A stretch of DNA of 63,866 nucleotides, the filler included, from Octopus bimaculoides (Eukaryota), in assembly GCF_001194135.2 (NCBI RefSeq). It is 4 parts of 4 records of this genome, joined end to end, with 100 filler letters (N's around TTAATTAATTAA, not from the genome) between each part and the next. Parts side by side here need not be neighbours in the genome. Positions count along the whole stretch, not along the records: positions 52,033 to 61,765 come from NC_069003.1; 3 more parts are not named here. One strand, written 5' to 3'. The notes beneath the pieces are model-generated. The model was not told where the DNA came from, did not search any database, and worked only from the letters and a program-made list of their open reading frames with translations. The first letter of the stretch is position 1; the number at the start of each line of letters is the position of its first letter. Position numbers and translations under genes: made by a program. Below, piece by piece: positions 1-63,866 of the stretch.

Positions 1-25593: not shown

Positions 25594-27477
25594 ATATATA
25601 TATATATATATATATATACGGCGGGCTTCCTTCAATTTCCATCGACCAAATCCTCTCACAAGTCTTTAGTCCGCCCGACACTACATTAGAGCACACGAGC
25701 CGAAGTTGCGACGCAATGGGACTGAACCCGGAACCATGTGTTTGGGGAGAAAACTTCTTACTGGCCATATTCATTTCTTCGATAATCATTTCTTACGTGA
25801 TAAACGTTATTCGATTGTTTGAAATATTTGTATTACTCTCCTTTTATTTCCATGCTTTACCGATGCAGAACAACACTTGTTCTCTTAGAATCTTCATATA
25901 CATGACTAGTTTCTAGAACCTCGTTTCAAAATTCAAATAGTTGACTTCTGACAAAATTATCTAGACCAGCATTGAAACCTTTGTCTTATTAGAGTAGTTG
26001 AGCACTAAGTTTTAAGTATGAAAAATAAATACTCCACCACTAACATGACATGTCAAAGACAGAAAGGCAAATATGGCAGGTGTGACTGCTGTCATGATTT
26101 CTTAAGCTGCAGAAACGAATGGTTTTCATGAAAAACATTAATTACCAGCAACGATTCTACAGTAGTTTGTAATGACACAAATCCTGGTTAATAATCTGGT
26201 GAAATTCTTCTTAGAATAGAGCCAAATAATCTTCTTAATTAAGTGTGAGGTCTGACAGATCATGCTGACGACGTTGATTGCGATTTTTAATCTCATCTAC
26301 TTGACTAACCGTCTTGCTATCAAGACACTTCGACGACCCTATTATGAATTATGCTGACGTCGGTGGAGCAGAGATTTTCTGATCATTCCACTTGAAAATT
26401 CTCACAAAATGATTTCTACTGCAATATTTATTCATATTAAGAAGAGAGTGGTAGTTCCTTCTTGGAACAGAAAGGTGTTTCTAATTAGATTTGTGATTAT
26501 AAGCTTCTAAGTGACAAGTAATTCTATGTATTAAACAGTTTAAAATGTTGTTAAACGAGGCAATAATCCTGGCATTATTATATGTTGTTCATCTCCAAAC
26601 CTTATGGCTTACATTTATAGATTTATGATGCCATTTGTGTTTTACATTTTAATGAGTTATCATGATCGAAAGTAAATATGTTCTTTCCCTGAGAGCTTAG
26701 ATTCCGCCAGAAAATAGTTAGTTCTACCACTGATAAAAGGTAGAGAATTCTTTTAATAAATTAGCAACAAACTCGCCACGGTTAACTTTCTTCCCTCTAA
26801 AATCGATAAAATAAAGCACCGGTCTAGTACTGGTGTTACCTAAATCTCCCCTTTCAAAACAGCGGACTCTTGTACCTAAATTAGTTATTATCTATGAACA
26901 TGCTAACACTAACATATGACTAATCCAAGTGAAATAGGCTCTCGAAATTTCCAATTTTCCTCACCCCCTTTTTATAGGAGTAAACCAATAATATGTAAGC
27001 AAGTACTCGTAATAGTACGTATTAACACTTTAGTAACGTTGACCTAACGGTTAAGTGTTTTTTTGTAATTCTGCCTTTGCTCGTAACAAGCTAATTATAT
27101 CCCCACTTTAAACTAATTCCCCAAACATTTACTTTAACAGAATTTCTTCCAAAGATCTATTTAATTTTGAAGTTTTTTCATTCAATGTTCTGCTAGGAAT
27201 TTCCTTCACTACACCATCTTCTTTCCCCGTCATCATTCTCGCAAAGCATCAATCAGTTTCAGTTGTCCAATTTTCTGTGATTAACAATACTGCACGTTTC
27301 AAATCTTTATTCACTATTTTTATCTCCGATCACTGTCAGTTACTGTTTGACAATCCTTGAGATCTGACGACAGGTTTCTTGCTTCAGCAAGCATGACTTC
27401 ACCTCTCGAATTGACCTGAAATCTGACGTACTTGCATACCATTCCTTTTCACAATGCTGTTGGCAGCTTGTAACAGC

Positions 27478-27560
<83 letters not shown>

Positions 27561-27618
27561 AAGAGACCGAGAAACGAGACAAACGAAAAGATATTCAAAA
27601 TATTTAGTGTTTGTCCAG

Positions 27619-27710
27619 ACGAAAGACATAAATATCAATGTTTCATATAACAATACTGTAACTCCACCGTGCACGGATGGTCCATCCATGTCGACCCTGT
27701 CAGAAGAAAG
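27619..27710 (+). other. Candidate 92-nt internal exon
   Basis: gtgtttgtccAG|acgaaa...gaagaaag|GTAAAA, frame TKDININVSYNNTVTPPCTDGPSMSTLSEE. Phase-compatible with 28331-28394. A competing minus-strand acceptor overlaps at about 27697. Confidence 0.2.
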
Positions 27711-28330
27711 GTAAAAAATGGAGTGAGCGAAGAGCAGAAACGAGTACCGCAAACTAATTTGCTCTATCTTCCATTGATTCTGACTAACACGCTTCCTATT
27801 GCACAGCATCTGAGCTGACGCTCTTCCAAATCTGCCAATTTGTTTTTTACAACACTTAATTATTCCAATCTATTTTTGTACTTATGCGAACCGGAGCGAG
27901 CCAACAGCATCAGAAGTAGTAGTTGATTGGCTAAACTGCCGAAACATTCTGACTTACTAGAAAATGAGGACATTAGACCAAATCTATCAGCGTATGATAA
28001 TAATTCCTCTCATTAGACATACTGACAAGACGTATTCATGCACATACGGTTATTTATATCAGGAAAGAAATGTATAAAAATCATACATTTGATTTTGAAA
28101 TTCTCTATTATATCCGAACTGATAACTATTTAGCTTTCCGACATCCTGTTTATTATCTTTCAGGAATTAATGAAGCCTGTTGGCCATTTGTTTACATTCT
28201 CGAGAAGAGGTTAATCACTGGAATATAAGTTAACAGATACCTCTTCAGTTTTGCTGGTATACCGCAGTTTACAGTCCAAAATCCTACTGCCCTGTGTTAT
28301 TTTCCTCTCACGCCTCTAGAGTTTATTCAG

Positions 28331-28394
28331 GAGAGAATACTTCGCTGTTTCTCCGGACGGTCGAAATTCAAATGTTTCGTCACACAATGCGCAA
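28331..28394 (+). other. Candidate 64-nt internal exon
   Basis: ttttcctctcacgcctctagagtttattcAG|gagaga...gcgcaa|GTATAG. Continues the 27619 frame as RREYFAVSPDGRNSNVSSHNAQ. Confidence 0.15.
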
Positions 28395-29590
28395 GTATAG
28401 TCTCACTGCTATTATCTTATATGTCACAATATCCTTCATCATGGAGAAAATATATCATCGATGAAGAGTATTAACTGTCGTACCTTGTTTGAAAGTCTGA
28501 CAATCAATGACAATATTACCCGAAAACGAGCTATGTAAACGAAGAAAATAAACCAGATTAGAAGAGCATCAAATACTGTTAAATGAAAATTCTGAAACCT
28601 TCATTTGTAATTTTGTTCAGTTTTATGTTATTTTAACTCAGTTCTTATATCGCCCAGTACAGATATTCTTGTGTTTCACTTCTCTTGTTAAAATATAAAT
28701 GACAAACTACAGGGAAATCTGAGATGTTTTCCTATATATTTATTAAATCAAGTAACAGAAACATTAGTGAATGTCTGGCGGAATATATTTGATATTTATT
28801 TCTTCAAAACATTTCTTTAAAAGCTTTTCAAAGTATGAAAACCTCGATCAGAAAAATATTTATATTTCGTTTGTGTCCACAGTAATTGAAAATGAATGAG
28901 TGTTTTCTTTTTATGTTTTTCTTTCAAATGCATTTTCTTCTAACTAAATAAGAAATAGCTCCAAGTAAGAATAATATAAAATAATTGGAAACATTGCTTT
29001 ATGAGCTGAAATGCAAAAGTACATCTGAATGATATCACACATATCGCAGGGACAATTATTTTATGAAAGTTGGACCTACATTTCATACGTGAGGAATCGA
29101 TAGGTACTAGAAATAGAAAGGCCTATAACAAAAACAGATTTACAAACATACACGTGCGTACGCACATACTGAGATACATACACACACACACGTACACGCA
29201 CGCACGCTCAAACACACACACACAACTATACCTTTTATCCTTTACATTTCTCAGCCACGCTAGTCCAGGGCCTTTACGAGTTTTAGTCTTAAAAATATGT
29301 TACAGGAATTGTTTTAAGCCTGGTACTTATTCTATGAATTTATTTTACCAAACATCTAAGGTACCAAGATGCAAACAAACCACATTAGCTGTCAAGCATT
29401 CAGGAGGAGACAAGCACAGACGCAAAGACACATACATATGAACATATAAATATCTACGAATAACTTCTACACACATTCTTTCTACTAAATTTAATCACAA
29501 AGGTTTAGTCAACCAGCAATGGGACTGAACCCGAAATCGTCTGGCTGGAGATTTTTACCTACATAATCATTCCTTGCGCATAAATATATA

Positions 29591-29965
<375 letters not shown>

Positions 29966-30124
29966 TAAATATATATAGATGTATACATAGATAGACATAC
30001 ACATACATTCACACATAGACATAGACACACATACACACACGTCCTGTACATAGATATGCATCTATATATACAGGTAAATGTAGGTATGTACATACATGTA
30101 CATATATATGCATATACTCATTTA

Positions 30125-30189
<65 letters not shown>

Positions 30190-32659
30190 CACTATCGACA
30201 AAATTGCAATAAACATGTAATAAGATCTTTGTCTGACCCTTTGTCGGGTGATTAGGAAACAGAAGAGAGAAAATCAAAGTTGAGTATCTGACTTGTTTGC
30301 ATAGATTTCTATACATTAATGCCGAAGAACACCAGAACTGGCTGGCAACACACTAATGGTTTGTATTTACATGAATCCGATTGGAAATGAAAATTTCATT
30401 TGTGTATTGCATAGCATGAAATTACGCAGTTTTCCGAGAAGTGTCGGACATTCGTCCTTGAAGCAATATTGATTTCATGGTTTGGAACCAATCTTATGCT
30501 TTAGAGCCAACGTTTTTTCTGGGTTTTTTTGTGTTTTTTTTTTTTTACTTTTTCTTAGTATTTATACATAATACTGGTCGGTTGAACCAATTGAGGCTTC
30601 TCTATTGAACACCTTTTTTTTTCAATAAACTAGCTCGAACAAATCTAAACTGGACTATTAATTGACCATTTTAGTTTCGTATTTCGTGAAAGTACGTCTA
30701 TTTCTTTGCTTGTTTGTTTGTTTCTTTCTTTCTTTTTTCACTCTGAAAGCTTATCTTTTTAGTTTTAAAATGTTGGTGAAAATCACATATATTATGACAA
30801 GAAATAACAAATAATCATCTTAGATGTAGCATCTCTAAAATTATTTGGCTAGCAAAAAAATTTACTTACGTATTATGGATTGAAAATTATAGAACTGAAT
30901 CTCAGTAGAAACACTGGACTGCTGTTGATGTTTCTATTGTTTAGCTTCAGATCAACACTACCTGAGAAAACCTCTAATAAAATGCATTTCTATTGTGATA
31001 TCTGGATTCTTAAGCATATCGAGAAGAACATAATGTAATGTGGCCTTTCCGTCTTTTTTAACACGTAGGCTATGATTTTGTGGAAAAATTGCTGCCAAAC
31101 GACAAAATAGAATCTTTCTTGTTAGCTATTGAATAACTAAATATTCAAACGAAACATTATTAAATTTGCCTCAACATTCCTTCACGGTGTTAATTATATC
31201 AAACCATTTTGCCAAAGCCCGGTATTCCACCATTAACGATCTGGTGAAATCGCAAAACTTGAAATTACAGAAGCAAAAATGTTGATGCAATTAAAGGAAC
31301 TGCATTTTTAAATAACCGTACTGTCAAGCATGCAAAAACAAGGAAGCCATAACTCACTTTCATCTCCTGAAACCTAAACGTTCTACATTTTCGTGTATTC
31401 AGGGAATATTATACCGTTATTGCAATTAACACTGAATACTTTTTAAAGTACATAAATATTTGAACGTTACGTTAATATACATAACATGCAATGATTTTGT
31501 ATGAATATATCTATATATCTGTAATCAACGTGATACTAAGACCTTTTAGCATAGATGAATGTATTAAAACTTTGTACAAATTGGTAGATATTTACTCGTC
31601 GGTTGATTGTCTATTAGTATCCTATATTTAATACGACAGATTTTTTAGGTTCAATAGAAGTAAATTAAAGGGGCAGCAGTGTCATACTTTTGTGTTTTTT
31701 GTTTTATTATGTTGGCAAACAAATCTGTTTTAAAAATTCTCTTCTGAAATATCAAAAAATACCAAACTGCTAAGGTAGAATGTGTGAATAAATCGTATAT
31801 GTAACAAGTTGAAAGTATATGTATATATTTGATAGAAGACGACAATATCTTTCAAAAAGTTTGATAATTACAGCTTCATATCTTAAAAGATATCGATTGA
31901 GTAAAATGGTAATTAACTGCAATATTTGAAATTTAAATGGGTGTTTTAATTAACTTATTTACGACAGAGATTTTTTTCTTAAGTGGTACAATGCATAGCC
32001 AAAATGTGGCAGAATTGTTAGTATCGGAAATATGCAGCATTTGATTACGGCTCAGTACATTCTGAGTTCAAATCTCTGTAGGGTCGATTTTAGTTTTTAT
32101 TCTTCATAGATGATAAATCAAACAGCCAATCAAATACTTGACTTAATATAATTTGCAATTCTGATCCCTTTGCATGAACGTTAGGAATCAATATTTTAGA
32201 ATACCTTGACGTTTAAGGCAATCATTCAAGTCTAAAAGAGAATAAGTAAATCTGTAATTCTAGTGGTTCTTAATTGATTAAACATTACGGTAAGAAGACA
32301 TGCTGTATTAATTTTCTGACATACATTTCACGAAATTATTTGGAATATCACGAAGGCATGGTCTAAAGATAAATTAATTTATTTACTTAGCATGTGTAAT
32401 GTGCTACGATCTTTACAAGTCTGTACGTGTCGTATGCATTCAAAAGATAAAAGCAAAAATGAAAAGTAAATCATCCAATTGGGATAGTGAAAGACATGTA
32501 TGATAGTCAACGCTATTGATTTGAATGAGTGTTTGGACAAGTAATGACGACGTTGTCTTTTGCAAAATCTTTCCCGAAAATATCTCCGACCATTAACCTG
32601 GAAGCATATATATATATATANNNNNNNNNNNNNNNNNNNNNNNNNNNNNNNNNNNNNNN

Positions 32660-32963
32660 NNATTATTATTATTATTATTATTATTCAGTAGTTTTATTTT
32701 TATAACGTGCTTTCACTTGACTACCGAGCGCAGCTCTATGCGCCTTGGGGATGTGCTGTGGTTTGCTGTGGTGCTCTTATGTTTACTGTATTGAAAGTGT
32801 TTTGCGTAGGATGTGTGCACTGCCCAGTAGTGCAATTTTCTGTATGTTATATATATTTGTAAGTTCTGGTGTTTTCGTTATGTATTTGTCTGAATATTTT
32901 TTTTATTATAAGAATTGTTTCTGTTTTTAGATTCCACATTCGAGTTACCTCTATTTCCAGGTA

Positions 32964-32965
<2 letters not shown>
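32660..32965 (-). mobile_element. 3' end of an RLE (R4/Dong-like) LINE with (AAT)n tail
   Basis: Minus strand gives KYLEIEVTRMWNLKTETI..., then a frameshifted IALLGxAHILRK-like end (atactgggcagtgcacacatcctacgcaaaacactttc in minus sense), a short UTR and an ATT/AAT microsatellite tail. Confidence 0.65.
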
Positions 32966-33018
<53 letters not shown>

Positions 33019-36000
33019 CTGGGTGGCTGGGACCATATTTGAGCGTTCATCTGTTCGTTTTGGTTCGTTGAAGAAGATGAGCTGTCGGTTAAGAGTAGTG
33101 CGGCTTATTCAGCATACCTATTATCAGAAGTATTCAAGGGCTGACTGTAGGGGGTACAAGCTAATTCTATCACACCAAACGCCTACAGAGAGACCAAATC
33201 ATTGGAAGGGGAAAGATGTAAAACTGTATATCTAGAAATTTCAGGAACCCTTTGATGTAACGTTATATGGATGCTAGAAATTTCCAATTCTGTCTCTTTA
33301 TCTGGTTCTGCATGTTGGATTAGAACGGTTGGCATTCTTTCTTTCTTCTGATTTTTAACTTCGTGGTACACTGGAGATCAAACAAAACATCACTAGTGTA
33401 CATTGGATAGGAGCTCTTTAGGACATCATTTCGAATTACGCTTTAAAATTTAGAAAATTACAACTTAACTTTTTCTTAAACAGTGTATGTAACAATATCA
33501 AATGAACATATATTTAAGACGTTCAAGTTTAAAGTGTCTAAAGCTTTGAATTATATGTTTTATAATCCAAGAAACACCGTTTCACAACCTCTTGGTTATA
33601 TAGATGTCCAAAAATCTAGTGTAAATGTACTCCCAGATATCATTATCCAAATTGTACAATACAAATGACATTCTTTCCAAACCAAATATTTGTTCCGCCT
33701 GTTAATCAGATTGCAACATCATATAACCTACTTTGCAGACAGGATAAAAGCCTGTGCATTTTGGACAGCTTTAATGGAAACGTTTGCTAAACTCATGTAA
33801 AACATTGGGACTAAATTATTTAACTTAGATTTATCCTATCTATAATTCTACTAGTTGATAAAAAAAAAGGTTTTTGTTCCAGCCATATATGAGAATTATA
33901 CATCCAGTTTTAACTATAAGACTACAAGCATTTTGCTAAATATATTTGAAAATGCGTGACGTTTAACAATGCGTTCCTATTTTATGCTTTTCTATATCAA
34001 CATATCATTACGATCGATCTCATCCTCTTCCCCTTCCCCCTCTGTCACTTTTTCTTTCTTTTTTTCCTCTCTTACTCTCCACAAAATACACACTACTTTA
34101 CTGTATCTAAAGCAGCTCATGAAATATTAACGAGTCATCGTTAATGCAATACGTGTAGTTCACACACTTTTATACACTTCTAAAGAATTTAATATCAAAA
34201 CAAACACAGACAACAAAAAAAACATATACAAATATATACATTAAAACATATTGAGAGACATATCAATGAAGGTAAAATAAGATGCTTTTGACAGGTTAAT
34301 TCAATACGTGGAAAAGATTTGATGAATATCAAATTACACATATTTACATCAGTAAATAATTTCCAGATATTTTCTCAGTGAAGTTCTTTACATTTATGCG
34401 AGAATCTAAGCAGTAGAAACGAAGGAATATTAAGAGAGAGGTAGTTCAGCGCCAAAAGCTAAACTGAAAACTTTGTCAATAAAAATAATTTGTAACATAA
34501 AATTGCAACAAAATATTCTATGATATTTAGAATATATTTTATCTCTACATTTTGACGTGGTTTTAGCAATATTATGCGTCAGTTATTAAACATAACTGTA
34601 TTCCACTACACTAACACCATTATTCTATCTATGACAACTAGTTCTTAAATAGCATGTGATTTTCTTTTAAATTACTGAATCATCTTTAAAAAGAATGACG
34701 TAAATAATGTACGCCTAGTGTAACATAAAAAGACGGAATACTCACAGAATGGATTCTCTTTATCAAAGGGCTGAGTAATCAGAATTGAATTGTTAAACAA
34801 CGCCGATATCAATAAGAAATAGCAGCCAAATACCCTTCAAACTAAAATGGAAATCACTAGTTCGATAACGTAGTTCTAGGTGAAAAGTACTTCAGAAAGA
34901 AGACCTGATAATCAGGATTTTAATTACTTTCATCGTGTGATTGTTGTGCCAGAACTGATCTTGTGTTAAACTGCAACAAAGCTCAAATTTAAATAACAGC
35001 AAGAAAAATCACACATTGCAACGAAGGATCTTGAAACCGATTATTCAATATGCTATAAATAATAACCCTAAATATCTCCAGTCACATCACCAAATCCTAT
35101 TTCAGTAGGAAATGCAGTCTTAGATAAACTGTCTGATAAATTATTGTCAAGATTGAAACTGTTTTAGTATGCCTGTTGGTCGCTGAAGTTCTCGAGCAAA
35201 ACAACAGCCGCTTCAACAACCGTCCCTTAAAAAATACAAACCTTTTATGAGTTATTCAGACCCTTTTCAAGGTATCCCAGTTAGGTGAGTGGAGGAAGTT
35301 ATCCTTAAATTGGAAACATGGAGTAGAATGGATTCTACTAAAAGCTGTAATAAGCCACTTGGATTCTGTTTTTTATTTATTCTTGGTATAGAAAAAAATC
35401 TACAAACCAAGTATTTCATATTATACCATGTTATGGGCAATGTAGTAATCGATCTACGGGAGAAAATTTCAAGCAATATTTCTCCCTTATCAAGTCCTGT
35501 TATTTTCACAAAATACTATAAGTATGTATTAAATAATGTCTGCAGAAATATTTGTTAAGTCAGAAATGATGTGACATAGAATGTCTTTGATCAAAACTTC
35601 TTTCTGAAGATGTTTAATAAGTATACTTTTTTATGCTTTCACTGCTTTCAGTAATTGATCTACGACTATGCCGGAGCACAGCTTTGTAGGACTGGTCGAT
35701 AAAATAGACTACAGTATATATTTCAAGCTTGGAACTTTATAGAACCACTAGATTACAGTATAGAGACATAAAGAAATCAACAACGGCTGTCCAACAGAGA
35801 GGACAGACACAAAGAGACACACATATACACACATGCACATACACATACACATAATCACGCACAAACACATATAAGTGTATGTATATATACGACGAGCTTC
35901 GATGCAGTTTTCGTCAACCAAATTCACTTACATGGCATTAGTCGGTCCAGGACTATATGAGAAGGCACTTACCCGAGGTGCCGTGCAGGAAATGAACCTG

Positions 36001-37539
36001 AGTTCACACGACTGCAATGCAAAATTCTTCACTACATGACCTATATATCTACATTATCGTATATATATTTTGATTATTTGAATCATGATCGGGTTTCATT
36101 TATGAGATATTTTGTTACCATTTGTAGTTTGCCATTTGGTCACATTGAGGTTCTCAAAACATGACGTAGTATGAAATGTGGGGTATTTTTGAGAAATTGG
36201 ATTGTAGATATATTACTATGCATACAATTAATAAGATCGCTGAAGTTCTTTATCCTGCCTTCAGTGGAGTTCTTTCTATGCTGTATTAACTGAGAGTAAA
36301 GGAACGATGATTAGATAGGAGACGCTTTGGTCTCATCAGAGCAAGTTGAATCTTAAAGTGCGCATAATCATTAATAAAACATATCTTCACATGCTCTCCA
36401 GCAGAGTAACTGTAATGTTAAGTGGTTCTAGTTAGTTTACCACTATCAATTGGGTACACGTAAACACAATAGGTATTTGGAATCTAAGAAGCTAGATTAA
36501 GTTGTATGGACTTGGTGAAGCTGGAATTTATGACATAATTATAGGAAACAATTTGTCATGTAAATGTATTGAATTGTTTGAAATATAGTTAGTTGTCGTT
36601 ATATCATTTTTCATGTTATATTAACATCAAAATCCGTATCGGTTTGATCAGATATGTTATTCTCTAATATACAACACATACCAAATGTGTTAAAGTATAC
36701 TGAGCTGTGTTCAATATATTGTTCTCATTTCATTAATATCCGTTTGATTAATGATAGTGATATAGATATTAATAGATTACATTTCATTCATCGTCTGAAC
36801 CTTCCATCATTGTAAACAGCGGCTTTACAATATCATACAAATGTAATCGAGCATAAATGGAGATTTTCTTGCTTATCTCATTTTCTTCAAAAGCGACGCT
36901 ACTGAAGCTGCATGTATATCATGAAATATTTCCGAATCTCTATTGAGTTATGTTGTATGAATCATTATTTAAAACCCGATGCAACTCAGAAGATATTTAC
37001 AGGCTGGAGCTGGTACTACACATGCACAACAGAAAATGAGATCGCATCCTGAAACAGCCGCTCATCTGATTTGTAATGAAGTTATTCAATAACATACTTT
37101 AACTCCTGGTCCACAGACATAATGTCGAATCATTCTGATTTTATTACCACTACTGTAGTAGTATGTAGCTGGTCAAATACCACTCCTACACAGACACTGG
37201 CAAATCATTTGTCTTCACTCATTTCTTCACACATATTGTATCTAATAAGCTTGCGCCTTGCAATAGGCATTTCACCCAGTCTTTTTCCTCATCGCGAGAG
37301 AAATCCATTTCTAGCTTTTTTCCTGCGACTATCAACATGCCACTATTCAACGGAGTTAACTGTGTCAATATCATCAGACTCCATAGACCTGCGAATTTCT
37401 CCAAAGACAAAATTCTTTTCTAAAGAACAAACAAGTAAAAAATTAAGAAGAATGTTGCACGTTTTTCTTTAGTTTGTGTGTCTTTGCCGTGATGTGAATG
37501 ATTTGAACTGGTAAAGGAACGTGCAGTGTCACTTGATGA

Positions 37540-37785
37540 TTTACAAAGCGCGGAGCGTAACGTTAGTGACGTAAAGAACGCGGTGTGTGACGTCAGTGAC
37601 GTCAAAGAAGACAGAGCGCGAAGATAGCAACGTAAACAAACAGTACAAAACTAGTCAGTGTGAAGTTGGCTACGATGAGTGTCGGTGCAAAGATGCGATG
37701 TGACCAGTCGAAGTGAAACCGGACAACGAAGAATTACATTAAACAAAACATCCAGTTGGGTACGACTAAGCGTATTTGGTTGAGT
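37540..37785. promoter_or_regulatory. CpG-rich island with clustered CRE/ATF sites (putative promoter or enhancer)
   Basis: TGACGTCA at 37588-37595 and 37597-37604, TGACGTAA at 37567-37574, and many CpGs in an AT-rich context. Confidence 0.4.
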
Positions 37786-38822
37786 ATGTGTGGAAATGTT
37801 TATGTTTTTGTGATTAATTCTTCGTACTTTTATATATATATATATATATTGTATATTTATGTATGTATGTATATACGTATGTATGTATGTATGCATGTAT
37901 GTATACATGTATTTATGTTTGTATGTTTGTATGTATATGAATGCATGCATGAGTATGTGTGCGTGTTTCGGTGCAAGTCGGAGTAAATATCTCCTCAACG
38001 TAATATTTTCTCACTTGTTCATCGGTATATAACCCCAAATCCATTGCAATATTTCATTACATATTTATATAAGATAAAAAACATCACATGTGTATTTGTG
38101 TATATCCGTTTTCTAAATAAATAGCAGTCAATATTCTCAGTTATCTAAACGTATTATTTTCACTATGAAATACGCATCTATATATTGATGTTTTAACAGG
38201 AGATTTTCTTTATATCATTTATTATTTATTCTCATGTTGAGAACTGATATACGATCATCTGTACCATATAATCATGGAGCACTTTATTTTTTTCAGTTAT
38301 GAAGCAACTCTTATAATTTAATAGTTTTGCAGATTTAGACTGAGCTTAACTAATCTGTATCTTTGTAAAATTAATCGAAAGTTCCGAAATAATCAAAACA
38401 AATATTATGCTGACAGAGTAAACATACTCATGAAGAAATTAGTAAGACGATGCAGAAAACACCAAAGAAACTCTATCAGCCATCAAGCGTCTTATTGTGC
38501 TCTAACAATATATCGACAGATGTTTAATTGATGAAAAATACAAGAATCTAAAATAGTAAGAGATTGAATTTCATTTCACTTTGAAGCAAAACAATTAACA
38601 AAAAGTAACTTAATTACTCGTAAATATCTTTGTCAATATACAAAATAAATCTGAAAATCACGACAAAATTATACTGCCCTGTTTCAAACTTTTGCTTCAT
38701 TCACTCGACATCGGCCAAGTTCAAACATCACAAATGGAACTCGTTGGTCCAGCGCTGAAGACGCACACACATACACATGTGCTCACTCTCAAATGTACAG
38801 TTGCATATATATATAGATATAG

Positions 38823-38864
<42 letters not shown>

Positions 38865-39609
38865 NNNNNNNNNNNNNNNNNNNNNNNNNNNNNNNNNNNN
38901 NNNNNNNNNNNNNNNNNNNNNNNNNNNNNNNNNNNNNNNNNNNNNNNNNNNNNNNNNNNNNNNNNNNNNNNNNNNNNNNNNNNNNNNNNNNNNNNNNNNN
39001 NNNNNNNNNNNNNNNNNNNNNNNNNNNNNNNNNNNNNNNNNNNNNNNNNNNNNNNNNNNNNNNNNNNNNNNNNNNNNNNNNNNNNNNNNNNNNNNNNNNN
39101 NNNNNNNNNNNNNNNNNNNNNNNNNNNNNNNNNNNNNNNNNNNNNNNNNNNNNNNNNNNNNNNNNNNNNNNNNNNNNNNNNNNNNNNNNNNNNNNNNNNN
39201 NNNNNNNNNNNNNNNNNNNNNNNNNNNNNNNNNNNNNNNNNNNNNNNNNNNNNNNNNNNNNNNNNNNNNNNNNNNNNNNNNNNNNNNNNNNNNNNNNNNN
39301 NNNNNNNNNNNNNNNNNNNNNNNNNNNNNNNNNNNNNNNNNNNNNNNNNNNNNNNNNNNNNNNNNNNNNNNNNNNNNNNNNNNNNNNNNNNNNNNNNNNN
39401 NNNNNNNNNNNNNNNNNNNNNNNNNNNNNNNNNNNNNNNNNNNNNNNNNNNNNNNNNNNNNNNNNNNNNNNNNNNNNNNNNNNNNNNNNNNNNNNNNNNN
39501 NNNNNNNNNNNNNNNNNNNNNNNNNNNNNNNNNNNNNNNNNNNNNNNNNNNNNNNNNNNNNNNNNNNNNNNNNNNNNNNNNNNNNNNNNNNNNNNNNNNN
39601 NNNNNNNNN

Positions 39610-39673
<64 letters not shown>

Positions 39674-40283
39674 CATCTGATGGAGATAGCTTATGGAAAA
39701 TATCTTTCCAATGATGAATGAGCTGACCGAGCACGAAGGACACTTTGACCAGTATGACCTTCTCTGTGATGATCTGCAATAACTACGTTAGTCCTCAGGA
39801 AGTGTGGCTGCTATTTCAAGAAAACTGTTGATAATTTGCATGTTTCCTTGTTTGCTTGTGTGTTTCCCTTTTGTGTGCTTGACGGAAAGCGTATATATAA
39901 TTTTTTTCGACGAAATCAATATATTGAATTTTAGACTGCACGTAGAAGTAGTTGAAGAGGGTGTTGATGAATAACTGGGTGAGACAATAAGACAGAAATA
40001 ATATAATTACGAGGGAGCAATGTCTAGTTAAAACTCTAAAAATGCCACGGTTAATAAAAGTTAAACATTGAGAAATAAGATTTTGCTCTCAAACTAATAT
40101 TTGTTACATAAACAAGGTATGACAGTGATATTTATATACGTTATACACACACACACACACACATACATGCACATGTAGAGACACACACAAACACAGACAC
40201 ATACACACACAAACGCGCGCACACTCACACATATATATGTGTATTATGTGTATATATACATGGATATATATATATAATATAGG

Positions 40284-40318
<35 letters not shown>

Positions 40319-40329
40319 ATGTGTGTGTT

Positions 40330-40401
<72 letters not shown>

Positions 40402-40689
40402 TGAGTGTGTGCGTGTGTGTGCAGGCGTAGTCGTGTGCGTGTATAGTAAGAAGATTGCTTCTCAGCTACATGTTTGCAGACTCAGTCACACTGTGTGGCA
40501 ACTTAAGCAAGTAATTTCTGTTACATTCTTGTGAGTGGATTTGTCAGACAGAAACTGAGAGAAGTCCGTCGTATATTTATATATATATTATTGTGTCTCG
40601 GAAGAATCATTCTTTTTTAGTGCCTTATCACTTTACACACTCACCGGTTCAATTTCCCCTCATTTACTTATTTATTTTATATATTTCTT

Positions 40690-40890
40690 GGCAGAAACGT
40701 TAACACGTCTGGCGAGATGCTTAGCGGTATTACGTCTGCCTTAACGTTCTGATTTCAAATTCCGCCGAAGCCGACTTTGCCTTTCATTCGTTCGGGGGCC
40801 GATAAATTAAGAACCAGTTGCGTACTGGGGTCGAACTAATCGTCTGGCCCCTCCCCCCAAATTTCGGGTCTTGTAGCAGGATTAGAAAAG
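40690..40890 (+). mobile_element. SINE family B copy
   Basis: ggcagaaacgttaac...caaattccgccgaag...gataaattaagaaccagttgcgtactggggtcg. Confidence 0.8.
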
Positions 40891-41431
40891 AATATATATG
40901 ATATTATTATCTATAATAATGTCAGTGGTTTAGCATTCGTAAAAAAAACCTATAACGGTATAAAATATCAATTAATAATTAAGGGTACTAGCAAGCAGTA
41001 CCAGCATACTGACATAGCAGTGAATCACTTTAAAAAAAAACTTGTTGTGGCATTAAAAACAGTCATCGTACACATTGCTTGAGATGAATAAATCCTATAA
41101 GCATGTGTCAAAAATCTGCCCATATTCTTCCACTATTCAGCATTGTGCTGAATAGTGGTACAATATGGGGAGAGTTTTGAAATCCATCGAACCTTTATAC
41201 AAAAATACCTTTTCAAAGGGATGTGATAAAACTATTATAATGGATAATACTTCTTGTACATTTTCTTTTGTGATGTAATCTTTGGACTAACGATGTTTTG
41301 CGGCCGAGGAGAGCTTTACACTATCTTTTATATCAATAATATACCTATGCTGATGTAATAACAGATTGTTTATAAAGCTTGAAACACGTGTACTGCGATA
41401 CCCTTGGTGTTCTGTTTTTAATTTATGTTTG

Positions 41432-41491
<60 letters not shown>

Positions 41492-41889
41492 NNNNNNNNN
41501 NNNNNNNNNNNNNNNNNNNNNNNNNNNNNNNNNNNNNNNNNNNNNNNNNNNNNNNNNNNNNNNNNNNNNNNNNNNNNNNNNNNNNNNNNNNNNNNNNNNN
41601 NNNNNNNNNNNNNNNNNNNNNNNNNNNNNNNNNNNNNNNNNNNNNNNNNNNNNNNNNNNNNNNNNNNNNNNNNNNNNNNNNNNNNNNNNNNNNNNNNNNN
41701 NNNNNNNNNNNNNNNNNNNNNNNNNNNNNNNNNNNNNNNNNNNNNNNNNNNNNNNNNNNNNNNNNNNNNNNNNNNNNNNNNNNNNNNNNNNNNNNNNNNN
41801 NNNNNNNNNNNNNNNNNNNNNNNNNNNNNNNNNNNNNNNNNNNNNNNNNNNNNNNNNNNNNNNNNNNNNNNNNNNNNNNNNNNNNNNNN

Positions 41890-41947
<58 letters not shown>

Positions 41948-42213
41948 TGTGTGTTTGCACATGTGTGTATATAGCACATCGCTTGAGTAATAAATCTGAG
42001 ATAAAATTAACTTAGTGAAAATAATTGATAAAGCCCTGGATTTTAATAATTTGAGCAAATATGAATATGCTATTCACCTCAAACTCAATATTTTTACGTA
42101 GTGAGCCGAATTTATTGCATTTCTACTACCGCGTAGAACCGGAGTAGATTTAGGGCTAGATCCCCTCAAATTTGAGCCAAGAAATATCGCCGATAAAATC
42201 GTATACACTGACT

Positions 42214-42331
42214 GATTGATTAACTCCAATCTTTAGATTGCGTGTCGTAGTGATGCTTTTCTCTCGCTTTGATACCTGTATCTTGATCACCAGATCCAGG
42301 GAACCTGCAAACGGCTTCAAATAATCATATA

Positions 42332-42383
<52 letters not shown>

Positions 42384-42512
42384 TATATATATGATTATTT
42401 GAAGCAGTTTACATGTTCCCTCGATCTGGTGCTCAAGATATAGTTATAAAAGACCATTTCGAGAGGAAACCATCGCTATTACACGCAATTTAAAGGGTTG
42501 AATTAATGAATC
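42214..42512. repeat. Diverged inverted repeat (about 115-bp arms) around a (TA)n core
   Basis: Left atcttgatcaccagatccagggaacctgcaaacggcttcaaataatc versus reverse complement of right atcttgagcaccagatcgagggaacatgtaaactgcttcaaataatc. Similarity extends outward to gattgattaactcc / ttgaattaatgaatc. Confidence 0.85.
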
Positions 42513-42736
42513 ATTAGATTTGAAGTTGATGCTTCACAAATGCAGGTAGTTGTGAATGCTGACCAGATGAAAAGATTTTGAATTAAGATTGAATTACTTA
42601 ACCAAGTAGCTGCTAACAGAATCTTTGAAGTAGTTCTGACAAATCACACACAAACAAACATCTACTCACACACACAGACACTTACTATCTCCTCACTTCT
42701 TTCTCTCTATCCCACTCGCTTTCTCTCCGTCTCCCA

Positions 42737-42827
<91 letters not shown>

Positions 42828-43087
42828 CCTCTTTCCCATGAACACACTCAGAAACGCCCGTTCACACACAGAAATGCCTATCCCTAAATCCACGCACACA
42901 CAAACATAAATAAGACACACATGCCTCATGTCAAGTTGCAGATAAATGCAATTTGACGTGGACGTGAAGGATTTCTCTTTACATTTTAATATTGAAAGTT
43001 TGTTAACTTCGAATTTACTGTCGACCATTTTTCTTTTCAGCACAAATTATACACGCAGTTGATAAACCTATATACATAAATATTGTC

Positions 43088-43110
43088 ATAGATAGATAGA
43101 TAGATAGATT

Positions 43111-43174
<64 letters not shown>

Positions 43175-43298
43175 GATAGATAGATAGATACATACATACA
43201 TACATACATACATACATACATACATACATACATACATGCATGCATGCATGCATACATGCATACATACATACATACATACATACATACATACATACATA
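43088..43298. repeat. Compound tetranucleotide microsatellite (TAGA)n-(TACA)n-(TGCA)n-(TACA)n
   Basis: Direct inspection. Confidence 0.95.
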
Positions 43299-43814
43299 CA
43301 GGGAGACAGAGAAATATAGTTAGAGACAGGGAAATTATATATCTATAAAAGTATGTACACAATTGAAGCAACACACCCAAGATGAACTTGTAACACGATG
43401 CAACAAGTCAAATATCCGTAACGTATTTCTTTCACTGAGCTATCAATTAACGGACATATGGCTTTTAATAGCGTTGACAAAGCCAACTGTCAGAACGTAA
43501 AGTTCCTGCGATGAATAATGCAAGACATTATTTGTTTGATGCTCTACTGGTCATGTCATACATCACTCTAAATATTGATTTTCAGCAGAACAGGAAGGGG
43601 TGACTGTATGGTTAAGAAGTTCATTTTACAACTACGAGATTTCAAGTACTGCCCAACACGCAGCGCAGTATGCTTCTGTATTCTCCTATGGCCTCGAATC
43701 AACCATTGTTCTGTCAGCGAAATTGACAAAGGGATATATCGTGTATCTAATTATCAATCTATTTATCTACAATCGCGCGCCCACGCACATACACACGCAC
43801 ACACACACACATAC

Positions 43815-44030
43815 ATAGGGCCGGTTTCCCGATTTCCATAGCGTAAGCTTTCCCCACCTGGAAAGGACGCCGGTCCGTCGTTAGATTACTCAATTTTTTT
43901 CAGCAGAGTGGACTGGACCAACGTGAAATGAAGTGTTTTGCTCAAGACCACAACGCGTCACCCGGTCCAGGAATCAAAAACAATATTACGATGATGACTC
44001 CAATACTCTAACCACTAAGCCACGCGCCAT
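43815..44030 (-). mobile_element. tRNA-derived SINE family D
   Basis: gcagagtggactggaccaacgtgaaatgaagtgttttgctcaag...ctaaccactaagccacgcgcc. Related heads lie at about 45740-45865 and about 47740-47850. Confidence 0.7.
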
Positions 44031-44595
44031 CTTCTTTTCTGAATCTTATATGGACTAAGAAGGGTCATTTGGACCCCAGTTGAGAACCACTGATTTATAG
44101 ATAGTTTTTTGGCCTTTATTTTACCCACCGGGTTGTGAATATCGAAAAAACTGGGCCAAATAACGCGCTGTGGGAACGAAACACTGCATCTTATGACTGC
44201 TGATTGACTTGGTTAACCACTCACCCATGACTACATCCAATCAGAGAAACTGTAAAAATATTGTTTTGGCTCATCTCATTCTGAATTTAAATGGCGCTGT
44301 GACCTATTTGGGTGATAGACTCCATTTTTATAGCGGTTTAACATAACCTCTTGGCCCTTCCGTTACCTTTAAGGTATTTTATACTGGTGCAAGCATTCCA
44401 GACAGACATCTGGTTTGAGGATACTTCCCTCTACTCTTATAACCTCTCTTTTGAATCCTTGTAAAAGGAAGTTAGTTTGGACGGCTTCTCAAAGATCCAA
44501 ACAAATGAACGTTTCGGTGATGATGGCTTCTGCTGTGGACGTTTTATCTCGTGGTAAAATTAATTTATTCCATTTGTGAATTTTCTGCACAAAAG

Positions 44596-44676
44596 GTTTG
44601 CATGTACAAAAATCAACTTCCCCAGGGAAACTATTATCCACAACCAGTTCCAAGTATTCTTCTACAACGTTTCATT
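44596..44676 (+). other. Candidate 81-nt internal exon
   Basis: ttttctgcacaaaAG|gtttgc...tttcatt|GTAAGT, a consensus donor. All three frames are open (frame 0 VCMYKNQLPQGNYYPQPVPSILLQRFI). Confidence 0.2.
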
Positions 44677-47600
44677 GTAAGTATATTTGATTAGGTATGA
44701 CCTTCCTTTATTGCTATACATTTTCATTTAGCGTGCTTTGTCGGGAAAAGAAAACTCAAACGATTGAAACTTGTATGTTTATTAAGTATTTATATGTAGT
44801 GAATCACCTGATGGAATCAATTGAGTGTTGAACGAAATACCTATCAGATAAATAAAATAAGCAATAAATACCCTTTTTATCTTCCCAAATAGAAATCAAT
44901 AATTAAGGTGGTGTTTGTTATTATCAGCAAAACCACGGACAGAGTATAATCTTGCATTATTTAGTGAGGTAGTCTTATGTTCCGAATTTTTCCTTTATTA
45001 TTACTATTAAGAGCAGCATTTCCGTTAATTCAATAAGGCACTGGCGCAAATACATTGTGGTAATTTGTTTTATTTCTTCATGCTCAAGTTTGAAATCTTT
45101 CCATGATCAACTTTTCAATCATTGTCGGGTGCGTTAATGGAATCAATTGACGATGCGCTCTCATTACTTTATTTTTATTTGTTCCAATTATTAAACTTCA
45201 GTGATAGTGAGGCAACCGTAGAATGGTTAATCCAACAAATCCACCCTACTTTTTTTTTCCAAGTATGGTGCATTTTCTGTTGATCCATTTTAGCAAAATG
45301 CTTAGTGACTGGGACGTAAACTAACAGATTATCAAAAGGAACACAAGGTACAGAAGATATGTGACAATGGAAATGAGCGTGATACTATGTAGTTTCAATA
45401 TTAATGTTATGTTTGGTTTTACGTAAATCATGTCAATATTGATTTCAAATTTTGCCACAAGAACCGATTTCGGAGGAGAAGTAAATCGATTACATTGATC
45501 CCATGTTCAACTAGTACTTATTTTATCAACCTCGAAAGGACGAAAGGCAACGCTGACGACGGCAGGAATTTTAATTCAGAACGTAAAGTAGGGGGAAATG
45601 TTGCTAAGCATTTTCCTAGCAATGCAACGATTCTCCGAACTCACCTCCTTAACTGGCACTCCGTCGTTTATGACAACATGAGTTCCAAGGAAATGCCCTG
45701 TGATGCAGAATGAAATACAGGTACTAGCCATCTTTTTTCAGCTGAGTGTACTAGAGCCATATGAAATAAATTGTCTTGCTCAATGACATAATACGTCGTC
45801 GGGAATTAAACTCACGATTTTCCGATCACGCTGAATACCCTAACAAATAAGTCACACGCTTTCACTCACCGCCTTAAAATATGTCAATATTAAGAAAATA
45901 ATAACTTAATATTTCGTTTTTGGATTTGGTTTGCAAGATTCTTTATGTGAGTTCGTGTCAAGACTTTTGAAAAGGTTTGCAAGACGCAACGAAAATTTTA
46001 GGAAAATAAAAATAAGGAATAAGTGGAAATTTTACCGGTGAGTGTGTTAAATTATAAGGCACAAAAGGAAAATGATTCTCCCCAGACACAACAGAATAAC
46101 TTAATACATTTAACTTTGTACGAAGTATAGTCGATTAAATCGAATACAATGATTAGAACCTTATTTTAACAACGAAGCCAGATCGAAACAAAGTACACCA
46201 CCTTGGATTTGAACTTGGAACATAAATGAGCACAAATAACTATAACATGAATGGATGTTTCTAATTTAAACACATGGCCAGTGGTTTTGAAGGGCGGGTA
46301 ATTTAATTTGTATTTTATTAATCAACTCGAGAAGAAAAGTTGGATCTTTCCACTTTCATCGGCAGATCGAGAAATTCCTTTTTTGTAACTAAACACTTTC
46401 AAACTTCGGACACTTGTAGAATTTGTCATATAAAACATCTTTTACTCTTAGCATTGTTGAGAAAAGTTTCTATCTACGAAGTTATTTCGTGTAAAAGTTG
46501 TCGTATTTCGGTAATTTCAACCAATCAATGACGTGCATTCAGCTGAATAAAATTACTGCTGTTGTATGTCAACAACAACATCCAGCTGTGTATATTTCGT
46601 TTGTCACTGTTATTTCTTTCTTAATACGATCTGGAAAAATGAAATGTGAATATCTGATTACGATTGTTCTTCATCATCGGAAAAAAAAAACACCTCCTCC
46701 ATTTACGTTATGTGTGTTCATAATGTACACGATTCACCGTTCTGATGGACCTTTGAAACATTGTGTTGTTTCGAACTCACTCCGTTTCTCTTCAGTCAAA
46801 GATAAACCGTCGGACCAATGAAGTTCACAAGAGCACTGGGTATTGTTTGTAGGAACGAACAAACAAATTATTAAGCTGATGCGTACTAATATCTCTCATA
46901 TGGATAATTATTCATTAGCTGCATGCAGAAGAGTGCCTTTAAATCCCATAGTTTGATAACTAATGATTCAAAGTCTACACAAATATCTTGTACTATAGGT
47001 AGTATTTGTATCTTATTGTTTCATCTTTCGAATTTATTAAGAAATCCAATTATGTCAATGAGCAAAACATTTATATTTACTTGAGATACATATGAAGTAA
47101 ATATACACAAAAATATTCTTCTTTTATATTTGTAAAATAACACTTTAAAATTAAAAATACACAGTTGTCTAACTCTTAACTTTAATACAGAGACAATTGT
47201 TTTCAAGATATTATCTAAAAAGCTAGAAAGAATTTCGTACATCACGTTTAAACATGCAAATATATACTATGGTAACGTTTATAAGACCAGAATAAATGAA
47301 TGGTATTTGTATTTAATGAAAGAGGCATAAAGTAGGGAAGATGTGGATAGCAGTGAATGCAGGCTGGAGTGCTGTTGAAAGTATAATTACTATTTTTTAT
47401 TAAAATAAGTTACAGTTAAAAGATTTAAGGTTTCGCGTTCATTTTAGATTGGCAAAAACGATTGTTTAGAGTTGTAGTTACAAAAAGAGACATACTGACA
47501 TTATCATCTTCCTATATAAAATTTATAAGATGGGCACAAAAGCGTCTTATTTTGAAGGTGATGTCGGTGATATTGATCTAAATAATTACATATTGCATGT

Positions 47601-48386
47601 TTCATCAACCATGAATGTATGAAGACAAAGTCAAACTAAGTGGGATTTGAACTCTCAACGTTTTGAATTACATTTATTCTTATACTCAAACATCCCTGCT
47701 AAAATACCGTTTATAATAAATTACTGTTCAGGTACTTTCAGATGAAATAAAGTATCTTGCTCAAGGACACAATGCGTCGTCGGGAATTGAACTCACGATC
47801 TTACGATCATGTCGAATACCCTAACAACTAAACCACGCGCGTTCACTCACCGCCTTACAACATGACAGTAGGATCGATAATCGTTTTGAGCAGTCTACAA
47901 GTATATCACAACATGAATGATAATAAAATGAATTTTAATCGTGCATTTTCAGTAAAAGACGCCAATTAATGATATGATCAATTTAAAACGCTGTATAACT
48001 GACCTCGAAACAAAAATTAAATCAGTCTTTGGAAATTCAAATACAAAGAATGCTAATTTTAACATGGTCAAATTATAAATGCGCGCAAATAAATAAATAC
48101 ACAAAATTAAAAAGAAAAACCTTTTTTTTTTTAATTCTAGAAATGCCAATATTTTTTTTTTAAATTTTATTTTTTTTTTTGTTAAAAGAACAAACACATC
48201 CAAAGAAGGCACAGTGAAGTCTAAAGGAAATATATTAAGTGCACAAGTTTTTATAGAAATTTAATTCTCAAATCTTTCGAATTGTTTGGTGTAAAGCTAT
48301 ATACTCTCATACACAAAAATGATCGAGATATATCTTAATATCCTTTCATGAAATCAATATACTGCTAAAAGGCTTTAACATTCATT

Positions 48387-48440
<54 letters not shown>

Positions 48441-50360
48441 CTGTATGTTTTCATTATAATATCCATTACATTAAACGCGGTGGAGCGGTAGTATTATATT
48501 CTCAATTAGAAAAATCAAGTGTGTAGCTAGATACTTGTAACATTAACATATTATTTTATCGTTAATAATCCCTTGTGACTTTTGAAAACTCTGATAGAAG
48601 CTTTTGTTGCACTGCTGACTAAGCTAAGTCTCATGCATGACTGCATCCGTTATCATTCTTTTGAATTGTTAAACAGTAAGACATAACTAGTCGATAGATT
48701 TGCTACATAATTGTGTGATAAGTAGATTGGCTGATTATAGGAAGGTGACAACGGAATTCAAATTCTTCGGAATAAAAGCCAATCTTCTGCTAGAAATAGC
48801 AGCCGAATCTCTTCTCTGTTACACCTTGCCATCTCAAACGTGGTATGCGCACATGATAAAATATTGTATTATAAAACAGTAAGATGGGATGGTCACAAAT
48901 TTAATGCATTCGATCACATGTTTCCTCGGCGAGACTTGCCCTAAAGCTAAAGTAATGTTCTAATTTGGGTATAGTTATTATATGATATTTAATTACATTT
49001 TGCATATGTATGTGTGCACCTGTGCGGTCTGTATCTCTGTGTGTACGTGTATGTATAAGGATGTACAAGGGATGTTCATATCATTTGGATATAAGGCAAC
49101 ATCATGATTTCTCACACGGCTAAAGCAAATTAACATTCATTTTTGAAATATATATTACAGAGAATAAGTAAGTGTTAGCCAATCGAAATTGCAATACGGT
49201 TCAAATTTTCAACTGGAACTAATTTTTATTTCTCATATTGTTTCATTGAAATATGAATGACGCAGCTCCAGAATTTTCATATTCCTGTCTTCCTATTTCT
49301 ACTTTTTACTTATTAACTGATACAATTGTAGTATTCATAACTTGTAGATAATGTTAAGCCGTTGTTTCAAACTTGATGCTAAGGTTTTAAATTGTGTTTT
49401 ATTGACACTTAACCAAGTTTAGTAGCAATATGTGAAGAATGAGTGAACTGACGATGAAAAATGTTAGGAATGTTTTATAAATTGTTCAATATATTAAATG
49501 ACCTCGATGGCTCATTTACATTTATCGATATTATAAGTATACGTATAAAATTTCTAGCAGACTCGTTACAACATCATCTGTAGTGCAATATTCATTTCTG
49601 CGTTTTTATTTCAAATATTTTCAATGCTAATGCATCTATGTTCAGACAAAACTGTCCCTACAATGAGTAGGATGTATTTTTTAACCTACTAAAGAAATCC
49701 ATGCACCTGCGTTCTTTAATTCTTCGAATGATTACACAATTATACGAATATATAAATAATTAAATGCAGGTGGGAGGATTCAGTATCTTGCCTGTCAATG
49801 GTGTGAAGCGGGTGATTTGAAGTCAACTTGATTATACAAGAGCGTGTATATTTCACTCTGGGATCGGTCCAATAAATCTAACAGCATTTAATTAAGTGAA
49901 AACCCTTCCGAAGCCTGTTTCAATTGCTACATCTGTACATGTGTTTAAAAGCCGTTCCCACTGTAAATCTCACTGCAAATTGCAATAAATAAGTGCATGA
50001 CGCTAAATTGTCAAACCTCTTATGCAACTAGGTTGGGAATTCTATTCATCAAACAGATGGAATACACGGCTATCCGTTTATTTCACTTGTGTTTACTCAT
50101 TTATCTTTGTGTCTGGAGTGTACAGTATAGGAAATATATATCGTAGATAAACTATATATATTCACGCACACACACAGACACACACATACACACTCACAAA
50201 CACACACAAATAAAGAGAAAGGGAATTACAGAAACATACGCATACATATGTCCGAATTTTTTTCTCTCTCTCTCTCTCTCCGAAGCTCTCTCTCTCTTTC
50301 TCGCACTCTCTTTCGCTATATATATATATATCTATATCATCTATAATATATGTGTGTGTG

Positions 50361-50548
50361 AAGGCGGTGAGGTGGCAGAAGCGGTATTTCGTCTGCCGCT
50401 ACGTTCTGATTTCAAATTCCGCCGAGGTCGACTTTGCCTTTCATCCTTTCGGGGTCGAGTGAATAAGTACCAGTTACGCATTGGGGTCGATATAATCGAC
50501 TGGCCCCCTCCCCAAAAATTTAGGGCCTTGTGCCTAGAGTAGAAAAGA
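50361..50548 (+). mobile_element. SINE family B copy
   Basis: aaggcggtgaggtggcagaa...caaattccgccgaggtcgactttgcctttcatcctttcggggtcg. Confidence 0.85.
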
Positions 50549-50657
50549 ATATATGTGTGTGTGGTGGGGTATGTATATATCTATGTATATACACAAACGC
50601 AATAACTTCAATATACACACATGTGCCTATAAATACTTGTAATAGTGTGCATATATA

Positions 50658-50696
<39 letters not shown>

Positions 50697-52955
50697 ATAC
50701 GTATTTATGCATACAAGTATGCATATATAGACAGATAGGTAGATGTATCATATGTGAATATAGGTATGTACATATACACACAACTATAAAGGTATGTACT
50801 TTAGCGACTGAAATGTGTGTTCGTGCGTATGTGTGTGTGTACGTGTGTGTGAGAACATGAGTGTGTGCACGGCTGTGCCTGCTAGTGTGTGTATTTAAAG
50901 AAAGAGGGAGATGCAAGTATATATTTGTGTATTCATATTCATATACATTTCTATGTCTAAATATACATCATTAATGCATGTGGACTTAAACGCAAAACAT
51001 TGTATATTTATGAGTCTCTAATCGTAATTCAAATTCGGTAATACAGGTGCACTCTTTCATACATCCACAACGATCTATATCCTGTATACATACATTTTTG
51101 TTACTACATTGCACAGAAATATATTCTTCATATATATATACATATGTATGTATGTGTGTTTGTGTGTGTGAAACTTAGTGTGTGTAAGGCATGAACAGAT
51201 AGTTGAGTCTTAATGAGAGACATTATTTACTTTCTTGCTTTTCCCATTTTATGCTATTAATTTTGCATATAAACGCAGAAAGCATATTTATTCAGTGCAC
51301 ATATTTCATATATTCCTATGCAGGTATTTCCGCTATCTTTCACTGAACCTATTCCAGGGCACGTATCTTGTTAGATTAACGTTAAAGTGCTTGAAAGTGC
51401 TCCCATAGATACGTTAGCATTACTGAATCTACCTCCAATCGTCTTCTGCATCGGGTACTTTTCAATATGTGATTATATCGCCGTTCAATGGAATACATAT
51501 TGACGTGTTTTAAGTGCTTATGCATAGATGTATTCAGAGTTGAATGTTTAACTCAATCTCTCATATAGTAATGCCTTCCAATTTAATTTTGTATAGTTCA
51601 ATATTACCTCAATAATCTGAGCTTCATTATTATAAGAATATTTTTAAATCGATGGACAGGAACTTTTAAGGTGTAAAATTTAAAAGATTTCATATATTTA
51701 TCTTATATCTTATTCTGTGAAATAATAGCACCGTTGGCCACAAAATTCCAAATATTCAATCCCGAACTCATTGAATTTTATACAGCTAGAAGGACAAGGG
51801 ACACGGAAACGTTAGTGCAACGTGGGTGGAATGAACATCACGAAAGACTAGGAAAAGACTGATTCACTGACTTTTCTTCGCCATTCGAAATTTATAATAA
51901 GTATATATACATGTATATATATATATATATATNNNNNNNNNNNNNNNNNNNNNNNNNNNNNNNNNNNNNNNNNNNNTTAATTAATTAANNNNNNNNNNNN
52001 NNNNNNNNNNNNNNNNNNNNNNNNNNNNNNNNTATGTATGTGTGTGTGTGTGTATTATTCCCCTCATTTTATGTCCGTCTTTGCATTGCCTTGTGGCAAA
52101 AATGACCACGACCGTTTCACTGGACACGCCTATTTTCTTCCGATATAAACTCTGTGGTACATAACGAGGCCGCCGAGAAGGAGAACGTTTGAGCCAGTCG
52201 TTATTTAACCCCTGGTCAAATCCGACTCTGAACCGCCAGCCAAGCATACAGACTGACACACAGATGCTATAATCAAAGATGATCCAACTTTGACAATTCC
52301 ACAGTTCTTTTATTATTATTATTATCATTATTATTTTGTTTTGTTTTATTTCTTGAACTTTGTGTCGTTAAAACATTATTCTGTGTGTCCTTCCTTTTTT
52401 TTTTGTTTCTTCGTTTAGAGACGATAGGGTGTGTGTACTATGAGGAAGACTTAGCTGCTATTTCTAGCCGGTCAAGCACAGGAGTTTGTCCTCGTTTCAT
52501 TGATATATAGTATGGCAGTGGTAGTTGTCGTAGCTAGTTAGTTTGTAACATTTGTTCTCTCTCATTCACTGATAGTAGTAGTAGTAGTAGTAGTATTGGT
52601 ATTGGTATTAGTGGTGGTGATGTTAGTAGAAGTAGTAGTGGTGGTGGTGGTATACACCTTTGCCCTCGGAACGAAAGCAAATGATGCAGCTGTACGTTAT
52701 ATTGATAGTTCCTATCAGGCGTAGTTGTTGTTGTAATTGTAGCAGTCAGAGCAGTTGCCCTTTTCATGTACGTACCACAAAATATATAAATAAACGAAAA
52801 ACGTTAACAAAAAAGTATATATATATATATATATATGTAGAACATCGAATACGGACAGAGAGAGAGGGGTGGTTGGTGTCAGGAAAAGAGGGGCGGTGAG
52901 GTGAAAAATGGGAATGAACCGGAGTGGCGGCGGGGTGAGGAGGAAATAGTTTTTG

Positions 52956-52992
<37 letters not shown>

Positions 52993-53549
52993 ATACACAC
53001 ACACACACATTAATTCATCGTCCTCGTCCTCCTCCTTCTCCACAAACTGCATCCCCCCTTTCCCTGTATGTGTGGCAGTCGGGTATAAAGATGACGGGAG
53101 CGGCGGTGGGGAGAGGTGGAAATTGTTAGTGATGCTGATGAGGAGGATGATGATGATGATGATGATGACTGCTTGTATGTAAATGTGTGTGTGTGTGTAT
53201 GTTGGTACGACTATTCGGGATAAGTTGAATGAGAGAGAACACGTGTGTTATTGACTGGTGAATGTGTGTGTGCATGTATATTATATATTTATATATATAC
53301 GCACTGACATATACATGTATACACTCACACACATACACACTTTCAGGGCGGTACGGTGCTTAGGCGCTAAGTTGAAAGGGGAGAGGTGTGCTAGCAAAAT
53401 AACTGACCCTGACCTATATATATATACATATATACATATATATAAAATATAGCTATTTTCTCTCTCTCTCTCTCTCTCTTTCTCTATCTATCTGTATATA
53501 ATTCACACTCACTCCTCCCCTCTCTCTCTCTCTCTGTCTCTCTCTGTGC

Positions 53550-53753
53550 GCGCGTAGACATGCGAACAATAGTAGTCGGAGTGGGAGGCGACATTCAGCT
53601 CCATTCACTCGCAGTTCTGTGCGAGAGAAGGAAACACAAAAGCGCCAGTATGTACGGAGTTGTAGGAGTACGGATAACAAAAACACCGAGGATTCTACCT
53701 GACCTGTTGGTATTGTTGTTGCTGTTATTGTTATTGTCGTAAAGGTTCATGAG
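53550..53753 (+). promoter_or_regulatory. Putative first (5' UTR) exon, possibly ending ATG-AG before a splice donor
   Basis: (CT)n tracts at 53455-53545 precede a unique CpG-containing segment that ends ttcATGAG|GTAAGG (ATG 53749-53751, GT 53754). No convincing partner exon was found. Confidence 0.35.
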
Positions 53754-54334
53754 GTAAGGGTATATATATATATATATACACATGTGTGTGTGTAGCTTTG
53801 TTACTATGCTACTTACTCTCTTCTGTGTCTTGTGTCTATGGAATTATCCCGTACATACGTTTGGAAATGTACAAACGAGTGTGAATAAACTGGCAGTGCC
53901 GTGCCGAACCTGTTGTCCGGTTTCCAGAAATACTGGATCATCGTACGATTTCATCCAATATATACTGTAACCTATATTGAGTAAACAGACCCTGCTTTTG
54001 AAGTTCGTTCATTTGCGTACGCTTACGTTAAGAATAGTTTAGATTTTTGCCTTTTTCTTTTTTAAGTAGGTTGATATAGTATTAAACAGTCTGCTTTAGA
54101 AATTGTATTAATTTGTACCTGTACCTGTTATATATATAATAAAACCATGTTCTTTATTTTTCTTCATTTGATCTTCACATTATGAACATTAAACGATATA
54201 CATAATTAAAGTATGATTTATTTTAAGACTTTTTTGTGGATTAATAATTATCAAACAGTCCCTCCTTCAGAAGGGTATTAATTTGAATCTGTTAAATGCA
54301 ATTTAGTTCCTTATTTTTCATAGTTTATTTTGTG

Positions 54335-54379
<45 letters not shown>

Positions 54380-54519
54380 AGGTTTGGAAATCTGGATAGT
54401 TGTACATTTACAGATTGTTATTGTCACATTTTTTTATAAATCATATAAAGCGCTTTTCACCTAGTCTTGTAGGATTTTCAAATCATATACATATATATAT
54501 TTAGGCTGTTTCTTTAAAA

Positions 54520-54575
54520 CCGGGAAATCCAGAAATCCTGGCCACTTCCGTCCCAATCTTTCCGGGTAATTGGTC
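54520..54575. promoter_or_regulatory. Cluster of transcription-factor-site-like motifs
   Basis: GGGAAATCC (kB-like, 54522), CACTTCCG (ETS, 54543), CCAAT (54553) and ATTGG (54569) within 55 bp. Confidence 0.25.
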
Positions 54576-55157
54576 TTGGAACTGTTCTAAGAAGAACGAT
54601 TGTATGCTGTATTGTTTCGAAGCTGGTGAATCCCCTCCAAGTTTCCTTCTGACGATGTAGTGTGTTGCGTGTGAGATCCTTTGCGAGACGAAAAGATTAA
54701 ATTTATACGTGGTGGTCAAGTAAATCCTACGGGCACTCCCACGTTTATTGTCTTGCTACTTTGTCAAAATCTGCTCCCGTTCATTCACACCGTACATACT
54801 TCGAAATCAGTGTCAACACTTATTCTCAGAGAAGCAATTAATATATATGTGTACTCTACACAAAAGGGTCATTAACATCCTTCAGTTTAACGTAAAATTG
54901 TTTTTGTTGTAACTTGACATAACACATACAGGCATGTGTGTATATACATATGTACGTCCCGTCCAACACATGCCAGCATGATATATGGACGCTAAATGGT
55001 AGCATTTATGATATATTTATACACACATACACTCACATTATATACCACATGTTTAATTATGCTCTTTTAAAATAGGTGTATTTTGCGTTGGTTTTAGAGA
55101 CATAGGGCGTTGCTGTTAAGTTTAGACATGGCCTATTTGGCTGAATCATATCCAAAT

Positions 55158-55206
<49 letters not shown>

Positions 55207-56203
55207 CCTAGTGGTCATCGTTGCGTTGATTGTCGCAACCCTTAGCTAAATGTATATACAACACATGATAACCACGTTTTTTTTTTCCTTTTGTTGTTGT
55301 TTTTTTCTTTTTTACACTTCACGTTTTCGTCTGATTCTTGTGCATTCTTTCTTCCTTTGGTTGTTTTGGTTCTGATCGTGCAAAATATTCCACCTGTGAC
55401 CACATCATGCAAATGTGCCTTTCTATTTTACAAAAAGAAAAGGGGGGGGGGGAACATTCAGTAGACTGAGCTTTGAAGGATATTTTTGCTGCTATTTCTA
55501 ATAACTAGTGGAACCGGAAAAGGCTTCTTTTCTGATGCCTCGCCTTTTTTATTTTTTTTTAAACCAAGGTTAGACTACTAACTAGATTCATAACAGACCC
55601 AATAATCAATACTATTCGAAATGTTAGTCAGTCAGTTTCTATTTCTAACTTTACATTATCCTATATTCCGTTTTCTTATTTCAAAAGCAGTCTGCGCCAA
55701 TATTTGGCTGTTATTTCTAAGAGTTCGAGCTAGTTTGGCCGTTGACTGTTATTTCTAGCAGGTCTGGCGAGTACATAGAATCTCAGATGTTCTCGTTTAT
55801 GCTGTGTAGCACTGCATATAATGAACAAGTACGTTTTGGTTCATAACCATACTGTGTGTAGTTAAGTGTACACATACATACATACACGATGCCTATGGGC
55901 GATTTCTGCTAGCTAGCCTTTTAATCACACATGCATACAAAATTATATATATTTATATATATATATATATACACGACGTAGAGGGAGATATGTACGGGGT
56001 ATACTCGCGCGTATTCGCATTTAAAACTGTACCAGGAGTACAGCTAGCCCTTTGTATATTGTGAAAGACAGAATACTTACTGTATGTATGTGTGTTGCGT
56101 TTAAGCTACTGACAGACAGGCACTTTAAAGGATAACTAGATCATTGGTGAGCTTAGCAGAGTAGCAAGCTAGTCCCAGTGAAGTTTATATATGTGTGTGT
56201 ATG

Positions 56204-56235
<32 letters not shown>

Positions 56236-57520
56236 CACGCACACATCAGTGGTTTCGTCTTAAATGCATGTAACGTGTGTGTATACAAAAATAGTTCAAA
56301 CTGGAATAATGTCTACGTACACAATGCCGCGTGCGTCTGTGTATTACGTCCTTGTGTGTGTGTGTGTAGGTGTGGCTTTGTGATAAATTTTTCCCCCCAC
56401 TCTCATGGTTCCTGGTTCAGTCTCTCTGCGTGGCATGTTCATTGGTTAAGTATTTCCTGTTATAGATCCGGGCTGACCGGAGCCTTGTTGTGGAATTATG
56501 AGAAAGGGAAACTGAAAGGAGCCTGTTCTGTATGTATGTGTGTGTGTGTGTGTGTGTCTGCTTTTGTGTTTTTCCCCAACCACTACTTGGTGGCCGGTGC
56601 TGGTTTCTTTGCGTCTTCGTAACTTAGTGGTTCGGCAGAAAGTAACTGATTGAATAACGACCAGGGTTTATAAAAATAAGCATTGGGGTGGATTTGCTTT
56701 GTCTAAACTTCAAAGTAGTGCCCCAGCATGTTCGCAGTCTAATGACTGAAACTTATAAAACATCTTGTTTCAGTAAGCCTGGTACTTTTTCTATTCTTCG
56801 TTTTACCGAACCGCTAAGTTACGGGCACATAAACACACCAACACCAGTTGTCAAGCGGTGGGGGGGGGGACAAAGACAAAGGTATACACATAAGGGTTTC
56901 TTTCAGTTTCCGTCCACCAAATCCACTCGCCAGGCTTTAGTAGAAGGTGTCACGCAGTGAGACTGAACCCGGAACAATCTCATTGTTACTTCGTCTCTTT
57001 GGTTTGAGTGTACGCGTGCGTTTATCTATTCAATAAATAACCTACATGAATGTTTGATTTTTCTAGTCACGCTTTTCATCTTAAATAGAGAGAGAGAGAG
57101 ACGCGGAGAGGGTTTACATTTAAGAGGTGCCTGATGAACGGGACATACTAAGCTTGGTGGCAAACAATGAGTAAAAAAGAACACGACACAAACACATACA
57201 CACAATGTGAGAGAGAAAGAGGGAGGACTAACATCAGTTTGGTACAGCCATTCCACTTATTTGGATTTTTATAGACTTTTCTGAAAAATACAAATATTGA
57301 AAAAAAAAAATATTTGTATTTACCCCCGATTTGCGCTCTTGTTTTTATCTACGCCGCACTTGAAACCACCCCTGGGCCGGATCTACAGTTTAAACTGGAT
57401 TCTGTATCCTACCAACGATGTCTGCACATGATACCTTCATGGTTGCTGTACCTCACTGTGAACACTATGTTATTCCACTTGTGAGGGTTATCTCTACAAG
57501 ATACTCTACAGAAATCTTAG

Positions 57521-57581
57521 CCGGCACTGGTTTTTGTTATGTTCCAGCGTCGTGAATGTCGTAACAAAAATCAAGTGCTGG
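57521..57581 (+). ncRNA. Candidate pre-miRNA hairpin
   Basis: ccggcactggtttttgttatg (57521-57541) pairs with cgtaacaaaaatcaagtgctgg (57560-57581): 21 pairs including 3 G-U, with one 1-nt bulge, an 18-nt apical region and UGU at the 5' arm/loop junction. I do not recognise a conserved miRNA family. Confidence 0.45.
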
Positions 57582-57824
57582 TGGCTATGATTTCTATAAT
57601 TTCATGTGATGTAGAAAGTGCACTGCTAGCGCAGCAGAGCAATGTATAGACTTATAAAAACGTTTAATATATACTTTCGTATATTGTAGTTGCATAACGA
57701 AATGCCGCGTCCCTATAAGTCATTAATACCTGTGTTATTGTACCTAGCCATTTCTGGCATACTACGTGCTGACATGCCTAGATTCTGCTGAATCCTATAA
57801 CATATACATACATATATAGATAGA

Positions 57825-58130
57825 TAGGAGTGGTTGTGTGGTAAGTAGCTTGCTTACTAACCACATGGTTCCGGGTTCAGTCCCACTGCGTGGTACTTTA
57901 GCCTCGGGCCGACCAAAGCGTTGTGAGTGGAAACTGAAAGAAGCCCGTCGTATATATATGTGTGTCTGTGTTTACGTCCCCGTAACTTAGCGGTTCAGCA
58001 AAAAAGAGACCGATAGAATAAGTACTAAGCTTACAAAGAATAAGTCTTAGGGTCGGTTTGCTCGACTAAAGGCGGTGCTCCAGCATGGCCACAGTCAAAT
58101 GACTGAAACAAGTAAAAGAATAAAAGAGTA
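57825..58130 (+). mobile_element. SINE family A copy with internal deletions
   Basis: taggagtggttgtgtggtaagtagcttgc...gggttcagtcccactgcgtgg head, and ggcggtgctccagcatggccacagtcaaatgactgaaacaagtaaaag tail. Confidence 0.85.
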
Positions 58131-58429
58131 TGTGTGTGTGTTTACACTCAATTATAAAAGTTTAAAAAAAACACATCCCCATAACAAGCCACCCTAAAAC
58201 TTAATTATCATTCCACGTTCGAACCCACACTACACTGCAGTGTGTACGACTGACTTCATTACCTATAATGCTGTTGTCATTTGGCTGTTGTATCTAGCAA
58301 GGTGATCCGACTACATAGAAACTCCACTCAATTCCTCAATCTATTTAATGTATATCATAAGATTTTACTGTCATAATCGTTTAAAATTAAAATGAATAAA
58401 TACTGCGATTCTAATTGACTGACGCAGGG

Positions 58430-58620
58430 TCATCAGCCGAAACAAGGGAGTAGAGGATCGCTATTGGCTGGCGGCTGCAAAGGCGTTTTCACTTACGATG
58501 TAGTTGGCTAGACAGGACGTCATTTCCGATGGAAATTATTGACGGTACATGACCAATTATCCGGCAAGCTTGCGACTGGATAATTCCTTGGACTTCTGGA
58601 TTTTGCCGTTTACGTAAGAC
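58430..58620. promoter_or_regulatory. CpG-rich promoter-like island
   Basis: ATTGG (58463), composite GACGTCATTTCCG resembling ETS-CRE (58516-58528), CCAAT (58553), a + strand donor GTAAGA (58614) and a minus-strand donor GTAAGT (58491-58496). Confidence 0.3.
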
Positions 58621-58854
58621 AGTTCAAATATATGCTTAAAATTTTAAATAAACTATGAGGAAGTAAAGACCTAAACTGTATTTAACATTCAAATTAATAC
58701 ATTTTTAAATCGGAGTCTGTTTGATAGTTATAATATATCATGCTGTAACCATGTTTATAATGTATACATTATAACATTGATATTTATTGGAAGAAAATTC
58801 AATGAAGGGAAGTAAAGAACATGGTTTTATTTAACAGATACGGGTACAAATTAA

Positions 58855-58997
58855 GGTAAATTTTCAGATTAACACCCGCACGATCTTCACTAGGGTGTTA
58901 GGGTTAGGGTTTTATGGTCAGGTTAGGGTTAGGGACGGAATTCCCTAACCCTAACCCCCTAGTGAAAATCGTGCGGGTGTTAATCTGAAAATTTACC
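58855..58997. mobile_element. 143-bp MITE with 55-bp TIRs, internal TTAGGG repeats and 8-bp TSD (Merlin-like termini)
   Basis: TIRs 58855-58909 and 58943-58997 (2 mismatches) begin GGTAAATTTTCAG. CAAATTAA is duplicated at 58847-58854 and 58998-59005. Confidence 0.85.
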
Positions 58998-59268
58998 CAA
59001 ATTAATACACTTTTAAAGCAGTATGTTTAATCTTTATCAATCCACTTATAAAGGTTAGAAACAAAACAATTTTTATCACACCGTATGCAAGGTAACTTCA
59101 AAAGCAGGGTCTGTTTACAGTGTATTGTACAGTGTTCGTGGTTTTCTGGAAACCAGGTAAGAGATCTGGTACTGTATTTCTGATATCGATTGTGTCCACT
59201 CGAATCGATCTTCTCTCTCCTCTCCTAGAACTTGGCCTAATACAAATTATGAAAAAATTATTATTGTT

Positions 59269-59628
59269 AAGGTGGCGAGCTGACAGAATCGGGCAAAATG
59301 TTTAGCAGCATTTCGTCCGTCTTTACGTTTTGAGTTCAAAGCCGCTGAGGTCGACTTTACCTTGCATCCTTTCGGGGTCGATAAAATACTTGAATTATAA
59401 AAGGACAAGGCCTGGAATTCATGGCAAGGGGCTAGTCGGTAAAAAATAATCCTTTCTACAATAGGCACATGGCCTGGATTTTGTGGAGAGGGGAGATAGT
59501 CGATTACATTGACCCCAGTATTCAACTGCTACTTAATTTATCGACCCCGAAAGGATGAAAGGCAAAGTGAACTCAGAACGTAGCGACGTGTGAAATACTG
59601 CTAAGCATTCTGCTAGCTCGCTGCCTTA
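59269..59628. mobile_element. Inverted (tail-to-tail) pair of SINE family B copies
   Basis: + strand copy at about 59269-59390 and minus-strand copy at about 59455-59628. Confidence 0.8.
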
Positions 59629-59986
59629 ATAAGAATAATAATAATACTGTGTTAATAATAAATCCTGGGTTCGATTCGTCCGACTAAATACTCTAGAGCG
59701 GTATCATTGTATTGCTGCACTCGAATGACTGAAACAAGTAGAATGTGAAAGATAAAAAGATGGAAAAAGATCAAGGAAACGTAAATGAGAACTTGGTGGT
59801 GGTTGATGCCGAGGAAATAATAATAATAATAAGTGGATGTCTGCTCGTTGTGATGGCACAATATTCTGTTGCATGGAAGGGAACAACAAACAGTTCCGGT
59901 GAGTCTAGTCTTCAGATGTGACCTTTTACAACTTAGATTGGTATTTACATACAAGCGTCTTGAATGACAGCTGATTCGCTTGTAAG

Positions 59987-60038
<52 letters not shown>

Positions 60039-60398
60039 NNNNNNNNNNNNNNNNNNNNNNNNNNNNNNNNNNNNNNNNNNNNNNNNNNNNNNNNNNNNNN
60101 NNNNNNNNNNNNNNNNNNNNNNNNNNNNNNNNNNNNNNNNNNNNNNNNNNNNNNNNNNNNNNNNNNNNNNNNNNNNNNNNNNNNNNNNNNNNNNNNNNNN
60201 NNNNNNNNNNNNNNNNNNNNNNNNNNNNNNNNNNNNNNNNNNNNNNNNNNNNNNNNNNNNNNNNNNNNNNNNNNNNNNNNNNNNNNNNNNNNNNNNNNNN
60301 NNNNNNNNNNNNNNNNNNNNNNNNNNNNNNNNNNNNNNNNNNNNNNNNNNNNNNNNNNNNNNNNNNNNNNNNNNNNNNNNNNNNNNNNNNNNNNNNNT

Positions 60399-61020
60399 CT
60401 TGAAACCAAAAAATGGACTTTTTTCTTATGACGCTGACTTGAGCCGCTCAAGCTGCTTGCACTAGATCTCCTTTGTTATCGTTTGGTTTAGGTTTAAAAG
60501 TTCAAAGTGGACTAAACCTTTCATATCCCACCAAACAGATAACAACACCTTACGTGGGTAAAGATCTTCTTTAGCCTGGGTTGCCGATGTTTCTTCTTTC
60601 CCTAACCACTGTCTTCGGTGCTTGACATTTTTATAGAGAACCCATTTCTCGTCACCAGTCACAATTCTGTCCAAAAAAAAAAAGGTTCATTCATGAGACG
60701 TAACAGCAAAGTTGAGCACACGTTCGCTCTCTGCACCCGATTAGACTCGGGATGTTTGTGAGGACTACATTGACCCAGTTTGCTGATTTTTTTTTTTTCC
60801 CGATGGCACGCAGGTGTCGGTGAATGGTTGAATTAACAAATCCAGGCTTCTCTGCTAATTTCTTAACAGTTCCGATGGGATTTTGTTCCAGTAGGTTTTG
60901 AATGACGTCCTTGTCAAGCTCTACAAAATCTTCTAGGACGATGCACGTCTTCTAGACTGTAGTTTCCGGTTCGGAATTTCTGGAACTACTGTTGGCACTG
61001 GCTTACGCTTATTATCGACA
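60399..61020 (-). pseudogene. Mariner (Tc1/mariner) transposase pseudogene, HTH through first catalytic Asp
   Basis: Minus strand gives FQKFRTGNYSL..ELDKDVIQNLLEQNP..HSTIHRHLRAIGK..(W)VPHK..NRVQRANVCSTLLLR..FLDRIVTGDEKWVLYKNVKHRRQWL..YPRKVLLSVWWDMKGLVHFELL..TITKEI*CKQLERL. These are hallmark mariner motifs (WVPHxL, TGDEKW, YPRKVLLSVWWD), with stops and frameshifts. Truncated at a gap. Confidence 0.92.
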
Positions 61021-61169
61021 TCGAAAGTACGAAAGGCCAAGTCGACCTCGGCGTGAATAGAAATCAAAATGTAATGAGCGGCAAGAAATGCTGCGAAGCG
61101 TTTAGTCCGATGTGCTAACGGTTCTGACAGCTGGCTGCCTTTCCGTATGTGCTCCTCGATGTTGATACC

Positions 61170-61501
61170 TTTTGTCTTCTGGTTGTTTCAGTCAATTAAA
61201 CTATGGCCATGCTGGGGTACCGCTTTGAAGTTTTAGTCGAATAAATCGACCCCAATACTTTTTTTTTAAGCCGGTACTTATTGTTGGTCGCTTTTGCTGA
61301 ACCCCTAAGTTAGGGGGATGTAACACGTCAAGTGGTGGGGTACACAGAAACACACACAAACATATATATATACGACGGGCTTCATTCAGTTTCCGTCTAC
61401 CAGATCCACTCACAAGGCTTTGGTCGGCCCGAGGCTATAGTAGAAGACACTTGCCCAAGGTGCCACGCAGTAGGACTGAACCCGAAACCATGTGGTTGGG
61501 G
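61170..61501 (-). mobile_element. SINE family A copy
   Basis: Reverse-complement match to 57825-58130 and co-linear with 3676-4070. Confidence 0.85.
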
Positions 61502-61865
61502 AGAAAAATTAGGCTGAATGGTCCTTGGCGGTACGCTCGACCAGAACCAAGCTGGGTCTCTTAAGCAATACTGAAAACATTATCATGGAAAGCATGCATC
61601 CGACAACGTTGTAAATCTCTTCCTCTCACTCTCTTTCTGTCGCTCTCATTTTCTATTATTAAGATATTAAATATTTTTTAATGAAATAGCAGTGTGAGGA
61701 CCAGAAGTAGTTTGAGCTTGGACGGTTTCTACGTAGAAGAGCCGGTTATATCTTTTACATTACTTNNNNNNNNNNNNNNNNNNNNNNNNNNNNNNNNNNN
61801 NNNNNNNNNTTAATTAATTAANNNNNNNNNNNNNNNNNNNNNNNNNNNNNNNNNNNNNNNNNNNN

Positions 61866-61898
<33 letters not shown>

Positions 61899-62456
61899 AG
61901 GGAGAGAGAGAGAGAAACTCGAAACAATTAATAGAAAAGGACAAAATTAAAGTGGAACAGTTATCGTCAGCCGTAGAGACCAGAATCCGTGTAGTTTCGG
62001 CTCGTTTAAAGTCCAAAGACTTTAGATACACTTCCTCATGTTGCACATTTCTGATAGTACATATCAATGAGATGATTGACATAAGAAAGAACAGGAATCA
62101 GATTGCAGAGGACAATATATTCGTAAGCTGGAAAAATAGGAGCAAACACTACACTACTTTCTAAGAAATTTCCTGATTCTAACTTAGTCATCATCATCAT
62201 CATCGTCATGAGTCCCCTTTTGTATACTTGCAAGAGACAGGTGGTGTTCGTTCACGTAGATGTTCTACGACCGGTGGCCTTTCCTATCGTCAAACCTCAC
62301 CTCTTTCAAAGCAACGTAATATTTCCTCATGTTTCGACATGTCTTAATGGGGAGTGATAAAAAATCGCACACAAGCTTACGCCAATATAGATACAAACAT
62401 ACATACATACAAACATACATACATACATACAGACATATATACACATACAAACATAG

Positions 62457-62496
<40 letters not shown>

Positions 62497-63336
62497 NNNN
62501 NNNNNNNNNNNNNNNNNNNNNNNNNNNNNNNNNNNNNNNNNNNNNNNNNNNNNNNNNNNNNNNNNNNNNNNNNNNNNNNNNNNNNNNNNNNNNNNNNNNN
62601 NNNNNNNNNNNNNNNNNNNNNNNNNNNNNNNNNNNNNNNNNNNNNNNNNNNNNNNNNNNNNNNNNNNNNNNNNNNNNNNNNNNNNNNNNNNNNNNNNNNN
62701 NNNNNNNNNNNNNNNNNNNNNNNNNNNNNNNNNNNNNNNNNNNNNNNNNNNNNNNNNNNNNNNNNNNNNNNNNNNNNNNNNNNNNNNNNNNNNNNNNNNN
62801 NNNNNNNNNNNNNNNNNNNNNNNNNNNNNNNNNNNNNNNNNNNNNNNNNNNNNNNNNNNNNNNNNNNNNNNNNNNNNNNNNNNNNNNNNNNNNNNNNNNN
62901 NNNNNNNNNNNNNNNNNNNNNNNNNNNNNNNNNNNNNNNNNNNNNNNNNNNNNNNNNNNNNNNNNNNNNNNNNNNNNNNNNNNNNNNNNNNNNNNNNNNN
63001 NNNNNNNNNNNNNNNNNNNNNNNNNNNNNNNNNNNNNNNNNNNNNNNNNNNNNNNNNNNNNNNNNNNNNNNNNNNNNNNNNNNNNNNNNNNNNNNNNNNN
63101 NNNNNNNNNNNNNNNNNNNNNNNNNNNNNNNNNNNNNNNNNNNNNNNNNNNNNNNNNNNNNNNNNNNNNNNNNNNNNNNNNNNNNNNNNNNNNNNNNNNN
63201 NNNNNNNNNNNNNNNNNNNNNNNNNNNNNNNNNNNNNNNNNNNNNNNNNNNNNNNNNNNNNNNNNNNNNNNNNNNNNNNNNNNNNNNNNNNNNNNNNNNN
63301 NNNNNNNNNTTATAAGCAAAAATATTCACCCATACA

Positions 63337-63674
63337 GGTGGTGGTGGTGGTGGTGATGGTGGTGGTGATGGTGGTGGTGGTGGTGGTGGTGGTGGTGGTG
63401 ATGGTGGTGGTGGTGGTGGTGGTAAGGGGTTTGTGTGTGTGCGTAATATGGATATATGTACATACATATATGTATATATAACGTATATATGTCTCTAAGC
63501 ATGAATGTATATACACATGCATACACATGCACAAATACATATATGCACACACACACATACACACACACACATATATTATATATATACATATATATATACA
63601 TGTTATATATATGCTCACATATATGGATATACAGATATATATATATATATAAATATACATATATATAAACATCC

Positions 63675-63770
<96 letters not shown>

Positions 63771-63866
63771 ATATATATATATGATTGTGTGTACCCATAC
63801 ATAAACACATGCACACATGTAAGTATTTATGTATGTATGTATGTATGTATGTATGTATGTATGTAT
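63337..63866. repeat. (GGT/GAT)n followed by (TA)n/(CA)n/(TATG)n microsatellites
   Basis: Direct inspection. Confidence 0.95.

What the first reader, a model, noticed from the sequence alone, without database searches (positions are those of the whole stretch)
57515..57590. Candidate lineage-specific microRNA precursor
A roughly 60-nt hairpin in unique sequence has a 21-bp stem and a UGU motif at the 5' arm/loop junction, with partial basal pairing (tagcc/ggcta). Its three G-U pairs would be A-C mismatches on the minus strand, so the structure is strand-polarised to +. That matches the putative + strand transcript starting near 53.6 kb (possible intronic miRNA). A large expansion of novel miRNAs in coleoid cephalopods is established; I do not recognise this sequence as a conserved family.
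Basis: partly seen in the sequence, partly recalled or inferred. Interest (0 to 1): 0.7.

Follow-up and report, generated by a model that had tools for sequence, protein, structure and literature searches.

The report
Unverified miRNA-like hairpin in octopus DNA
A real 94-base imperfect palindrome in non-coding octopus DNA would fold into a microRNA-shaped hairpin, but such hairpins occur about once per 8 to 9 kb in the octopus DNA sampled, and nothing available here shows that this one is a microRNA gene.

Summary
Seven more basal pairs (57510-16 with 57589-95) give a stem of 31 pairs (about 33 stem positions) and an 18-nt loop. It folds far better than shuffled sequence (z about -5, 0 of 200 shuffles). 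Its geometry fits a Drosha/Dicer substrate, and UGU sits at the apical junction.

The rest is weak or untestable:
- Both strands are equally non-random (z -5.0 and -5.3).
- The three G-U pairs that favour the + strand are offset by two A-C positions at the base. Those are G-U pairs on the - strand. The claimed strand polarity is therefore not significant.
- There is no basal UG, no CNNC and no mirtron splice sites.
- No Rfam family matches (best is mir-153, 22.8 bits against a threshold of 54, with the seed absent).
- I found no trace in the octopus miRNA paper's supplements or in full-text literature.

In 54 kb of octopus DNA, comparable non-microsatellite hairpins occur about once per 8 to 9 kb. 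That is roughly 3x10^5 per genome, against 164 annotated miRNA genes.

Expression, conservation and genome copy number could not be tested. The most likely reading is a neutrally decaying DNA palindrome, possibly MITE-like. I put the probability of a genuine miRNA at about 5%.

The parts
57506..57599 (.). Imperfect DNA palindrome. The arms are 57506-57541 and 57560-57599, around an 18-nt centre. Between the arms there are 5 transition-type differences, 1 transversion and 2 indels.
   Evidence: Arm versus reverse-complement alignment and pair list. Folds of both strands give z -5.0 and -5.3.
57510..57595 (+). Stem-loop that the + strand RNA would form. It has 31 base pairs (7+5+6+13), one U.U mismatch, a 3-nt bulge and a 1-nt bulge on the 3' arm, and an 18-nt loop.
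   Evidence: -37.0 kcal/mol for 94 nt, MFEI (folding energy normalised for length and G+C content) 0.97.
57521..57542 (+). Putative 5p arm (CCGGCACUGGUUUUUGUUAUGU). The Drosha cut is inferred at 11 bp from the basal junction and about 22 bp from the apical junction.
   Evidence: Inference from the structure, using the published ruler model of Drosha. No reads are available.
57540..57542 (+). UGU at the junction between the 5' arm and the loop.
   Evidence: Sequence and structure.
57542..57559 (+). Terminal loop, 18 nt. It may form a small 4-bp inner helix.
   Evidence: minimum-energy structure versus centroid structure.
57561..57583 (+). Putative 3p arm (GUAACAAAAAUCAAGUGCUGGUG). Its 5' end is the weaker-paired end, so it would be the guide strand if the hairpin were processed.
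   Evidence: Duplex end energies are -4.7 versus -8.3 kcal/mol. This is inference only.

Best explanation
This is a short (about 94 bp) imperfect DNA palindrome in repeat-rich, non-coding octopod DNA. It was most likely created at the DNA level, either by insertion of a small foldback or MITE-like element or by a local inverted duplication. It has since decayed by point mutations and small indels that fall on either arm without regard to strand.

If the + strand is transcribed, the RNA folds into a hairpin with a stem of about 33 positions. Drosha and Dicer could in principle cut such a hairpin, so it is the raw material from which new miRNAs arise. Nothing available indicates that it is a miRNA gene.

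Shown: the palindrome, its non-randomness on both strands, and the lack of any family match. Inferred: the DNA-level origin and the neutrality.
For: - Both strands fold equally far from shuffled sequence (z -5.0 and -5.3). That is expected of a DNA palindrome and not of an RNA selected on one strand.
- Transition-type differences between the arms split 3 (G-U on +) to 2 (G-U on -), which is not significant.
- The palindrome extends 4 positions beyond the + strand RNA stem. It is flanked by TA on each side of a CAG...CTA terminus, resembling Tc1/mariner-type ends. This is weak evidence.
- The neighbourhood is full of transposon debris: three SINE copies, a mariner remnant and a second, larger palindrome inside a dispersed repeat.
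- Comparable non-microsatellite hairpins (unbranched, -35 kcal/mol or lower per 90 nt) number 7 in 54.3 kb of octopus DNA. That is about 3x10^5 per genome, against 164 annotated miRNA genes.
- There is no basal UG and no CNNC.
- No Rfam family comes near its threshold.
- No matching sequence or seed appears in the octopus miRNA paper's held supplements or in the full-text literature.
Against: - The geometry is unusually good for a random inverted repeat. The stem has about 33 positions, the loop 18 nt, the two Drosha rulers agree within 1 nt, and the MFEI (folding energy normalised for length and G+C content) is 0.97.
- All three wobble pairs inside the would-be miRNA duplex favour the + strand. 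The + fold is 5 to 9 kcal/mol more stable than the - fold.
- No second copy was found in the 9.7-kb piece or in 44.6 kb of other octopus DNA. The MITE idea therefore has no positive support from copy number.
- Octopus miRNA annotation is admittedly incomplete for species-restricted genes.
Confidence: 0.78

Rival explanations
1. It is a young, octopod-restricted canonical miRNA gene. The + strand transcript would be cut by Drosha about 11 bp above the basal junction (near 57520/21) and by Dicer at the loop. The A/U-rich 3p strand (seed UAACAAA or AACAAAA) would be loaded as the guide.
For: - The stem and loop geometry fits, and more than 16 bases pair in the duplex.
- UGU sits at the apical junction.
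- G-U pairs in the duplex are compatible only with the + strand.
- End asymmetry predicts a 3p guide.
- It is single copy in the DNA available.
- Coleoids have 90 novel miRNA families, and the catalogue is stated to miss species-restricted genes.
Against: - There is no expression or conservation evidence of any kind.
- There is no basal UG or CNNC.
- A 3-nt bulge lies next to the predicted Drosha site on the 3' arm.
- None of 12 possible seed sites appears in the held supplementary tables. This negative is weak, because only 2 of 6 novel miRNA names I tested appear there.
- The structure-only base rate is well under 1% (one search compared).
Confidence: 0.05
2. It is a member or remnant of a short palindromic MITE family of Tc1/mariner type. 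It would be analogous to the human Made1 elements that gave rise to mir-548. It may or may not yield small RNAs.
For: - The whole element is two arms of about 36 to 40 nt around a short centre.
- The termini read TA|CAG...CTA|TA.
- It has no coding capacity.
- A mariner remnant lies 3 kb away.
Against: - No other copy exists in 54 kb of octopus DNA. Power is low: only families of more than about 10^4 copies would be likely to show.
- The termini do not resemble the local mariner.
- TA is self-complementary, so the 'target-site duplication' cannot be told apart from the palindrome itself.
Confidence: 0.25
3. It is a double-stranded RNA element inside an intron or UTR that serves, or merely happens to act, as an ADAR A-to-I editing substrate, with no small-RNA output.
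For: In octopus, most editing is in introns and 3'UTRs, and this is attributed to hairpin structures there (PMC9699675). A stem of about 33 positions is long enough for ADAR.
Against: Transcription of this locus is not shown. No exon or gene could be identified in the piece. Such editing would probably have no functional consequence.
Confidence: 0.1
4. It is a chance hairpin in random sequence.
For: None beyond the general abundance of hairpins in genomes.
Against: 0 of 200 dinucleotide-preserving shuffles fold as well, on either strand. A z of about -5 is far beyond what about 200 independent windows in the piece would give by chance.
Confidence: 0.02

Closest known systems
Canonical animal pri-/pre-miRNA hairpins, including the 90 'Novel' octopus families in MirGeneDB (Zolotarov et al. 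2022, PMC9699675)
   Same: An imperfect stem of about 33 positions, an 18-nt loop, an apical UGU, a duplex with 19 to 21 paired bases, and folding energy in the range I understand to be typical of miRNA hairpins.
   Different: No read, conservation or family evidence is available. It lacks the basal UG and CNNC motifs. It was not found among the seeds or sequences in the held supplements.
Palindromic MITEs that look like, or become, miRNA hairpins (for example human Made1 and mir-548; from my own knowledge)
   Same: A short element consisting almost entirely of two inverted arms, TA on both flanks, and no coding capacity.
   Different: Multi-copy status, which defines a MITE, was not demonstrated. 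There are zero extra copies in 54 kb.
mir-153 (RF00650) and miR-430 (RF01413), the best Rfam alignments
   Same: Both share the U-rich/A-rich arm core (UUUUUGU/ACAAAA). The 3' arm also contains AAGUGCU.
   Different: The scores are 22.8 and 19.8 bits against thresholds of 54 and 47.3. The mir-153 seed UUGCAUAG is absent. AAGUGCU lies about 13 nt into the arm and not at the seed position.

Membership tests
Canonical animal miRNA gene (MirGeneDB / Ambros 2003 / Fromm 2015 criteria) | An imperfect hairpin with at least 16 complementary bases between the 5p and 3p arms | tested here: met
   19 contiguous pairs at 57523-41, or 21 in the alternative register, including 3 G-U pairs and one bulged A.
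Canonical animal miRNA gene (MirGeneDB / Ambros 2003 / Fromm 2015 criteria) | A stem of about 35 bp between single-stranded basal flanks and a terminal loop of at least 8 nt | tested here: met
   31 bp plus one mismatch across 57510-57595, with an 18-nt loop. On the - strand, and at the DNA level, pairing continues for 4 more positions.
Canonical animal miRNA gene (MirGeneDB / Ambros 2003 / Fromm 2015 criteria) | Reads of about 22 nt from both arms with 2-nt 3' overhangs (the Drosha and Dicer signature) | not testable with these tools
   No small-RNA data are reachable. The relevant data are GSE192550 / PRJNA791920.
Canonical animal miRNA gene (MirGeneDB / Ambros 2003 / Fromm 2015 criteria) | Homogeneous 5' ends of the mature reads | not testable with these tools
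   Same reason as the previous row.
Canonical animal miRNA gene (MirGeneDB / Ambros 2003 / Fromm 2015 criteria) | Presence in a second species, with arms better conserved than the loop (required for octopus novel families) | not testable with these tools
   No cephalopod genome collection is available. The metagenome scan gave only chance 19-mers. Exact ORF look-ups and a six-frame composite protein search found nothing.
Canonical animal miRNA gene (MirGeneDB / Ambros 2003 / Fromm 2015 criteria) | Processing motifs (basal UG, apical UGU/GUG, downstream CNNC) | tested here: inconclusive
   UGU is present at 57540-42. There is no TG in 57495-57522 and no CNNC in 57580-57620. As far as I know these motifs are enriched in miRNAs but not obligatory.
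Canonical animal miRNA gene (MirGeneDB / Ambros 2003 / Fromm 2015 criteria) | Not part of a repeat or of another RNA class | tested here: inconclusive
   It is single copy in 9.7 kb plus 44.6 kb. There is no tRNA and no Rfam hit at threshold. Genome-wide copy number is unknown.
Known miRNA families in Rfam 15 (mir-153, miR-430 and others) | A score at or above the family's gathering threshold, with a conserved seed | tested here: not met
   The best is mir-153 at 22.8 bits against 54, then miR-430 at 19.8 against 47.3. The seeds are absent or misplaced.
Mirtron | Hairpin ends that coincide with a GU donor and an AG acceptor | tested here: not met
   The 5' arm begins AGAAAUC / GCCGGC with no GU donor.
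MITE (Tc1/mariner-type, palindromic) | Many dispersed copies in the genome | tested here: inconclusive
   There are 0 further copies in 54 kb. The sample is far too small to exclude families below about 10^4 copies.
MITE (Tc1/mariner-type, palindromic) | Terminal inverted repeats and a TA target-site duplication | tested here: inconclusive
   The termini read TA|CAGAAATC...GATTTCTA|TA. TA is self-complementary, so it cannot be told apart from the palindrome.

The most novel reading that the evidence does not exclude
An octopod- or species-restricted miRNA that is not yet in MirGeneDB. It would be processed from the + strand with a 3p guide carrying an A-rich seed (UAACAAA or AACAAAA). It may have been born recently from a small palindromic insertion, which would catch miRNA birth in the lineage with the largest invertebrate miRNA expansion.
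Probability: 0.05. Interest if true: 0.35.

Novelty: new member of a known kind. Interest (0 to 1): 0.12.

Why it matters
If it were a real miRNA, it would add one more lineage-restricted gene to an expansion that is already documented (90 novel families). It might also illustrate miRNA birth from a palindromic insertion. That would be a modest gain.

As it stands, the case mainly shows that hairpin shape alone, even very good shape, predicts a true miRNA in well under 1% of cases in a repeat-rich 2 to 3 Gb genome. It also shows that arguments from G-U strand polarity must count the whole palindrome.

Tried and rejected
1. Rfam on the piece and on the hairpin alone gave only sub-threshold, low-complexity resemblances (mir-153, miR-430). 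I rejected these because the seeds are absent or misplaced.
2. I searched the supplements of PMC9699675 for 11- to 16-mers of both arms, for 12 possible 8-mer seed sites and for two 7-mers. Nothing was found. The tables are truncated and cover only some miRNAs: 2 of 6 names I tested were present.
3. A full-text search of about 8 million papers for arm 16-mers gave 0 hits.
4. A metagenome scan for the 5p 19-mer gave 11 hits. None had the second arm or any other similarity, so they are chance matches.
5. Exact-product look-ups of seven window ORFs, meant to reach the same or an orthologous locus or an RNA-seq contig, all came back empty.
6. A 398-aa composite of all six-frame fragments of 57275-57790, searched against 5.8 billion proteins, gave no hit.
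7. Mirtron reading: rejected, because there are no splice sites at the hairpin ends.
8. Derivation from the local mariner: no similarity between the hairpin termini and the mariner copies.
9. Clustered miRNAs: there is no second good non-repeat hairpin nearby.
10. ARAGORN found no tRNA in the piece.

Full report
**What is there.** On the + strand the minimum-energy structure has these parts:
- 13 bp: 57529-41 with 57560-72.
- A bulged A at 57573.
- 6 bp: 57523-28 with 57574-79.
- A 3-nt bulge at 57580-82.
- 5 bp: UAGCC 57518-22 with GGCUA 57583-87.

The complete stem has 31 pairs, about 33 stem positions, with an 18-nt loop (57542-59).

It competes with the tagcc/ggcta pairing for the same two C's. 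UGU sits at 57540-42 across the apical junction. The three G-U pairs are 57523/79, 57530/71 and 57540/61.

**Is it more than chance?** Yes.
- The 76-nt fold is -28.8 kcal/mol, with z -4.6.
- The 126-nt fold is -41.5 kcal/mol, with z -5.0. In both cases 0 of 200 dinucleotide-preserving shuffles did as well.
- In a 90-nt sliding scan of both strands of the piece, it ranks third. Only the two strands of a TTAGGG-containing palindrome at 58844-59008 rank higher.

**Strand polarity.** The + fold is more stable than the - fold: -28.8 versus -19.6 for 76 nt, -41.5 versus -36.5 for 126 nt, and -37.0 versus -31.7 for 94 nt. However, the - strand is just as far from its shuffles (z -5.3).

Aligning one arm with the reverse complement of the other shows that the DNA palindrome extends to 57506-57599. 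It has A-C positions at 57509/96 and 57506/99, and these are G-U pairs on the - strand. The transition-type differences therefore split 3:2, or 3:1 if the terminal pair is ignored. The binomial p is 0.3 to 0.5. This is what neutral decay of a DNA palindrome would give, and it is not evidence for an RNA selected on the + strand.

**Fit to a miRNA substrate.**
- The two Drosha rulers (11 bp from the basal junction, about 22 bp from the apical junction; established model, from my own knowledge) both put the 5p start at 57520/21.
- The 3p 5' end is the weaker-paired end (-4.7 versus -8.3 kcal/mol), so 3p would be the guide.
- The MFEI (folding energy normalised for length and G+C content) is 0.97.
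- Against this, there is no basal UG and no CNNC downstream.
- A 3-nt bulge lies at the predicted 3' Drosha site.
- There are no splice sites at the ends, so it is not a mirtron.

**Known families.** Rfam gives nothing near threshold, either on the piece or on the hairpin alone. The best hit is mir-153 at 22.8 bits (threshold 54), and it lacks the UUGCAUAG seed. The next is miR-430 at 19.8 bits (threshold 47.3), and its AAGUGCU match lies about 13 nt into the 3' arm and not at the seed.

The octopus miRNA study (PMC9699675) reports 164 miRNA genes in 138 families, of which 90 are novel. It required presence in two octopus species, and it says species-restricted genes are missed. Its sequences are held only at MirGeneDB.

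In the supplements held here I found none of the following:
- 11- to 16-mers of either arm.
- Any of 12 possible 8-mer seed sites.
- Two 7-mers.

Only 2 of 6 novel miRNA names I tested occur in those truncated tables, so this negative is weak. No paper in the full-text library contains a 16-mer from either arm.

**Context and organism.** The piece has no convincing coding ORF. It is rich in CA/TA microsatellites, which give sub-threshold mir-297 and mir-466 hits in Rfam. It contains:
- Three SINE-like copies: 56386-56960, 57859-58131 and 61165-61510.
- A frameshifted mariner remnant at 60431-61100 on the - strand.
- An assembly gap at 60040-60430.

The mariner remnant led to annotated SETMAR-like proteins of Octopus bimaculoides and O. 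sinensis, and from them to 23 kb and 21 kb of their chromosomes. The piece shares SINE and other dispersed repeats with these loci at 80 to 90% identity. An octopod origin is therefore well supported.

The stretch 57400-57720 has no second copy in the piece or in those 44.6 kb. The proposed host transcript near 53.6 kb cannot be checked. I saw only a CpG-containing stretch followed by a donor-like GAG|GTAAGG at about 53752.

**Base rate.** In 54.3 kb of octopus DNA (the piece plus L012 and L013), I counted 7 unbranched, non-microsatellite hairpins with an MFE of -35 kcal/mol or lower per 90 nt, including this one. Two of the others belong to repeats. That is about one per 8 to 9 kb, or roughly 3x10^5 in a genome of 2 to 3 Gb, against 164 annotated miRNA genes. 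This sample is small.

Even allowing tenfold under-annotation and extra credit for good geometry, structure alone gives only a few percent at most.

**Routes to conservation or expression that failed.**
- The metagenome scan returned 11 chance 19-mer matches, none with the second arm.
- Seven exact ORF look-ups found nothing.
- A 398-aa composite of six-frame fragments around the hairpin found no protein among 5.8 billion.

**Verdict.** The interpretation cannot be decided with these tools.

The best-supported reading is a DNA-level palindrome, possibly a MITE-like insertion with TA|CAG...CTA|TA ends, though this detail is only weakly supported. It appears to be decaying neutrally and happens to have miRNA-like geometry.

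My probability that it is a genuine Drosha/Dicer-processed miRNA gene is about 5%. If the locus is transcribed, it could equally be one of the many intronic or UTR hairpins that ADAR edits in octopus. Interest is low unless small-RNA reads or an orthologue with conserved arms turn up.

Noticed in passing
window 58844-59008: A 165-nt near-perfect palindrome (66-nt arms, 91% complementary). Its inner part is head-to-head telomere-type repeats, (TTAGGG)n facing (CCCTAA)n, around a GAATTC centre. It is the strongest hairpin in the piece (-44.7 kcal/mol per 90 nt). On both strands it gives a sub-threshold Rfam mir-3718 hit, which is an artefact of the palindrome.
   Followed up: partly
window 53981-54330 and 58646-59118: Two inverted copies of one dispersed repeat (68 to 73% identity). 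The copy at 58646-59118 carries the TTAGGG palindrome. The alignment with the other copy skips about 58855-58997, so the palindrome core is an insertion in one copy or a deletion in the other.
   Followed up: partly
window 56386-56960, 57859-58131, 61165-61510: Three copies of a SINE-like repeat, the last one inverted. They are 80 to 90% identical to copies in O. bimaculoides CM046603.1 and O. sinensis CM016864.1, which supports an octopod origin for the piece. ARAGORN detects no intact tRNA in them.
   Followed up: yes
window 60431-61100 (- strand): A degraded mariner transposase (HTH_48 and Transposase_1 type) with frameshifts and stop codons, cut off by the assembly gap at 60040-60430. It is 75% identical at the DNA level to a locus annotated as a SETMAR-like gene in O. 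bimaculoides (L012 10045-10612).
   Followed up: yes
window 53258-53340 and 56187-56250: TA/CA microsatellites score 45 to 48 bits against Rfam mir-297 and mir-466 (thresholds 85 to 90) on both strands. These are low-complexity false positives and not miRNAs.
   Followed up: yes
window 53550-53760: A CpG-containing stretch sits downstream of a CT microsatellite and ends in a donor-like GAG|GTAAGG at about 53752. It is plausible as a non-coding first exon, but nothing here can confirm it.
   Followed up: no
L013 3161-3250 and 366-455: Two related hairpins with 33 to 34 pairs in O. sinensis DNA belong to one repeat family. This illustrates that repeat-derived, miRNA-shaped hairpins are common in octopus genomes.
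   Followed up: no
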